The notes under the pieces: generated by a model
Seen by the model: only the letters and a program-made list of their open reading frames with translations
Told to the model about the DNA's origin: nothing
Database searches by the model: none
Made by a program: the position numbers and the translations under genes
Origin: a virus
Taxonomy: Duplodnaviria; Heunggongvirae; Uroviricota; Caudoviricetes
DNA length: 12,094 bases
IMG/VR virus record: IMGVR_UViG_2657245634_000013
Location: 1-12,094 of that record
Reading direction: 5' to 3' (one strand)
Part shown: one piece after another, positions 1-12,094 of the stretch
Numbering within the stretch: position 1 is the stretch's first letter
How the letters are laid out: the number at the start of each line of letters is the position of its first letter

Positions 1-168
1 ATCATCGTAGTGAGCCAGTTGCCGGTGGAAAACTGGTACAAAATGATCGGAGACTCCACACATGCGGATGCCATCCTAGATCGACTGGTTCATGGCAGTA
101 TCAAGATCGAACTTAAAGGAGAATCAATGCGGAAAATACAATCTCCGTTGACCGAAGGAGATCAGTGA
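1..168 (+). CDS. IS21-family IstB-like helper ATPase, C-terminal fragment (5' end lies outside the window)
   Basis: Frame 1 is open from the window edge to TGA at 166-168 and translates to ...PVENWYKMIGDSTHADAILDRLVHGSIKIELKGESMRKIQSPLTEGDQ. The AILDRLxH ... KGESxR pattern is the conserved C-terminus of IstB proteins as I recall them. Not in the ORF track because it has no start codon in the window. Confidence 0.55.
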   Translation: MIVVSQLPVENWYKMIGDSTHADAILDRLVHGSIKIELKGESMRKIQSPLTEGDQ

Positions 169-253
169 AGGTAATTTAAAAACGGTTCTGTGAAAGTGAC
201 ACGAACCGATCTCCATCGATGTTACTCACCGATCTCCTTCACGGTAATACGCA
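1..253 (+). mobile_element. Right end of an IS21-family insertion sequence (istB 3' end plus terminal region); the exact terminus is uncertain, roughly 240-260
   Basis: IstB-like C-terminus followed by a non-coding stretch with the motif CCGATCTCC repeated directly at 215-223 and 232-240. Multiple subterminal repeats are typical of IS21-family ends. The terminus itself cannot be fixed without a reference copy. Confidence 0.4.
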
Positions 254-262
254 TTTTTCCCT

Positions 263-658
263 GTGGAGCTTAAAATCGCTTATCAGGAATCCGGCGAATG
301 GCCCGATGATGGAATCGAAATTGACGACACTGTTGCCGCCGAATTTATGAAGGAAGCACCAGAAGGAAAATACAGAGGTGTCATCGACGGAATGCCTGCA
401 TGGATTGATATTCCACCGCCAACTCATGAGGAACAAATTGCCGCAGCCGAACTGGAAAAGCAGCAATTGATTAATCAGGTCAACGAATACATAAACAGTA
501 AGCAATGGCCTGGTAAAGCGGCGATTGGTCGCCTGAAAGGTGAGGAACTGGCGCAATATAATTTGTGGCTGGATTATCTGGACACACTGGAACTGGTCGA
601 TACTTCCGGTGCGCCAGATATTGAATGGCCTACGCCTTCGGCAGTTCAGGCCAGATGA
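263..658 (+). pseudogene. Phage tail fibre assembly protein (Tfa/U-like chaperone), apparently 5'-truncated
   Basis: Translation ends ...LDTLELVDTSGAPDIEWPTPSAVQAR, the typical Tfa C-terminal motif (DTS.APD..WP). The frame opens only at 248 just after a TAA; the first possible start is a GTG at 263 with no RBS. The product is shorter (131 aa) than the neighbouring 185-aa Tfa and sits right against the IS end. Confidence 0.6.
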
Positions 659-1187
659 CATCCGGCGCAGTGCTGGTATCTGTTACCGTCACCGCGTCAA
701 TATAATCCAGCACGGCGTTAAGTCGGGTTGTTTCTGCCTGCGTCAGCTTCCGCCCGGCCTGTAATTTCAGTTGAATCAGACTGATGGAAGCCATTGCAGC
801 ATCAATCAGCGACTGGCGCTGTGCTTCTGCCGCGTCTAGTGCGGCACTATGCTGTGCCTCAGTATCTGTCATCCATTTCTCACCATCCCATTTATCGTAT
901 GGCGTTAACGGTGAAAGCGTGACATAACCGTCTTTGATGGCACCGATATAATCCACTGTAACAGCTACGCCATTTTCGATTGAGTAAACAGTCTCATTGC
1001 GGTGGTCTTCTTCATGGCTCCATCCCTTACCCGTAAATACTGCCACTTTCCCCGGAATGTATTCGCCCGGGTCAATACCAGTGGAACAGGCGGGCATACT
1101 TACGCCAGTATTAATATATTCATCAGACCAGCCCGAATATTCAGACGTTACTGCATCATAATAAAAACAACGCATATCACCCGGCAC
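630..1187 (-). CDS. Phage tail fibre assembly protein (alternative Tfa/U'-like chaperone of the invertible segment)
   Basis: 185-aa ORF ending ...LDYIDAVTVTDTSTAPDVIWPELPKA (Tfa C-terminal motif). It lies immediately downstream of the minus-strand tail-fibre exon and overlaps the plus-strand tfa convergently at 630-658. Start is GTG at 1187 or ATG at 1175. Confidence 0.75.
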   Translation of the reverse strand: MPGDMRCFYYDAVTSEYSGWSDEYINTGVSMPACSTGIDPGEYIPGKVAVFTGKGWSHEEDHRNETVYSIENGVAVTVDYIGAIKDGYVTLSPLTPYDKWDGEKWMTDTEAQHSAALDAAEAQRQSLIDAAMASISLIQLKLQAGRKLTQAETTRLNAVLDYIDAVTVTDTSTAPDVIWPELPKA

Positions 1188-1223
1188 TGTAGCCAGCCCA
1201 TTTTCATCAAAAAACAGGTTTCA

Positions 1224-1730
1224 TTATGCAGCCCTCACAATATAATTAAAGGCGATGTTACGTGGACGGTTTTCATTAGCTGTTGGCACGACACGAGAGG
1301 CGTCGAATCCAAGGTCATCGGTTTTGCCTATATCAGTTGTGTTATTCGGCATTCTCGCAGATCGTGTTCCTGCATCATAAAAAGCCCCTCTGATTGCATC
1401 AAAAGACATACCGATCCCGCCATCTGCGAATCCCTCAATATTTCTTATTGCATCCCCCTGTGAAGATAATAATTGTCGCCCGGCATCCACTCCACGTCCG
1501 TCATCCCAGCCACGAATAAATTCACCGCGTAAATCAGGCAATTTATTTGTCGGATAAACCTTTGCCAGTTCCGGGTATTCTTCAGCAGAAAAAGCCGCAC
1601 CGTTGCATTTCAGCCAGCCAGTAGGCGGTGTGGCTGAAGGCCACGGAACAGGCACACCAACGGGTAATGCCGAACCTTCTCCCAAACCAACGTTTATGAA
1701 AATGCAGAGATAACGGCTAACTGGCATCAT
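1224..1730 (-). CDS. Tail-fibre variable C-terminal exon (Mu S'v / P2 H C-terminus-like), silent orientation; the real tail-fibre portion is about 1224-1675
   Basis: Contains PVGVPVPWPSATPPTGWLKCNGAAFSAEEYPELAKVYPTNKLPDLRG and the C-terminal ...NIAFNYIVRAA, both characteristic of P2 H / Mu S variable domains. The first ~18 codons lie outside the crossover site and the frame is closed by TAA just upstream, as expected for the non-expressed copy of an invertible tail-fibre gene. Confidence 0.8.
   Translation of the reverse strand: MMPVSRYLCIFINVGLGEGSALPVGVPVPWPSATPPTGWLKCNGAAFSAEEYPELAKVYPTNKLPDLRGEFIRGWDDGRGVDAGRQLLSSQGDAIRNIEGFADGGIGMSFDAIRGAFYDAGTRSARMPNNTTDIGKTDDLGFDASRVVPTANENRPRNIAFNYIVRAA
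1676..1701. other. Putative DNA-invertase crossover site (gix/hix/pix-like)
   Basis: TTCTCCCAAACC-AA-CGTTTATGAAAA: two imperfectly inverted 12-bp half-sites around a 2-bp core, similar to hixL TTCTTGAAAACC-AA-GGTTTTTGATAA and gix TTATCCAAAACC-TC-GGTTTACAGGAA (quoted from memory). It sits at the constant/variable boundary of the tail-fibre exon and next to the invertase gene. Confidence 0.55.
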
Positions 1731-1757
1731 CTCCGGTTTTTATTCAGGGGGATGATC

Positions 1758-2351
1758 ATGCTTATTGGCTATGTACGCGTGTCAACAAATGACCAGAACA
1801 CGGAATTGCAGAGTAATGCGCTGGAGTGTGCAGGATGTGAGCTGATTTTTGAGGATAAAATCAGCGGCTCGAAGTCCGACAGGCCGGGGCTGAAAAAACT
1901 GCTCAGGACACTATCGGCAGGAGACACGTTGGTTGTCTGGAAGCTGGACAGACTGGGGCGCAGTATGCGGCATCTCGTTACGCTGATAGAAGAGTTGCGC
2001 CAGCGTGGTGTGAATTTCAGAAGCCTGACTGACAGTATTGATACCAGTACCCCAATGGGCCGTTTCTTTTTTCATGTCATGGGTGCCCTGGCTGAAATGG
2101 AGCGAGAACTCATTGTCGAGCGGACACGCGCAGGACTGGAAGCGGCCAGAGCCAAAGGTCGTATTGGTGGCAGACGACCGAAACTCACCGCGAGAGAGTG
2201 GGAGCAGGCAGGACGGTTGCTGGCTGCGGGGGAATCTCGTCAACGTGTGGCGCTGATTTTTGATATTGGCCTGTCCACGCTCTATAAAAAATTCCCCTCA
2301 TCAGCGACAAAGAATAAATTGTGTCATCCCTTAGCCAACCGGGACAAATAG
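1758..2351 (+). CDS. Serine DNA invertase of the Gin/Hin/Pin/Cin family
   Basis: MLIGYVRVSTNDQNTELQ...VVWKLDRLGRSMRHL...MGRFFFHVMGALAEMERELIVERT...GRIGGRRPKL...STLYKKFP: resolvase/invertase catalytic N-terminus with the catalytic Ser in VRVSTNDQ and a C-terminal HTH; closely resembles e14 Pin as recalled. The ATG at 1758 is preferred over 1752 because AGGGGG at 1744-1749 gives better RBS spacing. Confidence 0.9.
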   Translation: MLIGYVRVSTNDQNTELQSNALECAGCELIFEDKISGSKSDRPGLKKLLRTLSAGDTLVVWKLDRLGRSMRHLVTLIEELRQRGVNFRSLTDSIDTSTPMGRFFFHVMGALAEMERELIVERTRAGLEAARAKGRIGGRRPKLTAREWEQAGRLLAAGESRQRVALIFDIGLSTLYKKFPSSATKNKLCHPLANRDK

Positions 2352-2380
2352 CCTGACATCTCCGGCACAACTGAAAATAC
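2321..2380 (+). promoter_or_regulatory. Possible Ogr-dependent P2-type late promoter for the FI-FII-E-T-U-D operon
   Basis: TGT(2323-2325)-N12-AAC partial dyad about 50 bp upstream of a -10-like GAAAAT (2374-2379), 30 bp before the FI start. This resembles the P2 late-promoter architecture (TGT-N12-ACA centred near -55) but the match is imperfect. Confidence 0.25.
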
Positions 2381-2410
2381 CACTCACCCATTAACCACGG
2401 AGTTAAACGG

Positions 2411-3601
2411 ATGAGTGACTATCATCACGGCGTGCAGGTGCTGGAGATTAACGACGGCACCCGCGTCATTTCCACCGTATCCACTGCCATTGTCGGCATG
2501 GTCTGCACGGCCAGCGATGCGGATGCGGAAATCTTCCCCCTCAATAAACCGGTGCTGATCACCAATGTGCAGAGCGCGATTGCAAAGGCCGGTAAAAAAG
2601 GCACGCTGGCGGCATCGTTGCAGGCCATCGCTGACCAGTCAAAACCGGTCACCGTTGTCGTGCGCGTGGAAGACGGCACCGGCGACGACGAAGAAACGAA
2701 ACTCGCGCAGACCGTTTCCAATATCATCGGCACCACTGACGAAAACGGTCAGTACACCGGACTGAAAGCCCTGCTGGCGGCGGAGTCGGTTACCGGTGTT
2801 AAACCGCGTATTCTCGGTGTGCCGGGACTGGACACCAAAGAGGTGGCGGTTGCACTGGCATCAGTCTGTCAGAAGCTGCGCGCTTTCGGGTATATCAGCG
2901 CATGGGGCTGTAAAACCATTTCCGAGGTGAAAGCCTACCGCCAGAATTTCAGCCAGCGTGAGCTGATGGTCATCTGGCCGGATTTCCTCGCATGGGATAC
3001 GGTCGCCAGTACCACCGCCACCGCGTATGCCACCGCCCGTGCGCTGGGCCTGCGCGCTAAAATCGACCAGGAGCAGGGCTGGCATAAAACGCTGTCCAAC
3101 GTCGGGGTAAACGGTGTTACCGGCATCAGTGCCTCTGTATTCTGGGATTTGCAGGAGTCCGGCACCGATGCTGACCTGTTGAACGAGTCAGGTGTCACAA
3201 CGCTGATTCGCCGTGACGGTTTCCGATTCTGGGGTAACCGTACCTGCTCTGATGACCCGCTGTTCCTCTTTGAAAACTACACCCGCACCGCGCAGGTGCT
3301 GGCCGACACGATGGCTGAGGCGCACATGTGGGCGGTGGACAAGCCCATCACCGCAACGCTGATTCGCGACATCGTTGACGGCATCAATGCCAAATTTCGT
3401 GAGCTGAAAACAAACGGCTATATCGTGGATGCGACCTGCTGGTTCAGCGAAGAATCCAACGATGCGGAAACCCTTAAGGCCGGAAAACTGTATATCGACT
3501 ACGACTATACCCCGGTTCCTCCTCTTGAAAACCTGACCCTGCGCCAGCGTATTACCGATAAATACCTGGCAAATCTGGTCACCTCGGTTAACAGCAATTA
3601 A
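2411..3601 (+). CDS. FI: Contractile tail sheath protein (P2 gpFI)
   Basis: 396-aa ORF beginning MSDYHHGVQVLEINDGTRVISTVSTAIVGMVCTASDADAE..., essentially matching P2 FI as recalled; same length as P2 FI; GGAG RBS at 2400-2403. Confidence 0.95.
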   Translation: MSDYHHGVQVLEINDGTRVISTVSTAIVGMVCTASDADAEIFPLNKPVLITNVQSAIAKAGKKGTLAASLQAIADQSKPVTVVVRVEDGTGDDEETKLAQTVSNIIGTTDENGQYTGLKALLAAESVTGVKPRILGVPGLDTKEVAVALASVCQKLRAFGYISAWGCKTISEVKAYRQNFSQRELMVIWPDFLAWDTVASTTATAYATARALGLRAKIDQEQGWHKTLSNVGVNGVTGISASVFWDLQESGTDADLLNESGVTTLIRRDGFRFWGNRTCSDDPLFLFENYTRTAQVLADTMAEAHMWAVDKPITATLIRDIVDGINAKFRELKTNGYIVDATCWFSEESNDAETLKAGKLYIDYDYTPVPPLENLTLRQRITDKYLANLVTSVNSN

Positions 3602-3613
3602 GGAGCCTGACCG

Positions 3614-4132
3614 ATGGCAATGCCGCGCAAACTCAAGTTAATGAACGTCTTTCTGAACGGCTACAGCTATCAGGGCGTTGCAAAGTCCGTCACGCTGCCA
3701 AAACTGACCCGTAAACTCGAAAACTATCGCGGTGCGGGGATGAACGGAAGCGCACCGGTAGACCTCGGCCTTGATGACGATGCGCTGTCAATGGAGTGGT
3801 CGCTCGGGGGCTTCCCGGATTCGGTTATCTGGGAGCTTTACGCCGCAACCGGCGTGGATGCCGTACCGATTCGTTTTGCAGGCTCTTACCAGCGCGACGA
3901 TACCGGCGAAACGGTAGCCGTTGAAGTGGTCATGCGTGGACGTCAGAAAGAAATCGACACCGGCGAGGGTAAACAGGGAGAAGACACCGAGTCGAAAATC
4001 TCCGTAGTCTGCACCTATTTCCGGCTGACGATGGACGGTAAGGAGCTGGTCGAAATCGACACCATCAACATGATTGAGAAGGTGAACGGCGTCGACCGGC
4101 TGGAGCAACACCGCCGCAATATCGGCCTGTAA
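3614..4132 (+). CDS. FII: Tail tube protein (P2 gpFII)
   Basis: 172-aa ORF MAMPRKLKLMNVFLNGYSYQGVAKSVTLPKLTRKLENYRGAG... directly after the sheath gene; AAGGAG RBS at 3599-3604; length equals P2 FII. Confidence 0.95.
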   Translation: MAMPRKLKLMNVFLNGYSYQGVAKSVTLPKLTRKLENYRGAGMNGSAPVDLGLDDDALSMEWSLGGFPDSVIWELYAATGVDAVPIRFAGSYQRDDTGETVAVEVVMRGRQKEIDTGEGKQGEDTESKISVVCTYFRLTMDGKELVEIDTINMIEKVNGVDRLEQHRRNIGL

Positions 4133-4188
4133 TTTTCATCCGGTCAGTCAGGCTGACCGGTTAACCCCGATTCAGAAGTGAGAAAACC

Positions 4189-4464
4189 ATGAACAAAGAA
4201 AATGTCATTACCCTGGACAATCCGGTCAAACGTGGTGAGCAGGTTATCGAACAGGTCACGCTGATGAAACCCAATGCCGGGACGCTGCGCGGTGTCAGTC
4301 TGGCAGCGGTCGCGAACTCCGAAGTCGATGCACTGATTAAGGTGCTGCCGCGCATGACGGCACCGATGCTGACCGAGCAGGAAGTCGCCGCGCTGGAACT
4401 GCCTGACCTTGTGGCGCTGGCCGGTAAGGTGGTCGGTTTTTTGTCGCCGAACTCGGTGCAGTGA
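4189..4464 (+). CDS. E: Tail assembly chaperone (P2 gpE)
   Basis: 91-aa ORF MNKENVITLDNPVKRGEQVIEQVTLMKPNAG... in the position and size of P2 E; contains the TTTTTTG slippery heptamer near its 3' end. Confidence 0.9.
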   Translation: MNKENVITLDNPVKRGEQVIEQVTLMKPNAGTLRGVSLAAVANSEVDALIKVLPRMTAPMLTEQEVAALELPDLVALAGKVVGFLSPNSVQ

Positions 4465-4616
4465 CGTTTCCAAAAAATCTCTCGGTCGATGACCTGATGG
4501 CGGATGTGGCAGTGATATTTCACTGGCCGCCATCAGAACTGTATCCCATGAGCCTGACCGAACTCATCACATGGCGCGAAAAGGCGCTCCGGCGAAGCGG
4601 AAACACGAATGAGTAA
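4189..4616 (+). CDS. Tail assembly chaperone frameshift product (P2 gpE+E'), made by -1 ribosomal frameshift at T_TTT_TTG (4437-4443)
   Basis: After a -1 slip at 4437-4443 the new frame stays open and reads ...FVAELGAVTFPKNLSVDDLMADVAVIFHWPPSELYPMSLTELITWREKALRRSGNTNE, ending at TAA 4614-4616 and overlapping the T start. This is the conserved E/E' (lambda G/GT-type) arrangement. Confidence 0.8.
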
Positions 4617-7056
4617 CAATGTAAAATTACAGGTATTGCTCAGGGCTGTTGACCAGGCATCCCGCCCGTTTAAATCCATCCGCACAGCGAGTAAGTCGCT
4701 GTCGGGGGATATCCGGGAAACACAAAAATCACTGCGCGAGCTGAACGGTCAGGCATCCCGTATTGAGGGATTCCGCAAGACCAGTGCACAGCTCGCCGTG
4801 ACTGGTCATGCACTTGAAAAGGCACGGCAGGAGGCCGAAGCCCTTGCCACACAGTTTAAAAATACCGAACGTCCGACCCGTGCTCAGGCGAAAGTGCTGG
4901 AATCCGCAAAGCGTGCGGCGGAGGACTTACAGGCGAAATATAACCGCCTGACGGATTCCGTTAAACGCCAGCAGCGGGAACTGGCCGCTGTGGGAATTAA
5001 TGCCCGCAATCTTGCACATGATGAGCAGGGACTGAAAAACCGTATCAGTGAAACCACCGCACAACTTAACCGTCAGCGCGACGCGCTGGCGCGTGTCAGT
5101 GCGCAACAGGCAAAACTTAACGCAGTAAAACAGCGTTATCAGGCCGGAAAGGAACTGGCCGGAAATATGGCCTCAGTAGGCGCTGCCGGTGTGGGGATTG
5201 CGGCGGCGGGAACGATGGCCGGAGTTAAGTTGCTGATGCCCGGTTATGAGTTTGCGCAGAAAAACTCAGAATTGCAGGCCGTGCTAGGTGTGGCAAAAGA
5301 CTCCGCCGAAATGGCTGCACTACGCAAGCAGGCGCGCCAGCTCGGCGACAACACCGCCGCCTCGGCGGATGATGCTGCCGGTGCACAGATTATTATCGCG
5401 AAAGCCGGTGGGGATGTTGATGCCATTCAGGCGGCAACGCCGGTCACGCTGAATATGGCGCTGGCGAACCGTCGCACGATGGAAGAAAACGCCGCCCTGC
5501 TGATGGGGATGAAATCCGCCTTTCAGCTTTCAAACGATAAGGTCGCTCATATCGGGGATGTTCTCTCCATGACGATGAACAAAACCGCCGCCGATTTTGA
5601 CGGCATGAGCGATGCGCTGACCTATGCCGCACCTGTGGCAAAAAATGCCGGTGTCAGCATTGAAGAAACCGCCGCAATGGTCGGGGCGCTGTATGATGCA
5701 AAAATCACAGGCTCAATGGCGGGGACGGGAAGCCGTGCCGTGTTAAGCCGCCTGCAGGCACCGACGGGAAAAGCATGGGATGCACTCAAAGAGCTTGGAG
5801 TGAAAACCTCAGACAGCAAGGGAAACACCCGACCAGTATTTACCATTCTGAAAGAAATGCAGGCCAGTTTTGAGAAAAACCGGCTCGGTACTGCCCAGCA
5901 GGCTGAATACATGAAAACTATTTTCGGGGAGGAGGCCAGCTCAGCCGCCGCCGTGCTGATGACTGCCGCCTCAACCGGAAAGCTGGACAAACTGACCGCT
6001 GCGTTTAAAGCCTCAGACGGGAAGACCGCCGAGCTGGTAAATATCATGCAGGACAACCTCGGCGGTGACTTTAAAGAGTTTCAGTCCGCTTATGAGGCGG
6101 TGGGGACTGACCTGTTTGACCAGCAGGAAGGCGCACTGCGTAAGCTCACGCAGACGGCCACAAAGTATGTGTTAAAACTCGACGGCTGGATACAGAAAAA
6201 CAAATCACTGGCGTCAACCATCGGCATCATTGTCGGTGGTGCACTGGCACTGATTGGTGTCATCGGTGCCATTGGCCTCGTAGCCTGGCCGGTTATCACC
6301 GGCATCAATGCCATCATCGCGGCAGCAGGCGCAATGGGGGCAGTCTTCACGACGGTTGGCAGTGCTGTTATGACCGCCATCGGGGCTATTAGCTGGCCGG
6401 TTGTGGCCGTGGTGGCCGCAATTGTCGCCGGGGCGTTGCTTATCCGTAAATACTGGGAGCCTGTCAGCACATTCTTTGGCGGTGTGGTGGAAGGGCTGAA
6501 AGCGGCATTTGCGCCGGTGGGGGAACTGTTCACGCCACTTAAGCCGGTGTTTGACTGGCTGGGCGAAAAGTTACAGGCCGCGTGGCAGTGGTTTAAAAAC
6601 CTGATCGCCCCGGTTAAAGCCATCCAGGACACCCTGAACCGTTGCCGTGACACGGGCGTCATGTTCGGGCAGGCACTGGCTGACGCGTTGATGCTGCCGC
6701 TTAATGCGTTCAACAAACTGCGCAGTGGTATTGACTGGGTACTGGAAAAACTCGGTGTTATCAACAAAGAGTCAGACACACTTGACCAGACCGCCGCCAG
6801 AACTCATGCCGCCACGTATGGCACCGGTGGTTATATTCCGGCGACCAGCTCTTATGCAGGCTATCAGGCTTATCAGCCGGTTACGGCACCGGCTGGCCGC
6901 TCTTATGTGGACCAGAGTAAAAACGAATATCACATCAGTCTGACGGGCGGTACTGCGCCGGGGACTCAGCTCGACCGCCAGTTACAGGATGCGCTCGAAA
7001 AATACGAGCGGGATAAACGTGCGCGCGCCCGTGCCAGCATGATGCATGACGGTTAA
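4609..7056 (+). CDS. T: Tail tape measure protein (P2 gpT)
   Basis: 815-aa ORF with an N-terminal coiled-coil-rich region and a long Gly/Ala-rich hydrophobic segment (aa about 530-600), typical of tape measure proteins. Same length and position as P2 T. Confidence 0.95.
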   Translation: MSNNVKLQVLLRAVDQASRPFKSIRTASKSLSGDIRETQKSLRELNGQASRIEGFRKTSAQLAVTGHALEKARQEAEALATQFKNTERPTRAQAKVLESAKRAAEDLQAKYNRLTDSVKRQQRELAAVGINARNLAHDEQGLKNRISETTAQLNRQRDALARVSAQQAKLNAVKQRYQAGKELAGNMASVGAAGVGIAAAGTMAGVKLLMPGYEFAQKNSELQAVLGVAKDSAEMAALRKQARQLGDNTAASADDAAGAQIIIAKAGGDVDAIQAATPVTLNMALANRRTMEENAALLMGMKSAFQLSNDKVAHIGDVLSMTMNKTAADFDGMSDALTYAAPVAKNAGVSIEETAAMVGALYDAKITGSMAGTGSRAVLSRLQAPTGKAWDALKELGVKTSDSKGNTRPVFTILKEMQASFEKNRLGTAQQAEYMKTIFGEEASSAAAVLMTAASTGKLDKLTAAFKASDGKTAELVNIMQDNLGGDFKEFQSAYEAVGTDLFDQQEGALRKLTQTATKYVLKLDGWIQKNKSLASTIGIIVGGALALIGVIGAIGLVAWPVITGINAIIAAAGAMGAVFTTVGSAVMTAIGAISWPVVAVVAAIVAGALLIRKYWEPVSTFFGGVVEGLKAAFAPVGELFTPLKPVFDWLGEKLQAAWQWFKNLIAPVKAIQDTLNRCRDTGVMFGQALADALMLPLNAFNKLRSGIDWVLEKLGVINKESDTLDQTAARTHAATYGTGGYIPATSSYAGYQAYQPVTAPAGRSYVDQSKNEYHISLTGGTAPGTQLDRQLQDALEKYERDKRARARASMMHDG

Positions 7057-7070
7057 GGAGGTGACGAAAA

Positions 7071-7550
7071 ATGATGCTCGCGTTAGGTATGTTTGTTTTT
7101 ATGCGCCAGACGCTGCCACACCAGACCATGCAGCGTGAATCAGATTATCGCTGGCCGTCAAATTCCCGTATCGGTAAACGGGATGCCTTTCAGTTTCTCG
7201 GTGTTGGCGAGGAAAACATCACGCTTGCCGGTGTGCTTTATCCCGAACTGACCGGCGGAAAGCTGACGATGACCACGCTCAGGCTGATGGCAGAGGAAGG
7301 CCGGGCGTGGCCGTTGCTGGATGGCACAGGCATGATTTACGGCATGTATGTCATCAGCAGGGTGAGTGAAACAGGGAGTATTTTCTTTGCAGACGGCACA
7401 CCCCGGAAAATTGATTTTACGCTGTCGCTCACCCGCGTGGATGAATCACTGGCCGCGCTTTATGGCGATATCGGTAAACAGGCGGAGTCGCTCATCGGTA
7501 AAGCTGGCAGTATGGCGACCAGATTCACGGGTATGACGGGGGCGGGATAA
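7071..7550 (+). CDS. U: Tail protein (P2 gpU)
   Basis: 159-aa ORF after T with AAGGAGG RBS at 7055-7061; its stop overlaps the D start (TAATG), indicating translational coupling. Length and order as in P2. Confidence 0.9.
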   Translation: MMLALGMFVFMRQTLPHQTMQRESDYRWPSNSRIGKRDAFQFLGVGEENITLAGVLYPELTGGKLTMTTLRLMAEEGRAWPLLDGTGMIYGMYVISRVSETGSIFFADGTPRKIDFTLSLTRVDESLAALYGDIGKQAESLIGKAGSMATRFTGMTGAG

Positions 7551-8713
7551 TGCTGGATGCACTGACATTTGATGCAGGCAGTACGCTGACGCCGGATTAC
7601 ATGCTGATGCTCGACAGCAGGGATATTACCGGCAATATCAGCGACCGTCTGATGAGTATGACCCTGACGGATAGCCGGGGCTTTGAGGCTGACCAGCTTG
7701 ATATTGAACTGAACGATGCCGACGGGCAGGTCGGGCTGCCGGTTCGTGGTGCTGTTCTGACGGTGTATATCGGCTGGAAAGGTTTTGCCCTGGTATGCAA
7801 AGGGAAATTCACCGTTGATGAGGTTGAACACCGGGGCGCGCCGGATGTTGTCACCATCCGCGCCCGGAGTGCAGATTTTCGCGGGACGCTCAATTCCCGC
7901 CGTGAAGGCTCATGGCATGACACCACGCTCGGTGCGATTGTTGAGGCGATAGCCTCCCGTAACAGGCTGAAAGCCAGTGTCGCTCCGTCACTGGCCGGAA
8001 TTAAAATCCCGCACATCGACCAGTCGCAGGAGTCTGATGCGAAATTCCTGACCCGTCTTGCAGAACGCAACGGCGGTGAGGTGTCGGTAAAAATGGGAAA
8101 ACTGTTGTTTCTCAAAGCGGGGCAGGGGGTGACGGCCAGCGGTAAAAAAATCCCGCAGATTACCATCACCCGCAGCGACGGCGACCGCCATCATTTTGCG
8201 ATTGCTGACCGTGGAGCCTATACCGGCGTAACGGCAAAGTGGTTACACACCAAAGACCCGAAGCCGCAAAAGCAGAAGGTAAAACTGAAACGCAAAAAGA
8301 AAGAAAAACACCTGCGCGCACTGGAGCACCCGAAAGCAAAACCGGTCAGGCAGAAGAAAGCGCCAAAAGTACCGGAAGCGCGCGAAGGTGAATACATGGC
8401 CGGTGAGGCTGACAACGTTTTTGCCCTGACCACGGTATATGCCACGAAAGCACAGGCCATGCGTGCCGCTCAGGCGAAGTGGGATAAACTGCAACGGGGC
8501 GTTGCGGAGTTCTCCATCAGCCTGGCTACCGGTCGTGCAGATATTTACACGGAAACACCGGTCAGAGTGTCAGGCTTTAAGCGCGTCATAGACGAGCAGG
8601 ACTGGACCATCACTAAGGTGACACATTTTCTGAATAATAGCGGCTTCACGACGTCCTTAGAGCTTGAGGTCAGGCTTTCTGATGTGGAGTACGAAACAGA
8701 AGATGATGAGTGA
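7550..8713 (+). CDS. D: Tail protein D (P2 gpD, late control gene D)
   Basis: 387-aa ORF MLDALTFDAGSTLTPDYMLMLDSRDITGNISDRLMSMTLTDSRGFEADQLDIELNDADG... with a Lys-rich linker; length and position as in P2 D. Confidence 0.95.
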   Translation: MLDALTFDAGSTLTPDYMLMLDSRDITGNISDRLMSMTLTDSRGFEADQLDIELNDADGQVGLPVRGAVLTVYIGWKGFALVCKGKFTVDEVEHRGAPDVVTIRARSADFRGTLNSRREGSWHDTTLGAIVEAIASRNRLKASVAPSLAGIKIPHIDQSQESDAKFLTRLAERNGGEVSVKMGKLLFLKAGQGVTASGKKIPQITITRSDGDRHHFAIADRGAYTGVTAKWLHTKDPKPQKQKVKLKRKKKEKHLRALEHPKAKPVRQKKAPKVPEAREGEYMAGEADNVFALTTVYATKAQAMRAAQAKWDKLQRGVAEFSISLATGRADIYTETPVRVSGFKRVIDEQDWTITKVTHFLNNSGFTTSLELEVRLSDVEYETEDDE

Positions 8714-8794
8714 CGTTTTTATTTTATCTATTTGTTTTATAAGGATAAATTAACTAAAATGGCACCATCAACAAAACCGGAAGAGGTGCTCGCG

Positions 8795-9013
8795 ATGTTT
8801 CATTGTCCTTTATGCCAGCATGCCGCACATGCGCGTACAAGCCGCTATATCACTGACACGACAAAAGAGCGTTATCATCAGTGCCAGAACGTGAATTGCA
8901 GTGCCACGTTCATCACTTATGAGTCGGTACAGCGATACATCGTGAAGCCGGGAGAAGTCCACGCCGTAAGGCCGCACCCGTTGCCGTCAGGGCAGCAAAT
9001 TATGTGGATGTGA
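8795..9013 (+). CDS. ogr: Late gene transcriptional activator Ogr (zinc-finger)
   Basis: 72-aa product MFHCPLCQHAAHARTSRYITDTTKERYHQCQNVNCSATFITYESVQRYIVKPGEVHAVRPHPLPSGQQIMWM with the Cys-X2-Cys...Cys-X4-Cys zinc-binding motif. The ORF-track start at 8732 is an in-frame upstream extension; the ATG at 8795 gives the canonical 72-aa Ogr. Confidence 0.95.
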   Translation: MFHCPLCQHAAHARTSRYITDTTKERYHQCQNVNCSATFITYESVQRYIVKPGEVHAVRPHPLPSGQQIMWM

Positions 9014-9023
9014 TCACAAAAAT

Positions 9024-9050
9024 AGCCCCTCAGTTGAGGGGCTTTATTTA
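9024..9050 (+). terminator. Rho-independent terminator downstream of ogr
   Basis: Stem AGCCCCTC / GAGGGGCT with loop AGTT, followed by TTTATTTA, starting 11 bp after the ogr stop. Confidence 0.7.
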
Positions 9051-9056
9051 TGGTCG

Positions 9057-9075
9057 ATGTGGACGTTATGTGGAC
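9057..9075 (+). repeat. Tandem direct repeat ATGTGGAC-gtt-ATGTGGAC (11-bp spacing); candidate integrase arm-type binding sites in the prophage att arm
   Basis: Exact 8-bp repeat at 9057-9064 and 9068-9075, in non-coding DNA between the last phage gene and host sequence. Confidence 0.45.
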
Positions 9076-9081
9076 AGTGGT

Positions 9082-9103
9082 TGATATAAATCCATTTATA
9101 TCA
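9082..9103. repeat. Perfect 10-bp inverted repeat TGATATAAAT-cc-ATTTATATCA in the att region
   Basis: Exact palindrome read directly from the sequence; AT-rich; lies between the direct repeats and the host-like terminator. Confidence 0.6.
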
Positions 9104-9111
9104 TCAGGTTA

Positions 9112-9168
9112 GGTGCTTTTTTGTGACACCATCCCTGTCTTCCCCCACATGATGTGGGGGTTTTTTTT
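9112..9168 (+). ncRNA. Possible CpxQ-like sRNA remnant (3' UTR of cpxP); 5' boundary uncertain
   Basis: Terminator hairpin plus upstream GACACCATCCCTGTCTTCCCCC, recalled as the conserved part of CpxQ; no cpxP coding sequence is visible upstream, consistent with the prophage junction lying at the cpxP 3' end. This is from memory and unverified. Confidence 0.35.
9142..9168 (+). terminator. Rho-independent terminator, probably the host cpxP terminator (3' end of the CpxQ sRNA region)
   Basis: Stem CCCCCACAT / ATGTGGGGG followed by eight T residues. The preceding GACACCATCCCTGTCTTCCCCC matches my recollection of the cpxP 3' UTR / CpxQ, and fieF lies directly downstream as in the E. coli cpxP-fieF arrangement. 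Confidence 0.6.
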
Positions 9169-9249
9169 ATCCTCAATTTGCCTGCTGCTTAATGCATTGC
9201 AGATGATTTGCTTCCGTTATACTAGCGTCAGTTGATAGCGGGAGTATTT

Positions 9250-9867
9250 ATGAATCAATCTTATGGACGGCTGGTCAGTCGGGCGGCGATTGCTGCGACG
9301 GCGATGGCTTCGTTGCTATTGCTGATTAAAATTTTTGCATGGTGGTATACCGGGTCGGTGAGTATTCTCGCCGCGCTGGTGGATTCGCTGGTGGATATCG
9401 GCGCGTCGTTGACGAATTTACTGGTGGTGCGATATTCCCTGCAACCTGCCGACGATAATCACTCGTTTGGTCACGGTAAAGCAGAGTCCCTCGCGGCGCT
9501 GGCGCAAAGTATGTTTATCTCCGGTTCGGCACTATTCCTGTTTTTGACGGGTATTCAACATCTGATATCTCCAACACCGATGACAGATCCAGGCGTCGGG
9601 GTTATCGTGACAATTGTGGCGCTAATTTGTACGATTATCCTTGTCTCGTTTCAGCGTTGGGTGGTGCGCCGGACGCAAAGCCAGGCGGTGCGGGCTGATA
9701 TGCTACATTACCAGTCTGATGTTATGATGAACGGCGCAATTCTGCTGGCGCTGGGGTTGTCCTGGTACGGCTGGCATCGCGCCGATGCTCTGTTTGCATT
9801 GGGAATCGGCATCTATATTTTATATAGCGCGTTACGCATGGGATATGAGGCGGTACAGTCATTACTG
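9250..9867 (+). pseudogene. fieF: Cation-diffusion-facilitator ferrous iron/zinc efflux protein FieF (YiiP), 3'-truncated after about codon 206
   Basis: [86 protein letters not shown]... matches FieF up to ...[10 protein letters not shown]; GGAG RBS at 9242-9245. After about 9867 the frame continues only as antisense read-through of the autotransporter gene, and the cytoplasmic C-terminal domain (expected DRALPDEERQ...) is absent. Confidence 0.85.
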
Positions 9868-12063
9868 GCTGTGACCATTCATATCCAGTTCAGTCTCTGC
9901 CGCCAGACGCAGTTCATGGGTATTACCCAACACGTTATCGTTATTCAACAAAAGCGTCCCACTGCGCAGATCGGTAACACCGGTATAGTCGTTGTCTTTG
10001 TTAGAAAGCGATACGGTCTGACCCTTCTGGCTGCTGAATGCCAGGTCACCACTGCCGGTAATCTTTGCGCTGAGATCGGCGGCATTCTCGCTTTTACCGT
10101 TAGAGCTCAGCACCAGAGCATCGCTGTCGGTAGCGTGTAAATCAAGCTGGGTCAGGCCGTAACCGATATACAGACCGTCATTGTTTACCCCACTCGTCAG
10201 ACGATAGTCGTAAGTGCCGACGGCCGCTTTTTGCCCATTCTGCTGAATATCACGTTGGGCACTGCTGGAGAGGATTTGCCCATTTTTATCCTGCAATTGC
10301 AGATTGCCCGCATCGCCCAGAACTTCCGCACCTTGCGCATCAACCAACTTAATGGTGCTGTTACCATCATCGACTTCAGTGAGCGATAACGCAGAGTCAA
10401 TATCACGAGATACTGAGCTTACAACGTCACTGTCAGAAACCTGAATCACACCCTCGCCGCGCAAATCCAGCGTTTTACTAACGTTGACCGTCCCTTCTGT
10501 CATCTGTGCACCTGCTGTCAGGGCACCAAAATCAACGGTTCCGCCGGAGAATCCCAAAGTGCTAATGGAGTGAGCGCCCTTACCCACTATTACCTGGCTT
10601 CCCTGACCCGCAGTGATCCCGCCTCTCTGCAGAAACTCAGCATTCTTTTCCAGGTTAAATGTCGTGTTCTGGAACGCCAGTGAACCCTGGAACCAGTCTG
10701 TATAAGCAAACTCATCGAAGGAGAATTCGTGATTCCCCATGTTTATTTCAACAATACCTCTACCTTGAAGATCGTTATCAAATACCCAATCTTTATTGGC
10801 ATTGATTTGCAGTTTGCCATCAACATCCAGGTCCGCACGGCCGATGTTCTTGTCTTCAGAAATAACCGCGACAGCACCAGAAGCGACATCAATATATCCG
10901 CTGAATGCATAGTTATTGCCGGTCAGTGCCACTGTCCCACTGTCGATACTTATTGTACCATTGCCGGAAATCTTATTGGCAAAGGTCATGCTATCGTCAG
11001 CCTTCAGGTGTAATTTCCCGCGGTTGTTGATCTCTGCTGTACCTATATTTTGGGTGATCCCTAAAGCGCCATTTTGCTCAATTTTGACTTTACCACTAAA
11101 GGCAGAGTTATCACCGGTTAAGTAAGTCGTGCCATTGAGCGCATTGATATAGCCCAGGCCCTCGCTGCCACTGACAATATCCGCGGAAATAGTCGCGTTT
11201 TTATCCGTGTGGTTTAAGGTGATTTTCTTATCGGATGTCTTTGCCCACACAAACTCAATTTTTTCGGCATCAATAATCCCTGCAGCCTTCGCAGCACTTC
11301 CTTCCTGTGCACCTAACGCTAACTCAGAGTTGGTGCTTAAACTAATTTTCGGTGCGGATATTTTACCTCCATCTGATACGACTAATGTTGTATCAGAACG
11401 TTGGTCGTAATAACCCAGGCTAATATGTTCACGAGCATTAACTTCACCGCCGTTATTAACTGACAGGTACTGATTACCACCGTAACTGCCGTAAACGCCC
11501 ATAAAGAAGGTTTTAGAATTTACCTGGCTGCCTTCACCACTGACATTTCCCTGCAAATAGGTCAGACGGCTGGTGCCCTTAACATGGATTTTGCCGCCGT
11601 TGGAGACATTAAAATAGCCGCGATCGTGTCTCATGCCTGAGTTTGACTCATACAAATCATCAGCATATAACTCGCTGCCAGCATTGGAGACATTCAGGAA
11701 CCCCGTACCTTTCAGCAAAAAGTTAAGTGGGCCATTGATAGTTACCTTTCCTCCGGTAATATCCAACCCACCACCAGAAGCGAGAGTCAGACGCGGACGG
11801 GAAGTATCTGTCGCATTGATTACCAGATTGGCATTGTCAGTCACCGTAATACGGTAATCGATGCTCTGGTTCTCTTTGCCAAAATCAATAGTTTTATCCT
11901 GGTTTACGATGACATCATCGGCGAATACCAGAGATGAATATAAACTTATCGCGCTAATTAAAACAGCCCGGGACTTTTTTCCTTTTACTCTGCTCCCCAG
12001 CTCCGAGCAGACGCTCCAACAGTTACGGGACCTGTTCCACTTTAGCCGATATATTTTATTCAT
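9862..12063 (-). pseudogene. Autotransporter adhesin (type Va), signal peptide plus beta-helical passenger domain, 3'-truncated (no beta-barrel translocator)
   Basis: N-terminus MNKIYRLKWNRSRNCWSVCSELGSRVKGKKS... is an extended signal peptide region (ESPR) typical of autotransporters, followed by a Gly/Asn/Ser/Thr-rich repetitive passenger (GNxxxSG-type beta-helix repeats). The ORF ends ...ELDMNGHSQ with its stop codon supplied by fieF-derived sequence at 9862-9864. Lower GC than the flanking sequence. The likely start is the ATG at 12061-12063, not the track start at 12087. Confidence 0.75.
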
Positions 12064-12094
12064 CACAATCTCCAGCAATACATCCAAATAAAAC

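What the first reader, a model, noticed from the sequence alone, without database searches (positions are those of the whole stretch)
1..262. IS21-family element inserted into the tail-fibre switch, likely disabling the prophage tail fibre
An IstB-like C-terminus and a repeat-bearing IS end abut a tail-fibre assembly gene that lacks its 5' end. The constant N-terminal part of the tail-fibre gene, the first variable exon and the left crossover site, which must lie left of the invertible segment, are not present in the window. The prophage tail module is otherwise intact and P2-like, so this looks like IS-mediated inactivation of host-range determinants.
Basis: partly seen in the sequence, partly recalled or inferred. 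Interest (0 to 1): 0.45.

Follow-up and report, generated by a model that had tools for sequence, protein, structure and literature searches.

The report
ISEc12 inside prophage tail-fibre inversion switch
A common E. coli insertion sequence (ISEc12) has landed in one of the two alternative tail-fibre helper genes of a P2-like prophage, inside a DNA segment that still flips, so this is ordinary prophage decay and not loss of the tail-fibre gene or its switch.

Summary
Window 1-253 is 100% identical to the last 253 bp of complete 2,581-bp ISEc12 copies (IS21 family): the istB 3' end at 1-168, then the repeat-bearing right end finishing in CA at 252-253. From 254 the sequence is a tail-fibre assembly gene (tfa) lacking exactly its first 36 nt.

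The window is a whole 12,094-bp draft contig that stops inside a multicopy IS, so the missing left half is a contig break and not evidence of deletion.

Sibling assemblies carry the identical IS|tfa junction. Two of them (L006, L008) switch from the window sequence to the constant part of the fibre gene exactly at the centre of the 26-bp crossover site (window 1677-1702). L006 then gives a full 430-aa fibre gene followed by I, J, W and V. The IS therefore sits inside the Gin-type invertible segment, which inverted with the IS on board. The constant region and left crossover site exist.

The IS knocks out only the chaperone of one fibre variant. Separately, the other chaperone gene has a lineage-specific +1 frameshift. 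The left IS junction was not recovered.

Known elements, ordinary event, low interest.

The parts
1..168 (+). 3' end of ISEc12 istB (last 55 codons plus stop)
   Evidence: 100% identical to complete ISEc12 copies.
169..253 (+). ISEc12 right terminal region. Direct repeats ACCGATCTCC(A/T)TC lie at 205-217 and 228-240, and the terminal CA at 252-253.
   Evidence: Homology to three independent ISEc12 copies stops at 253 in three different flanks.
254..258 (+). TTTTT, the predicted right copy of a 5-bp target-site duplication. This is an inference; the left copy was not seen.
   Evidence: ISEc12 TSDs measured here are 5, 5 and 7 bp. A 5-bp TSD is reported in EC958 tssM (PMC10711316).
254..658 (+). 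5'-truncated tail-fibre assembly gene (codons 13-146 plus stop). It is the chaperone cognate to the gp53-like-C fibre variant.
   Evidence: PF02413 Caudo_TAP; identical to residues 13-146 of the intact Tfa in L011.
630..1224 (-). Second, convergent tail-fibre assembly gene (tfa', cognate to the Collar variant). It carries a +1 frameshift: A6 at 1209-1214 on the + strand where intact relatives have A5. A stop follows 5 codons and the residual ORF is 630-1175 (181 aa).
1224..1730 (-). Silent alternative C-terminal cassette of tail-fibre gene H (Hv', Collar domain). It is promoterless and not joined to the constant region in this orientation.
   Evidence: (PF07484 Collar).
1677..1702 (.). Right 26-bp crossover site TTCTCCCAAACCAACGTTTATGAAAA. 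The exchange point is after 1690.
   Evidence: L006 and L008 diverge from the window exactly at 1691, towards the constant part of H.
1758..2351 (+). Gin/Cin/Hin-family serine DNA invertase gene
   Evidence: Resolvase plus HTH_7. (phmmer E 7.3e-93 to PDB 3UJ3 'DNA-invertase' over residues 1-182).
2411..9013 (+). Context: full-length P2-type tail genes (sheath, tube, E, tape measure, U, D) and ogr, followed by the prophage end next to fieF.
   Evidence: 100% identical to IS-free relative L017 over window 1676-9868.

Best explanation
A 2,581-bp ISEc12 (IS21 family) transposed into codon 12/13 of one tfa gene of a P2-like prophage integrated next to fieF.

The target lies inside the roughly 1.83-kb Gin-type invertible segment, whose layout is Hc | Hv - tfa - tfa' - Hv' | invertase. 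The window is a draft contig that breaks in the IS because the IS is multicopy, so only the right junction is visible.

Consequences of the insertion:
- It removes the RBS, start codon and first 12 codons of the chaperone cognate to the gp53-like-C fibre variant.
- Fibre gene H, both crossover sites and the invertase remain intact.
- The enlarged segment (about 4.4 kb) still inverts, which is why sibling isolates show the IS-bearing segment in both orientations.

In the window's orientation (A), the expressed fibre Hc+Hv would lack its chaperone. In the other orientation (B), Hc+Hv' (430 aa) is expressed with tfa'. That gene carries an independent, older +1 frameshift at codon 5.

What is shown: the identity of the IS, the exact breakpoint, the position inside the segment, and inversion after insertion. 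What is inferred: a simple insertion with a 5-bp TSD, loss of chaperone function, and the effect on phage infectivity.
For: IS identity and terminus.

Breakpoint at 253/254 with 36 nt of tfa missing.

Empty site: the near-identical IS-free relative L017 is 100% identical over window 1676-9868 and has an intact 146-aa tfa.

Same junction in five assemblies.

Inversion with the IS on board:
- L006 is 100% identical to window 1-1690. It then continues into Hc, giving a 430-aa H identical to that of IS-free L010 and L012, followed by I, J, W and V.
- L008 shows the same switch point.
- L023, from the same assembly as L006, has the A-type junction. This points to a culture mixed for orientation.
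- Such mixtures are documented for P2-like prophage switches in clonal E. coli cultures (PMC4272514).

Invertase family.

Architecture of intact relatives in both orientations.

ISEc12 inserts independently into a related prophage (the tape measure gene in KOr024) and into tssM with a 5-bp TSD (PMC10711316).
Against: The left IS junction (tfa 5' end plus IS left end) was never seen.
- The predicted H(A) protein P0019 was not found on any contig of the IS-bearing assemblies.
- Pattern scans for the predicted left junction found nothing.
- The predicted fusion peptides are not in the protein collection.

These assemblies are very fragmented and contain chimeric joins. The negatives are therefore weak, and some caution about contig-level evidence is warranted.

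Loss of function of the truncated tfa and of the frameshifted tfa' is inferred, not measured.
Confidence: 0.85

Rival explanations
1. The IS marks a deletion or rearrangement boundary: the fibre constant region, first variable cassette and left crossover site were lost. The switch would then be dead and the fibre gene destroyed.
For: None of these features is in the window. The left junction and an intact H(A) gene were not recovered from the IS-bearing assemblies.
Against: L006 and L008 carry the identical IS|tfa junction, yet join Hv' to the constant region exactly at the crossover core. L006 has a complete H, I, J, W and V. That is only possible if both crossover sites and Hc were present after the insertion. 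A later deletion private to the window's isolate cannot be excluded.
Confidence: 0.07
2. The genome holds two related P2-like prophages. The A-type and B-type junctions would come from different copies, or from mis-resolved repeats, and not from inversion of a single IS-bearing segment.
For: L006 and L023 from one assembly show both junction types. Many E. coli carry several copies of these sequences, with a median of 2 places per genome.
Against: The window, L007 and L006 run without a break from the IS through about 1.4 kb of tfa/tfa'/Hv' into unique flanks. A two-copy repeat of that length would normally break short-read contigs. The minority junctions are only 235 bp (L023) and 55 bp (L008) long, which is read-sized, as expected for a subpopulation. 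Across assemblies, the same IS junction is linked either to the invertase or to Hc.
Confidence: 0.05
3. The IS|tfa junction is an assembly chimera, like other joins in these assemblies.
For: The same contig has a fieF|ehaA join with only 4 bp of overlap that sibling assemblies lack. The L008 tail is a mosaic that includes a 134-bp mhpE piece.
Against: The junction falls precisely at the last base of the IS (terminal CA). It is identical in five assemblies, including an independent Logan assembly. It is also linked to two different downstream contexts.
Confidence: 0.02

Closest known systems
ISEc12 (IS21 family) gene-disrupting insertions, e.g. tssM::ISEc12 in E. coli ST131 clade C (PMC10711316)
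   Same: The element is the same: 253/253 identity to complete copies over the visible end. The istB helper gene is present, and the mode is simple insertional disruption of a single gene. The expected TSD is 5 bp.
   Different: The target here is a prophage tail-fibre chaperone gene inside an invertible segment. The left junction and TSD were not observed.
Gin/Cin/Pin-type invertible tail-fibre segments (Mu G segment, P1 C segment, e14 P segment, P2-like prophage switches in EPEC, PMC4272514)
   Same: A serine invertase lies next to the segment. The 26-bp crossover sites are inverted, and one sits inside the fibre gene. Two convergent Hv-tfa cassettes are present, and both orientations are observed among isolates and probably within one culture.
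   Different: The segment carries a 2.6-kb IS passenger, growing from about 1.83 kb to a predicted 4.4 kb. From memory, that is about the size of the P1 C segment. One chaperone is truncated and the other frameshifted.
IS-free sister prophages at fieF (GCA_013358915.1, L017; KOr024, L004; GCA_039036505.1, L011)
   Same: L017 is 100% identical to the window over 8.2 kb. It has the same tape measure protein and the same T6 frameshift in tfa'.
   Different: L017 has an intact 146-aa tfa, which makes it the empty site. KOr024 has an independent ISEc12 insertion in the tape measure gene.

Membership tests
ISEc12 / IS21 family | IstB helper ATPase gene at the 3' side of the element | tested here: met
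   Only the C-terminal 55 residues are visible. NCBIfam IS21_help_AAA matches at E 6.6e-16, below the whole-protein cut-off because the sequence is a fragment. Pfam IstB_IS21 is on record. The DNA is 100% identical to annotated ISEc12 istB.
ISEc12 / IS21 family | Element terminus: terminal ...CA, multiple short terminal repeats, and identity to reference copies up to the last base | tested here: met
   Repeats lie at 205-217 and 228-240. Homology to three complete copies in different contexts ends at 253.
ISEc12 / IS21 family | istA transposase gene and left inverted repeat present, i.e. a complete element | not testable with these tools
   These lie outside the contig. Complete copies elsewhere are 2,581 bp with istA and istB.
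ISEc12 / IS21 family | Target-site duplication flanking the insertion | not testable with these tools
   The left junction was not recovered. TSDs of other copies are 5, 5 and 7 bp and 5 bp.
Gin/Cin/Hin-type invertible tail-fibre switch | Adjacent serine DNA invertase | tested here: met
   Window 1758-2351 has Resolvase plus HTH_7. E 7.3e-93 to PDB 3UJ3 and 4M6F 'DNA-invertase' over residues 1-182.
Gin/Cin/Hin-type invertible tail-fibre switch | Two 26-bp crossover sites in inverted orientation, one inside the fibre gene | tested here: met
   The right site is at window 1677-1702. In the intact relative L011 the left site is at 4089-4114, inside H, and the right site at 5920-5945. The left site of this isolate is outside the window, but its outer half is seen fused to Hv' in L006 and L008.
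Gin/Cin/Hin-type invertible tail-fibre switch | Both orientations occur, with the exchange at the site core | tested here: met
   The window and L007 are in orientation A. L006 and L008 are in orientation B, diverging exactly after window 1690. L023 is A-type and comes from the same assembly as L006.
Gin/Cin/Hin-type invertible tail-fibre switch | Fis-dependent recombinational enhancer | not tested
   No analysis was made.
Tail-fibre assembly protein (Caudo_TAP, P2 gpG / Mu U type) | Caudo_TAP domain, and a gene immediately downstream of the cognate fibre C-terminal cassette | tested here: met
   PF02413 is on record for both the 263-658 and 630-1175 products. Gene order in intact relatives is shown. 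NCBIfam has no model match.
P2-like tail module | Gene order sheath-tube-E-T-U-D-ogr with the matching Pfam families | tested here: met

The most novel reading that the evidence does not exclude
The IS may have turned a two-state host-range switch into an on/off switch for fibre assembly. In one orientation the fibre has no chaperone. In the other it would be assembled, provided the frameshifted tfa' still yields a working product by restarting at Met17. In addition, the IS is itself flipped relative to the chromosome at each inversion. Its read-through or outward transcription would then be phase-variable.
Probability: 0.06. Interest if true: 0.3.

Novelty: already known. Interest (0 to 1): 0.12.

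Why it matters
The finding matters little beyond strain-level annotation. It documents a lineage-specific ISEc12 insertion that could serve as a clonal marker. It also shows that a Gin-type segment tolerates a 2.6-kb passenger.

The main value is corrective. The apparent loss of the fibre gene and left crossover site is a contig-end effect, and the damage from the IS is limited to one chaperone gene.

Tried and rejected
Searches for the junction elsewhere
- Complete E. coli genomes: none of the 5,426 has the right junction.
- Exact 30-mer of the right junction in GTDB representative genomes and JGI metagenomes: 0 hits.
- Predicted left junction pattern allowing a 5-8 bp TSD: 0 hits.

Attempts to reach the left-junction contig by exact protein look-up
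- After a homology search, I showed that the lineage's predicted H(A) equals P0019. Its contigs are all from other strains.
- The 132-aa Hv ORF is also found only in other strains.
- Predicted tfa5'::IS fusion peptides for TSDs of 4, 5, 7 and 8 bp are not in the collection.
- Proteins I, J, W, V, S and the cargo protein are identical in most of the relatives fetched, so they would not single out this lineage.

Other checks
- An outward promoter from the IS end driving the truncated tfa was considered. No promoter-like site lies near 150-330, there is no SD before GTG 263, and the in-frame stop at 245-247 excludes a fusion.
- The ISEc12 left end is not an exact inverted copy of the right end.

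Full report
**1. What the window is**

An exact-protein look-up showed that the window is the complete contig CCBW01000016.1 (12,094 bp) of draft assembly GCA_000939035.1. It starts inside an insertion sequence. This is what short-read assemblers produce at multicopy repeats. ISEc12 right-end matches (window 1-262) occur at a median of 3 places in the E. coli genomes that have any.

**2. The observation**

*IstB fragment.* Window 1-168 translates to the C-terminal 55 residues of IstB.
- NCBIfam IS21_help_AAA matches profile positions 186-230 of 232 at E 6.6e-16.
- Pfam IstB_IS21 is on record for the called gene.
- RefSeq annotates the matching DNA as the ISEc12-family IstB.

*IS end.* I defined complete ISEc12 copies in three unrelated contexts:
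- next to an Ag43-family autotransporter gene (L002);
- on plasmid pSF-088-1 (L003);
- in the tape measure gene of a related prophage in strain KOr024 (L004).

Each copy is 2,581 bp, begins TGCGTATTTTCATG and ends ...CACGGTAATACGCA. Their target-site duplications are 7, 5 and 5 bp. The window's first 253 bp are identical at every position to the last 253 bp of all three copies. The end contains the direct repeats ACCGATCTCC(A/T)TC at 205-217 and 228-240. Homology to the three copies stops at 253.

*Truncated tfa.* From 254 the window follows a tail-fibre assembly gene.
- Translation of 254-658 is identical to residues 13-146 of the intact 146-aa Tfa of IS-free relatives.
- Exactly 36 nt are missing: the start codon, RBS context and 12 codons.
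- An in-frame stop at 245-247 excludes a fusion to IS sequence.
- No promoter-like site lies near the junction.

The IS ends at 253, not 262.

**3. Architecture of the locus**

Intact relatives show the following layout: V W J I, then H (a constant part Hc fused to a variable C-terminus), then tfa, then a convergent tfa' and a silent alternative C-terminal cassette, then a serine recombinase, then sheath, tube, E, T, U, D and ogr.

Two orientations occur in nature:
- Orientation A (L011, KOr024): H is 394 aa with a gp53-like C-terminus, followed by a 146-aa Tfa.
- Orientation B (L010, L012, strain 15A): H is 430 aa with a Collar-domain C-terminus, followed by a 197-aa Tfa'.

In L011 the 26-bp crossover sites lie at 4089-4114 (TTCTCGTATACCTTGGTTTGGGAGAA, inside H) and at 5920-5945 (TTCTCCCAAACCAACGTTTATGAAAA, next to the recombinase). 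The segment is therefore about 1.83 kb.

The window holds the right site at 1677-1702. The recombinase (1758-2351) matches the solved 'DNA-invertase' structures 3UJ3 and 4M6F at E 7e-93. From memory these are phage Mu Gin. This is a standard Gin/Cin/Pin-type tail-fibre host-range switch, in a P2-like prophage integrated next to fieF.

The window is in orientation A. The IS lies 38 bp downstream of where the H(A) stop codon would be, inside the invertible segment.

**4. Is the left half of the switch lost?**

Four other assemblies carry the identical junction: L006 (GCA_001373235.1), L007 (GCA_000946315.1), L008 (GCA_000946335.1) and L009 (Logan assembly of ERR738826).

- L007 is identical to the window throughout.
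- L006 is 100% identical to window 1-1690. From 1691, after the 14th base of the crossover site, it continues as ...GGTATACGAGAA plus the constant part of H.
- The resulting L006 gene encodes a 430-aa H that is identical, residue for residue, to H(B) of IS-free L010 and L012. It is followed by I, J, W, V, a cargo gene and S in the normal order.
- L008 switches at the same base.

This is the signature of site-specific inversion. The same IS-bearing DNA is joined to the invertase side in some isolates and to Hc in others. The inversion therefore took place after the IS inserted. That requires both crossover sites, Hc and an active invertase.

L023, from the same assembly as L006, carries the A-type junction preceded by only 235 bp of Hv'. 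This fits a culture mixed for orientation. Such mixtures are documented for P2-like prophage switches in clonal E. coli cultures (PMC4272514).

Their absence from the window is a contig-end effect.

**5. What the IS actually damages**

It damages one gene: the chaperone cognate to the gp53-like-C variant. In orientation A, the fibre Hc+Hv would be made without its Tfa. From established knowledge, P2 gpG and Mu U-type chaperones are needed for fibre assembly. The loss of function here is an inference.

In orientation B the IS lies downstream of the convergent tfa' and does not interrupt H(B) or tfa'.

I found a second, independent lesion, however. tfa' has a +1 frameshift: A6 at window 1209-1214 on the + strand, where L010, L011, L012 and 15A have A5. 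It gives a stop after 5 codons and leaves a 181-aa ORF starting at Met17.
- The allele is shared by all IS-bearing contigs that cover the site (the window, L006, L007, L008 and L009) and by L013/L017.
- L017 is the IS-free relative. It is 100% identical to the window over 8.2 kb, has an intact tfa, and so represents the empty site.
- The allele is absent from all 591 complete E. coli genomes that have this region. Their best match is 98.8%, i.e. the 1-nt gap.

The frameshift therefore predates the IS. If it is real and inactivating, both chaperones are compromised in this lineage, but only one of them by the IS.

**6. What could not be shown**

The left junction was not recovered.
- I predicted the lineage's H(A) (Hc from L006 plus Hv from L017) and found it equal to P0019. 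All of its contigs belong to other strains.
- The 132-aa Hv ORF gave the same result.
- Predicted tfa5'::IS fusion peptides are not in the protein collection.
- Pattern scans of the GTDB representatives and JGI metagenomes were empty for both junctions.
- No complete E. coli genome has this insertion.

The IS-bearing assemblies are highly fragmented and contain chimeric joins, so these negatives carry little weight. Examples of chimeric joins:
- The tail of L008 is a mosaic containing a 134-bp mhpE piece.
- The window itself joins fieF to the middle of ehaA at 9865-9868 with only 4 bp of overlap. Siblings L020 and L021 have the normal fieF-pfkA-sbp order.

A 5-bp TSD (TTTTT) is predicted from other ISEc12 copies (PMC10711316).

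**7. Comparison and novelty**

Every component is a known entity:
- ISEc12 at 100% identity;
- a Gin-family invertase switch;
- Caudo_TAP chaperones;
- a P2-like tail module.

IS disruption of prophage genes is commonplace. KOr024 even shows an independent ISEc12 hit in the tape measure gene of a sister prophage. The only mildly unusual aspect is that the IS rides inside a segment that keeps inverting. This enlarges it to a predicted 4.4 kb, comparable (from memory) to the P1 C segment.

The kind of event is already known and interest is low (0.12).

Noticed in passing
window 9865-9868: fieF is truncated after about codon 212 and joined, with only a 4-bp CTGG overlap, to the middle of the autotransporter gene ehaA. 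The window from 9865 to 12094 is 100% identical to ehaA, which lies at a distant locus in complete genomes. Sibling assemblies L020 and L021 have the normal fieF-pfkA-sbp order. The join is therefore most likely an assembly chimera, or otherwise a rearrangement private to this isolate.
   Followed up: partly
window 1209-1214 (A6 on + strand; tfa' codons 4-5 on - strand): A +1 frameshift in the second tail-fibre assembly gene. It is shared with the IS-free relative L013/L017 and absent from all 591 complete E. coli genomes that carry this region. It leaves a 181-aa ORF starting at Met17.
   Followed up: yes
L006 and L023 (both from GCA_001373235.1); L008 (GCA_000946335.1): Both orientations of the invertible segment appear within one assembly. 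The minority junction is represented by read-sized tips of 235 bp and 55 bp, which suggests ongoing inversion in the sequenced cultures.
   Followed up: partly
L008 1746-2031: After 55 bp of Hc, the contig continues into unrelated DNA that includes a 134-bp piece of mhpE. This shows that these draft assemblies contain chimeric concatenations.
   Followed up: partly
L004 11936-14516 (E. coli KOr024): An independent ISEc12 insertion, with the 5-bp TSD ACCAG, splits the tape measure gene of a sister P2-like prophage at the same fieF site.
   Followed up: partly
window 254-266; L003 3254-3266; L002 3754-3764: The DNA just right of three ISEc12 copies is similar: TTTTTCCCTGTGG, GTATTCCCTGTGG and GTTTTTCCCGG. 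This may hint at a target-site preference, or it may be coincidence. A fourth copy (L004, ACCAGCAGG) does not share it.
   Followed up: no
L017 2424-3494: In the IS-free relative GCA_013358915.1, the H(B) gene is itself frameshifted within the Collar cassette, giving a 356-aa ORF that ends ...SSQGMQ*. This is either a real lesion or a homopolymer error in that assembly.
   Followed up: no

Follow-up and report, generated by a model that had tools for sequence, protein, structure and literature searches.

A Pin/Gin-type DNA inversion switch for two alternative tail-fibre tips, with an insertion sequence inside its flippable segment, in a P2-like prophage of Escherichia coli

In the G segment of phage Mu, which is 3 kb long, the constant S part is fused to one of two variable exons, accompanied by the chaperone U or U', and the gene of the invertase Gin lies just outside the right crossover site. 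The P segment of e14, a defective lambdoid-type element of E. coli K-12, has the gene order stfP-tfaP-tfaE-stfE-pinE. Among P2-type phages, Fels-2 of Salmonella Typhimurium LT2 (genus Felsduovirus; invertase STM2702; layout taken directly from its GenBank record) and pro483 (Peduovirus) share the order I, H, tfa, tfa' (opposite strand), H' exon (opposite strand), DNA invertase and FI. The Fels-2 invertase is said to be the 'Fin' enzyme described by Kutsukake et al. in 2006, and reportedly complements Hin. In P2 itself, the annotated order is H-G-fun(Z)-pF-FI: the interval between G and FI holds fun(Z), an opposite-strand gene for the exclusion of T5, which is followed by a 390-bp spacer to FI. 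This Z/fun interval is a known hotspot for cargo and defence genes, in which DNA invertases are often found, with inversion of adjacent genes (2024 preprint, 10.1101/2024.10.15.618418).

The window that we analysed is a stretch of 12,094 bp, corresponding to the complete draft contig CCBW01000016.1 of assembly GCA_000939035.1, which stops inside a copy of ISEc12. It is very probably the right arm of a P2-like (Peduovirus) prophage located beside fieF in E. coli, with a tail-fibre protein H whose C-terminus is swappable. The locus is a Pin/Gin-type DNA-flipping switch between two alternative tail-fibre tips, and the arrangement of its cassette is already known. The only departure from the ordinary is an insertion sequence within the flippable segment, which did not stop the flipping. 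The features of the window are as follows.

1 to 253, plus strand: right end of ISEc12 (IS21 family), with the 3' end of istB (10-168), terminal repeats and the terminus ...ACGCA at 253
254 to 658, plus strand: tfa, chaperone paired with the gp53-like fibre tip (Caudo_TAP; open reading frame 263-658)
630 to 1223, minus strand: tfa', chaperone paired with the collar-domain fibre tip (Caudo_TAP; frameshifted)
1224 to 1690, minus strand: silent variable exon Hv', C-terminal receptor-binding part of fibre H (Collar domain)
1677 to 1702, no strand: right crossover (pix-type) site, TTCTCCCAAACC-AA-CGTTTATGAAAA, unique in the window
1758 to 2351, plus strand: serine DNA invertase of the Pin family, 197 aa, intact (Resolvase and HTH_7 domains)
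2314 to 2342, plus strand: homologue of the pF activator (Ogr) binding site, inside the last invertase codons (P2 annotation and alignment)
2411 to 3601, plus strand: FI, tail sheath (Phage_sheath domains; 97% nucleotide identity to P2)
3614 to 4132, plus strand: FII, tail tube (Phage_tube, 2.3e-60; P2 synteny)
4189 to 4616, plus strand: E and E+E' tail assembly chaperones (E 4189-4464, E' frame 4461-4616; open reading frames and P2 synteny)
4609 to 7056, plus strand: T, tape measure protein (PhageMin_Tail; P2 synteny)
7071 to 8713, plus strand: tail proteins U (7071-7550) and D (7550-8713) (Phage_P2_GpU, Phage_GPD; P2 synteny)
8795 to 9013, plus strand: ogr, late-gene activator (Ogr_Delta, 2e-21), with no further prophage gene between it and the fieF attachment region

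The P2-type tail module recognised in a first-pass annotation of this DNA was borne out by the alignment, since positions 2331-8759 are 97.1% identical to P2 17572-24000 over 6429 ungapped bases and the synteny FI-FII-E/E'-T-U-D-ogr is that of P2-like (Peduovirus) tail operons. In the E/E' region, this contig and relatives carry calls of Phage_TAC_7 and Phage_P2_GpE, and ogr is annotated as ogrK beside fieF in 691 E. coli genomes. FI starts at 2411, 59 nt past the stop codon of the invertase gene. Ending so close to FI of a module 97% identical to P2, the invertase occupies the fun(Z) position, between the tail-fibre assembly gene and pF/FI, as had been proposed. Homology to P2 resumes at the pF activator site (ungapped register, with window position 2331 equal to 4573 of the P2 locus); judging from its sequence, the segment 2314-2342 would act as the activator site of pF also here, and the P2 pF transcription start maps to about 2385-2387. 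With respect to P2, recombination and fibre modules are present, the spacer has shrunk, and pF and the end of the invertase gene overlap. The junction between invertase and FI is common to 549 of 5426 complete E. coli genomes (about 10%).

The product of 1758-2351 contains a Resolvase catalytic domain (E=2.2e-52) and an HTH_7 domain (1.1e-12), with the helix-turn-helix at the C-terminus, and carries the motifs MLIGYVRVS, which includes Ser9, and KLDRLGRS. Over 181 aa it shows 85.6% identity with PinE of e14 and 77.9% with Gin of Mu; it also matches phrog_125 (DNA invertase, 1e-99), and finds its best solved-structure match in Gin (3uj3, 7e-93, aligned to Gin residues 1-182). Therefore, the first-pass assignment to the Gin/Hin/Pin/Cin (Din) family stands on the domains, on the closeness to characterised members and on the structure match. 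NCBIfam contains no Pin-specific model, and there the invertase gave only sub-threshold matches to other serine recombinases. By analogy with the Gin/Hin/Pin paradigm, Ser9 would be the catalytic residue and the reaction would depend on Fis and on an enhancer. A Fis-consensus 15-mer (GAGGATAAAATCAGC) lies at 1851-1865, at a position conserved in gin and pinE, as found by a crude motif scan in which conservation is confounded with coding constraint. The same scan gave no clear partner at the canonical 48-bp spacing from this 15-mer; a second match (GGCTGAAAAAACTGC, 1888-1902) is spaced 37 bp from it. Promoter and terminator predictions in 150-2450 were not more numerous than in shuffled sequence, and no promoter could be assigned to the invertase.

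A small serine recombinase in the Z/fun interval might also have another role, as a transposon resolvase or as the regulator of a defence or cargo gene. This interval is a hotspot for such genes, small serine recombinases include resolvases, and the γδ and Tn3 resolvases were indeed found as structural matches, weaker than Gin. However, with the bona fide invertases Gin and PinE the protein shares 78-86% identity, the crossover site has the same sequence as in e14, and between the sites of intact relatives there are only two fibre exons and two tfa genes. Moreover, no res-like site and no transposase partner besides the unrelated ISEc12 are present, and none of the invertase, the two Tfa proteins, the fibre exon and Ogr had a match in PADLOC. 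Such a role is thus extremely improbable. For every prophage open reading frame of the window there is a counterpart in P2 or in a cassette; this result, together with the PADLOC search, favours a host-range switch over defence cargo, which is how the locus had been read at first.

The right crossover site (TTCTCCCAAACCAACGTTTATGAAAA, 1677-1702; chance expectation, 0 matches) is identical at 26 of 26 positions to the e14 site beside pinE and at 17 of 26 to Mu gix. Strand exchange takes place at its central dinucleotide, 1689/1690. In fact, the reverse-orientation homology to strain 15A and to the related contig L009 stops exactly at 1690, the strand switches between 1690 and 1691, and differences at the junction are confined to four positions of the outer half-site (1691, 1694, 1697 and 1700). 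On the right, the invertible DNA therefore ends at the dinucleotide 1689/1690 and not at 1675, where its limit had been drawn before. In the 12,094 bp of the window a second crossover site was not found, even when 7-9 mismatches were allowed; only one site is present because the contig ends in the IS. The partner (left) site, TTCTCGTATACC-TT-GGTTTGGGAGAA (complete sequence TTCTCGTATACCTTGGTTTGGGAGAA), was found within H in all intact relatives and in the sister contigs L009 and L011. In the intact relatives GPEC1222, pro483, 15A, L016 and L017, the two sites are inverted with respect to each other and lie about 1.83 kb apart. With the left site of the relatives, the locus thus has two inverted 26-bp sites with matching central dinucleotides, one of them adjoining the invertase.

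The orientation of the segment was compared between assemblies, each draft contig reporting one orientation only; the relatives obtained by looking up the invertase were the 24 blocks with the longest contigs. The complete genome of strain 15A, whose invertase is 100% identical to that of the window, matches 1676-9868 at 99.99%, and matches 254-1702 in reverse. GPEC1222 (a near-complete chromosome, deposited as a whole-genome shotgun record) and the intact contig L017 are oriented as the window, while L016 and L018 are in the other orientation. Therefore, the segment occurs in both orientations with exchange at the centre of the site. The contig L010 has the same ISEc12 junction in the same orientation as the window. 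In the sister assemblies GCA_001373235.1 and GCA_000946335.1, the ISEc12/tfa junction and the tfa' frameshift of the window recur in the opposite orientation; in both, window positions 1-1702 are inverted and continue across the left site into the constant part of H. The sister contigs L009 and L011 have the IS junction, the frameshift in the A-run and the SNP at 872 in common with the window, flipped and attached to H. Since the same IS junction and frameshift are found in both orientations, the IS lies inside the segment and inversion took place after its arrival.

These observations bear on the view of the first-pass annotation that the left site is missing and inversion is locked. A frozen remnant of this kind would have arisen if an IS-mediated deletion had removed H, the active exon and the left site, leaving an orphan invertase and a fixed segment 254-1690. 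The single crossover site of the window, tfa being cut off at the IS end, and the ability of IS21-family elements to cause adjacent deletions are what one would expect in this case. However, the window comprises an entire draft contig, broken off in ISEc12, so that absence from it is uninformative on the genome. L009 and L011 share IS junction, frameshift and SNP with the window but are flipped and joined to H through the left site, which requires that both sites were present after the IS had inserted; inversion, moreover, regenerates both sites. A locked remnant is therefore unlikely: the segment inverted after IS arrival, and the left site thus exists elsewhere in the genome.

The differences in orientation might instead be assembly artefacts caused by the inverted repeat. 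All IS-bearing examples are short-read draft contigs, and the contigs of several relatives break near the site (L021 and L022). In L020, a junction between the kdp operon and the invertase, considered as an invertase-mediated chromosomal rearrangement, was rejected, as it turned out to be an N10 scaffold gap. On the other hand, the inverted identity shared by the sites is only about 14 bp (TTCTCCCAAACCAA), which is below the usual assembly k-mers, so that contigs crossing the site should have read support. Furthermore, the complete genome of 15A shows one orientation, and GPEC1222 and the draft contig L017 the other. Paired-read mapping has also been used to measure inversion in P2-like prophages of EPEC, with PCR in addition for e14 (PMC4272514). 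We consider an artefact very unlikely, and real inversion the explanation of the two orientations.

The two tfa genes are convergent and overlap by 29 bp, and both products match PF02413 and tail-fibre-assembly PHROGs, which makes them members of the Tfa/gpG/Mu U family. The plus-strand tfa (263-658; Caudo_TAP tail-fibre assembly protein, E=1.7e-31) is incomplete, as ISEc12, which ends at 253, has taken the place of its first 12 codons; in 15A, GPEC1222 and L017 the intact 146-aa homologue begins 36 nt further upstream. In the minus-strand tfa', of which a residual open reading frame is left (630-1187 or 630-1175; Caudo_TAP, E=7e-26), one extra A in the A-run at 1204-1209 shifts the frame at codon 5-6 with respect to the intact 197-aa gene of 15A. 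The 181-aa product of tfa' is called identically in five draft contigs; exact-protein look-ups of the 185-aa version and of a chimeric FieF open reading frame gave no match. A putative fieF::ehaA junction lies at 9865-9868. Of the two convergent tfa genes described at first, convergence and family identity were thus confirmed, whereas neither gene is complete. The silent alternative tail-fibre exon was recognised correctly, being a promoterless C-terminal exon with a Collar domain at 1224-1690. Its mechanically called open reading frame (1224-1730, minus strand) reads on through the crossover site and matches the Collar domain (E=3.9e-15) and phrog_523 (tail collar fiber protein, 1.6e-79). In 15A, L016 and L009 a sequence identical to Hv' makes up the C-terminal end of H, a protein of 430 aa (...LVYLGLGEGSALPVG...).

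Annotated plasmid copies of ISEc12 match the IS fragment at 99.2% identity, and the end of istB matches Pfam IstB_IS21 (1.4e-12). Its terminus was set from IRL/IRR and from the 5-bp target duplication GTATT in pSF-088-1. A 12-bp overlap of the IS and prophage alignments (251-262) was considered as microhomology and discarded, as the IS ends at 253 and the overlap reflects a similarity of the flanks due to chance or target preference. The IS/tfa junction had no exact match in a scan of the contigs of GTDB representative genomes. We propose that ISEc12 inserted in codon 12 of tfa, inside the invertible segment, probably by simple insertion with a 5-bp TTTTT target duplication. The contig stops there because this repeat interrupted the assembly. 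The left IS junction is predicted to read ...AAAAATGCGTTTTT/TGCGTATTTTCATG... (5' end of tfa and left end of ISEc12), which may also be written ...GATAAAAATGCGTTTTT/TGCGTATTTTCATGAAAGG...; on its far side this genome would have the gp53-like exon, the second (left) crossover site and H.

In the proposed mechanism, the intact order would be the constant part of H, the left 26-bp site, a variable exon with its tfa, then on the opposite strand tfa' and the other variable exon, followed by the right 26-bp site, the invertase and FI. The Pin-type invertase would recombine the two inverted sites at the central AA/TT dinucleotide and flip about 1.83 kb. The constant part of H would thereby receive one of two tips, the gp53-like one being co-expressed with the 146-aa Tfa and the collar-domain one with the 197-aa Tfa'; in the orientation of the window, the collar tip and Tfa' are silent. 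If the Gin/Hin/Pin paradigm applies, the virions would presumably change in receptor or host range as a result.

With respect to the known systems, e14 has the same gene order, the same right site and a left site that shares the inner half, and its cassette is 80-89% identical at the nucleotide level over parts. However, its fibre tips differ in part, the invertase of the window has a C-terminus 13 aa longer than PinE, with an open reading frame that reads into the P2 pF promoter, and the host element is here a P2-type myovirus tail operon. Mu, with which the C segment of P1 and its invertase Cin are grouped, follows the same logic, with the invertase gene in the same place, but its segment is longer (3 kb compared to about 1.8 kb) and its phage backbone is different. 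Fels-2 and pro483 have exactly the same architecture, the invertase of pro483 being 93.9% identical to that of the window, with the same junction with pF, and the site of Fels-2 differing at 4 of 26 positions; unlike the lineage of the window, neither has an IS in the segment. The classification as a Mu/e14-type invertible tail-fibre cassette with a Pin-family invertase was therefore right, while the novelty it seemed to imply was not, as the same layout is found in Fels-2, in pro483, in 549 of 5426 complete E. coli genomes and in the literature. Since it is a Din-family tail-fibre switch of the textbook kind, and its position has been reported before in P2-like phages, the locus should not be flagged as new hotspot cargo, and its value beyond correct annotation is small.

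Two lessons may be drawn from it: a contig that ends in an IS is not a deletion, the missing crossover site resulting here from draft assembly, and the state of an inversion can be read from sister assemblies without any reads. The IS has damaged one chaperone gene and a frameshift the other, and the switch is therefore probably decaying; it may have ceased to affect the phenotype, and fibre assembly may be defective in this prophage. The 2.6-kb ISEc12 would enlarge the segment from about 1.8 to about 4.4 kb without abolishing inversion, and the invertase is kept intact despite both damaged chaperones. One could speculate, although we regard this as quite improbable, that the segment is still actively flipping and that the switch itself, or an action of the invertase in trans on further pix/hix-type sites of the genome, is maintained for a function at the level of the host rather than for phage host range. 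As it shows that inversion went on after the insertion, the IS-marked segment is a handy natural marker.

The gene order of the window, taken from the ORF list and a Pfam scan, is as follows.

10-168: C-terminus of IstB (IS21 family)
263-658, + strand: tail-fibre assembly gene (Caudo_TAP), tfa
630-1187, - strand: second, convergent Caudo_TAP gene, tfa'
1224-1730, - strand: tail-fibre C-terminal ORF with a Collar domain
1752/1758-2351, + strand: Resolvase+HTH_7 protein
2411-3601: FI, first of the P2 tail genes
after FI: the P2 tail genes FII, E/E', T, U and D, in that order
after D: Ogr/Delta zinc-finger gene
right end of the window: truncated fieF, then the 5' part of an autotransporter gene (- strand)

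PHROGs assignments (DNA invertase, 1e-99; tail fiber assembly; tail collar fiber protein) agree with Pfam, and the cassette parts described in the first-pass annotation are therefore correct. A PADLOC search with the invertase, both Tfa proteins, the fibre exon and Ogr returned no defence-system matches, in keeping with the earlier view that nothing in the window looks like such a system.

The 197-aa invertase carries the MLIGYVRVS motif with Ser9. Over 181 residues it shares 85.6% identity with e14 PinE and 77.9% with Mu Gin, and its best match among solved structures is Gin (3uj3, 7e-93), which bears out the assignment of the 1758-2351 product to the Pin/Gin type. A crossover site, TTCTCCCAAACCAACGTTTATGAAAA, is found at 1677-1702, 55 bases 5' of the invertase ATG; it occurs once in the window, where shuffled sequence predicts zero matches. 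The site beside pinE in e14 is the same, and Mu gix has 17/26 positions in common with it. As in Mu, P1 and e14, the site falls within the reading frame of the fibre exon, here on the minus strand (…FINVGLGEGSALPVG…). No second crossover site was found in the window, with 7-9 mismatches allowed.

E. coli O111:H21 strain 15A has a prophage at the same fieF site. It shows one mismatch in 8193 bases with respect to window 1676-9868, and its match to window 254-1702 is in the reverse orientation. The reversed stretch differs from 15A by a SNP at 872, an additional A in the 1204-1209 run, and four mismatches, at 1691, 1694, 1697 and 1700, which represent the outer half-site. Since the site mismatches are confined to this half-site, homology switches strand exactly at the central AA (1689/1690), and a switch at the central dinucleotide is the hallmark of exchange of the Gin/Pin type. 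The H protein of 15A (430 aa) has its C-terminus encoded by the collar-domain exon, with a 197-aa Tfa' following it; the window's orientation, intact in the relative L017, gives a 394-aa H with a gp53-like tip, followed by a 146-aa Tfa.

The first-pass annotation had predicted that the cassette, with its left site missing, would be locked. According to an exact-protein look-up with the frameshifted 181-aa Tfa', the window makes up all 12,094 bp of contig CCBW01000016.1 in draft assembly GCA_000939035.1; the sequence ends within the IS because the assembler halted at the repeat. The terminus of ISEc12 corresponds to window 253, as established from the inverted repeats and the 5-bp target duplication of the copy on plasmid pSF-088-1, and tfa picks up again at codon 13 after it. 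The same look-up retrieved three sister contigs (L009, L010 and L011) having the same IS junction and frameshift as the window. L010 (GCA_000946315.1) has the window's orientation, beside the invertase. In L009 (GCA_001373235.1) and L011 (GCA_000946335.1), window 1-1702 is reversed and attached to the constant part of H via the left site, with mismatches only at those same four positions of the outer half-site. Therefore, one segment marked by both the IS and the frameshift exists in both orientations, and the locked state is not supported: the kind of system had been correctly recognized, but not its state. These junctions indicate that ISEc12 lies inside the invertible segment, enlarging it to ~4.4 kb, and that both crossover sites were present after the IS insertion and inversion continued. 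The structure that we infer is a simple insertion of ISEc12.

Next to the ISEc12 terminus, on its right side, lie 13 bp (254-266), TTTTTCCCTGTGG, that are similar to the ISEc12 flank on the IncF plasmid pSF-088-1 (L004 2854-2866), GTATTCCCTGTGG, a likeness that may stem from a preference of this IS21-family element for certain insertion sites. The interval between gpS and gpV of L009 also holds, on the opposite strand (907-1692, -), a gene for a 261-aa predicted membrane protein with a full-length match to phrog_2407 (unknown function) and no PADLOC match; neither GPEC1222 nor phage pro483 has a gene there.

By analogy with the invertase family, invertase dimers would bind two inverted 26-bp sites, and an enhancer bound by Fis, expected in the 5' end of the invertase gene, would assemble the invertasome. 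Ser9 would cut both sites, each at its central dinucleotide; rotation of the subunits by 180 degrees and religation would then yield the inverted segment. Inversion would swap the C-terminal exon and the chaperone gene that follow the constant part of H and are driven by the late V-operon promoter. From the precedents of Mu, P1 and carotovoricin (cited in PMC4272514), a consequence for host range would follow.

The P2 record gives the order H, G, terminator, fun(Z) on the opposite strand, pF activator-binding site, transcription start and FI. Window 2331-8759 aligns ungapped with P2 17572-24000 (97.1% identity), and a four-way alignment showed that P2 homology starts at the pF activator site. 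The homologue of this Ogr/activator-binding site is window 2314-2342, within the final invertase codons (stop codon 2349-2351); therefore, the cassette and the invertase fill the G-FI interval, and the Z/fun placement proposed earlier holds. Both are so tightly packed in this interval that the invertase gene runs into the late promoter, and the cassette/backbone junction consequently falls inside the invertase gene (2298-2351), as also in pro483 and GPEC1222. PinE, in contrast, has a C-terminus 13 aa shorter and no equivalent of the last ~16 residues (SSATKNKLCHPLANRDK). The invertase stop codon is a TAG that is also present in P2 at the corresponding position.

While the invertase is intact, with no difference from its 15A counterpart, tfa is damaged by the IS and tfa' by a frameshift at codon 5-6, where the window has an A6 run (1204-1209) as compared to A5 in intact relatives. 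This frameshift is found in five independent draft contigs, so a homopolymer sequencing error is unlikely and the frameshift is probably real; re-initiation of tfa' at 1187 or 1175 is possible. The overall picture resembles a prophage at an early stage of decay, with its recombination machinery still functional.

At the other end of the window, fieF (9250-9868) is cut mid-gene at 9868 and abuts ehaA (9865-12094, -) with a 4-bp overlap and no IS. The ehaA stretch covers 2.2 kb from the 5' end of this autotransporter gene and is 100% identical to its counterparts in many strains. The junction is present in 0/5426 complete E. coli genomes and was seen only in the window's contig, the only one in which the shortened EhaA product (743 aa) is encoded; either a genuine large rearrangement took place here or the draft contig is chimeric.

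E. coli GPEC1222 is 96.6% identical over window 251-8500. It shares with phage pro483 the full arrangement, namely I, H, tfa(+), tfa'(-), fibre exon(-), invertase(+) and FI, with a second, inverted site inside H, separated from the other by ~1.83 kb. The layout recurs in Fels-2 of Salmonella LT2, where the invertase STM2702 adjoins FI, and the invertase-FI junction was found in 549/5426 complete E. coli genomes (701-bp probe of the invertase 3' half and FI start, covered for at least 80%). Egorov et al. often observed a DNA invertase in the Z/fun hotspot of P2-like phages, with adjacent genes inverted (10.1101/2024.10.15.618418), and Goldberg et al. described inversion-based phase variation in EPEC P2-like prophages by whole-genome sequencing (PMC4272514). 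The arrangement in Z/fun is thus already known, and its novelty had been overrated. In a further compared sequence, L020, kdpFABC-ybfA appears joined directly to a crossover site and invertase (4602-5001); this was ruled out as a recombination product, the join being an N10 scaffold gap. In E. coli LWY24 (L023 4267-7057), a nearly identical cassette, with ~94% nucleotide identity to window 254-2218 and a 184-aa PinE, lies beside pphA, where it forms one end of an unrelated myovirus-type prophage. The fibre-switch cassette is a portable module, moving from one phage backbone to another.

What the first reader, a model, noticed from the sequence alone, without database searches (positions are those of the whole stretch)
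1676..1701. Candidate invertase crossover site inside the tail-fibre exon
TTCTCCCAAACC-AA-CGTTTATGAAAA has the 12-2-12 architecture and strong half-site similarity to hix/gix sites. It lies where the constant/variable junction of the tail fibre is expected, about 55 bp from the invertase start. Only this right-hand site is in the window, so the segment is predicted to be inversion-incompetent unless a partner exists left of the IS.
Basis: partly seen in the sequence, partly recalled or inferred. Interest (0 to 1): 0.4.

Follow-up and report, generated by a model that had tools for sequence, protein, structure and literature searches.

The report
Known pixR invertase crossover site
The 26-base sequence is a real, already well-known recombination site (identical to pixR of the E. 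coli e14 prophage) at which a neighbouring DNA invertase flips a tail-fibre gene cassette of a P2-like prophage, and sister genomes show that the cassette still flipped after an insertion sequence landed inside it.

Summary
It lies 55 nt upstream of an intact serine invertase gene (1758-2351).

It is 26/26 identical to the published pixR site of the Pin system of prophage e14. K-12 e14 carries it 54 nt upstream of pinE. The window's invertase is 86% identical to PinE.

- **Partner in relatives:** intact P2-like relatives have the same 26-mer plus an inverted partner (TTCTCCCAAACC-AA-GGTATACGAGAA) inside tail-fibre gene H, at the constant/variable junction.
- **Flip states:** two near-clonal prophages (L003, L004) are the two orientations of one 1.8-kb segment. 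Their breakpoints fall within the 15-bp perfect inverted repeat that holds the AA core.
- **Window:** it is a whole draft contig. An ISEc12 (1-253) interrupts the segment, so no partner site is in the window.
- **Flip after the IS:** sister assemblies with the identical IS junction (100% over 1-1690) switch exactly after the AA core (1690) into the constant part of H. The IS-bearing segment therefore inverted after the IS arrived, which implies a partner left of the IS.

Its leaning towards "inversion-incompetent" is probably wrong. This is an ordinary, known kind of element.

The parts
1677..1702 (.). pixR-type 26-bp recombination site. Inner half-site is 1677-1688 (TTCTCCCAAACC), 2-bp core is AA at 1689-1690, outer half-site is 1691-1702 (CGTTTATGAAAA).
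   Evidence: Unique exact match. 26/26 identical to published pixR and to K-12 e14. Flip-state breakpoints map here.
1676..1690 (.). 15-bp stretch (CTTCTCCCAAACCAA) that is a perfect inverted repeat of the left site in relatives. Natural crossovers are confined to this interval.
   Evidence: L003 vs L004. Window vs L010/L012 diverge after 1690, and the L010-to-L004 alignments overlap at 1676-1690.
1758..2351 (+). Pin-type serine DNA invertase, 197 aa. Catalytic Ser9 lies in YVRVSTNDQ. Q150/R153/L154 correspond to the Fis-contact residues Q151/R154/L155 of Hin.
   Evidence: Pfam Resolvase 2.2e-52 plus HTH_7. Gin structures 3uj3/4m6f at E 7e-93. 86% identity to PinE. Residues read from the translation against PMC3798978.
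1780..1842 (+). Candidate Fis-dependent recombinational enhancer. Two Fis-consensus-like 15-mers (1780-1794 and 1828-1842) have centres 48 bp apart, 97.5 and 145.5 bp from the site centre.
   Evidence: Motif scan; the same pair sits at the same codons in e14 pinE. Such a pair arises in 83 of 5000 shuffles. This is an inference by homology, not a demonstration.
1224..1690 (-). Silent alternative variable C-terminal tail-fibre cassette (Collar domain). It reads ...V/L-GLGEGSALPV... from the crossover to the stop at 1224-1226. It is fused to the constant part of H only in the flipped state.
   Evidence: ORF and translation. Pfam Collar. It is part of the 430-aa H in L003 and L010.
630..1224 (-). 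Tail-fibre assembly chaperone gene (197-aa type) that goes with the Collar cassette. It carries a +1 frameshift in an A6/T6 run at 1209-1214.
   Evidence: Pfam Caudo_TAP. T6 here versus T5 in L003/L004, shared by all IS-lineage contigs.
254..658 (+). Tail-fibre assembly chaperone gene (146-aa type), 5'-truncated. Its first 12 codons are separated from the rest by the IS.
   Evidence: Alignment to L004 8498 onwards. Pfam Caudo_TAP.
1..253 (+). Right end of ISEc12 (IS21 family; 3' end of istB plus the terminal repeat). It lies inside the invertible segment, and the contig ends here.
   Evidence: 99.6% identity to ISEc12 copies. The terminus was mapped against the full 2581-bp copy in L015.

Best explanation
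Window 1677-1702 is the invertase-proximal (right) crossover site of an invertible tail-fibre segment in a P2-like prophage. In sequence it is pixR of the Pin system.

**Mechanism, inferred from the Hin/Gin family.**
- Dimers of the adjacent serine invertase bind this site and an inverted partner inside tail-fibre gene H.
- Together with a Fis-bound enhancer in the 5' end of the invertase gene, they form an invertasome on supercoiled DNA.
- All four strands are cut at the central AA/TT with 2-nt staggers, through phosphoserine links.
- One subunit pair rotates 180 degrees and the ends are religated.
- This swaps which C-terminal receptor-binding cassette, and which cognate chaperone gene, follows the constant 276 codons of H.

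**In this genome.** A 2.6-kb ISEc12 sits inside the segment, after codon 12 of one chaperone gene. That puts the partner about 3 kb left of window base 254, beyond the contig end. The enlarged segment, estimated at about 4.4 kb, was still invertible: sister assemblies with the same IS junction are found in both orientations.

**Shown versus inferred.** Shown: site identity, the position of the partner in relatives, natural flip isomers with breakpoints at the site, and the flip after the IS insertion. Inferred: the chemistry at the AA core, the dependence on Fis and the enhancer, and the presence of the partner in this particular assembly.
For: - **Site identity.** 26/26 identity to published pixR. 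The same 26-mer lies 54 nt upstream of pinE in K-12 e14, with pixL inverted inside stfP.
- **Invertase.** It has Resolvase and HTH_7 domains, matches Gin structures at E 7e-93 and is 86% identical to PinE.
- **Partner in relatives.** Intact relatives L001, phage pro483 (L002), L003 and L004 have the identical 26-mer plus an inverted partner, TTCTCCCAAACC-AA-GGTAT(A/G)CGAGAA, inside H.
- **Flip states.** L003 and L004 are identical on the left flank. The 1.8-kb segment between the sites is inverted with 2 mismatches, and the breakpoints are confined to the 15-bp perfect inverted repeat.
- **Reading frame.** Both cassettes are in frame across the core: CTT|GGT TTG GGA GAA gives L-GLGE.
- **Source contig.** The window equals contig CCBW01000016.1 of GCA_000939035.1.
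- **Flip after the IS.** L010 and L012 share the IS junction and 1690 bp at 100%. They then switch after the AA core to the left-site outer half and Hc, collinear with the prophage for 5.1 kb in L010.
- **Enhancer.** A Fis-like motif pair sits 48 bp apart about 100 bp from the site, conserved in pinE. This matches the geometry described for Hin.
- **Frequency.** The site with its flanks occurs in about 1700 of 5426 complete E. coli genomes.
Against: - The partner site was not seen in the source assembly itself, because the contig stops inside the IS.
- These draft assemblies contain patchy joins. L012 runs from 79 bp of Hc into mhpE, and the window itself jumps from fieF into ehaA at 9868. An assembly path through a repeated cassette cannot be fully excluded as the origin of the 'flipped' contigs.
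- The comparison narrows the crossover only to 15 bp, not to the AA dinucleotide.
- The Fis-site evidence is weak: a degenerate motif, chosen post hoc, in a conserved coding sequence.
- No sigma-70-like promoter for the invertase was found by the simple scan.
Confidence: 0.9

Rival explanations
1. Orphan relic: the site is a genuine pixR, but in this genome the IS-associated event removed the left part of the segment. No partner remains and the segment is frozen.
For: No partner exists anywhere in the 12-kb contig. The segment is IS-disrupted, and the second chaperone gene is frameshifted, so the module is decaying. Other assemblies appear to hold an orphan site plus invertase: in L005 the ybfA flank is joined 65 bp left of the site.
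Against: The same IS junction is found in both orientations in sister assemblies, with the switch exactly at the core. Whichever state is ancestral, a genome with the window's arrangement had both sites after the IS arrived. A later deletion would be an extra, unsupported event.
Confidence: 0.07
2. The 'flipped' contigs L010 and L012 are assembly chimeras, or products of homologous exchange between two similar prophage cassettes in one genome. They would then not be invertase products, and say nothing about competence.
For: L012 and the window itself contain unexpected joins. Contig breaks near W1530 and W1611-1614 in other assemblies suggest that part of the Collar cassette is repeated in these genomes.
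Against: The sequence shared between the two sites is only 15 bp, too short to mislead k-mer assemblers or to support RecA exchange. Two assemblies give the identical join. L010 is collinear with the prophage for 5.1 kb beyond the join and carries the IS-lineage alleles, including the T6 frameshift. The join coincides with the breakpoints seen between the independent genomes L003 and L004.
Confidence: 0.03
3. Chance resemblance: an A/T-rich palindrome-like sequence in coding DNA with no role in recombination.
For: None beyond the general frequency of AAAC/GTTT-like words: 7 loose matches against 2.8 expected.
Against: 26/26 identity to an experimentally defined site. 0 of 200 shuffles match. 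It sits in a conserved position next to the invertase in e14, pro483 and many prophages. Inversion breakpoints map to it.
Confidence: 0

Closest known systems
Pin / pixL-pixR, invertible P segment of cryptic prophage e14 (E. coli K-12)
   Same: The right site is identical (26/26), and the inner half plus AA core of the left site are identical. It lies at the same distance from the invertase start (54 vs 55 nt). The invertase is 86% identical. The layout is the same: constant tail-fibre part, site, cassette, tfa, tfa' (reverse), cassette' (reverse), site, invertase. About 80% DNA identity runs across cassette start, site and invertase.
   Different: The host element is a P2-like (Peduovirus-type) prophage with sheath, tube, tape-measure, D and ogr genes, not e14. 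The left-site outer half differs from pixL at 3 positions (23/26). The invertase has a 13-aa longer C-terminus. An ISEc12 lies inside the segment.
Escherichia phage pro483 and related P2-like prophages (e.g. E. coli M160133; L003/L004)
   Same: Same gene order H-tfa-tfa'-Hv'-invertase-FI, and an identical 26-mer with an inverted partner in H. The invertase is annotated in pro483. The window is 99.99% identical to L003 over 1676-9868.
   Different: Those copies are intact. The window's copy has the IS insertion and a chaperone frameshift, and its left part is not on the contig.
Gin/gix (Mu G segment), Cin/cix (P1 C segment), Hin/hix (Salmonella H segment), Min/mix (p15B), PinB/bix (Shigella boydii)
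   Same: The 26-bp 12-2-12 sites fit the Din consensus, with a Fis/enhancer-dependent small serine invertase. In Mu, P1 and p15B the switch also changes tail-fibre C-termini. The window's invertase aligns end to end with the Gin crystal-structure sequence.
   Different: Site identity is only 16-20/26. gix and bix have a GA core, not AA. Hin switches a flagellin promoter, not a tail fibre.
Phage SKA5 (Mu/e14-like morphogenesis genes)
   Same: It carries the same invertible cassette at 98.8% identity. The inner half-sites and AA core are identical, and homology to the window ends inside the site.
   Different: The outer right half-site is different (CCTTTCAAATAT) and the invertase is only 53% identical. 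The phage backbone is different. This shows that the cassette is a shared module bounded by the sites.

Membership tests
Din-family (Hin/Gin/Cin/Pin) invertase recombination sites | 26-bp site: two imperfectly inverted 12-bp half-sites around a 2-bp core | tested here: met
   TTCTCCCAAACC-AA-CGTTTATGAAAA at 1677-1702. It matches the dix consensus with 1 mismatch, and is the only such match in the window.
Din-family (Hin/Gin/Cin/Pin) invertase recombination sites | Sequence identity to an experimentally defined member | tested here: met
   26/26 to pixR as tabulated in PMC3241671 Table 3 and to K-12 e14 L014 4106-4131.
Din-family (Hin/Gin/Cin/Pin) invertase recombination sites | A second site in inverted orientation with the same core dinucleotide on the same DNA molecule | tested here: inconclusive
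   Absent from the window. Present with an AA core in relatives L001-L004. Implied in this lineage by L010/L012, but not seen in the source assembly.
Din-family (Hin/Gin/Cin/Pin) invertase recombination sites | Adjacent small serine recombinase of the invertase subclass (catalytic Ser, C-terminal HTH, Fis-contact residues) | tested here: met
   Resolvase and HTH_7 domains. E 7e-93 to Gin structures. 86% identity to PinE. Ser9 and Q150/R153/L154 are present.
Din-family (Hin/Gin/Cin/Pin) invertase recombination sites | Inversion actually occurs, with breakpoints at the site | tested here: met
   L003 vs L004: the segment is inverted and the breakpoints lie within the 15-bp inverted repeat. Window/L011 vs L010/L012 show the same with the IS inside. 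This is comparative evidence, not experimental.
Din-family (Hin/Gin/Cin/Pin) invertase recombination sites | Fis-bound recombinational enhancer in cis, natively in the 5' part of the invertase gene about 100 bp from the proximal site | tested here: inconclusive
   Two Fis-like 15-mers lie 48 bp apart at +97.5 and +145.5 from the site centre, conserved in pinE. 1.7% of shuffles give such a pair. The motif is degenerate and the test was post hoc.
Din-family (Hin/Gin/Cin/Pin) invertase recombination sites | Double-strand cleavage with a 2-nt stagger at the central dinucleotide, via a 5'-phosphoserine intermediate | not testable with these tools
   The comparison confines the exchange to 1676-1690, which includes the core at 1689-1690. 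The chemistry needs an in vitro cleavage assay.
P2-like (Peduoviridae) prophage tail module | Gene order H-G...FI-FII-E-E'-T-U-D-ogr, with the E/E' slippery site | tested here: met
   Pfam calls on the contig: sheath, tube, TAC_7, GpE, tape measure, GpU, GPD, Ogr_Delta. GGTTTTTTG at 4435-4443. 92-96% DNA identity to pro483 and to the E. coli M160133 prophage.

The most novel reading that the evidence does not exclude
The tail-fibre switch no longer serves a viable phage: one chaperone gene is split by ISEc12 and the other is frameshifted. Yet it is kept flipping with an IS riding inside it. It might be retained for the host's benefit, as recently reported for the e14 P segment, where inversion at the same pix sites creates a chimeric Stf protein that blocks phage T2 adsorption (PMC12529663; bioRxiv 10.1101/2025.03.28.646004). 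Nothing here tests such a function.
Probability: 0.07. Interest if true: 0.45.

Novelty: already known. Interest (0 to 1): 0.12.

Why it matters
The finding matters little beyond correct annotation.

- **Annotation.** The site is a textbook Din-family crossover site, and about a third of complete E. coli genomes carry it. The 167-aa 'phage tail protein' ORF upstream of the invertase is a silent C-terminal cassette, not a gene with its own start.
- **Assemblies.** Contigs from such loci can differ between sister isolates simply through flipping.
- **IS inside the segment.** Pin-type inversion tolerates a 2.6-kb IS inside the segment. This is expected, since natural segments range from about 1 to 4.2 kb.
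- **Drafts.** Absence of a partner site from a draft contig is not evidence of inversion incompetence.

Tried and rejected
- **Junction scan.** A genome-contig scan for the exact IS-tfa junction found nothing. The source is a non-representative E. coli draft.
- **Complete genomes.** The 5426 complete E. coli genomes hold no copy with this IS junction. The best matches start at W251-254, at 96% identity.
- **Finding the source.** An exact-protein look-up of the truncated 131-aa chaperone found the source contig and its sister contigs.
- **Left-hand contig.** I could not retrieve the complementary contig (Hc-pixL-gp53-like cassette-IS left end) of the source assembly. Look-ups are limited to proteins encoded in the window. 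A look-up of the common H protein would probably be collapsed into the intact-prophage context, so I ran no further search on it.
- **NCBIfam.** It gave only distant below-cutoff recombinase hits for the invertase and nothing for the fibre proteins.
- **Promoter scan.** No sigma-70-like promoter was found at 1550-1800, so I make no claim that an invertase promoter overlaps the site.
- **Other contig ends.** I considered that contig ends in L006-L008 near the site might mark mixed-orientation populations. The ends (W1331, W1614, W1697) do not coincide with the fork expected at 1676, so I dropped this as evidence.
- **Orphan site in L005.** I considered it a possible invertase-mediated deletion. 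The join is 65 bp left of the site, not at the core, so there is no support.

Full report
**1. The observation**

The 26-mer TTCTCCCAAACCAACGTTTATGAAAA occurs exactly once in the window, at 1677-1702.
- No other copy exists on either strand with up to 3 mismatches, and 0 of 200 shuffles gave a match.
- None was found with up to 7 substitutions.
- The Din-family consensus matches only this position in the window.
- The site ends 55 nt before the ATG (1758) of a 197-aa serine recombinase.
- It lies in the 5' part of a minus-strand ORF with a phage tail Collar domain.
- No inverted partner is in the window.

**2. What the window is**

The window is the whole 12,094-bp contig CCBW01000016.1 of the draft assembly GCA_000939035.1 (100% identity).

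| Window position | Strand | Feature |
|---|---|---|
| 1-253 | + | Right end of ISEc12 (IS21 family) |
| 254-658 | + | 146-aa-type tail-fibre chaperone gene, lacking its first 12 codons |
| 630-1224 | - | 197-aa-type chaperone gene, with a +1 frameshift in a T run |
| 1224-1690 | - | Collar-type variable tail-fibre cassette |
| 1677-1702 | . | The site |
| 1758-2351 | + | Invertase |
| from 2411 | + | P2-type genes FI, FII, E/E', T, U, D and ogr |
| from 9250 | + | fieF |

The DNA is E. coli. ehaA is 100% identical to many strains. The prophage is 96% identical to one in E. coli M160133 and about 92% identical to phage pro483.

**3. Identity of the site**

- Table 3 of PMC3241671 lists pixR of the Pin system as TTCTCCCAAACC AA CGTTTATGAAAA. 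That is 26/26 identical to the window site.
- In E. coli K-12 MG1655 the same 26-mer lies 54 nt upstream of pinE in prophage e14. pixL lies inverted inside stfP.
- Identity to the other family sites is lower: pixL 21, hixL 20, cixL 19 and gix 17 of 26.
- The adjacent protein has Resolvase and HTH_7 domains. It aligns over 182 residues with the Gin sequences of PDB 3uj3 and 4m6f at E 7e-93, and is 86% identical to PinE.
- It keeps the catalytic serine (Ser9 in YVRVSTNDQ).
- It also keeps the Q/R/L triad that PMC3798978 describes as uniquely conserved in Fis-dependent invertases.

**4. The partner site and natural inversion in relatives**

- In the intact relatives L001, L002 (pro483), L003 and L004 the identical 26-mer lies next to the invertase.
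- Its best inverted repeat lies inside tail-fibre gene H: TTCTCCCAAACC-AA-GGTAT(A/G)CGAGAA when read on the minus strand. This is 23/26 identical to pixL.
- L003 and L004 are near-clonal, with a left flank 100% identical over 8,088 bp. The segment between the sites is inverted between them, with only 2 mismatches under inversion mapping.
- Direct identity runs to 8115 and resumes at 9919. The exchange is therefore confined to the 15-bp perfect inverted repeat TTGGTTTGGGAGAAG / CTTCTCCCAAACCAA, which contains the TT/AA core.
- The gene calls agree. H is 430 aa with a Collar end in L003 and 394 aa with a gp53-like end in L004, and the two chaperone genes are swapped.
- The core falls in codon 276 of H (CTT), followed by GGT TTG GGA GAA. 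Both cassettes join in frame as L-GLGE.

**5. Is the segment in this genome inversion-dead?**

An exact look-up of the truncated chaperone found four further contigs with the same IS junction. All are 100% identical to the window over the shared part, including the frameshift.
- L011 continues like the window into the invertase.
- L010 (6,784 bp) and L012 are identical to the window up to base 1690, the second A of the core. They then read GGTATACGAGAA, the outer half of the left site.
- L010 continues into the constant part of H and on through I, J, W and V. It is 100% identical to L004 for 5.1 kb.

This is what inversion of a segment containing the IS predicts. The shared IS junction, frameshift and SNPs argue for one insertion event followed by at least one flip. 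Whichever state is ancestral, a genome arranged like the window had both sites after the IS arrived.

| Quantity | Value |
|---|---|
| Left-site core to the IS insertion point, in L004 | about 0.4 kb (8101/8102 to 8497/8498) |
| Full ISEc12 | 2,581 bp |
| Site-to-site distance in intact relatives | 1,831 bp |

From these I estimate that the partner lies about 3 kb left of window base 254, and that the segment is now about 4.4 kb.

Caveats:
- The partner was not seen in the source assembly itself.
- These drafts contain odd joins. L012 runs from 79 bp of Hc into mhpE, and the window jumps from fieF into ehaA.
- I consider an assembly artefact unlikely. The two sites share only 15 bp, two assemblies give the same join, and the join coincides with the L003/L004 breakpoints.

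**6. Mechanism**

By membership in the Hin/Gin/Cin/Pin family, the mechanism is inferred rather than shown.
- Invertase dimers bind at the two sites.
- A Fis-bound enhancer assembles an invertasome on supercoiled DNA.
- Ser9 cleaves at the AA/TT core.
- One subunit pair rotates 180 degrees and the ends are religated (summarised from PMC3798978).

A candidate enhancer is present. Two Fis-consensus-like 15-mers are centred 97.5 and 145.5 bp from the site centre, 48 bp apart, within the first 85 bp of the invertase gene. e14 pinE has the same pair at the same codons. A pair with this geometry arises in 1.7% of shuffles. This is compatible with the roughly 100-bp hixL-to-Fis-site distance described for Hin, but it is weak, post hoc evidence in a conserved coding region.

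**7. Comparison and novelty**

- This is the Pin/pix system in a P2-like prophage. The arrangement is already present and annotated in phage pro483.
- The site with its flanks occurs in about 1,700 of 5,426 complete E. coli genomes.
- The same cassette, bounded by the same inner half-sites, also occurs in the Mu/e14-like phage SKA5. There the outer half-site differs and the invertase is 53% identical. The segment is thus a shared module.
- Nothing about the site is new.
- The only mildly notable point is that an IS-laden and otherwise decaying segment still flipped.

**8. Verdict**

- The interpretation as a crossover site at the constant/variable junction is correct.
- The predicted inversion incompetence is probably wrong.
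- Novelty: already known. Interest: low.

Noticed in passing
window 9865-9869: Homology to fieF and its prophage flank (L003) stops at 9868, near fieF codon 206, so the ZT_dimer domain is lost. From 9865 the contig is 100% identical to ehaA on the opposite strand, giving a 4-bp overlap. This is either a real rearrangement or a chimeric draft contig.
   Followed up: partly
window 1209-1214 (minus-strand gene 630-1224): The 197-aa-type tail-fibre chaperone gene has a T6 run where L003 and L004 have T5. This puts a stop after codon 5 (ATG AAA CCT GTT TTT TGA). All five IS-lineage contigs share it. Together with the IS in the other chaperone gene, both fibre chaperones look damaged.
   Followed up: partly
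window 1-253; L015 873-3453: The ISEc12 right end abuts TTTTTCCC in the window. A full 2,581-bp copy elsewhere (L015) is flanked by a GTTTTTC duplication next to TTTTTCCC-like sequence. This hints at a T5C-type target preference.
   Followed up: no
window 4435-4443: GGTTTTTTG lies at the end of the E (tail chaperone) gene, where the overlapping E' frame begins. This is the classical P2 E/E+E' -1 frameshift signal.
   Followed up: no
L005 9843-9854 (= window about 1611); L007 starts at window 1614: In GCA_000753155.1 the chromosomal ybfA flank is joined 65 bp left of the site, leaving an apparent orphan pixR plus invertase. An unrelated assembly has a contig end at almost the same base. This suggests a repeat boundary inside the Collar cassette, or a shared deletion end-point.
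   Followed up: partly
L012 1770-2031: The sister contig runs from 79 bp of the constant H part straight into 134 bp of mhpE, and then into a multi-copy sequence. This indicates patchy or chimeric joins in these draft assemblies.
   Followed up: partly
L016 (phage SKA5) 2092-3948: A phage with Mu/e14-like morphogenesis genes carries the same invertible cassette at 98.8% identity, but with a different outer right half-site and an invertase only 53% identical. The cassette appears to be exchanged as a module bounded by the inner half-sites.
   Followed up: partly
L003/L004 3913-4698; L010 5093-5878: A 261-aa ORF without Pfam hits sits on the opposite strand between the S and V genes of this P2-like prophage. 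It is a likely cargo (moron) gene.
   Followed up: no

What the first reader, a model, noticed from the sequence alone, without database searches (positions are those of the whole stretch)
4437..4616. Programmed -1 frameshift producing E+E' tail chaperone
The slippery heptamer T_TTT_TTG lies 7 codons before the E stop, and the -1 frame is open for 58 more codons ending inside the start of T. This is the conserved tail-chaperone frameshift (P2 E/E', lambda G/GT). The single-frame ORF track would miss this product.
Basis: partly seen in the sequence, partly recalled or inferred. Interest (0 to 1): 0.3.

Follow-up and report, generated by a model that had tools for sequence, protein, structure and literature searches.

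The report
Phage P2 E/E' tail-chaperone frameshift
This is the already well-known programmed -1 ribosomal frameshift site of phage P2's tail-assembly chaperone gene (E giving E+E'), sitting nucleotide-for-nucleotide unchanged in a P2-like prophage of E. coli, so it is real but ordinary.

Summary
TTTTTTG lies at 4437-4443 and is phased T_TTT_TTG in gene E (4189-4464). The -1 frame is open from 4428 to TAA 4614-4616, which overlaps the ATG of tape-measure gene T (4609).

The window is the FI-FII-E-T-U-D-ogr arm of a P2-like (Peduovirus) prophage. Positions 4133-4640 differ from phage P2 at 10 bases. The 41 bases around the heptamer are identical. The fusion protein is 141/142 identical to P2 gpE+E' (NP_046780.1/O64312), which the P2 record annotates as a joined CDS with a "-1 translational frameshift".

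Supporting evidence:
- E matches Pfam Phage_TAC_7 and E' matches Phage_P2_GpE.
- In 16 diverse relatives (33-76% identity) E' is always in the -1 frame, with an in-frame X_XXY_YYZ heptamer in the overlap.
- The heptamer is invariant in 74 close haplotypes.
- Substitutions fall mainly at third codon positions of each frame.
- The stand-alone GTG start that pipelines annotate is missing in 20 of 74 haplotypes.

I found no stimulatory RNA element. Verdict: already known, low interest.

The parts
3614..4132 (+). FII, tail tube protein gene. It is the upstream neighbour expected for a tail-chaperone frameshift pair.
   Evidence: Pfam PF04985 Phage_tube, E 2.3e-60. Colinear with P2 FII.
4189..4464 (+). 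Gene E, zero-frame product gpE (91 aa), the tail assembly chaperone.
   Evidence: ORF. PF10109 Phage_TAC_7, E 2.6e-12, above the curated cut-off. One amino-acid difference (S29N) from P2 gpE. The exact 91-aa sequence is found on at least 1000 public contigs.
4425..4427 (+). TAA stop in the -1 frame, three codons before the heptamer. It is the upstream limit of the E' reading frame, so E' has almost no room for a start of its own upstream of the slip site.
4437..4443 (+). Slippery heptamer T_TTT_TTG. Phe-tRNA sits in the P site on UUU and Leu-tRNA in the A site on UUG; both re-pair one base back.
   Evidence: Identical to the annotated P2 site. Invariant in 74 of 74 haplotypes. Of 16 diverse relatives, 12 have T_TTT_TTG and the other four have T_TTT_TTT, T_TTT_TTC, A_AAT_TTT or G_GGA_AAG.
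4443..4616 (+). E' segment: 57 codons read in the -1 frame after the slip, then TAA 4614-4616.
   Evidence: PF06528 Phage_P2_GpE, E 2.1e-22. 100% amino-acid identity to P2 E'. Substitutions against relatives fall mainly at third codon positions of this frame.
4189..4616 (+). E+E' fusion coding region, join(4189..4443, 4443..4616), 142 aa.
   Evidence: 141/142 identical to NP_046780.1/O64312.
4609..7056 (+). T, tape measure protein gene. Its ATG overlaps the E' stop by 8 nt.
   Evidence: PF10145, E 6.8e-45. Colinear with P2 T.

Best explanation
Proposed mechanism. Ribosomes translating gene E of this P2-like prophage reach T_TTT_TTG (4437-4443). A minority of them, about one in ten in P2 itself, slip one base backwards. 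At that moment Phe-tRNA is on UUU in the P site and Leu-tRNA is on UUG in the A site. Decoding then continues in the -1 frame with GUC (4443-4445) for 57 codons, up to TAA 4614-4616. The outcome is two proteins with a shared N-terminus: abundant gpE (91 aa) and rarer gpE+E' (142 aa, ...GFL|VAELG...).

Inferred function. By analogy with lambda gpG/gpGT, the shared E domain coats the tape measure protein gpT. The E' extension recruits the tube protein (FII), so that the tail tube and sheath polymerise to the length set by T. Neither protein ends up in the virion.

What is shown here: the sequence anatomy, near-identity to the experimentally studied P2 site, family-wide conservation of the two-frame arrangement and of the heptamer, and purifying selection in both frames.

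What is taken from the literature or inferred: that a fusion protein is actually made and at what frequency; the tRNA-level slippage; the chaperone roles of the two domains; and that this particular prophage still expresses the operon.
For: - Anatomy.
- Identity with P2: 10 differences in 508 nt, none in 4428-4468. The P2 record annotates join + '-1 translational frameshift'. The exact reference protein O64312/NP_046780.1 has GFLVAE.
- Domains: E is PF10109 Phage_TAC_7 and E' is PF06528 Phage_P2_GpE.
- Synteny: tube gene, then E/E', then tape measure gene.
- Breadth: tblastn of the fusion finds 418 phage records, and 401 cover at least 80% of it. All 57 such records among the 60 rows listed match as two pieces, and the 16 examined in detail have the pieces in frames 0 and -1.
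- Diverse relatives: 16 from Escherichia to Burkholderia, Pseudomonas, Vibrio and Mannheimia (33-76% identity) all place E' at -1 with an in-frame X_XXY_YYZ in the overlap. These include non-homopolymeric G_GGA_AAG and A_AAT_TTT, which fit tandem tRNA slippage.
- Close relatives: across 74 haplotypes of 84-100% identity the heptamer is invariant and the fusion ORF intact. Variable sites by codon position (1/2/3) are 23/14/66 in E and 15/8/30 in the -1 frame of E'.
- No conserved own start for E': GTG 4461 is GTA or ATA in 20 of 74 haplotypes. Distant relatives lack any common start codon, and no Shine-Dalgarno (SD) sequence precedes 4461 or 4497.
- Literature: PMC3091744 states that P2 shifts -1 at TTTTTTG to give 91-aa E and 142-aa E+E'. 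PMC5009743 states that efficiency in P2 is 2-3 fold above lambda's. Both cite Christie et al. 2002 (J Bacteriol 184:6522) and Xu, Hendrix & Duda 2004.
Against: - No expression data exist for this prophage.
- The primary paper (Christie et al. 2002) could not be read here. The ~10% figure and the essentiality of E' therefore rest on secondary citations and on my own recollection.
- No stimulatory element was found. This is consistent with the published lack of one, but it leaves the efficiency unexplained.
- Nothing in the sequence formally separates ribosomal slippage from RNA-polymerase slippage on the U6 run in this particular phage.
Confidence: 0.93

Rival explanations
1. E' is a separate small gene, translated on its own from GTG 4461 (51 aa), as automatic pipelines annotate it. 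No frameshift is needed.
For: PGAP and several phage records call a stand-alone 'GpE family phage tail protein' at the equivalent of 4461-4616. That exact 51-aa sequence is catalogued on about 995 contigs.
Against: - GTG 4461 is replaced by GTA or ATA in 20 of 74 close haplotypes, and the fusion ORF stays intact in all 74.
- Diverse relatives share no start codon between the slip site and the conserved ADIA motif. Vibrio MAR, Mannheimia and Arsenophonus have none at all in that stretch.
- Anti-SD complementarity upstream of 4461 (-3.0 kcal/mol) and 4497 (-2.4) is the weakest among the starts examined.
- Amino-acid conservation in the -1 frame starts right at the heptamer (FL-VAE-G).
Confidence: 0.03
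2. The fusion arises at the RNA level. RNA polymerase slips on the T6 run and adds one U. It may be helped by the weak nascent hairpin 4416-4437 that abuts the run. Normal translation of the U7 mRNA then gives E+E' with Phe rather than Leu at residue 85.
For: - A terminator-like hairpin plus T run is picked up at 4416-4437.
- In the window this hairpin (-10.4 kcal/mol) is stronger than 98% of synonymous resamples.
- Hairpin-assisted slippage on short runs is known for a Roseiflexus IS element (PMC5009743, section 43).
- DNA-level T7 variants exist in three draft assemblies. They show that the run can change in length, or is error-prone in sequencing.
Against: - Efficient bacterial RNAP slippage is described for runs of about 9 A or T. 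Short runs need a strong G+C hairpin (PMC5009743). This hairpin has 4 G-U pairs out of 8.
- The terminator-like count is not above shuffles: 2 found against 1.5 expected.
- The hairpin is not conserved: median p is 0.23-0.35 across 15 relatives, and it is absent in 186-like and other relatives.
- Relatives with G_GGA_AAG or A_AAT_TTT have no homopolymer run, yet keep the X_XXY_YYZ phase.
Confidence: 0.04
3. The signal is a fossil: the prophage is defective, and the heptamer and E' frame persist only through recent common descent.
For: The window's right end is abnormal, with fieF truncated and joined to ehaA. The state of the rest of the prophage is unknown.
Against: - All tail genes in the window are intact full-length ORFs with strong Pfam matches.
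- E and E' show purifying selection across 74 haplotypes.
- The fusion differs from functional P2 by one residue.
Confidence: 0.02

Closest known systems
Bacteriophage P2 genes E and E+E' (NP_046781.1 / NP_046780.1; UniProt O64312), the programmed -1 frameshift in the FETUD tail operon (Christie et al. 2002)
   Same: - The same heptamer in the same phase.
- Identical 41-nt context.
- The same 91-aa and 142-aa products, apart from S29N.
- The same 8-nt overlap of the E' stop with the T start.
- The same flanking genes.
   Different: There are nine silent or intergenic base changes and one conservative amino-acid change. The copy sits in a prophage that carries an invertible tail-fibre cassette in place of P2 Z/fun.
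Phage 186 orf51/orf52 (gene H) and other Peduoviridae E/E' pairs (KS5, Smp131, phiCTX-like and others)
   Same: The arrangement is the same two frames with a slippery heptamer near the end of E, and the E' stop lies at or near the tape-measure start.
   Different: Amino-acid identity is 33-76%. The overlap length varies from 37 to more than 400 nt in G+C-rich hosts. A few use other heptamers: G_GGA_AAG, A_AAT_TTT, T_TTT_TTC and T_TTT_TTT.
Phage lambda gpG/gpGT tail assembly chaperones (Levin, Hendrix & Casjens 1993; Xu, Hendrix & Duda 2004, 2013, 2014)
   Same: - The gene position is the same: between the major tail/tube gene and the tape measure gene.
- Both use a -1 shift near the end of the first ORF, giving a fixed ratio of short to long product.
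- The proposed division of labour is the same: the shared domain binds the tape measure and the extension binds the tube subunit (PMC5009743).
   Different: - No sequence similarity was detected here; only PF10109 and PF06528 match.
- Lambda uses G_GGA_AAG at about 3-4%, whereas P2 efficiency is reported as 2-3 fold higher (PMC5009743).
- P2 has a contractile tail.
E. coli dnaX -1 frameshift cassette (A_AAA_AAG with an SD 10 nt upstream and a 3' stem-loop)
   Same: Both are tandem -1 slippage on an X_XXY_YYZ heptamer in E. coli ribosomes.
   Different: - There is no significant 3' structure here (z = -0.33).
- The SD-like TAAGGTGGT ends 3 nt before the heptamer, outside the 9-14 nt range described for -1 stimulation (PMC5009743).
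- That SD-like sequence is explained by the encoded amino acids.

Membership tests
P2-type gpE / gpE+E' tail assembly chaperone pair (Peduoviridae) | The N-terminal ORF belongs to the E-type tail assembly chaperone family. | tested here: met
   PF10109 Phage_TAC_7: 47 bits against a cut-off of 25, E 2.6e-12. 99% identical to P2 gpE.
P2-type gpE / gpE+E' tail assembly chaperone pair (Peduoviridae) | The extension carrying the GpE (E') domain is encoded in the -1 frame and overlaps the 3' end of E. | tested here: met
   PF06528: 78.7 bits against a cut-off of 23 on the -1 frame translation of 4443-4613. The frame offset is -1 in the window and in all 16 relatives.
P2-type gpE / gpE+E' tail assembly chaperone pair (Peduoviridae) | An in-phase slippery heptamer X_XXY_YYZ (TTTTTTG in P2) lies inside the overlap. 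| tested here: met
   T_TTT_TTG at 4437-4443. It is identical to the annotated P2 site and invariant in 74 haplotypes.
P2-type gpE / gpE+E' tail assembly chaperone pair (Peduoviridae) | The pair lies between the tail tube gene (FII) and the tape measure gene (T). | tested here: met
   FII 3614-4132, E/E' 4189-4616, T 4609-7056.
P2-type gpE / gpE+E' tail assembly chaperone pair (Peduoviridae) | A fusion polypeptide is really made, at about 10% of E, and E' is essential. | not testable with these tools
   Only secondary literature was available (PMC3091744, PMC5009743, both citing Christie et al. 2002). The primary paper is not held.
Conserved tail-chaperone frameshift of long-tailed phages (lambda G/GT type, Xu-Hendrix-Duda 2004) | Two overlapping ORFs lie between the major tail and tape measure genes, and the second ORF lacks its own conserved initiation signal. 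| tested here: met
   The GTG is missing in 20 of 74 haplotypes. There is no shared start or SD in relatives.
Conserved tail-chaperone frameshift of long-tailed phages (lambda G/GT type, Xu-Hendrix-Duda 2004) | Sequence homology to lambda gpG/gpT. This is not required for the functional class. | tested here: not met
   hmmscan against Pfam at E<=0.01 returns only PF10109 and PF06528. No PDB chain matches at E<=1.
Conserved tail-chaperone frameshift of long-tailed phages (lambda G/GT type, Xu-Hendrix-Duda 2004) | The spiral helical fold of tail assembly chaperones. | tested here: inconclusive
   The single-sequence AlphaFold2 model is unusable (mean pLDDT 40.4, pTM 0.27). No fold search was run.
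Stimulated bacterial -1 frameshift cassettes (dnaX / IS3 type) | A 5' Shine-Dalgarno-like stimulator 9-14 nt upstream and/or a 3' stem-loop or pseudoknot. | tested here: not met
   The downstream 80 nt fold gives z = -0.33, and 161 nt gives z = -1.37. The SD-like element is 3-7 nt upstream and is not stronger than synonymous resamples (window p 0.11, median 0.30 over 17 sequences).

The most novel reading that the evidence does not exclude
Translation of the tape measure gene T may be coupled mainly to termination of the frameshifted ribosomes. The E' stop (TAA 4614-4616) overlaps the T start (ATG 4609) as ATGAGTAA. T has the weakest Shine-Dalgarno complementarity of the seven gene starts examined in the window (-3.5 kcal/mol, against -5.0 to -12.6 for the others). 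Nine of 13 annotated relatives keep a 4-14 nt overlap between the E' stop and the T start. If coupling holds, the slip frequency would set not only the E : E+E' ratio but also the amount of tape measure protein made relative to E+E'. A second, less likely reading is that part of the fusion comes from hairpin-assisted RNA-polymerase slippage on the U6 run.
Probability: 0.15. Interest if true: 0.35.

Novelty: already known. Interest (0 to 1): 0.07.

Why it matters
The main value is for annotation. Standard pipelines split this locus into a 91-aa "tail assembly protein" and an orphan 51-aa "GpE family" ORF with an arbitrary GTG start. The essential 142-aa fusion is therefore missing from most prophage protein sets. 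Recognising the site allows a correct joined CDS. Biologically it adds nothing new: the site is the textbook P2 example, unchanged. The comparative data gathered here only re-confirm that the two-frame arrangement and an in-phase slippery heptamer are conserved across Peduoviridae, including hosts with very high G+C, where GGT TTT TTG is made of rare codons.

Tried and rejected
- Primary paper. Christie et al. 2002 is not held under its DOI or PMC id. I used secondary accounts instead.
- 3' stimulatory RNA. The small hairpin at 4445-4458 begins 1 nt after the heptamer. The 80-nt fold gives z = -0.33 and the 161-nt fold gives z = -1.37. Rejected; this agrees with PMC3091744.
- 5' SD-like stimulator. 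TAAGGTGGT (4425-4433) has the best anti-SD match in gene E (-8.1 kcal/mol). In 10 of the 18 sequences examined (window, P2 and 16 relatives), the strongest anti-SD site of the E gene lies within about 18 nt upstream of the heptamer. Resampling synonymous codons while keeping the amino acids ([K/E]-V-x-G) removes the signal (window p 0.11, median p 0.30). The spacing is also wrong for -1 stimulation (PMC5009743). Rejected as an independent signal.
- Hairpin abutting the U run (4416-4437), a terminator-like or transcription-slippage context. It is stronger than expected in the window only (synonymous p 0.017) and is not conserved (median p 0.23-0.35). Not supported.
- Wider locus sampling. A profile of 17 diverse fusions had no stretch conserved enough to search with. 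A 6-sequence profile worked but returned mostly near-identical loci. I used those for the haplotype analysis.
- Solved structures: none by sequence.
- Structure prediction from the single sequence was unusable (pLDDT 40).
- Inverted repeats of at least 18 nt flanking the invertible tail-fibre cassette: none within 1-2400.

Full report
**1. The observation**

I read the sequence directly. Gene E runs from ATG 4189 to TGA 4462-4464 and encodes 91 aa. Its last codons are GGT TTT TTG TCG CCG AAC TCG GTG CAG TGA. TTTTTTG at 4437-4443 is therefore phased T_TTT_TTG, a canonical X_XXY_YYZ tandem-slippage motif. The E stop is the seventh codon after TTG.

The -1 frame is closed by TAA at 4425-4427. It is then open from 4428 to TAA 4614-4616. 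T begins at ATG 4609, so E' ends 8 nt inside T (ATGAGTAA).

The heptamer string alone is not unusual, with 5 matches in the window against 2.9 expected. Its context is unusual. Among 2205 in-frame codon positions of seven genes in the window, only five carry any X_XXY_YYZ. Only 2.8% of positions are followed by at least 57 open -1 codons. The E site is the only one that has both properties and lies at a gene end.

**2. What the locus is**

The window is the right arm of a P2-like (Peduovirus) prophage. Pfam assigns the following:

| Coordinates | Gene | Pfam assignment |
|---|---|---|
| 2411-3601 | FI | tail sheath |
| 3614-4132 | FII | tail tube |
| 4189-4464 | E | Phage_TAC_7 |
| 4443-4613 (-1 frame) | E' | Phage_P2_GpE |
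| 4609-7056 | T | tape measure |
| 7071-7550 | U | GpU |
| 7550-8713 | D | GPD |
| 8732-9013 (ORF holding the gene) | ogr | Ogr/Delta |

Megablast of 4100-4700 finds 82 phage records. Of these, 74 are at least 95% identical, and they include P2 isolates. Against the reference P2 genome NC_001895, positions 4133-4640 differ at 10 of 508 bases:
- four intergenic changes;
- four silent changes in E;
- one S29N change in E;
- one silent change in E'.

Positions 4428-4468 are identical. The P2 record annotates E+E' as a two-piece joined CDS ([quoted passage not shown]). It also has a misc_feature "site of -1 translational frameshift" at the base that corresponds to window 4444.

The exact-sequence look-up shows that the reference product (NP_046780.1, UniProt O64312, "Tail assembly protein E'") reads ...GFLVAELG.... 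This corresponds to join(4189..4443, 4443..4616) in the window. The window's product is 141/142 identical to it.

**3. Independent comparative tests**

tblastn of the fusion against 50,697 phage records finds 418 records. Of these, 401 cover at least 80% of the query. All 57 such records among the 60 rows listed match as two pieces.

I fetched 16 diverse relatives: 186, Yersinia, Klebsiella, Burkholderia, Ralstonia, Stenotrophomonas, Pseudomonas, Halomonas, Aeromonas, Arsenophonus, Vibrio, Acidovorax, Mannheimia and P88-like. Their E identity to the window ranges from 33% to 76%.
- In all 16, the E' homologue lies in the -1 frame relative to E.
- In all 16, the overlap contains an in-phase X_XXY_YYZ heptamer.
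- T_TTT_TTG occurs in 12. The others have T_TTT_TTT, T_TTT_TTC, A_AAT_TTT and G_GGA_AAG.

The last two are not homopolymer runs. This favours tandem tRNA slippage over polymerase slippage as the mechanism common to the family.

Among 74 distinct haplotypes from IMG/VR (84-100% identical), the heptamer never varies and the fusion frame is never broken. Variable sites fall mainly at third codon positions of the frame in use: 23/14/66 (positions 1/2/3) in E and 15/8/30 in the -1 frame of E'. Pairwise comparison with Kp4886-2, 186 and a Yersinia phage gives the same picture. Reading the E' stretch in either other frame roughly doubles or triples the number of amino-acid changes.

**4. Rivals**

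(a) *Independent initiation of E' at GTG 4461.* This is how PGAP and several phage submitters annotate the locus. The evidence is against it:
- The GTG is GTA or ATA in 20 of 74 haplotypes.
- Distant relatives share no start codon between the slip site and the conserved ADIA motif, and three have none at all.
- Anti-SD complementarity before 4461 and 4497 is the weakest among the starts examined.
- Conservation in the -1 frame begins at the heptamer itself.

(b) *Transcriptional slippage.* A weak hairpin (4416-4437, with 4 G-U pairs out of 8) abuts the U6 run. In the window it is stronger than 98% of synonymous resamples. It is not conserved in relatives. Known bacterial slippage needs either about 9 A/T or a strong G+C hairpin (PMC5009743). 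This rival is not formally excluded for P2 by anything I could read. It predicts Phe rather than Leu at residue 85.

(c) *Fossil signal in a dead prophage.* Intact ORFs and purifying selection argue against it.

**5. Stimulators**

I found no significant downstream structure (z = -0.33 and -1.37). This matches the statement in PMC3091744 that P2-type sites lack hairpins.

The SD-like TAAGGTGGT (4425-4433) is the best anti-SD match in E. However, it lies 3-7 nt from the heptamer, whereas -1 stimulation is described at 9-14 nt (PMC5009743, section 36). It also disappears as a signal once the encoded amino acids are held fixed.

**6. Comparison with what is known**

This is the P2 E/E+E' site. 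[quoted passage not shown] According to PMC5009743, the efficiency in P2 and its relatives is 2-3 fold higher than lambda's low-level G-T shift. Both cite Christie et al. 2002, which I could not read. My recollection of that paper, marked as such, is about 10% efficiency shown with fusion polypeptides, and essentiality of E' shown by complementation.

The parallel with lambda G/GT is positional and mechanistic. No sequence similarity was detected here. A structural test failed for lack of a usable model.

**7. Verdict**

One detail needs correcting: the reference join point gives Leu, not Phe, at residue 85. The feature is already known and interest is low. Its practical value is for annotation, because the fusion product is absent from routine prophage annotations.

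**8. Things outside the finding**

These are listed under Noticed in passing. The most notable is the abnormal fieF-ehaA junction at 9865-9868.

Noticed in passing
window 9865-9868 (context 9249-12094): The host gene fieF (+ strand, starting about 9249) is colinear with E. coli prophage-fieF loci only up to 9868. From 9865 onward the window is 100% identical to the 5' part of the autotransporter adhesin gene ehaA on the minus strand, which lies at a different chromosomal locus. None of 5426 complete E. coli genomes has a place spanning the junction. The cause could be a rearrangement, an assembly chimera or a constructed window; this is unresolved. The 302-aa 'fieF' ORF (9232-10140) stays open into antisense ehaA by chance.
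   Followed up: partly
window 239-2351: In place of P2's Z/fun there is an invertible tail-fibre cassette. It holds tail-fibre assembly genes on both strands (263-658 +, 630-1187 -), a tail-collar-domain fibre tip on the minus strand (1224-1730) and a Hin/Gin-type serine invertase (1752-2351; PF00239 E 2e-52, HTH_7). No inverted repeat of at least 18 nt was found within 1-2400, so one crossover site probably lies left of the window.
   Followed up: partly
window 4140-4160: There is a perfect 8-bp hairpin, CCGGTCAG-tcagg-CTGACCGG, in the FII-E intergenic space. Three of the ten differences from P2 fall in it, and pairing is kept (one pair becomes G-U). Phage 186 annotates a 'partial terminator tI' at the same position. 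It may lower chaperone and tape-measure transcription relative to sheath and tube.
   Followed up: no
window 4609-4616: The E' stop TAA overlaps the T start ATG (ATGAGTAA). T has the weakest anti-SD complementarity of the seven gene starts examined in the window (-3.5 kcal/mol). An overlap of 4-14 nt between the E' stop and the tape-measure start is present in 9 of 13 annotated relatives. This suggests T may be translationally coupled to frameshifted ribosomes.
   Followed up: partly
L100-L102 (GCA_003592095.1, GCA_019430965.1, GCA_009741525.1), equivalent of window 4437-4443: Three draft E. coli assemblies carry T7 instead of T6 at the slip site. E and E' are therefore fused in one ORF (RJK13013.1, 142 aa, ...GFFVAE...). 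These are either homopolymer sequencing errors or real DNA-level slippage mutants that would make only the fusion.
   Followed up: partly
L070 and L073 (IMGVR_UViG_2695420821_000010, 5535-6959 and 11518-12831): One viral contig holds a full E/E' locus and, about 6 kb away, a second copy that matches only residues 1-105 of the fusion.
   Followed up: no

What the first reader, a model, noticed from the sequence alone, without database searches (positions are those of the whole stretch)
9057..9075. Tandem ATGTGGAC direct repeats in the ogr-proximal att arm
Two exact 8-bp repeats with 11-bp (one helical turn) spacing lie in non-coding DNA between the last phage gene and host-like sequence. This is the arrangement expected for arm-type integrase binding sites of a tyrosine recombinase; I recall, without certainty, that P2 Int arm sites have a similar TGTGGACA-like consensus.
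Basis: partly seen in the sequence, partly recalled or inferred. Interest (0 to 1): 0.4.

Follow-up and report, generated by a model that had tools for sequence, protein, structure and literature searches.

The report
Known integrase arm sites, WPhi-type prophage

Summary
The repeat is real: ATGTGGAC occurs at 9057-9064 and 9068-9075 (+), 11 bp start to start. On its own it is not beyond chance, since 23% of shuffles give such a pair. Comparison settles what it is.

- **Location.** The window is the right end (attR) of a WPhi-type P2-like prophage inserted between cpxP and fieF.
- **Boundary.** The phage/host junction is a 47-bp core at 9125-9171, downstream of the repeats, so the repeats lie in phage DNA.
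- **Match to P2.** Window 9053-9080 aligns without gaps to the stretch the P2 reference record annotates as "Int, P arm" binding. All differences fall outside the TGTGG..C cores.
- **Published consensus.** The motif fits the consensus for P2-type arm sites, tgTGGaCa.
- **Partner pair.** A second pair with the same 11-bp spacing and strand sits in the P' arm next to int, in WPhi, in P2 and in a sister lysogen.
- **Specificity.** In the complete WPhi and P2 genomes these are the only such pairs.
- **Breadth.** The pair is present in all 47 related attR ends carrying three different cores.

Verdict: these are arm-type sites of a heterobivalent tyrosine integrase. They are already known and of low interest. 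Physical Int binding was not tested here.

The parts
9024..9043 (+). Hairpin of the ogr / F-operon rho-independent terminator, followed by a T-rich tail. It marks the left limit of the att arm.
   Evidence: Terminator-like hairpin with 8 pairs, 6 of them G-C. It is colinear with the terminator annotated at 24265-24288 in P2 NC_001895.
9053..9080 (+). P-arm integrase-binding block, GTCGATGTGGACGTTATGTGGACAGTGG.
   Evidence: Gap-free alignment with the P2 protein_bind feature 'Int, P arm' at 24293-24320.
9057..9064 (+). Arm-type Int site 1, ATGTGGAC.
   Evidence: Invariant in 12 WPhi-type attR/attP sequences. P2 has ATGTGGTC at the same columns. Fits the consensus tgTGGaCa (PMC3448106).
9068..9075 (+). 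Arm-type Int site 2, ATGTGGAC(A), 11 bp downstream of site 1.
   Evidence: Invariant in WPhi-type sequences. P2 has GTGTGGAC at the same columns.
9082..9103 (.). A/T-rich perfect dyad, TGATATAAAT-CC-ATTTATATCA. Probably the A/T-rich upstream part of the IHF site.
   Evidence: It falls in the stretch colinear with P2's annotated IHF footprint. P2 has GAAATAAA-TCCT-TTTATTTC at the same columns.
9084..9117 (+). Stretch colinear with the P2 IHF footprint. It contains an IHF core-consensus match, TATCATCAGGTTA, at 9099-9111 (1 mismatch to WATCAANNNNTTR).
   Evidence: P2 protein_bind IHF at 24324-24357, aligned without gaps. Consensus match; it is not significant by count alone.
9125..9171 (+). 47-bp att core (O), GACACCATCCCTGTCTTCCCCCACATGATGTGGGGGTTTTTTTTATC. 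It is shared by attP, attB, attL and attR and is the region of strand exchange.
   Evidence: Longest common substring of attL (sister lysogen) and attR (window) is 47 bp. The WPhi match ends at 9171. The prophage-free host match starts at 9125.
9142..9160 (+). Hairpin plus T8 inside the core. This is the phage-borne copy of the terminator that follows cpxP at attB.
   Evidence: The same hairpin lies just after the cpxP stop codon in MG1655-type attB and in attL.

Best explanation
The two ATGTGGAC copies are the P-arm, arm-type binding sites of the integrase of a WPhi-type P2-like prophage. Here they are seen in the attR junction (P-O-B') between ogr and fieF.

The integrase is a heterobivalent tyrosine recombinase. 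Its small N-terminal domain binds the TGTGGAC repeats, one protomer per repeat on the same face of the helix because of the 11-bp spacing. Its core-binding and catalytic domains bind the 47-bp core about 50 bp away. IHF bends the A/T-rich DNA in between (about 9084-9117), so that arm-bound integrase can reach the core.

A second pair of the same repeats in the P' arm next to int, now in attL about 32 kb away, completes the complex. During excision, Int bound at this attR arm and at the attL arm, with IHF and Cox, synapses the two cores and recombines them.

**Shown here:** position, motif, spacing, orientation, colinearity with the annotated P2 site, the partner pair, the conserved Int N-terminus, and the integration site.

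**Inferred from established P2 and lambda biochemistry:** the actual binding and the bridging mechanism.
For: 1. The region through 9171 is 98.7-99.1% identical to phage WPhi and its relatives. WPhi attP carries the same block, TCGATGTGGACGCTATGTGGACAGTGG.
2. Core and boundaries are mapped. A 47-bp identity between attL and attR lies at 9125-9171, host sequence starts at 9125, and phage sequence ends at 9171. cpxP-fieF is the published WPhi prophage site in E. coli W (PMC3032704).
3. The P2 record annotates Int 'P arm' at 24293-24320, IHF at 24324-24357, attP core at 24356-24383, Cox at 24399-24472 and Int 'P' arm' at 24470-24496. The window aligns to the P-arm and IHF stretch without gaps, and the TGTGG..C cores are conserved.
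4. [quoted passage not shown]
5. In the complete WPhi and P2 genomes, the only same-strand pairs of TGTGGAC (up to 1 mismatch) spaced 10-12 bp are the P and P' pairs. All are at exactly 11 bp and on the same strand. In WPhi, 4 of the 5 exact TGTGGAC copies are in attP.
6. The pair is present at the same place in 12 WPhi-core, 30 P2-core and 5 third-core ends. Around the P' pair the flanks diverge while the repeats stay identical.
7. Int residues 1-29 are nearly identical between P2 and the WPhi type, including Y11/D14/R16. Overall identity is 52%, and the core-binding region has diverged. This fits shared arm sites with different cores, as argued in PMC3448106.
Against: - No binding experiment is available here for this sequence or, in the papers I could read, for WPhi Int itself. 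The P2 footprinting papers and the 2009 WPhi Cox/att paper are not held.
- The repeat alone is not statistically unusual.
- Within the WPhi type, the absence of variation in the 16 repeat positions is not significant: 10 variable positions in 158, so about 1 is expected in the repeats.
- The integrase gene and the P' arm are outside the window. They were examined in a sister genome, not in the window's own genome, and the window's right end is an unexplained fieF-ehaA junction.
Confidence: 0.92

Rival explanations
1. Chance repeat: two identical 8-mers that happen to lie 11 bp apart in an intergenic region, with no function.
For: 23% of dinucleotide shuffles of the window give such a pair. The 8-mer is not enriched in the window.
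Against: The same pair at the same place appears in 47 related ends with three different cores. It is colinear with an annotated Int binding site in P2. A partner pair lies in the P' arm, and these are the only such pairs in two whole phage genomes.
Confidence: 0.01
2. Binding sites for the recombination directionality factor Cox, or for the immunity repressor C. Both bind direct repeats in P2-like phages, so the sites might belong to one of them rather than to Int.
For: Cox and C of P2-like phages recognise directly repeated boxes (PMC3936717; abstract of PMC2995052).
Against: - In P2 the Cox footprint is on the other side of the core (24399-24472), and the C operators O1/O2 are at the Pe promoter (25894-25923).
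- The stretch colinear with the window repeats is annotated as Int, P arm.
- Cox and C differ strongly between P2 and WPhi (heteroimmune; abstract of PMC1904268), whereas these repeats are shared. That matches the conserved Int N-terminus.
Confidence: 0.03
3. The sites are real Int arm sites, but this prophage end is a dead remnant: int is lost or the partner arm is missing in the window's own genome. The sites would then be relics rather than working parts.
For: The window does not include int or attL. fieF is truncated at about 9868 and joined to ehaA, a junction seen in none of 5,426 complete E. coli genomes. The source assembly or genome is therefore irregular.
Against: The window is 99.99% identical over 8.2 kb to a lysogen that has an intact int, cox, C and attL with the P' pair. 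All the tail genes in the window are open. The odd junction looks like an assembly join and lies about 700 bp outside the att site.
Confidence: 0.04

Closest known systems
Phage WPhi attP, P arm (AY135739, about 22478-22505)
   Same: Same phage type, same 47-bp core and same integration site (cpxP-fieF). Both 8-mers, their spacing and their distance to the core are identical. Overall identity is 98.7%.
   Different: One base in the 3-bp spacer between the repeats: GTT here at 9065-9067, GCT in WPhi and in all 10 IMG/VR relatives. Here the site is seen as attR of a prophage, not as attP.
Phage P2 attP, Int P-arm site (NC_001895, 24293-24320, annotated protein_bind)
   Same: Gap-free colinear block directly after the ogr terminator, followed by the IHF site. 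Two direct repeats 11 bp apart with a TGTGG..C core, and a partner pair in the P' arm overlapping the end of int.
   Different: In P2, site 1 is ATGTGGTC and site 2 is GTGTGGAC, while both are ATGTGGAC here. The core and host site are unrelated: a 27-bp P2 core versus a 47-bp WPhi core. The integrases are 52% identical.
Lambda Int arm-type sites (P1, P2, P'1-P'3) and the heterobivalent tyrosine recombinase paradigm
   Same: Same logic. An N-terminal domain binds arm sites distant from the core, IHF bending bridges arm and core, and an excisionase sets directionality. This rests on established knowledge, summarised in PMC3448106.
   Different: The arm sequence, the number and the arrangement differ: P2 types have one pair on each arm and a single IHF site. 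There is no sequence relationship between the arm sites.
186-type arm sites (consensus tgccGCCActt)
   Same: Same role in the sister group of P2-like phages (PMC3448106).
   Different: Different motif. No GCCAC/GTGGC occurs in 9014-9124 (direct reading).

Membership tests
P2-type integrase arm-binding sites | Sequence fits the consensus tgTGGaCa. | tested here: met
   aTGTGGACg at 9057-9065 and aTGTGGACa at 9068-9076. Consensus from PMC3448106.
P2-type integrase arm-binding sites | At least two direct repeats, same orientation, one helical turn (11 bp) apart. | tested here: met
   11 bp start to start. The same 11 bp is found in P2 P and P' and in WPhi P and P'.
P2-type integrase arm-binding sites | Located in phage-derived arm DNA beside the core: after the ogr terminator, before the IHF site and the core. 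| tested here: met
   Core at 9125-9171. The repeats end 49 bp before it. The order terminator, arm, IHF, core is colinear with the annotated P2 features.
P2-type integrase arm-binding sites | Partner pair on the other arm (P'), next to or overlapping int. | tested here: met
   Not in the window. Found in WPhi (22679 and 22690) and in attL of a 99.99% identical sister lysogen, GAGTGTGGACACTATGTGGACACTC.
P2-type integrase arm-binding sites | Cognate integrase with the P2-type N-terminal arm-binding domain (the Y/D/R discriminators of PMC3448106). | tested here: met
   Int of the sister lysogen has Y11, D14 and R16. Residues 1-29 match P2 Int except at 2 positions. Residues 48-324 match the P2 integrase structure 5c6k. 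int itself is outside the window.
P2-type integrase arm-binding sites | Physical binding of Int to the repeats (footprint or EMSA), and a requirement for them in recombination. | not testable with these tools
   Only the annotation of the P2 record stands for the experiment. The primary papers are not held.
186-type arm sites | Direct repeats matching tgccGCCActt. | tested here: not met
   No GCCAC or its complement in 9014-9124.
Cox (RDF) binding boxes of P2-like attP | Located on the int side of the core within the Cox footprint. | tested here: not met
   The P2 Cox footprint at 24399-24472 is to the right of the core. The window repeats are to the left of the core.

The most novel reading that the evidence does not exclude
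The perfect 10-bp A/T-rich dyad at 9082-9103, between the arm sites and the IHF core match, keeps its symmetry between P2 and WPhi through a change on both sides (9085/9100, T-A versus A-T). It might be a binding site for a dimeric factor or a structural element of the intasome in its own right, rather than just the A/T-rich half of the IHF site. The arm sites themselves offer no novel reading.
Probability: 0.04. Interest if true: 0.3.

Novelty: already known. Interest (0 to 1): 0.08.

Why it matters
It matters little beyond annotation. The result fixes this stretch as attR of a WPhi-type prophage: P arm 9053-9080, IHF region about 9084-9117, core 9125-9171. It also places the true phage/host boundary and explains the non-coding DNA between ogr and fieF. 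One point is consistent with published P2-group work. Arm sites and the Int N-terminal domain stay constant while the core and the core-binding domain change, which is how these phages switch integration sites.

Tried and rejected
- **Chance test.** A test of the repeat alone showed it is not significant by itself. I therefore relied on comparison with related phages.
- **Within-type conservation.** The test on 12 WPhi-type sequences is underpowered. There are 10 variable positions in 158 and none in the 16 repeat positions, where about 1 is expected. I do not count it as evidence.
- **A third copy.** ATGTGGAT at 9002-9009, in the last codons of ogr, lies 55 bp (5 x 11) upstream of site 1. I considered it as a third arm site and rejected it. 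It encodes the conserved Ogr C-terminus, the distance is 53 bp in P2, and it lies outside the annotated P2 P-arm site.
- **A motif in the core.** ATGTGGGG inside the core hairpin (9152-9159) resembles the motif, but it is part of the cpxP-terminator palindrome present in attB of prophage-free strains. It is therefore not a phage arm site.
- **Primary papers.** The P2 Int/IHF footprinting paper (PMID 8444786) and the 2009 WPhi Cox/att paper (PMID 19150106) are not held. The supplement of PMC3448106 with the arm-site alignment is not held either.
- **IHF consensus scan.** The scan finds the expected site at 9099-9111, but the total count is no higher than chance. The IHF assignment therefore rests on colinearity with P2.

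Full report
**Observation.** The window reads ...GGTCG ATGTGGAC GTT ATGTGGAC AGTGG... The 8-mer sits at 9057-9064 and 9068-9075 on the + strand, 11 bp start to start. It lies in non-coding DNA after the ogr stop (ogr is 8795-9013, Ogr/Delta zinc finger) and after the ogr terminator hairpin at 9024-9043. It lies before fieF (ATG at 9251). As a bare statistic the repeat is unremarkable. In 200 dinucleotide-preserving shuffles, 23% gave at least one exact 8-mer repeated at a 10- or 11-bp offset. The 8-mer with up to 1 mismatch is not enriched in the window.

**Where the phage ends.** Megablast against phage records shows 98.7-99.1% identity to phage WPhi and its close relatives, from the D-ogr spacer through window 9171. 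Against 5,426 complete E. coli genomes, prophage-free strains including MG1655 derivatives match from 9125 onward. In 788 genomes the whole 9014-9250 stretch is present.

In a lysogen that is 99.99% identical to the window over 1676-9868 (strain 15A, NZ_CP077477), I read the other prophage end, which runs cpxP, core, P' arm, int. The longest identity between that attL and the window's attR is 47 bp: GACACCATCCCTGTCTTCCCCCACATGATGTGGGGGTTTTTTTTATC, at window 9125-9171. This core contains the hairpin plus T-run that follows cpxP at attB.

The genome paper on E. coli W lists cpxP-fieF as the site of the WPhi prophage (PMC3032704). The repeats therefore lie in phage-derived DNA, 49 bp to the left of the core, in the ogr-proximal arm. 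The junction in the window is attR (P-O-B').

**What the repeats are.** The P2 reference record (NC_001895) annotates these features in order after ogr:
- terminator, 24265-24288
- protein_bind Int 'P arm', 24293-24320
- IHF, 24324-24357
- Int 'attP core', 24356-24383
- Cox, 24399-24472
- Int 'P' arm', 24470-24496

The P-arm sequence GTCGATGTGGTCAATGTGTGGACGTGAC aligns without gaps to window 9053-9080, GTCGATGTGGACGTTATGTGGACAGTGG. Differences fall on one position of repeat 1 (T versus A), in the spacer, and in the 3' flank.

WPhi attP has TCGATGTGGACGCTATGTGGACAGTGG on the ogr side and GAGTGTGGACACTATGTGGACACTCAG on the int side. The sister lysogen's attL has the same P' pair. P2's P' arm is CTGTGGACACTGTGTGGACACTC. 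Nilsson et al. [quoted passage not shown] That is distinct from the 186-type tgccGCCActt.

**Specificity and breadth.**
- I scanned the complete WPhi (32,684 bp) and P2 (33,593 bp) genomes on both strands for TGTGGAC with up to 1 mismatch. The only same-strand pairs 10-12 bp apart are the P and P' pairs. All are at exactly 11 bp, and all are on the same strand.
- In WPhi, 4 of the 5 exact TGTGGAC copies lie in attP.
- From 80 IMG/VR loci retrieved with Ogr, 47 have at least 120 bp after ogr. With the window and the two reference phages, that makes 12 WPhi-core, 30 P2-core and 5 third-core sequences. All have the pair at the same place and spacing.
- Of the three remaining loci, the one printed for L029/L036 shows the pair about 500 bp further from ogr, after an insertion. 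One, L006, has no such pair.
- Around the P' pair the flanking DNA diverges between P2 and WPhi types, while the repeats form an island of identity.
- Within the WPhi type the repeats are invariant while the spacer (9066) and the 3' flank (9078, 9080) vary. With only 10 variable positions in 158, this is not significant.

**The protein side (outside the window).** The Int of the sister lysogen is 99% identical to WPhi Int and 52% identical to P2 Int. Residues 1-29 differ from P2 at only two positions and keep Y11, D14 and R16. That spacing matches the Y/D/R discriminators of P2-type versus 186-type arm recognition proposed in PMC3448106. The region after about residue 45, the core-binding domain, is much more diverged. 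Residues 48-324 match the solved P2 integrase (5c6k), and Pfam places Int_N at 57-155 and Phage_integrase at 164-307. This leaves an N-terminal domain of about 55 residues. The result fits one arm-binding specificity shared by phages that use different cores.

**Mechanism.** Shown here:
- the motif, spacing and orientation
- the position relative to terminator, IHF-type stretch and core
- the partner pair
- the conserved Int N-terminus

Inferred from the established model for P2 and lambda-type heterobivalent tyrosine recombinases:
- Int protomers bind the two repeats through their N-terminal domains, on one face of the helix.
- IHF bends the A/T-rich stretch. The region colinear with the P2 footprint is 9084-9117, with an IHF core match TATCATCAGGTTA at 9099-9111.
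- The same protomers then reach the core.
- In excision this attR complex pairs with the attL complex, which carries the P' pair and Cox.

**Rivals.**
- Chance is excluded.
- Cox or C sites are unlikely. Their annotated P2 sites are elsewhere, and those proteins differ between P2 and WPhi while the repeats do not.
- Whether this particular prophage is still active cannot be told from the window, because int is not in it.

**Comparison and novelty.** This is another copy of the WPhi attR. It differs from the WPhi type strain in this block by one spacer base (9066 T versus C). It is a member of the P2-type arm-site class on every feature that could be tested. Only physical binding could not be tested. 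The feature is already known, and interest is low.

**Seen in passing.**
- A perfect A/T-rich dyad at 9082-9103, with a both-sides change relative to P2.
- fieF is truncated at about 9868 and joined to ehaA, a junction absent from all 5,426 complete genomes.
- An invertible tail-fibre segment (254-1702) lies in the opposite orientation to the sister lysogen, beside a serine recombinase gene.
- An A/C polymorphism at 9152 in the core loop.

Noticed in passing
window 9865-12094, junction at about 9865-9868: fieF is cut off after about 206 codons and joined to the 5' part of the autotransporter gene ehaA on the opposite strand. ehaA lies at a distant locus in other genomes. None of 5,426 complete E. 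coli genomes spans this junction (0 records cover at least 80% of a 351-bp junction probe). It is probably an assembly or concatenation join, or possibly a real rearrangement.
   Followed up: partly
window 254-1702, recombinase gene at 1752-2351: This segment encodes tail-fibre C-terminal (Collar) and tail-fibre assembly (Caudo_TAP) ORFs. It is inverted relative to the otherwise 99.99% identical prophage of strain 15A, and it lies next to a Resolvase+HTH_7 serine recombinase. It looks like a Cin/Gin-type invertible host-range switch caught in the other orientation. WPhi and P2 type strains lack this module at that place.
   Followed up: partly
window 9082-9103: Perfect 10-bp inverted repeat TGATATAAAT-CC-ATTTATATCA between the arm sites and the IHF core match. 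P2 has GAAATAAA-TCCT-TTTATTTC at the same columns, so pair 9085/9100 changed on both sides (T-A to A-T). Two relatives (L017, L037) break that pair. It is probably the A/T-rich part of the IHF site.
   Followed up: partly
window 9152 (core hairpin loop): The phage and many E. coli strains have A here, while K-12 attB has C. Some attR junctions (L017, L068) carry C. Comparing attL and attR in such lysogens could map the crossover point within the 47-bp core.
   Followed up: no
L029 and L036, about 30-550 bp after ogr; also L006: In L036 (L029 begins identically) the ATGTGGACG/ATGTGGACA pair lies about 500 bp further from ogr. Unrelated DNA is inserted between the ogr terminator and the P arm, a cargo slot at the arm boundary. 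L006 has a different downstream sequence with no such pair.
   Followed up: no
L021, L025, L056, L063, L082 (about 100-130 bp after ogr): A third att core, ...ATCAAAAAATGTCACCAATAACTGACATTGC..., is combined with a P2-identical P arm. This is a further example of core swapping with constant arm sites. The host site was not identified.
   Followed up: no
window 9002-9009: ATGTGGAT, with 1 mismatch to the arm motif, lies in the last codons of ogr, 55 bp (5 helical turns) upstream of arm site 1. The distance is 53 bp in P2, and the copy lies outside the annotated P2 P-arm site. I judged it coincidental.
   Followed up: yes

What the first reader, a model, noticed from the sequence alone, without database searches (positions are those of the whole stretch)
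9082..9103. Perfect 22-bp palindrome TGATATAAATccATTTATATCA at the prophage-host boundary
A perfect 10-bp inverted repeat with a 2-bp spacer is unlikely by chance in about 200 bp of intergenic DNA. It could be a dimeric protein-binding site (Cox/IHF-type accessory factor or a host regulator of the fieF promoter), part of the att core, or an RNA stem.
Basis: seen in the sequence. Interest (0 to 1): 0.35.

Follow-up and report, generated by a model that had tools for sequence, protein, structure and literature searches.

The report
IHF bending site in prophage attR
The 22-bp palindrome is real, but it is an ordinary, already characterised kind of element: the site where the host DNA-bending protein IHF most likely binds in the attachment-site arm of a WPhi/P2-family prophage inserted between cpxP and fieF.

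Summary
TGATATAAATccATTTATATCA lies at 9082-9103 and is the only perfect inverted repeat with arms of 10 bp or more in the window (0.0018 expected in the 237-bp spacer).

It is phage DNA, not host DNA and not att core:
- It is identical in the attP of phage WPhi.
- It is absent from unoccupied cpxP-fieF loci and from attL.
- It ends 21 bp before the 47-bp attP/attB identity (9125-9171).

It lies between the two Int arm-type repeats (TGTGGAC, 9058-9076) and the core. In the annotated P2 genome this is where the IHF-bound segment lies.

The right arm carries the WATCA of an IHF consensus match, TATCATCAGGTTA (9099-9111). The left arm lies where lambda H' has its A-tract. Across 119 distinct P2-type P arms, TCA-N6-T-R is kept in 113 while the bases between are almost free.

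Best reading (about 0.8): this is the IHF bending module of the attR P arm, needed for Int to bridge arm and core during integration and excision.

One extra, unexplained feature: the dyad symmetry is kept through double substitutions at about five pair positions. This could be a functional hairpin, or templated quasipalindrome mutation.

Already known in kind; low interest.

The parts
8795..9013 (+). ogr (late-gene activator), the last gene of the prophage
   Evidence: Annotated as ogrK in the 100%-identical record NZ_CP077477.1 (L003 19806-20024 equals window 8795-9013). It is 100% identical to P2/WPhi Ogr by tblastn.
9024..9051 (.). ogr terminator hairpin (AGCCCCTCagttGAGGGGCT plus a T-run); terminator-like on both strands
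   Evidence: One search finds it on the + and the - strand. The homologous P2 hairpin is annotated 'rho-independent terminator for ogr transcript and F operon'.
9058..9076 (+). two direct Int arm-type sites (TGTGGACg and TGTGGACa, 11 bp start to start) of the P arm
   Evidence: One search reports the direct repeat ATGTGGAC at 9057-9064 and 9068-9075. The P2-type arm consensus tgTGGaCa is given in PMC3448106. The homologous P2 segment is annotated 'protein_bind Int, P arm'. The same 19-mer recurs in direct orientation in the P' arm of WPhi attP.
9082..9103 (.). the 22-bp perfect palindrome (the finding). The left arm is an A/T-rich element and the right arm contains the WATCA of the IHF consensus. 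The dyad centre CC|A is the predicted upstream IHF kink.
   Evidence: for the sequence. It aligns with GAAATAAAtcctTTTATTTC inside the IHF-bound segment of P2. The kink position is inferred from the lambda H'-IHF structure, recalled from memory.
9099..9111 (+). IHF consensus match TATCATCAGGTTA (12 of 13 positions of WATCAANNNNTTR)
   Evidence: The corresponding positions are conserved in 113 of 119 distinct homologous arms, while the five bases between are nearly free (67 different pentamers).
9085..9118 (.). segment equivalent to the IHF-bound region annotated in P2 (projected by ungapped homology)
   Evidence: P2 record 24324-24357 corresponds to dyad positions 3-36. In the window, dyad position 1 is base 9083.
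9125..9171 (+). 47-bp att core: the identity between phage attP and bacterial attB. It equals the 3' part of the cpxP 3' UTR (CpxQ sRNA region) with its terminator.
   Evidence: Overlap of the phage matches (up to 9171) and the unoccupied-locus matches (from 9125). Direct reading of WPhi attP, attL and MG1655 attB. Terminator 9142-9160.
9250..10152 (+). fieF, the first host gene after attR
   Evidence: Annotation of NZ_CP077477.1.

Best explanation
The palindrome is the IHF-binding (DNA-bending) module of the P arm of the attachment site of a WPhi-type, P2-family prophage. In the lysogen this arm forms attR (P-O-B').

The layout is: ogr, a bidirectional terminator, two Int arm-type sites (TGTGGAC twice), a 6-bp spacer, the palindrome, an 8-bp remainder of the IHF consensus, and then the 47-bp core that the phage shares with the cpxP 3' UTR.

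The host heterodimer IHF binds about 35 bp centred near 9098. The right arm of the palindrome supplies the WATCA of the consensus TATCATCAGGTTA. The left arm supplies the A/T-rich element about one helical turn upstream, as in lambda H'. The two proline-induced kinks are predicted at CC|A (the dyad centre) and at TC|A (the end of the right arm).

The resulting U-turn lets an Int protomer hold an arm site with its N-terminal domain while its C-terminal domains hold the core. This is needed to build the integrative intasome on attP and, together with Cox bound on the attL side, the excisive complex on attR.

Shown here: the location on phage DNA, homology with the annotated P2 IHF segment, and conservation of the consensus. 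Inferred: IHF binding to this particular sequence, the kink positions, and the requirement for recombination.

The symmetry is best seen as a by-product. Two A/T-rich IHF determinants happen to be mirror images, and templated (quasipalindrome) mutation may keep them so.
For: (1) It is phage-borne. WPhi attP carries the identical 22-mer. Unoccupied cpxP-fieF loci and attL lack it. The 50-mer around it is in 664 of 5426 E. coli genomes, at one place in nearly all.

(2) Position. The RefSeq P2 record annotates Int P arm 24293-24320, IHF 24324-24357, core 24356-24383, Cox 24399-24472 and Int P' arm 24470-24496. The P2 counterpart of the palindrome (GAAATAAAtcctTTTATTTC, record 24322-24341) lies in the IHF segment. 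The window has the same order and the same spacing from the arm repeats.

(3) Consensus. TATCATCAGGTTA is at 9099-9111.

(4) Comparative signature over 119 distinct P2-type P arms from several genera. Information is 1.0-2.0 bit across the dyad through TCA. It is 0.25-0.58 bit at the next five bases (67 different pentamers). It is 1.13, 1.93 and 1.14 bit at TTR, and about 0.1 bit beyond. TCA-N6-T-R is kept in 113 of 119.

(5) The same P arm is joined to at least three unrelated cores, with the sequence diverging right after ...TTTCA, yet TTR is restored at the same distance each time.

(6) A recurrent T-to-A change at dyad position 12 (38 of 119 arms, on at least three backgrounds) creates a CpA step at the predicted kink. 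It would close a 2-nt loop, which no hairpin can form. It therefore fits a duplex-DNA reading better than a stem-loop reading.
Against: No binding data for this sequence could be obtained or read; the primary P2 and WPhi att papers are not in the held library. A consensus match alone is weak: there are 5 matches to WATCAN5TTR in the window against 1.5 expected. IHF recognition is asymmetric and mostly indirect. It does not by itself predict near-invariance of all 20 bp, or the paired substitutions that keep the two arms complementary (5 of 10 pairs with double changes, 0 of 500 shuffles).
Confidence: 0.8

Rival explanations
1. The dyad is selected as a nucleic-acid stem-loop that overlaps the IHF site. 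One version is a hairpin in the int-sense (minus-strand) transcript. In circular phage DNA that transcript runs from int through the core into the P arm, up to the bidirectional ogr terminator. After integration it is physically uncoupled from int. This would be a lambda-sib-like, position-dependent control of Int synthesis. The other version is a small cruciform extruded at the IHF kink.
For: Double substitutions keep complementarity at pairs 3/18 (A:T to T:A; the WPhi type, L143, L180), 4/17 (A:T to G:C; L107), 5/16 (T:A to C:G; L094, L095, L204, L405), 6/15 (A:T to T:A; L123, L168, L320) and 2/19 (L194). Formally, 84.1% of cells are paired against 79.6% in shuffles, 5 pairs have double changes against 1.2, and the covariation score is 0.111 against 0.037, each reached by 0 of 500 shuffles. 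Divergent arms with indels still keep a bulged dyad (L139, L152). Of the one-sided transitions, 8 types give A-C on the plus strand, which is G-U on the minus strand; 2 give G-T, both at the innermost pair. The ogr terminator also reads as a terminator on the minus strand.
Against: The stem is weak: RNA -5.9 to -7.1 kcal/mol and DNA about -5 kcal/mol, with z-scores of -2.2 to -3.6. For P2 on the minus strand it is only -4.3 kcal/mol (z = -1.3). No Rfam family reaches its threshold. One-armed variants are common in apparently intact prophages (TGAcATAAAT in 8 loci). The slid controls at -3 and +3 give covariation of 0.099 and 0.084 in this A/T-rich repeat. The innermost pair of the perfect 10-bp arms cannot form across a 2-nt loop. 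The 8-to-2 wobble bias is not significant (about p = 0.05, one-sided). There is no transcript evidence. In the prophage state of this window the element is not linked to int at all.
Confidence: 0.12
2. The symmetry has no function of its own. It is maintained by mutation: intrastrand template switching at a quasipalindrome during replication copies a change in one arm into the other (the Ripley/Lovett mechanism). IHF selection keeps both arms A/T-rich.
For: The recurrent 'perfecting' changes include one (T12 to A, 38 of 119 arms, on at least three backgrounds) that cannot add hairpin stability, but is exactly what copying across the loop would produce. The WPhi type is extended both inward (pair 9/12) and outward (pair 0/21). 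One-sided intermediates coexist with the double changes (L112 and L390 beside L094 and L095).
Against: It was not tested directly. Template switching is documented mainly for longer stems (from memory). It does not explain why the palindrome arose. It is compatible with the best explanation rather than an alternative to it.
Confidence: 0.35
3. It is the operator of a symmetric homodimer other than IHF: an unknown phage or host regulator acting at the prophage end.
For: It is a perfect dyad, and the whole 20 bp is nearly invariant across genera.
Against: A fixed protein would not tolerate paired base changes at five different positions. No promoter-like site lies next to it. The P2 annotation lists only Int, IHF and Cox as att-binding proteins. 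The motif occurs nowhere else in E. coli genomes.
Confidence: 0.04
4. It is a host element (a fieF or cpxP regulatory site), or part of the att core, or a chance repeat.
For: Only its location in the cpxP-fieF spacer.
Against: It is absent from all unoccupied loci sampled, which match only from 9125 onward. It is absent from attL and present in free phage genomes. The chance expectation is 0.0018.
Confidence: 0.01

Closest known systems
IHF site of the bacteriophage P2 attP P arm (annotated in NC_001895 at 24324-24357; original footprints by Yu and Haggard-Ljungquist, J Bacteriol 1993, cited from memory and via the reference list read)
   Same: It has the same position between the tandem TGTGGAC arm sites and the core, and the same 7-nt distance from the second GTGGAC. 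The 20-bp dyad is homologous: GAAATAAAtcctTTTATTTC in P2 against GATATAAAtccaTTTATATC here. The TCA-N6-T-R frame is the same.
   Different: There is one paired substitution (A3:T18 to T:A), which improves the WATCA match. The palindrome is extended to 10-bp arms. The downstream spacer and the core are different. IHF binding to the WPhi-type sequence could not be verified here.
Phage WPhi attP (AJ245959 / AY135739)
   Same: The 22-mer is identical and 8990-9171 is 99.5% identical. The 47-bp core is the same. PMC3448106 states that the WPhi and L-413C cores are identical.
   Different: The window holds the integrated form (attR). The int-proximal arm of this prophage, read from attL in strain 15A, differs from that of WPhi.
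Lambda H' site (IHF consensus plus an upstream A-tract)
   Same: The consensus lies in the 3' half. An A/T-rich tract lies 9-14 bp upstream of W, which corresponds to the left arm here. The site sits between arm-type Int sites and the core. This comparison rests on my knowledge of the 1IHF complex.
   Different: H' is not a palindrome and lies in the P' arm. Lambda uses three IHF sites, whereas P2-type phages have one annotated.
Lambda sib retroregulator (relevant only to the minority reading)
   Same: It is a stem-loop placed beyond att from int, and so linked to int only in non-integrated DNA.
   Different: sib is a long RNase III substrate with an experimentally shown effect. Here the stem has 8-9 A-U-rich pairs, and no RNA evidence exists.

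Membership tests
IHF binding site (WATCAANNNNTTR class, H'-like) | Match to the 13-bp consensus | tested here: met
   TATCATCAGGTTA at 9099-9111 matches 12 of 13 positions. On its own this is weak, with 5 matches in the window against 1.5 expected.
IHF binding site (WATCAANNNNTTR class, H'-like) | Consensus positions conserved in homologues while the N positions drift | tested here: met
   Among 119 distinct P arms, C20 is kept in 98%, A21 in 97% and T28 in 99%, and position 29 is a purine (R) in 97%. The five bases between carry 0.25-0.58 bit, with 67 different pentamers.
IHF binding site (WATCAANNNNTTR class, H'-like) | A/T-rich element about one helical turn upstream of WATCAA | tested here: met
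   The left arm ATATAAAT (9084-9091) lies 8-15 bp upstream of W (9099). The H' comparison is from memory.
IHF binding site (WATCAANNNNTTR class, H'-like) | Homologous to an experimentally protected IHF segment | tested here: met
   The P2 record has protein_bind IHF at 24324-24357, which covers dyad positions 3-36.
IHF binding site (WATCAANNNNTTR class, H'-like) | Direct binding and bending by IHF; dependence of recombination on himA/hip | not testable with these tools
   This needs EMSA or footprinting and genetics.
P arm of a P2-type (heterobivalent tyrosine integrase) attachment site | Tandem arm-type repeats tgTGGaCa, repeated in the other arm | tested here: met
   Repeats at 9058-9076. 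The P' copy is present in WPhi attP and in attL. The consensus is from PMC3448106.
P arm of a P2-type (heterobivalent tyrosine integrase) attachment site | Core identical between attP, attL, attR and attB; int at the other prophage end | tested here: met
   The 47-bp identity is at 9125-9171. A phage integrase lies next to cpxP in strain 15A.
att core / crossover region | Sequence shared by attP and attB | tested here: not met
   The palindrome is absent from attB (L006) and from attL (L005).
Cox/Xis-type recombination directionality factor site | Several direct repeats about 10-11 bp apart, on the int-proximal side in P2 | tested here: not met
   This is a single inverted repeat on the ogr-proximal side. 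P2 Cox is annotated at 24399-24472, beyond the core. The cox-box is TTAAAG/CNCA in six or more copies (PMC3936717). In WPhi, TAAGAAAAC occurs twice on the P' side.
Intrinsic terminator | G+C-rich stem followed by a T-run | tested here: not met
   The terminator scan does not report it; only 9024-9043 and 9142-9160 are found. All pairs but one are A-T.
Described RNA family (Rfam 15) | Score at or above the gathering threshold | tested here: not met
   The best overlapping hits score 24-32 bits against thresholds of 47-56.

The most novel reading that the evidence does not exclude
The dyad symmetry of the P-arm element is itself under selection. In this reading an 8-10-bp stem-loop overlaps the IHF site of P2-type attachment sites and is kept by compensatory changes across Escherichia, Kosakonia, Serratia, Buttiauxella and others. 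It would act as a structured nucleic acid. The most attractive version is a hairpin in the 3' region of the int transcript that exists only while the phage DNA is circular. That would give P2-like phages a sib-like, integration-state-dependent control of integrase.
Probability: 0.12. Interest if true: 0.45.

Novelty: already known. Interest (0 to 1): 0.17.

Why it matters
For annotation, it fixes the right end of a very common E. coli prophage (present in about 11-12% of complete genomes). The phage arm ends at 9124 and the shared core is 9125-9171. It also shows that the palindrome should not be read as a host regulatory site for fieF.

For biology, it adds little beyond the known P2 and lambda paradigm of IHF-assisted intasome assembly.

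The one point a specialist might pursue is the strict conservation and pairwise covariation of a 20-bp dyad around an otherwise asymmetric IHF site. That could reflect a second layer of function, or it could be a natural example of quasipalindrome-templated mutation.

Tried and rejected
- Host element or fieF operator: rejected by comparing unoccupied loci, attL and free phage.
- Part of the core: rejected (same calls).
- Terminator or promoter: the scan finds neither at the palindrome.
- Known RNA family: nothing reaches a gathering score.
- A second IHF site in the opposite orientation, using the left arm. On the minus strand TATCAACCACTGT has WATCAA but not TTR, and the P2 counterpart TTTCTGGTCACGT fits poorly. 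I checked this by eye and found it inconsistent across the family.
- Fis, CRP, ArgR and Ogr-box type dyads: considered by eye only. Their spacings do not fit. Not tested with tools.
- Strand of a putative RNA stem, judged from the wobble bias of one-sided changes: 8 against 2, suggestive but not significant.
- A 9-nt inverted repeat TCACAAAAA/TTTTTGTGA (9014-9022 and 9118-9126) that brackets the whole P arm. It is not conserved in other WPhi-type arms, so I treat it as chance.
- Reading the primary att papers (PMC113030, PMC236345, PMC193207, PMC206961): not held. Statements about their content are therefore from memory, or rest on the P2 GenBank annotation.
- The first Ogr-based locus search in IMG/VR returned only 100%-identical Ogr and many truncated contigs. 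Diversity came instead from pattern scans on the Int arm repeats.

Full report
**Observation.** The sequence TGATATAAAT-CC-ATTTATATCA is at 9082-9103, exactly as described.
- It is the only perfect inverted repeat with arms of at least 10 bp and a spacer of at most 6 bp in the 12-kb window.
- Dinucleotide-preserving shuffles give 0.096 such repeats per window and 0.00175 per 237-bp ogr-fieF spacer.
- It is therefore real and not a chance feature.

**Whose DNA it is.** A 271-bp query around it (8990-9260) splits cleanly.
- P2-family phage genomes, including WPhi at 99.5% identity, match 8990-9171.
- All 5426 complete E. coli genomes match. The 599 that cover the whole query are lysogens with ogr next to fieF. 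The others sampled match only from 9125 onward.
- Direct reading of WPhi attP (L001), attL of the 100%-identical strain 15A (L005) and the unoccupied MG1655 locus (L006) confirms a 47-bp identity. This is GACACCATCCCTGTCTTCCCCCACATG(A/C)TGTGGGGGTTTTTTTTATC, at window 9125-9171.
- The palindrome is present in attP and attR and absent from attB and attL.
- The 50-mer around it occurs in 664 of 5426 genomes, at one place in nearly all (at most two), and never on a plasmid.
- It is therefore phage DNA that ends 21 bp before the core. It is neither a host regulatory site nor part of the core.

**Context.** Downstream of ogr (8795-9013) the order is:
- a terminator hairpin at 9024-9043 that scores as a terminator on both strands;
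- two direct repeats, TGTGGACg and TGTGGACa (9058-9076), which fit the P2-type Int arm consensus tgTGGaCa (PMC3448106);
- the palindrome;
- the core, which contains the cpxP terminator (9142-9160);
- fieF (9250 onward).

The RefSeq record of P2 annotates the same stretch as terminator, Int P arm (24293-24320), IHF (24324-24357), core (24356-24383), Cox (24399-24472) and Int P' arm (24470-24496). At the position of the palindrome P2 has GAAATAAAtcctTTTATTTC, which lies within the IHF-bound segment. In both phages the dyad starts 8 nt after the second GTGGAC. Projected onto the window, the P2 IHF segment corresponds to 9085-9118.

**IHF signature.**
- TATCATCAGGTTA (9099-9111) matches WATCAANNNNTTR at 12 of 13 positions. 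A relaxed pattern has 5 matches in the window against 1.5 expected, so the match alone proves little.
- The comparative evidence is much stronger. I collected P2-type P arms by scanning IMG/VR, metagenomes and species-representative genomes for Ogr or for the Int arm repeats. I then read the 44 nt that follow the repeats.
- Information content over 119 distinct arms:

| Region | Information (bit) |
|---|---|
| 6 nt before the dyad | 0.1-0.9 |
| dyad through TCA | 1.0-2.0 |
| next five bases (67 different pentamers) | 0.25-0.58 |
| TTR | 1.13, 1.93, 1.14 |
| beyond TTR | about 0.1 |

- TCA-N6-T-R is kept in 113 of 119 arms.
- Identical P arms are joined to at least three unrelated cores. The sequences diverge right after ...TTTCA, yet TTR reappears at the same distance each time.
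- From the lambda H'-IHF complex (recalled from memory), W is 9099. The A-tract equivalent is then 9085-9090, which lies in the left arm. The two kinks fall at 9093|9094 (the dyad centre, CC|A) and at 9102|9103 (TC|A).
- The palindrome is thus made of the two A/T-rich determinants of one H'-like IHF site.

**Mechanism.** Shown: the element is the phage P-arm segment homologous to the IHF-bound segment of P2, with a conserved IHF consensus. Inferred: IHF binds here and makes a U-turn between the arm sites and the core. Int can then bridge arm and core, in attP for integration and in attR (with Cox on the attL side) for excision. Cox is not the ligand here. Its P2 segment lies beyond the core. 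Cox-boxes are multiple direct repeats (PMC3936717). In WPhi the only candidates (TAAGAAAAC twice) lie on the P' side.

**The unexplained extra.** IHF recognition is asymmetric, yet the symmetry of the dyad is maintained. I number the P2 dyad G1...C20, with position i paired to position 21-i.
- Paired substitutions occur at 3/18 (A:T to T:A; the WPhi type of this window, and L143 and L180).
- They also occur at 4/17 (to G:C; L107), 5/16 (to C:G; Kosakonia L094, LSJC7 L095, L204, L405), 6/15 (to T:A; L123, L168, L320) and 2/19 (L194).
- Arms with indels keep a bulged dyad (L139, L152).
- On 92 distinct sequences, 84.1% of cells pair against 79.6% in shuffles. Five of 10 pairs show double changes against 1.2. 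The covariation score is 0.111 against 0.037. Each observed value is reached by 0 of 500 shuffles.
- The slid controls pair 34-56% of cells. The -3 and +3 slides still reach covariation of 0.099 and 0.084 in this repetitive A/T-rich sequence.

**Against a functional hairpin.**
- The stem is weak: -4.3 to -7.1 kcal/mol as RNA and about -5 kcal/mol as DNA.
- No Rfam family fits.
- One-armed variants are frequent (for example TGAcATAAAT in 8 loci).
- The recurrent T12-to-A change makes the WPhi arms 10 bp long (38 of 119 arms, on at least three backgrounds). It would close a 2-nt loop that cannot form in a hairpin.
- That change does create a CpA step at the predicted IHF kink. It is also what template switching at a quasipalindrome would produce.
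- One-sided transitions mostly give G-U on the minus (int-sense) strand, 8 types against 2. This is only suggestive.
- I therefore keep a structured-RNA or structured-DNA role as a minority reading (about 0.12). I regard templated mutation acting on a doubly constrained IHF site as the more economical account of the covariation.

**Comparison and novelty.** The element is identical to the corresponding part of WPhi attP and homologous to the annotated P2 IHF site. Its architecture follows the lambda H' paradigm. The integration site and the shared WPhi/L-413C core are described in the literature (PMC3448106). I could not read the primary footprinting papers, so IHF binding to the WPhi-type sequence itself remains an inference. 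Verdict: a correct observation of an ordinary and essentially known component of a phage attachment site. Interest is low. There is a modest open question about why the dyad symmetry is conserved.

Noticed in passing
window 9125-9171 (core); L006 1478-1547; L005 attL: The 47-bp att core is the 3' two-thirds of the cpxP 3' UTR. This is the region of the roughly 60-nt Hfq-dependent sRNA CpxQ, which spans almost the whole cpxP 3' UTR (PMC9438474), and it includes the terminator. Integration rebuilds an intact cpxP/CpxQ 3' end at attL. It leaves a second, 5'-truncated CpxQ-like copy with its terminator in attR, preceded by phage sequence. Free phage DNA carries the same CpxQ-like segment downstream of ogr. 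Whether it is ever transcribed was not examined.
   Followed up: partly
window 9152 (loop of the terminator hairpin 9142-9160): There is an A/C polymorphism in the hairpin loop inside the core. The window, attL of strain 15A and WPhi have A, while MG1655 has C. Some attR copies in IMG/VR have C (for example L018 and L069). This could help to place the crossover point.
   Followed up: no
window 9024-9051: The ogr terminator scores as an intrinsic terminator on both strands. In circular phage DNA it could therefore also end int-sense transcripts that cross attP.
   Followed up: no
L015, L026/L087, L108, L111, L100, L172 and others: P2-type P arms that are identical up to ...TTTATTTCA are joined to many different cores. 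Most of these cores look like host terminator hairpins followed by a T-run (for example AAAGCTCCTGAGGGAGCCTTTTT, GGCCGCGCAAGCGGCCTTTTT, AAGGCACAAAAATGTGCCTTTT). The mosaic junction lies inside the IHF site, between TCA and TTR.
   Followed up: partly
L093, L094 (Kosakonia), L114, L145, L173, L189, L192: Prophages with the P2-type version of the dyad (GAAAYAAAtcctTTTRTTTC), not the WPhi-type version, also use a cpxP 3' UTR-type core (...CACCATCCCTGTCTT...). In L094 the terminator centre lies at the same distance from the dyad (position 69) as in the window. The same target is thus combined with different P-arm variants.
   Followed up: partly
window 9014-9022 and 9118-9126: A perfect 9-nt inverted repeat, TCACAAAAA / TTTTTGTGA, brackets the entire P arm from the ogr stop codon to the edge of the core. 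It is not conserved in other WPhi-type arms (for example ...GTTTTCTGACACC in L230), so it is probably chance.
   Followed up: partly
L005 5988-6175 against L001 300-415: The int-proximal (P') arm of this prophage, read from attL of the identical strain 15A, differs from WPhi between the core and the P' Int repeats. The WPhi direct repeats TAAGAAAAC are not present. This suggests a different Cox specificity combined with the same P arm and core.
   Followed up: no
L007, L030/L037/L088, L093, L096: In some relatives the ogr terminator is followed not by the P arm but by other DNA. L007 and L093 have a small ORF beginning ATGGAAAAAGT(T/A)ATAAT(T/A)GAGCTTGAT. L088 has an insert, with a WPhi-type P arm further downstream. 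This is a cargo insertion point between ogr and attP.
   Followed up: no

What the first reader, a model, noticed from the sequence alone, without database searches (positions are those of the whole stretch)
9112..9168. Prophage appears integrated at the 3' end of cpxP; CpxQ-like terminator retained upstream of fieF
The hairpin and U-tract at 9142-9168, preceded by GACACCATCCCTGTCTTCCCCC, resemble the cpxP terminator / CpxQ sRNA, and fieF follows as in the E. coli cpxP-fieF arrangement, yet no cpxP coding sequence lies upstream, only phage DNA. This implies the P2-like phage uses the cpxP 3' end as attB, analogous to integration into tRNA or sRNA 3' ends. Whether CpxQ is still produced from the attL side would matter for envelope-stress regulation.
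Basis: partly seen in the sequence, partly recalled or inferred. Interest (0 to 1): 0.5.

Follow-up and report, generated by a model that had tools for sequence, protein, structure and literature searches.

The report
P2-like prophage junction in CpxQ
This is the right-hand junction of a common P2-like (WPhi-type) prophage that inserts into the end of the E. coli cpxP gene, where the small RNA CpxQ is made; the phage carries its own copy of that end and so rebuilds the gene, which makes this an ordinary, already described integration site.

Summary
Window 9125-9171 is a 47-bp copy of the E. coli cpxP 3' UTR (CpxQ nt 15-58 plus ATC). P2-like phage DNA (gpD, ogr, ogr terminator, att arm) lies to its left and the fieF upstream region and gene to its right.

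It is the attR junction of a WPhi/L-413C-type P2-like prophage. In a near-identical lysogen (strain 15A, 99.99% over 8.2 kb) the same 47 bp recurs about 32 kb away, between an intact cpxP and an integrase 98% identical to WPhi Int. There it rebuilds full-length CpxQ.

About 15% of 5,426 complete E. coli genomes are split at exactly this core. WPhi-like integrases sit behind the CpxQ terminator in at least 13 of 94 informative Enterobacterales species representatives.

A loop SNP (window 9152) places strand exchange 5' of the terminator loop. The hairpin in the window is therefore the original host terminator, and cpxP now ends in a phage-supplied one.

The window copy lacks the 5' seed, the RNase E site and any predicted promoter. 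It most likely acts only as recombination core and terminator.

The site is already published as the WPhi attB (cpxP-fieF). I found no paper making the CpxQ link. Interest is low.

The parts
7550..8713 (+). P2 gpD-like tail/baseplate hub gene (phage late gene, context)
   Evidence: Pfam Phage_GPD, 93 bits. Annotated 'phage late control D family protein' in the 99.99%-identical prophage of strain 15A.
8795..9013 (+). ogr, the P2-type late-gene activator and last phage gene before the attachment site
   Evidence: Pfam Ogr_Delta zinc finger, 76.9 bits. Annotated ogrK in strain 15A.
9024..9043 (.). ogr terminator hairpin (8-bp stem, T-rich on both sides)
   Evidence: The terminator scan finds it on both strands.
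9046..9124 (+). Phage arm of the attachment site. It holds direct repeats ATGTGGAC at 9057-9064 and 9068-9075 (candidate Int arm-type sites), a perfect 10-bp palindrome at 9082-9103, and an IHF-like TATCATCAGGTTA at 9099-9111.
   Evidence: Near-identical to the same arm of WPhi and L-413C attP. The same TGTGGAC x2 motif recurs in the other arm beside int. Protein binding is inferred from P2 literature recalled from memory and was not tested.
9125..9171 (+). 47-bp att core, attR copy: CpxQ nt 15-58 plus ATC
   Evidence: Identical in WPhi, L-413C and the 15A attL, with 45 of 47 shared by a 186-like phage. K-12 attB differs only at 9152. E. coli genomes with a split site break exactly at these boundaries.
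9142..9168 (+). Rho-independent terminator (stem 9142-9149/9153-9160, loop UGA, U8). It is the original host cpxP/CpxQ terminator, now separated from cpxP.
   Evidence: Host origin is inferred from allele segregation at 9152.
9152..9152 (+). Loop SNP (A here, C in K-12; CpxQ nt 42), used to locate the strand exchange
   Evidence: Every scorable attP and attL carries A. attR carries A or C. Lysogen H9Ecoli has attL=A and attR=C.
9172..9249 (+). Host cpxP-fieF intergenic DNA (fieF upstream region), unchanged by the insertion
   Evidence: Collinear with all unoccupied E. coli genomes.
9250..9868 (+). fieF, first 206 codons only. Homology to fieF stops at 9868.
   Evidence: Pfam Cation_efflux, 174.7 bits. 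Comparison with strain 15A fieF.

Best explanation
Window 9125-9171 is the attR copy of the 47-bp core of a WPhi/L-413C-type P2-like prophage, integrated by its tyrosine integrase into the 3' UTR of cpxP, inside the CpxQ sRNA.

Shown:
- The phage attP carries an exact copy of CpxQ nt 15-58 plus 3 nt.
- Integration duplicates this core. The int-side junction (attL) reads cpxP, then CpxQ nt 1-14 (host), then the core. The ogr-side junction (attR, in the window) reads phage arm, core, fieF.

Inferred from allele segregation: strand exchange lies 5' of the terminator loop, within 9125-9151. A candidate overlap is the 7-bp CCATCCC (9130-9136), flanked by the inverted GACA/TGTC. It follows that cpxP/CpxQ at attL ends in a phage-supplied terminator, and that the hairpin in the window is the original host terminator.

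Inferred from sequence: CpxQ at attL is identical to the majority E. coli allele, so CpxQ output should be unchanged. The window copy has no cpxP promoter, no RNase E site and no 5' seed. It probably serves only as the recombination core for excision and as a second terminator that shields fieF from ogr read-through.
For: - Unoccupied genomes match the window only from 9125 onwards, and 606 genomes carry the whole ogr-core-fieF junction.
- Strain 15A is 99.99% identical to window 1676-9868. It has a complete P2-like prophage bounded by fieF|ogr and int|cpxP, with the cpxP product identical to K-12 (WP_001223800.1).
- attL, attR, attB and attP align with a 47-bp shared core.
- The 15A integrase is 98% identical to WPhi Int and has Int_N and Phage_integrase domains.
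- A rebuilt attP matches L-413C at 99.2% and WPhi at 88% over 256 nt.
- 4,591 of 5,426 genomes have an uninterrupted site. The other 835 lack a contiguous match, and the split genomes sampled break at the core boundaries.
- Loop allele: about 20% of empty sites carry C. None of 531 attL of this arm type carries C. In the fetched loci attL is 33 A and 0 C, attR is 24 A and 4 C, and every attP is A. H9Ecoli has attL=A and attR=C.
- Literature: WPhi and L-413C integrate at MG1655 4104392 with identical cores (PMC3448106), and the E. coli W paper lists 'cpxP-fieF: Wphi1 (P2)' (PMC3032704). CpxQ is 58 nt, and its 5' end is the seed for nhaB and cfa (PMC6755755).
- No sigma-70-like promoter is predicted in 8700-9300.
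Against: - The window does not contain the int end, so the attL statements rest on near-identical genomes, not on the source genome.
- The crossover position rests on one informative SNP and population counts, not on biochemistry.
- Some A-allele attR copies escaped megablast, probably because of low-complexity masking. Allele frequencies in lysogens are therefore estimates from spread samples.
- No expression data were available.
Confidence: 0.95

Rival explanations
1. The attR/attP-borne CpxQ fragment is expressed. In this reading ogr or late-operon transcripts read through the weak ogr terminator and end at 9168, giving an Hfq-binding RNA with the CpxQ body and terminator but a phage-derived 5' end. 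Such an RNA could act as a decoy or as an sRNA with an altered seed.
For: The fragment keeps the complete terminator and U8 tail. The ogr terminator has an interrupted T-run, TTATTTATGG. The same arrangement is conserved in free phage genomes.
Against: No promoter is predicted between ogr and the core. The arm is explained by Int/IHF-type site conservation. The 5' seed used for nhaB and cfa (nt 1-14, C11) is missing (PMC6755755). No expression data exist.
Confidence: 0.06
2. Integration damages cpxP/CpxQ, so lysogens have an altered envelope-stress response.
For: The insertion lies inside the 58-nt sRNA. Some other phage types supply a variant U-tract, GGGGGTCTTTTTTTTC, at attL (L010, L050, L101).
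Against: For this phage type attL reproduces CpxQ base for base, with the loop allele found in most E. coli and in other Enterobacterales. Predicted structure and energy are the same for both alleles. The CpxP protein is unchanged.
Confidence: 0.03
3. The hairpin is the phage's own terminator and resembles the cpxP terminator only by chance, or the junction is an assembly artefact.
For: The window is chimeric further downstream, at 9868/9869.
Against: The match to K-12 attB is 46 of 47 and runs on without a break into host DNA. The 22-mer is not expected by chance. The identical junction occurs in 606 complete genomes.
Confidence: 0.01

Closest known systems
Coliphage WPhi and Yersinia/E. coli phage L-413C attachment site (attB between cpxP and fieF, MG1655 4104392)
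   Same: Identical 47-bp core. The left arm is near-identical to both, and the right arm is 99% identical to L-413C. The integrase is 98% identical to WPhi Int. The host site and prophage orientation are the same (PMC3448106; PMC3032704).
   Different: Nothing essential. This prophage carries other cargo (a tail-fibre invertase segment, ParB-like and methyltransferase genes in strain 15A). Its right arm is of the L-413C type rather than the WPhi type.
P2-family integration at other small-RNA genes (P2 at cyaR, P2-like at rybB, elements at ssrA; the sdsR locus in Salmonella)
   Same: The 3' end or terminator of a conserved Hfq-type sRNA gene serves as attB, and the phage supplies a replacement 3' end (PMC3032704 Table 2; PMC3333887).
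   Different: Here the sRNA is not a separate gene but a 3'-UTR fragment cut from an mRNA, so the phage rebuilds the end of a protein-coding transcript as well. The core is long: 47 bp, against 27 bp for P2 (the P2 figure is from memory).
Phage 186 / HP1-type integration into tRNA genes
   Same: The phage carries the 3' part of the target gene, so the gene is rebuilt at one junction and a partial copy is left at the other (PMC3448106).
   Different: The target is an sRNA/mRNA terminator, not a tRNA. The integrase is of the P2 type.
CpxQ sRNA
   Same: Window 9125-9168 equals CpxQ nt 15-58, including the small 5-bp hairpin and the terminator.
   Different: The window copy has no cpxP promoter or mRNA, no RNase E site, and lacks nt 1-14 (the seed). 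It is a gene fragment, not a CpxQ gene.

Membership tests
WPhi-type P2-like prophage attachment junction (attR) | Core sequence identical to the WPhi/L-413C attP core | tested here: met
   47 of 47 identical to WPhi (AJ245959) and L-413C (AY251033) attP.
WPhi-type P2-like prophage attachment junction (attR) | Host site is the cpxP-fieF intergenic region | tested here: met
   Host homology starts at 9125 and continues into fieF. The published site is in PMC3448106 and PMC3032704.
WPhi-type P2-like prophage attachment junction (attR) | Prophage bounded by direct repeats of the core, with int at one end and ogr at the other | tested here: met
   Shown in strain 15A (99.99% identical to the window) and in H9Ecoli. 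The window itself holds only the ogr end.
WPhi-type P2-like prophage attachment junction (attR) | P2-type tyrosine integrase of WPhi specificity | tested here: met
   The 15A integrase is 98% identical to WPhi Int and has Int_N and Phage_integrase domains. This is proxy evidence, because int is outside the window.
WPhi-type P2-like prophage attachment junction (attR) | Arm-type Int sites and IHF site in the phage arm, and excision competence | not testable with these tools
   The motifs are present (ATGTGGAC x2 and an IHF-like site). Binding and excision need experiments.
CpxQ sRNA gene | Lies in the 3' UTR of cpxP and is transcribed from the cpxP promoter | tested here: not met
   Phage genes gpD and ogr lie upstream, and the window has no cpxP.
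CpxQ sRNA gene | 58-nt RNA with a 5' seed (nt 1-14, C11), released by RNase E | tested here: not met
   Nt 1-14 (UUUUCCUUGCCAUA) are replaced by the phage sequence GGTGCTTTTTTGT. The seed is defined in PMC6755755.
CpxQ sRNA gene | Rho-independent terminator with U-tail (Hfq-binding 3' module) | tested here: met
   8-bp stem and U8, with the same fold as K-12 CpxQ.
CpxQ sRNA gene | Match to a curated RNA family | tested here: inconclusive
   Nothing reaches a gathering score in the window. The only related model, Hrs1 RF02628, hits the opposite strand below threshold.

The most novel reading that the evidence does not exclude
WPhi-type phages across Enterobacterales carry three quarters of the host sRNA CpxQ. 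This copy may be more than a recombination site. It could be transcribed as the distal 3' end of ogr or late transcripts, from attP during lytic growth and from attR in lysogens. That would give an Hfq-binding CpxQ look-alike without the host seed, which could titrate Hfq or retarget envelope-stress regulation. In addition, phage-supplied terminator variants at attL could tune CpxQ levels in the roughly 15% of E. coli that are lysogenic at this site.
Probability: 0.06. Interest if true: 0.55.

Novelty: already known. Interest (0 to 1): 0.2.

Why it matters
The practical value is correct annotation. The hairpin upstream of fieF in such genomes is a prophage junction, not a stray sRNA gene, and CpxQ should be annotated at the int end of the prophage.

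Two modest additions to the published WPhi attB came out of this work:
- The attB lies inside CpxQ. In about 15% of sequenced E. coli, and in other Enterobacterales, at least the terminator loop and everything 3' of it in the working CpxQ is therefore encoded by phage DNA.
- Strand exchange maps 5' of the terminator loop.

Neither changes how the Cpx response is understood, unless expression studies show that the phage-borne copy or the variant terminators alter CpxQ output.

Tried and rejected
- Rfam at gathering thresholds found nothing in the window. At relaxed thresholds only Hrs1 appeared, on the wrong strand, plus chance terminator hits.
- A promoter scan of 8700-9300 found no sigma-70-like site that could drive the attR copy.
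- Literature searches pairing CpxQ with prophage or attB found no paper that connects the WPhi site with CpxQ. Three primary papers were not held: Karlsson 2006, Liu and Haggard-Ljungquist 1999, and Chao and Vogel 2016. The '47-nt core' in the WPhi literature and the second CpxQ seed region therefore could not be checked against the sources.
- Narrowing the crossover further failed. The left part of the core (9125-9146) is invariant in every phage and host sequence retrieved, partly because it was the search key.
- No clear inverted repeats were found at the ends of the inverted tail-fibre segment.
- I rejected chance resemblance, assembly artefact at the att junction, and destruction of cpxP/CpxQ (see rival explanations).

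Full report
**1. The observation**

- GACACCATCCCTGTCTTCCCCC sits at 9125-9146. It is the only match in the window, and none occurred in 200 shuffles even with three mismatches allowed.
- An 8-bp G+C-rich stem with a 3-nt loop lies at 9142-9160, followed by T8 at 9161-9168.
- The fieF start codon is at 9250, and the product matches Pfam Cation_efflux.
- Upstream lie phage genes only: gpD (7550-8713, Phage_GPD) and ogr (8795-9013, Ogr_Delta). ogr has its own hairpin terminator at 9024-9043.

**2. Identity of the stretch**

- A megablast of 8900-9400 against 5,426 complete E. coli genomes hit all of them. Unoccupied genomes align only from window 9125 rightwards, while 606 genomes carry the complete ogr-hairpin-fieF arrangement.
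- In K-12 the matching bases lie directly after cpxP. The stop codon ends at locus position 2477 and the match starts at 2501.
- CpxQ is a 58-nt RNA cut by RNase E from the cpxP 3' UTR, and its 5' end is the seed for nhaB and cfa; a C11G change weakens cfa repression (PMC6755755, PMC9438474). Counting 58 nt back from the last U puts CpxQ nt 1 at K-12 locus 2487, which gives a C at position 11 as that paper requires.
- Window 9125-9168 is therefore CpxQ nt 15-58. Nt 1-14 (UUUUCCUUGCCAUA) are replaced in the window by phage sequence.

**3. The other end of the prophage**

- Strain O111:H21 15A is 99.99% identical to window 1676-9868. It has a complete P2-like prophage between fieF|ogr and int|cpxP-cpxR-cpxA, and its CpxP protein is the same as in K-12.
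- The int-side junction reads cpxP ... TTTTCCTTGCCATA [47-bp core] AATTACTTAC ... int. The ogr-side junction is the window.
- The repeat is GACACCATCCCTGTCTTCCCCCACATGATGTGGGGGTTTTTTTTATC, at window 9125-9171.
- Across E. coli, 4,591 of 5,426 genomes have an uninterrupted cpxP-fieF. The other 835 (15%) lack a contiguous match, and the split genomes in the spread sample end at precisely these two boundaries.

**4. The phage**

- A rebuilt attP (window arm, core, 15A int-side arm) matches L-413C at 99.2% and WPhi at 88% over 256 nt. It also matches some 60 other P2-like phage records.
- The 47-bp core is identical in WPhi, L-413C, the window and the 15A attL. A 186-like circular element shares 45 of the 47 bp although its arms are unrelated.
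- The 15A integrase is 98% identical to WPhi Int and 67% identical to the integrase of the 186-like element. It has Int_N and Phage_integrase domains.
- The literature already places WPhi and L-413C at MG1655 coordinate 4104392 with identical cores (PMC3448106). The E. coli W genome paper lists 'cpxP-fieF: Wphi1 (P2)' next to P2-like insertions at rybB, cyaR and ssrA (PMC3032704). The integration site is therefore known.
- I found no paper in the searchable library that notes this attB lies inside CpxQ.

**5. Where the strands exchange**

One base in the core is polymorphic: window 9152 (CpxQ nt 42, third loop base) is A or C.
- All phage attP copies carry A.
- Roughly 20% of empty E. coli sites, K-12 among them, carry C.
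- An attL query written with C found 531 genomes with this arm type, and the best-ranked ones all had one mismatch. No attL with C exists among them.
- In the fetched loci (mostly IMG/VR viral contigs) attL is 33 A and 0 C, while attR is 24 A and 4 C.
- Strain H9Ecoli has attL=A and attR=C in one prophage.

The base at attL thus comes from the phage and the base at attR from the host, which places the crossover 5' of 9152, within 9125-9151. Two consequences follow. The terminator hairpin in the window is most likely the original host cpxP terminator. The terminator now used by cpxP/CpxQ is phage DNA. A plausible overlap region is CCATCCC (9130-9136), between the inverted GACA and TGTC; this is an inference from geometry only.

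**6. Consequences for CpxQ and fieF**

- At attL the 58-nt CpxQ is reproduced exactly, with the A allele. That allele is the majority in E. coli and is the form seen in other Enterobacterales with this stem.
- Predicted fold and energy are the same for both alleles. I therefore expect normal CpxQ output. This is inferred, not measured.
- The window copy has no cpxP promoter, no processing site and no 5' seed. No sigma-70-like promoter is predicted in 8700-9300.
- Its likely roles are substrate for excision and a second terminator behind the weak ogr terminator, keeping phage transcription out of fieF. The fieF upstream region (9172-9249) is untouched.

**7. Breadth**

- The 22-mer occurs in 68 IMG/VR viral contig stretches, as attL, attR or attP with several different arm types.
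In all 120 the 22-mer is preceded by the same TTCCTTGCCATA.
- The terminator stem, by contrast, varies by compensatory changes: ACATGATGT, GCATGATGC, TCATGATGA, GCCATGATGGC, ACCGAAAGGT, TCAGTCATGA.
- At least 13 of the 94 stretches with enough downstream sequence have a WPhi-like integrase (60-88% identity), antisense, mostly about 100-210 bp behind the terminator. Hosts include Salmonella, Kosakonia, Yokenella, Serratia, Rosenbergiella and Tatumella.
- Where the site is occupied, the terminator at attL is of the host lineage's own type. This suggests the phage cores track their hosts' CpxQ, as seen with tRNA-targeting integrases. That reading is an inference.

**8. Verdict**

The feature is an ordinary attR junction of a known phage family at a known site. 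The CpxQ overlap and the crossover side are small additions. The only unexcluded unusual reading is that the phage-borne CpxQ fragment is itself expressed, and nothing here supports it.

**9. Side findings**

- The window is chimeric at 9868/9869, where fieF codon 206 joins the antisense strand of ehaA.
- The tail-fibre segment 251-1690 is inverted relative to strain 15A and lies beside a serine invertase gene.
- Rfam family Hrs1 is the reverse complement of CpxQ.

Noticed in passing
window 9865-12094 (junction at 9868/9869): fieF stops after codon 206 and joins, through a 4-nt overlap (CTGG), the antisense strand of the autotransporter gene ehaA (N-terminal ~733 codons, start codon near 12063 on the minus strand). 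ehaA lies elsewhere in the chromosome, and none of 5,426 complete E. coli genomes spans this joint. It is either an assembly or concatenation chimera or a private rearrangement.
   Followed up: partly
window 251-2351: Window 251-1690 (tail-fibre and tail-fibre-assembly genes) matches the strain 15A prophage in the opposite orientation to the rest of the window. It lies next to a serine invertase gene (1752-2351, Resolvase + HTH_7). This looks like a Mu G / P1 C-type invertible host-range segment caught in the other phase. No clear flanking inverted repeats of 16 nt or more were found.
   Followed up: partly
window 9102-9168 minus strand; L003 2472-2544; L115, L076, L124, L122: Rfam has no CpxQ model that scores here. 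Rfam Hrs1 (RF02628, 'Hfq-regulated sRNA 1') matches the strand opposite to CpxQ. It is below threshold in E. coli (31.8 and 41.4 bits) and above threshold in four Erwinia and Pantoea loci (58-74 bits). Its consensus begins with A7 followed by a hairpin, which is a reverse-complemented terminator. Hrs1 appears to be CpxQ filed on the wrong strand.
   Followed up: yes
window 9152; K-12 locus L003 2528: The CpxQ terminator loop is polymorphic in E. coli. The K-12 allele (C) is the minority, at roughly 20% of empty sites. A is the majority allele, is found in every phage attP examined, and is typical of other Enterobacterales. With A, 9142-9160 is a perfect 9+1+9 palindrome.
   Followed up: yes
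loci L010, L050, L101, L104 (attL of other phage types): Some P2-like phages at this site supply a different 3' end to CpxQ: GGGGGTCTTTTTTTTC in place of GGGGGTTTTTTTTATC, and in L010 also an A-to-G change in the stem. Lysogens of those phages therefore make a CpxQ with an altered U-tail.
   Followed up: no
loci L076-L195 (120 Enterobacterales species representatives): The first 36 nt of CpxQ are strongly conserved from Escherichia to Pantoea, Erwinia, Rahnella and Serratia, and TTCCTTGCCATA directly precedes the 22-mer search key in all 120 stretches. The terminator stem changes only through compensatory pairs. At least 13 of 94 informative genomes carry a WPhi-like integrase just downstream.
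   Followed up: partly
window 9057-9111: The phage arm holds two direct ATGTGGAC repeats (9057-9064, 9068-9075), and a third ATGTGGA lies at the end of ogr (9002-9008). It also holds a perfect 10-bp palindrome TGATATAAAT/ATTTATATCA (9082-9103) and an IHF-like TATCATCAGGTTA (9099-9111). The right half of the terminator (GATGTGGGGG) resembles the arm repeat.
   Followed up: no
L002 (NZ_JBQJRQ010000002.1, 32,330 bp circular 'plasmid unnamed3'): A record annotated as a plasmid in an E. coli assembly is a complete circular P2/186-like phage genome with the CpxQ core as attP next to int. It is probably an excised or replicating phage genome rather than a plasmid.
   Followed up: partly

Follow-up and report, generated by a model that had tools for sequence, protein, structure and literature searches.

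Gene Content of the Contig

The window, that is, the whole stretch of DNA analysed, is the entire 12,094-nt contig CCBW01000016.1 of the fragmented draft Escherichia coli assembly GCA_000939035.1. It runs from an insertion sequence end through a P2-like prophage and a short host segment into two truncated genes that face each other, fieF and ehaA (Table 1). The left contig end lies in the 3' end of an IS21-family element, which includes the last 55 amino acids of IstB (positions 1–168), and is an assembly break induced by this repeat. With the IstB end fragment as a query, only the window itself was returned from GCA_000939035.1. The prophage carries a gene for a serine recombinase similar to the Cin/Gin invertases (1758–2351) and ends directly left of a cpxQ remnant, at about position 9125; this right end is intact and identical to that of the relatives. 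At 9125, corresponding to position 6345 of the K-12 locus L004 inside cpxQ, homology to K-12 picks up again, and a terminator scan located the terminator hairpin of the cpxQ remnant at 9142–9160. Normal host DNA extends for 743 nt between the prophage end and the joint of the two genes. The right contig end coincides with the start of the AT-rich ehaA–betT spacer of about 570 nt, where the DNA is unique. At gathering thresholds, no Rfam family matched the window, and the accession prefixes and assembly identifiers turned up no publication when the literature was searched.

Table 1. Features of contig CCBW01000016.1 around the fieF–ehaA joint and at the contig ends.
Feature	Position	Strand	Evidence
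IS21-family element, 3' end	1–250	+	Gene calls, Pfam PF01695, ISEc12 annotation in H33
Host DNA 5' of fieF: cpxP 3'UTR/cpxQ 3' remnant and fieF leader	9125–9249	+	
fieF 5' part: codons 1–206 and first base of codon 207	9250–9868	+	Alignment, Pfam
Quasi-palindrome created by the join	9841–9886		Repeat search; DNA fold; random-join simulation
TAA closing the truncated ehaA frame, from antisense fieF	9862–9864	-	Translation ends ...NGHSQ, then two stops
ehaA 5' part: codons 1–733 of 1327	9865–12063	-	DNA identity, Pfam
CTGG microhomology, sole bases common to both parents at the joint	9865–9868		Alignment with fieF and antisense ehaA
Read-through of the fieF frame into antisense ehaA: 90 non-native codons and stop (10138–10140)	9869–10140	+	Translation, ORF list
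ehaA upstream segment, 31 nt 5' of the ehaA start codon	12064–12094	-	

The fieF part is 100% identical in DNA to the intact fieF of three related contigs (L007, L010, and L011) up to position 9868. Of FieF (also YiiP), a metal exporter of the CDF type, the remnant keeps the whole six-helix transmembrane Cation_efflux domain (PF01545, residues 14–206, E = 7e-51). The cytoplasmic ZT_dimer domain (PF16916), which serves in dimerisation and metal binding and is located at residues 210–287 in the intact L007 protein, was not found by Pfam in the 296-aa open reading frame of the window. The FieF remnant thus lacks a C-terminal domain that is required for function. The length of the fused frame mimics that of native FieF (300 aa), and the frame is not called as a gene in the public gene calls of the contig. 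The absence of pfkA downstream of fieF, pointed out in an earlier reading made from the sequence only, is real and is explained by the end of the contig.

EhaA, encoded in O157:H7 by OI-15 (z0402/ECs_0362), is an AIDA-I-type autotransporter adhesin with a role in aggregation, biofilm formation and adhesion (PMC8565820). In the window its gene starts with an ATG at 12063–12061 and breaks after codon 733. At least 15 complete genomes carry an intact ehaA that matches the ehaA part at 100% over 2230 nt, and the fragment shows 97.1% DNA identity to ECs_0362 of strain Sakai. The N-terminal passenger is present, and the ESPR signal peptide (PF13018, residues 1–38) is the sole Pfam domain kept. The AC_1 autochaperone and the autotransporter beta-domain (PF03797), found by Pfam at residues 839–944 and 1046–1305 of intact EhaA, are both absent from the remnant, which ends at residue 733. 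Unlike the O157:H7 protein, the window copy is thus devoid of the autochaperone and of the beta-barrel translocator, which are needed for function.

Organization of the fieF–ehaA Junction

Base-by-base alignment showed that the window equals intact fieF through 9868, with the first mismatch at 9869; from 9865 on, it equals intact ehaA read in antisense. The abrupt join of the two genes is truly present in the sequence, and its earlier description is accurate to the base. The sequence-only reading had described FieF homology ending after ...EAVQSLL (9867), followed by the antisense strand of an autotransporter passenger, with both genes incomplete; alignment and Pfam agree with each of these points. 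Its statement that the ehaA frame stops two codons past the junction, on a stop codon derived from fieF, holds with the junction placed at 9868/9869. No full-length FieF alignment through 9868–10150, the finding that would have spoken against the breakpoint, was obtained, the fieF match being broken at 9869. The flanks, 9.9 kb on one side and 2.2 kb on the other, are error-free and contain no Ns up to the joint.

Two structural features mark the joint. The first is the 4-nt microhomology; an overlap of at least 4 nt had a probability of 0.017 in 200,000 simulated random joins. The second is a quasi-palindrome whose 21-nt arms, one in fieF (9841–9861) and the other in antisense ehaA (9866–9886), are complementary at 15 of 21 positions and enclose a 4-nt loop, with the junction at the tip of the hairpin. 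The DNA fold of this structure has an energy of -12.1 kcal/mol (z -1.76). A junction-centred quasi-palindrome of this kind arose with P ~0.0008 in 20,000 random fieF × ehaA joins, the statistic having been picked post hoc. The combination of microhomology and the tip of a quasi-palindrome is a signature of polymerase template switching. Apart from this structure, itself made by the join, no repeat family touches 9865–9868, and alignment and repeat search revealed there neither an IS end nor a target-site duplication, a long repeat or a sequence resembling a recombinase crossover site. The earlier impression that nothing was visible at the joint was hence correct for IS ends, duplications and long repeats, but overlooked the microhomology and the junction-centred quasi-palindrome. 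The fieF read-through frame, and the fact that the window equals a complete draft contig, were likewise missed in that reading.

These features bear on two possible origins of the joint. A blind concatenation of unrelated contigs, whether by N-less scaffolding, a submission error or blunt ligation, would involve no sequence-directed step. It would suit a joint seen in a single contig of a poor assembly, but among simulated random blunt joins only 1.7% overlap by 4 nt or more and only 0.08% show a 15/21 inverted repeat centred on the junction, and the start of the ehaA piece matches no natural contig end of the other assemblies seen. This origin is considered very unlikely. A mobile element or recombinase could also be suspected, namely IS21/ISEc12, the Cin/Gin-like serine invertase of the prophage acting on pseudo-sites, or aberrant P2 excision; in a variant of this scheme, an earlier repeat-mediated inversion was followed by a local deletion fusing fieF to ehaA. 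The presence of an IS21 end and of a serine recombinase gene on the contig, and of a prophage abutting fieF, would be in line with such an event. Against it stand the lack of any element end, target-site duplication or crossover-like site at 9865–9868, where the parents share CTGG only, the intact right end of the prophage with host DNA following it before the joint, and the megabase inversion that would still be required. Recombination by IS, at P2 att or at Cin/Gin pseudo-sites was consequently rejected, with no element end or core-like site at hand and the prophage 743 nt away, and the route as a whole appears extremely improbable.

Occurrence of the Junction in Other Genomes

The parental loci are far apart and co-oriented in normal genomes, at a distance of 0.87–0.97 Mb. 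In O157 Sakai, fieF (4,906,556) and ehaA (379,735) both lie on the plus strand, about 0.97 Mb apart across the origin of the record; in K-12, the plus strand also carries fieF as well as betT and pdeL, the genes on either side of the ehaA site. Both loci presumably belong to one replichore, the clockwise one, according to the oriC and terminus positions that we assume for K-12. Since the parental loci are co-oriented, the convergent joining of the fieF and ehaA 5' parts is an inversion-type junction, and a real event on this replichore would be a repeat-free megabase inversion rather than a deletion. A deletion, which the sequence-only reading had listed together with inversion and mis-assembly, is ruled out by this orientation.

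No place spanning the junction was found in 5,426 complete E. coli genomes, and a 24-nt junction string had no matches in GTDB genome contigs (representative genomes) and JGI metagenome contigs. Among 153 billion gene positions, neither the exact 733-aa EhaA remnant nor the exact 296-aa FieF fusion occurred on any other contig.

A precise inversion would also create a reciprocal junction, hypothetically modelled as ...GCGTGCCCACGGTCTGG|ATCGCGCATTGCCTGATG..., in which the antisense ehaA 3' part is joined to the fieF 3' part. Its predicted EhaA 3' products (621, 605, and 593 aa) were not present in the protein collection, which is a weak test, because the C-terminal part of EhaA was taken from the allele of a different strain. 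The predicted FieF 3' products were present, the 91-aa form on 6 contigs and the 79-aa form on 7 contigs. By our own rough estimate, some six contigs is about the number expected from unrelated fieF disruptions. A 34-aa open reading frame at the 3' end of fieF occurs on at least 1000 contigs.

Several other contigs contain the same prophage and fieF 5' region. L007, L010, and L011 are 100.000% identical to the window for 6.8–8.2 kb, up to exactly position 9868, and L008 is 99.99% identical. Past this position, fieF is complete in all four and is followed by intact pfkA and sbp. One such relative, CCBX01, belongs to an ENA accession series neighbouring that of CCBW01; the accession series and the sequence identity suggest that the related assemblies come from one batch. 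These assemblies break within unique sequence, in the tail-sheath gene, gpD, and sbp. In a sibling contig, CDRU01000003.1, the first 36 nt derive from tdh, and an 11-nt stretch with five Ns links them to the middle of the tail-sheath gene. This join is also strand-switching and private, and it lies in a 7/11 direct similarity; no hairpin above background was found at it (10–11/21). The sibling assembly demonstrates that chimeric contig ends occur within the batch.

Origin of the Junction

The joint is probably a sequencing or assembly chimera in the contig and not a rearrangement of the chromosome. This conclusion is favoured by the private nature of the join, by the intact state of fieF in relatives identical up to the joint, and by the second chimeric end in the sibling assembly. 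It is further favoured by the course of the contig, which runs from an IS end into AT-rich unique DNA while related assemblies break in unique sequence, and by the character of the alternative real event, a 0.87–0.97 Mb inversion within one replichore that has no repeats at its ends. Among the three origins proposed earlier, mis-assembly is thus the best supported, and inversion is disfavoured by the private join and the intact relatives.

The 4-nt microhomology (p = 0.017) and the quasi-palindrome (p ~0.0008) fit a chimera made by polymerase strand switching, and we infer that such a switch took place in vitro. The switch would date from the amplification of the DNA or the making of the library, with the assembler as a less likely source. 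A nascent strand of fieF plus-strand sequence ending in ...CTGG-3' may have left its template, re-primed on CCAG of the ehaA sense strand and been extended backwards, yielding a molecule in which the fieF 5' part is joined to the antisense ehaA 5' part. The 21 nt that adjoin the breakpoint in ehaA (GGATATGAATGGTCACAGCCA) are similar to the sequence that adjoins the breakpoint in fieF (GGATATGAGGCGGTACAGTCA); owing to this similarity, the ehaA strand could have mis-annealed to the fieF template before its displacement. It is proposed that the likeness of the two breakpoint sequences is the reason why the product is quasi-palindromic with the junction at the tip. The chimeric molecule would then have bridged two contig ends in a fragmented assembly of probably low or uneven coverage. 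In the true genome, fieF–pfkA would be undisrupted beside the prophage, and ehaA would lie undisrupted between betT and pdeL.

Comparable products are known from in vitro DNA synthesis. Chimeras formed in multiple displacement amplification (MDA) are mostly inverted and primed on 2–21 nt of complementarity, and they also connect, in both orientations, segments separated by over 10 kb (Lasken and Stockwell, 2007; PMC1855051). Library-preparation chimeras link opposite strands at imperfect inverted or palindromic sequences, as described by the PDSM model (PMC10908179). Like these, the fieF–ehaA joint connects opposite strands of non-adjacent segments through a short complementarity, here of 4 nt, is an imperfect inverted repeat, and is private to one data set. 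In most described in vitro strand-switch chimeras, by contrast, the two segments come from one locus or lie within 10 kb of each other, and the parents of this joint are ~0.9 Mb apart; intermolecular cases beyond 10 kb are reported but rarer. Another difference is that this one went beyond single reads and reached a 12-kb consensus contig, and the MDA and library chemistry serves here as an analogy.

Several observations nevertheless count against a chimera. The long clean flanks are more than a read-end overhang of the kind seen in L010. A de Bruijn-graph assembler that meets a low-frequency chimeric edge normally breaks there or takes the true path of higher coverage; the uninterrupted contig would therefore suggest that the normal continuation of fieF was absent from the reads. 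Microhomology is a hallmark of genuine illegitimate recombination too. The 91- and 79-aa FieF C-terminal products, which the reciprocal junction should yield, are present in the protein collection.

The same observations would be accommodated by a genuine, private chromosomal inversion of ~0.9–1 Mb with endpoints in fieF and ehaA, produced by repeat-independent, microhomology-mediated recombination or by a FoSTeS/MMBIR-like process. In this case, a nascent leading strand at fieF (CTGG-3') would re-prime on a single-stranded lagging-strand template at ehaA, both genes would be inactivated, and the window would contain one of two junctions. The clean, N-free joint, flanked on each side by DNA of 100% identity, the non-random microhomology and the orientation of the two genes are as expected, and so is the polarity of the template switch if both loci are on the clockwise replichore, as we take them to be in K-12. 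Both hit genes are dispensable; of the 5,426 complete genomes, 4,023 have no ehaA. Microhomology, a strand switch, intragenic breakpoints on both sides and the lack of repeats and mobile element ends are traits shared with in vivo illegitimate recombination of the FoSTeS/MMBIR type. The case differs from such events in that the relatives are unrearranged and that the megabase size and position within one replichore are unusual for a surviving natural isolate.

Further points argue against the inversion. No second genome or contig shows the junction, fieF is undisrupted in the relatives whose prophage and fieF 5' sequences are identical, the three EhaA 3' products are missing from the collection in the weak test described above, and chimeric contig ends occur in the batch. 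After the inversion, rpoBC and several rrn operons would also be transcribed against the direction of replication. To our knowledge, large natural inversions in E. coli almost always occur between IS, rrn or prophage repeats and are symmetric about the replication axis, which this one would not match. It resembles the repeat-mediated inversions of E. coli and Shigella in its large inversion-type junction and in the disruption of synteny at the P2-like prophage/fieF region, but has no homologous inverted repeats at the endpoints. A genuine inversion is therefore regarded as unlikely, although it is the most probable of the alternatives. Its more specific form, in which a template switch from one replication fork to a distant one, involving the 4-nt re-priming and the 21-nt imperfect similarity, produced an inversion of ~0.9–1 Mb, is also rather doubtful.

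Implications

If the joint is a chimera, the contig is unusable as evidence for a fieF or ehaA pseudogene, for a structural variant or for a break in synteny. Such a chimera evades simple quality checks, because the fused fieF frame is almost as long as the native one and the flanks are error-free. If the joint is a true inversion, it would represent a rare megabase, repeat-free, intra-replichore case in a wild E. coli, hinting at fork-to-fork template switching. It would then be of interest for chromosome plasticity, yet as a single private event, in which a CDF exporter is cut exactly at a domain boundary and an adhesin loses its secretion module.

Structure of the fieF/ehaA Joint

The window is identical to the complete contig CCBW01000016.1 (12,094 nt) of the NCBI draft assembly GCA_000939035.1. 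Near its right end, the 5' part of fieF is fused to the antisense of the 5' part of an autotransporter gene. Base-by-base alignment with intact fieF (loci L002, L004, L007) and intact ehaA (loci L001, L016) shows that fieF identity reaches base 9868, while antisense ehaA identity begins at base 9865. The sole bases common to both parents at the joint are CTGG, with no in-register similarity beyond. FieF thus ends after codon 206 (...EAVQSLL), and the ehaA frame is closed by a TAA (9864-9862) originating from antisense fieF. The sequence-only reading, which had placed the end of FieF homology at about 9867, followed by an antisense passenger domain with a fieF-derived stop and two incomplete genes, is borne out on all these points.

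Features of contig CCBW01000016.1
Feature	Position	Comment
IS21-family element, last ~250 nt	1-250	3' end, ISEc12-like; IstB C-terminus (last 55 aa) at 1-168
P2-like prophage late/tail region		invertible tail-fibre segment, serine recombinase, sheath, tube, tape measure, gpU, gpD, Ogr
Tail-fibre/tail-fibre-assembly segment	254-1702	
Serine recombinase gene	1758-2351	
Tape measure gene	4609-7056	
P2-like prophage right end	~9125	K-12 homology resumes there, inside cpxP 3'UTR/cpxQ
fieF	start 9250	
ehaA, first 733 codons, antisense	9865-12063	
ehaA upstream DNA		31 nt, up to contig end

Both fragments are ordinary genes: fieF encodes a YiiP-type CDF exporter, and ehaA is the AIDA-I-type autotransporter adhesin of OI-15 (PMC8565820). 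According to Pfam, the FieF remnant retains the full Cation_efflux domain (14-206) and lacks ZT_dimer, located at 210-287 in the intact protein, so that the break falls exactly at the boundary between the membrane and cytoplasmic domains. Of EhaA, nothing but the ESPR signal peptide and a portion of the passenger is left; AC_1 (839-944) and the beta-barrel (1046-1305) are lost. With a defining domain gone from each, neither remnant would be predicted to be a functional member of its family. Past the joint, the fieF frame stays open in antisense ehaA for another 90 codons, until a stop at 10138-10140, giving an ORF of 296 aa (9250-10140) versus 300 aa for native FieF; a length-based annotation check would miss such a truncation. 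Public gene calls of the contig omit this ORF because a 743-aa antisense call overlaps it.

The Prophage and Its Closest Relatives

The P2-like prophage is located between cpxP and fieF, as its right-end region (9014-9250) shows. Since K-12 homology restarts within the cpxP 3'UTR/cpxQ sRNA, the prophage right end includes the 3' part of cpxQ as a copy, with the terminator hairpin (9142-9160); an Rfam scan of the window gave no match at the gathering score. Two Logan contigs stop at 9154, which agrees with a duplicated att core. The IS21-family element sits in the tail-fibre region, and the same IS-end fragment opens contigs of several other assemblies. The tail-fibre segment is inverted relative to contig WNTQ01000012.1 (99.6% identity on the opposite strand), and in CDRY01000167.1 it is joined to the N-terminal part of tail-fibre H and baseplate genes, not to the serine recombinase. 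These arrangements suggest a Cin/Gin-like invertible segment for host range, caught in both orientations.

The exact tape-measure protein is rare, being present on 19 contigs, four of which reach fieF: WNTQ01000012.1 (122 kb), a metagenome scaffold, CDRU01000003.1 and CCBX01000079.1. Their identity to the window, over 6.8-8.2 kb ending exactly at base 9868, is 100.000% (99.99% for the metagenome scaffold). Beyond this base all four carry intact fieF, pfkA and sbp, and there CDRU01000003.1 and CCBX01000079.1 have zero mismatches to WNTQ01000012.1. At least 15 complete genomes carry an intact ehaA, in the normal betT-ehaA-pdeL context, that matches the ehaA half at 100% identity over 2,230 nt. 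As both halves match intact loci elsewhere, they are ordinary E. coli DNA, and only the join is unusual.

Among 5,426 complete E. coli genomes, the fieF half is matched in all and the ehaA half in 1,403, and no locus spans the joint. The 24-nt junction string was found neither in GTDB representative genomes nor in JGI metagenome contigs, and among 153 billion gene positions neither the truncated EhaA nor the FieF fusion protein is encoded by any other contig. C-terminal FieF products of 91 aa, starting with TTG at codon 210, and of 79 aa are on record in NCBI and ENA, on six and seven contigs, respectively. This implies that in a few assemblies the fieF frame is closed a short way before codon 210; such contigs are possible carriers of a reciprocal junction. 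In NCBI, a number of partial FieF fragments of E. coli (the cluster of P0003-P0012) bear the title "XdhC family protein, partial," apparently a misnomer passed on from fragment to fragment.

Origin of the Joint

In O157 Sakai, fieF (4,906,556-4,907,458) and ehaA (ECs_0362, 379,735-383,718) both lie on the plus strand, with about 0.97 Mb between them when counted through the record origin; in K-12, fieF and betT/pdeL, which flank the ehaA site, also share one orientation and are about 0.87 Mb apart. Given this co-orientation, the convergent joint is an inversion-type junction, and a simple deletion is ruled out. Among the inversion, deletion and mis-assembly proposed from the sequence alone, gene orientation in the reference genomes removes deletion, and mis-assembly or a chimera is the likeliest, ahead of inversion.

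Alignment and repeat search at the joint revealed neither a homologous inverted repeat nor an IS end, a target duplication or an att/cix-like site. The hallmark of a repeat- or element-mediated inversion is missing, and the prophage end and the joint are 743 nt apart, with normal host DNA in between. An IS-, phage- or recombinase-mediated route is poorly supported and extremely improbable.

The earlier reading was correct that IS ends and duplications are absent; an inverted repeat, which it had also denied, does exist in imperfect form. The join creates a quasi-palindrome with arms at 9841-9861 (GGATATGAGGCGGTACAGTCA, fieF) and 9866-9886 (TGGCTGTGACCATTCATATCC, antisense ehaA), complementary at 15/21 positions around a 4-nt loop; the junction lies at the tip of the hairpin. 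Equivalently, the fieF and ehaA sense strands share an imperfect 21-nt direct similarity ending at their breakpoints. An equally good junction-centred inverted repeat occurs in 0.08% of 20,000 random joins, a statistic picked post hoc, so that the true significance is weaker, perhaps about 0.01. At least four ambiguous bases, as in the observed 4-nt microhomology, occur in 1.7% of 200,000 simulated fieF/antisense ehaA joins. Both the microhomology and the quasi-palindrome are non-random features; blind concatenation is poorly supported and improbable.

A polymerase template switch could account for this anatomy. The ehaA sense strand may have mis-annealed to the fieF template via the 15/21 similarity and then been displaced, whereupon the nascent fieF plus strand, with its CTGG-3' end, would have re-primed on CCAG of the ehaA sense strand. 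The join behaves like known strand-switch chimeras. More than 85% of MDA chimeras are inverted, with priming on 2-21 nt, and in 127 of 475 the two segments came from sites over 10 kb apart (PMC1855051); in chimeric reads from library preparation, opposite strands become linked where there are imperfect inverted or palindromic sequences (PMC10908179).

The identical prophage is present in four ENA-series assemblies (CCBW01, CCBX01, CDRU01, CDRY01), on contigs of 6.8-12 kb, several of which stop in unique sequence, within the sheath gene, gpD or sbp. The right end of the window, too, is not at a repeat: it coincides with the start of an AT-rich spacer of roughly 570 nt. The accession series and the sequence identity suggest that they form one batch; a literature search found no paper naming them. 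Positions 1-47 of CDRU01000003.1 consist of 36 nt of tdh and 11 nt with five Ns, followed by the middle of the tail-sheath gene. In K-12, tdh is single-copy, on the opposite strand and about 0.3 Mb from fieF. This join, at 7/11 similarity, is the second private one with a strand switch in about 44 kb of lineage contig sequence (five contigs), and its Ns show that reads disagreed there. The ends of CDRU01000003.1 (9127) and CCBX01000079.1 (8923), from two independent assemblies, both lie in the unique gene sbp, at most 26 nt apart, in the part that codes for ...FLVRKGNPK...; the cause may be some short stretch common to sbp and its paralogue cysP, breaking a small-k assembly graph.

A genuine private inversion is unlikely. 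In its favour, both flanks of the joint are long and clean, a graph assembler does not normally take a rare chimeric edge where coverage of the true continuation is good, and microhomology-mediated template switching in vivo could formally give the same anatomy. The K-12 chromosome has oriC near 3.93 Mb and the terminus near 1.6 Mb; both endpoints lie on the clockwise replichore, so that the inversion would be intra-replichore and would leave rpoBC and several rrn operons oriented head-on to replication.

The joint is most readily explained as a chimeric contig of a fragmented assembly, in which an in-vitro strand-switch molecule probably bridged two contig ends. On this reading it is not a real biological feature.

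Follow-up and report, generated by a model that had tools for sequence, protein, structure and literature searches.

The window, i.e. the entire stretch of 12,094 nucleotides that was analysed, carries on its minus strand an open reading frame (ORF) that begins like an autotransporter adhesin with an extended signal peptide (ESPR) and stops without a translocator domain. This raises the questions of whether the frame represents a short protein in its own right or the remnant of a longer gene, why it stops where it does, and whether the DNA join responsible exists in the chromosome of the organism or only in the assembled contig. The ORF stops at 733 amino acids because the sequence of ehaA ends at position 9865 and is joined there to fieF. 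The frame very probably comprises the first 733 codons of ehaA, encoding the AIDA-I-type (type Va) adhesin EhaA, and is non-functional as written. Accordingly, the gene is an already known one and does not represent a new kind of autotransporter.

A megablast search of 5,426 complete E. coli genomes matched positions 9865–12094 at 100 % identity to sequences annotated as "ehaA: autotransporter adhesin EhaA" in many E. coli. The full-length coding sequence, as in strain 602354 and the O111:H21 strain 15A, comprises 3,984 nt, codes for 1327 amino acids and is located between betT and pdeL. As an accessory gene, ehaA occurs in 1,403 of the complete genomes (26 %); over codons 1–733, the allele in the window shares 97 % identity with the one of O157:H7 EDL933. 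Overall, the contig contains 55 % of ehaA and neither of its native neighbours. The alignment thus identifies the family and its normal length, with homologues of 1327 amino acids and the β-barrel at the C-terminus, rather than proteins of naturally about 740 amino acids with a barrel inside.

The coordinates assigned to the ORF in a preliminary description of this DNA (9862–12063) are correct, running from the ATG at 12063 to the TAA at 9864–9862 (Table 1). The length of 741 amino acids given there has to be revised, since it is counted from the first upstream TTG, i.e. over the frame 9862–12087 of the six-frame ORF list, the translation of which opens ...MNKIYRLKWNRSRNCWSVCSELGSRVKGKKSRAVLISAISLYSSLVFA. 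The ATG at 12063 agrees with the RefSeq annotation of the orthologue and is preceded by the Shine-Dalgarno motif GGAG; the true product of the ehaA fragment is, therefore, a protein of 733 amino acids. In the deposited source record, the fragment is annotated as a 743-aa product reaching the contig end.

Table 1. Coordinates of features in the 12,094-nt window
Feature	Position	Strand	Basis or remark
Cix-like site TTCTCCCAAACCAACGTTTATGAAAA	1677-1702		
Cin/Gin-type serine invertase gene	1758-2351		
fieF (yiiP) codons 1-206 of 300, transmembrane domain only	9250..9868	+	Pfam Cation_efflux 14-205
Chimeric ORF: FieF 1-206 followed by ~90 residues of antisense ehaA	9250..10140	+	ORF list, junction alignment, NCBIfam match
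TAA stop of the shortened ORF	9862..9864	-	Antisense of fieF Leu-205 codon TTA; three-way alignment
Breakpoint; 4-bp microhomology CTGG common to native fieF and antisense native ehaA	9865..9868	.	Three-way alignment
ehaA codons 1-733 of 1327 (signal peptide and N-terminal 55 % of passenger)	9865..12063	-	100 % nucleotide identity
Extended (ESPR) signal peptide, residues 1-48, ending ...SSLVFA	11920..12063	-	Pfam ESPR; cleavage site predicted from sequence
Native ehaA 5' leader, 31 bp, Shine-Dalgarno GGAG at 12073-12070	12064..12094	-	100 % collinear with native loci to the last base

Among Pfam profiles, ESPR (PF13018) was detected at residues 1–38 of the 733-aa product (E 4.3e-10; 40.3 bits versus a cutoff of 25), next to a passenger repeat at sub-threshold level only. 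Neither the AC_1 autochaperone nor the Autotransporter domain (PF03797) was found by Pfam in this product, and no profile of a C-terminal β-barrel (PF03797 / TIGR01414) matched it. This agrees with the initial classification as an ESPR-type autotransporter adhesin gene devoid of its translocator. The full-length EhaA orthologue possesses ESPR at 1–38, AC_1 at 839–944 (E 3.8e-28), a Pro-rich linker at about 963–999 and the PF03797 β-domain at 1046–1305 (E 3.7e-46), with the NCBIfam model TIGR01414 spanning 853–1327. Solved homologues found by sequence all align downstream of residue 733 of full-length EhaA: a passenger fragment of IcsA (5ke1) to 734–966, the IcsA autochaperone (3ml3) to 802–966 and the AIDA-I translocator (4mee) to 1001–1327.

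An AlphaFold model of the 733-aa product, built from a 13-sequence alignment (pLDDT 77, pTM 0.74), consists nearly entirely of short β-strands; the signal peptide (residues 1–48) has a pLDDT below 50, and confidence is low past residue ~550. Its best matches in the PDB according to Foldseek are β-helix passengers, namely those of Ag43 (7koh; E 9.5e-6), UpaB, pertactin, Hap and TibA. The predicted fold thereby confirms a β-helical passenger, of which only the N-terminal part is present, as had been proposed from the reading frame beforehand.

The call of a loss of function draws on general knowledge of type Va secretion. With the ESPR signal peptide retained, the fragment would be exported by Sec to the periplasm. 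Missing are the passenger from residue 734 to ~838, the autochaperone (839–944), the Pro-rich linker and the 12-stranded barrel (1046–1305). Because autochaperone, linker and barrel are lost, the fragment would be neither inserted by BAM nor threaded across the outer membrane, its passenger would not fold at the cell surface, and degradation in the periplasm would follow. Judged by this pathway, ehaA as written would be a null allele; the earlier view that its product could not be secreted by the type Va route is shared here, AC_1 and barrel both being absent.

Start codon, Shine-Dalgarno motif and signal peptide are all intact, as would be expected of a naturally short, functional protein that is secreted or resides in the periplasm. 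This interpretation was nevertheless rejected and retains next to no probability: the sequence equals the 5' part of a 1327-aa gene base for base, its stop codon is contributed by the antisense strand of an unrelated gene, and the 733-aa form is absent from the records searched, exact-sequence protein look-ups having yielded no match to either the 733-aa or the 741-aa version of the EhaA fragment.

The adhesin EhaA, a biofilm autotransporter, has been characterised in enterohaemorrhagic E. coli O157:H7 (Wells et al. 2008, Environ Microbiol 10:589, as cited in PMC9289746) and belongs to the AIDA-I-type group together with IcsA, MisL, ShdA and YfaL (PMC9289746). The copy in the window is the same gene and shares its ESPR signal peptide and the beginning of its β-helix passenger, but it lacks codons 734–1327 (end of the passenger, autochaperone, linker and β-barrel) and is detached from the native betT-ehaA-pdeL locus. 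Other decayed alleles of ehaA occur in public E. coli assemblies, including a 507-aa form with 633 member sequences, a 514-aa form with 65 member sequences and forms of 839–852 amino acids. Also on record are products in which ehaA sequence is combined with an EAL domain of pdeL type or a DUF1116 domain of yahG type. Like the fragment described here, the decayed alleles are N-terminal EhaA fragments with ESPR and without barrel. None of them, however, ends at codon 733 or joins fieF, and where fusions occur the partners adjoin ehaA instead of residing at a locus 854 kb away.

The ehaA fragment has a GC content of 47.4 %, which is lower than in the fieF piece (52.2 %) and in the prophage (53.7 %). 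The region is, thus, indeed AT-richer than its surroundings, as remarked in the preliminary description, but the difference is modest and refers to sequences other than the native neighbours betT and pdeL. Since the neighbours in the window are not native to ehaA, the comparison says nothing about a rearrangement. Low GC content and occurrence in about a quarter of the genomes (26 %) are consistent with ehaA being accessory and probably horizontally acquired.

A three-way alignment with the native fieF and ehaA sequences revealed that the window switches cleanly from one gene to the other with only CTGG in common: all fieF matches end at 9868 and all ehaA matches begin at 9865. Native fieF reads ...CAGTCATTACTGGATCGCGCATTGCC... 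across codon 206 and native ehaA ...GTGCCCACGGTCTGGCTGTGACCATT... across codon 733. Codon 206 of fieF is joined to ehaA in opposite orientation, the last ehaA codon on the minus strand being Q733 (CAG, 9867–9865). Neither an IS element nor any longer repeat or homology was found at the 9865–9868 junction. A scan of positions 8900–10000 against Rfam gave only matches below gathering thresholds, and a scan for promoters and terminators found nothing bearing on the ehaA ORF above shuffled expectation.

The presence of a single junction with a clean switch implies that ehaA and fieF were both cut by one breakpoint. The 94 last codons of fieF are removed, and the ZT_dimer domain, which intact copies carry next to Cation_efflux, is missing from the FieF of the window; the truncation of fieF noted previously is therefore real at the level of the contig, with codons 1–206 of 300 remaining. 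Correspondingly, the NCBIfam equivalog model for FieF scores 423 bits, below its cutoff of 447, and covers 1–210 of 300. Compared to the cation diffusion facilitator FieF/YiiP, a family characterised by six transmembrane helices and a C-terminal cytoplasmic dimerisation domain, residues 1–206 constitute the native transmembrane domain (100 % DNA identity), but the C-terminal cytoplasmic ZT_dimer is replaced by ~90 unrelated residues. The resulting 296-aa chimeric FieF had no match in exact-sequence look-ups. A fieF remnant lacking the cytoplasmic dimerisation and metal-sensing domain is most likely inactive.

The window equals the entire 12,094-bp contig CCBW01000016.1 of the draft assembly GCA_000939035.1, as evident from an exact match of the tape-measure protein and identical sequence. 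Positions 1676–9868 comprise a P2-like prophage (tail sheath, tube, tape measure, U, D and ogr) followed by fieF and are 99.99 % identical to strain 15A, the closest complete relative, with one mismatch at 5692. Three further drafts (GCA_000946335.1, GCA_000946315.1 and GCA_001373235.1) are 100 % identical to the window over 6.8–7.0 kb, and the two of them that reach fieF run on into native fieF-pfkA-sbp. The assemblies with the identical prophage are fragmented into contigs of 7–9 kb, and one of these contigs terminates in Ns.

Expressed in coordinates of strain 15A, where fieF (2,908,810–2,909,712) and ehaA (2,053,471–2,057,454) both lie on the minus strand, the window descends to 2,909,094 and then ascends from 2,055,256. 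This geometry is that of one end of an 853.8-kb inversion (2,055,256–2,909,093). With oriC of strain 15A located between mioC and mnmG at 3.124 Mb, the inverted segment lies within one replichore. It holds two rrn operons, rplKAJL-rpoBC and tuf, all of which are co-directional with replication in strain 15A. The other end of such an inversion is predicted to read GAGCGTGCCCACGGTCTGGATCGCGCATTGCCTGATG and to encode a 621-aa product. A homologue search with this product reached a best identity of 65 % and was dominated by barrels of paralogous autotransporters, true EhaA itself being unlisted. Given a real inversion, the severed 3' half of ehaA would lie behind antisense fieF, without promoter, start codon and signal peptide, and would also be dead.

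An enzyme capable of DNA inversion is encoded in the window itself, a Cin/Gin-type serine invertase accompanied by a cix-like site (Table 1). Since the tail-fibre segment has the opposite orientation in strain 15A, the invertase is or was active, and it could have inverted the larger segment via quasi-cix sites in fieF and ehaA. Such an origin was rejected as highly improbable. The best matches to the 26-bp site within 40 bp of the breakpoints amount to 11/26 and 10/26, which is below the mean of 12.5 for shuffled sequence. Cin/Gin-type invertases, moreover, need an enhancer, and the two partners, 854 kb apart, would be far from it.

Two explanations for the junction have to be weighed. According to the first, which is given about an even chance, the junction arose artificially, fieF having been linked to ehaA through a chimeric template or read or through a greedy mis-join by the assembler, and both genes are intact in the genome. 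The junction is confined to one short contig of the fragmented draft GCA_000939035.1, and the drafts with 100 % identical flanks have an intact fieF-pfkA arrangement. It is found in none of the 5,426 complete E. coli genomes, and the observed 38-mer across it had no exact match among metagenome contigs or contigs of species-representative genomes; the same holds for the 37-mer predicted for the reciprocal junction. The truncated proteins, likewise, were matched nowhere else in the exact look-ups. Inverted joins at a few bases of microhomology are typical of template-switch chimeras, and the present join fits this pattern. An artefact is less easily reconciled with the extent of the contig, which continues for 9.9 kb and 2.2 kb on either side of the junction without ambiguous bases or errors, and with the behaviour of graph assemblers, which normally break at a low-coverage chimeric branch and rarely read through it. 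The 4-bp overlap, finally, would be equally expected from illegitimate recombination in vivo.

According to the second explanation, which is a serious candidate though held at somewhat less than even probability, illegitimate recombination at CTGG/CCAG inverted ~854 kb between fieF in the Ori macrodomain and ehaA in the right non-structured region. To the same tentative degree, both genes would have been killed, and in this isolate only. The orientation of the two halves exactly matches one end of an inversion in 15A coordinates, and the segment lies entirely on one side of oriC. An overlap of at least 4 bp occurred in 1.7 % of simulated random splices of the fieF and ehaA loci (P = 0.017); its rarity points to guidance by microhomology rather than to arbitrary concatenation. 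Microhomology is, however, typical of chimeras formed in vitro and of recombination in vivo alike and, therefore, does not discriminate between the two. Both genes are non-essential, and ehaA decays often elsewhere, as documented by the shortened alleles and fusions described above. On the other hand, the inversion would place the two rrn operons, rplKAJL-rpoBC and tuf in an orientation head-on to replication, it was never found in the other genomes and contigs searched, and close relatives are normally arranged. Repeats usually mediate the large inversions that occur naturally in E. coli, but none is present at the junction.

The reorientation of rrn operons was initially regarded as an argument that an intrareplichore inversion of this kind would be strongly deleterious. 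This argument was dropped, since the class is tolerated in the short term: engineered intrareplichore inversions of 668–927 kb in E. coli K-12, which extended from the Ori macrodomain into the right non-structured region and flipped one to four rrn operons, did not impair growth strongly (Esnault et al. 2007, PMC2134941). A recent inversion private to this isolate is, therefore, biologically possible, even if the same authors expect such inverted layouts to be lost in the long term (PMC2134941). The engineered inversions resemble the one considered here in size class, chromosome arm, combination of macrodomains and flipping of rrn operons, but were generated by site-specific recombination at inserted att sites, whereas the present one, if real, would be a spontaneous event at 4 bp of microhomology disrupting two genes.

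Taken together, a chimeric join is considered slightly more likely than a genuine inversion, the remaining probability falling to more complex real structures. The proposal that ehaA is a pseudogene created by the same rearrangement that truncated fieF is, thus, upheld in that one junction cuts both genes, and not in that a rearrangement of the chromosome is required, a chimeric contig being at least as likely. Should the junction be artificial, ehaA and fieF would both be intact in the organism and there would be no pseudogene at all. If the inversion is real, one event inactivates the adhesin EhaA and the metal efflux pump FieF and reverses two rrn operons together with rpoBC; it would then represent a natural counterpart of the inversions engineered by Esnault et al. 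and a modest example of a large repeat-free inversion extending from the Ori macrodomain to the right non-structured region. The ehaA fragment as such carries little biological weight: EhaA has been described before, along with its domain architecture and the frequent decay of its gene, and a passenger that has lost its barrel is a classic null allele. Its value lies in quality control: neither a short adhesin nor a FieF variant should be entered as new in the annotation of this contig, and read-level support for the junction is needed before a structural variant is recorded.

The two ends of the contig differ in nature. At the left, positions 1 to ~266 represent the terminus of an ISEc12 element of the IS21 family, a common cause of contig termination. 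The right end is located in unique sequence, 31 bp 5' of the ehaA start, and the ehaA promoter lies beyond it.

The prophage carried by the window is P2-like and lies directly upstream of fieF; next to the genes for sheath, tube, tape measure and Ogr listed below, it also contains the U and D genes. Adjacency of ogr and fieF was detected in 691 of the 5,426 complete E. coli genomes searched, and the site upstream of fieF is therefore a common integration site.

Features of the window outside the ehaA fragment
Feature	Window position	Remark
Right end of ISEc12 element	1-266	IS21 family
IstB, C-terminal fragment	1-168	part of ISEc12
Invertible tail-fibre segment	254-1702	prophage
P2-like prophage	1676-9230	directly upstream of fieF
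cix/gix-like crossover site	1677-1702	TTCTCCCAAACCAACGTTTATGAAAA
Serine recombinase gene	1758-2351	Resolvase and HTH_7 domains
Sheath gene	2411-3601	prophage
Tube gene	3614-4132	prophage
Tail-assembly chaperone pair	4189-4616	P2-type
Phage_TAC_7 gene	4189-4464	part of chaperone pair
Tape measure gene	4609-7056	prophage
ogr	8795-9013	prophage
Strong terminator-like hairpin 1	9024-9043	between ogr and fieF
Strong terminator-like hairpin 2	9142-9160	CCCCCACATGATGTGGGGG followed by T run

The invertible tail-fibre segment is oriented opposite to its copy in strain 15A (O111:H21), with which it shares 99.6% identity, and the crossover site is adjoined by the serine recombinase gene. At the left end of the window, the ISEc12 end adjoins phage tail-fibre assembly genes, and the element appears to have inserted into the tail-fibre cassette of the prophage; the contig stops at this position because of the ISEc12 end.

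The window corresponds in full to the deposited contig CCBW01000016.1 (draft assembly GCA_000939035.1, 12,094 nucleotides), in the annotation of which the ehaA fragment is represented by a 743-aa product reaching the contig end, while fieF is without a gene call. Likewise uncalled in this record is the overlapping 51-aa GpE-family gene of the chaperone pair, which is annotated in several related contigs. The layout of the chaperone pair would match that known for the programmed frameshift of P2 E/E+E'. As a hint on the quality of related drafts, bases 1-47 of the related L009 contig (CDRU01000003.1, GCA_000946335.1) mismatch the sheath gene context and include five Ns, as if the consensus had collapsed or were in conflict where the contig ends.

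Of the two hairpins between ogr and fieF, the second is located upstream of fieF in sequence that is either chromosomal or att-proximal. All Rfam matches to sRNAs in this hairpin region remained below threshold (Hrs1, 31.8 bits vs 56.4; also STnc100).

Other decayed ehaA alleles are widespread among public protein clusters (handles P0016, P0017, P0021 and P0022), including N-terminal fragments of 507 aa (633 member sequences) and 514 aa (65 member sequences). In two further products, ehaA sequence is combined with a domain of yahG type (DUF1116) or of pdeL type (EAL), a pattern suggestive of deletions that arose locally within the betT-ehaA-pdeL-yah region.
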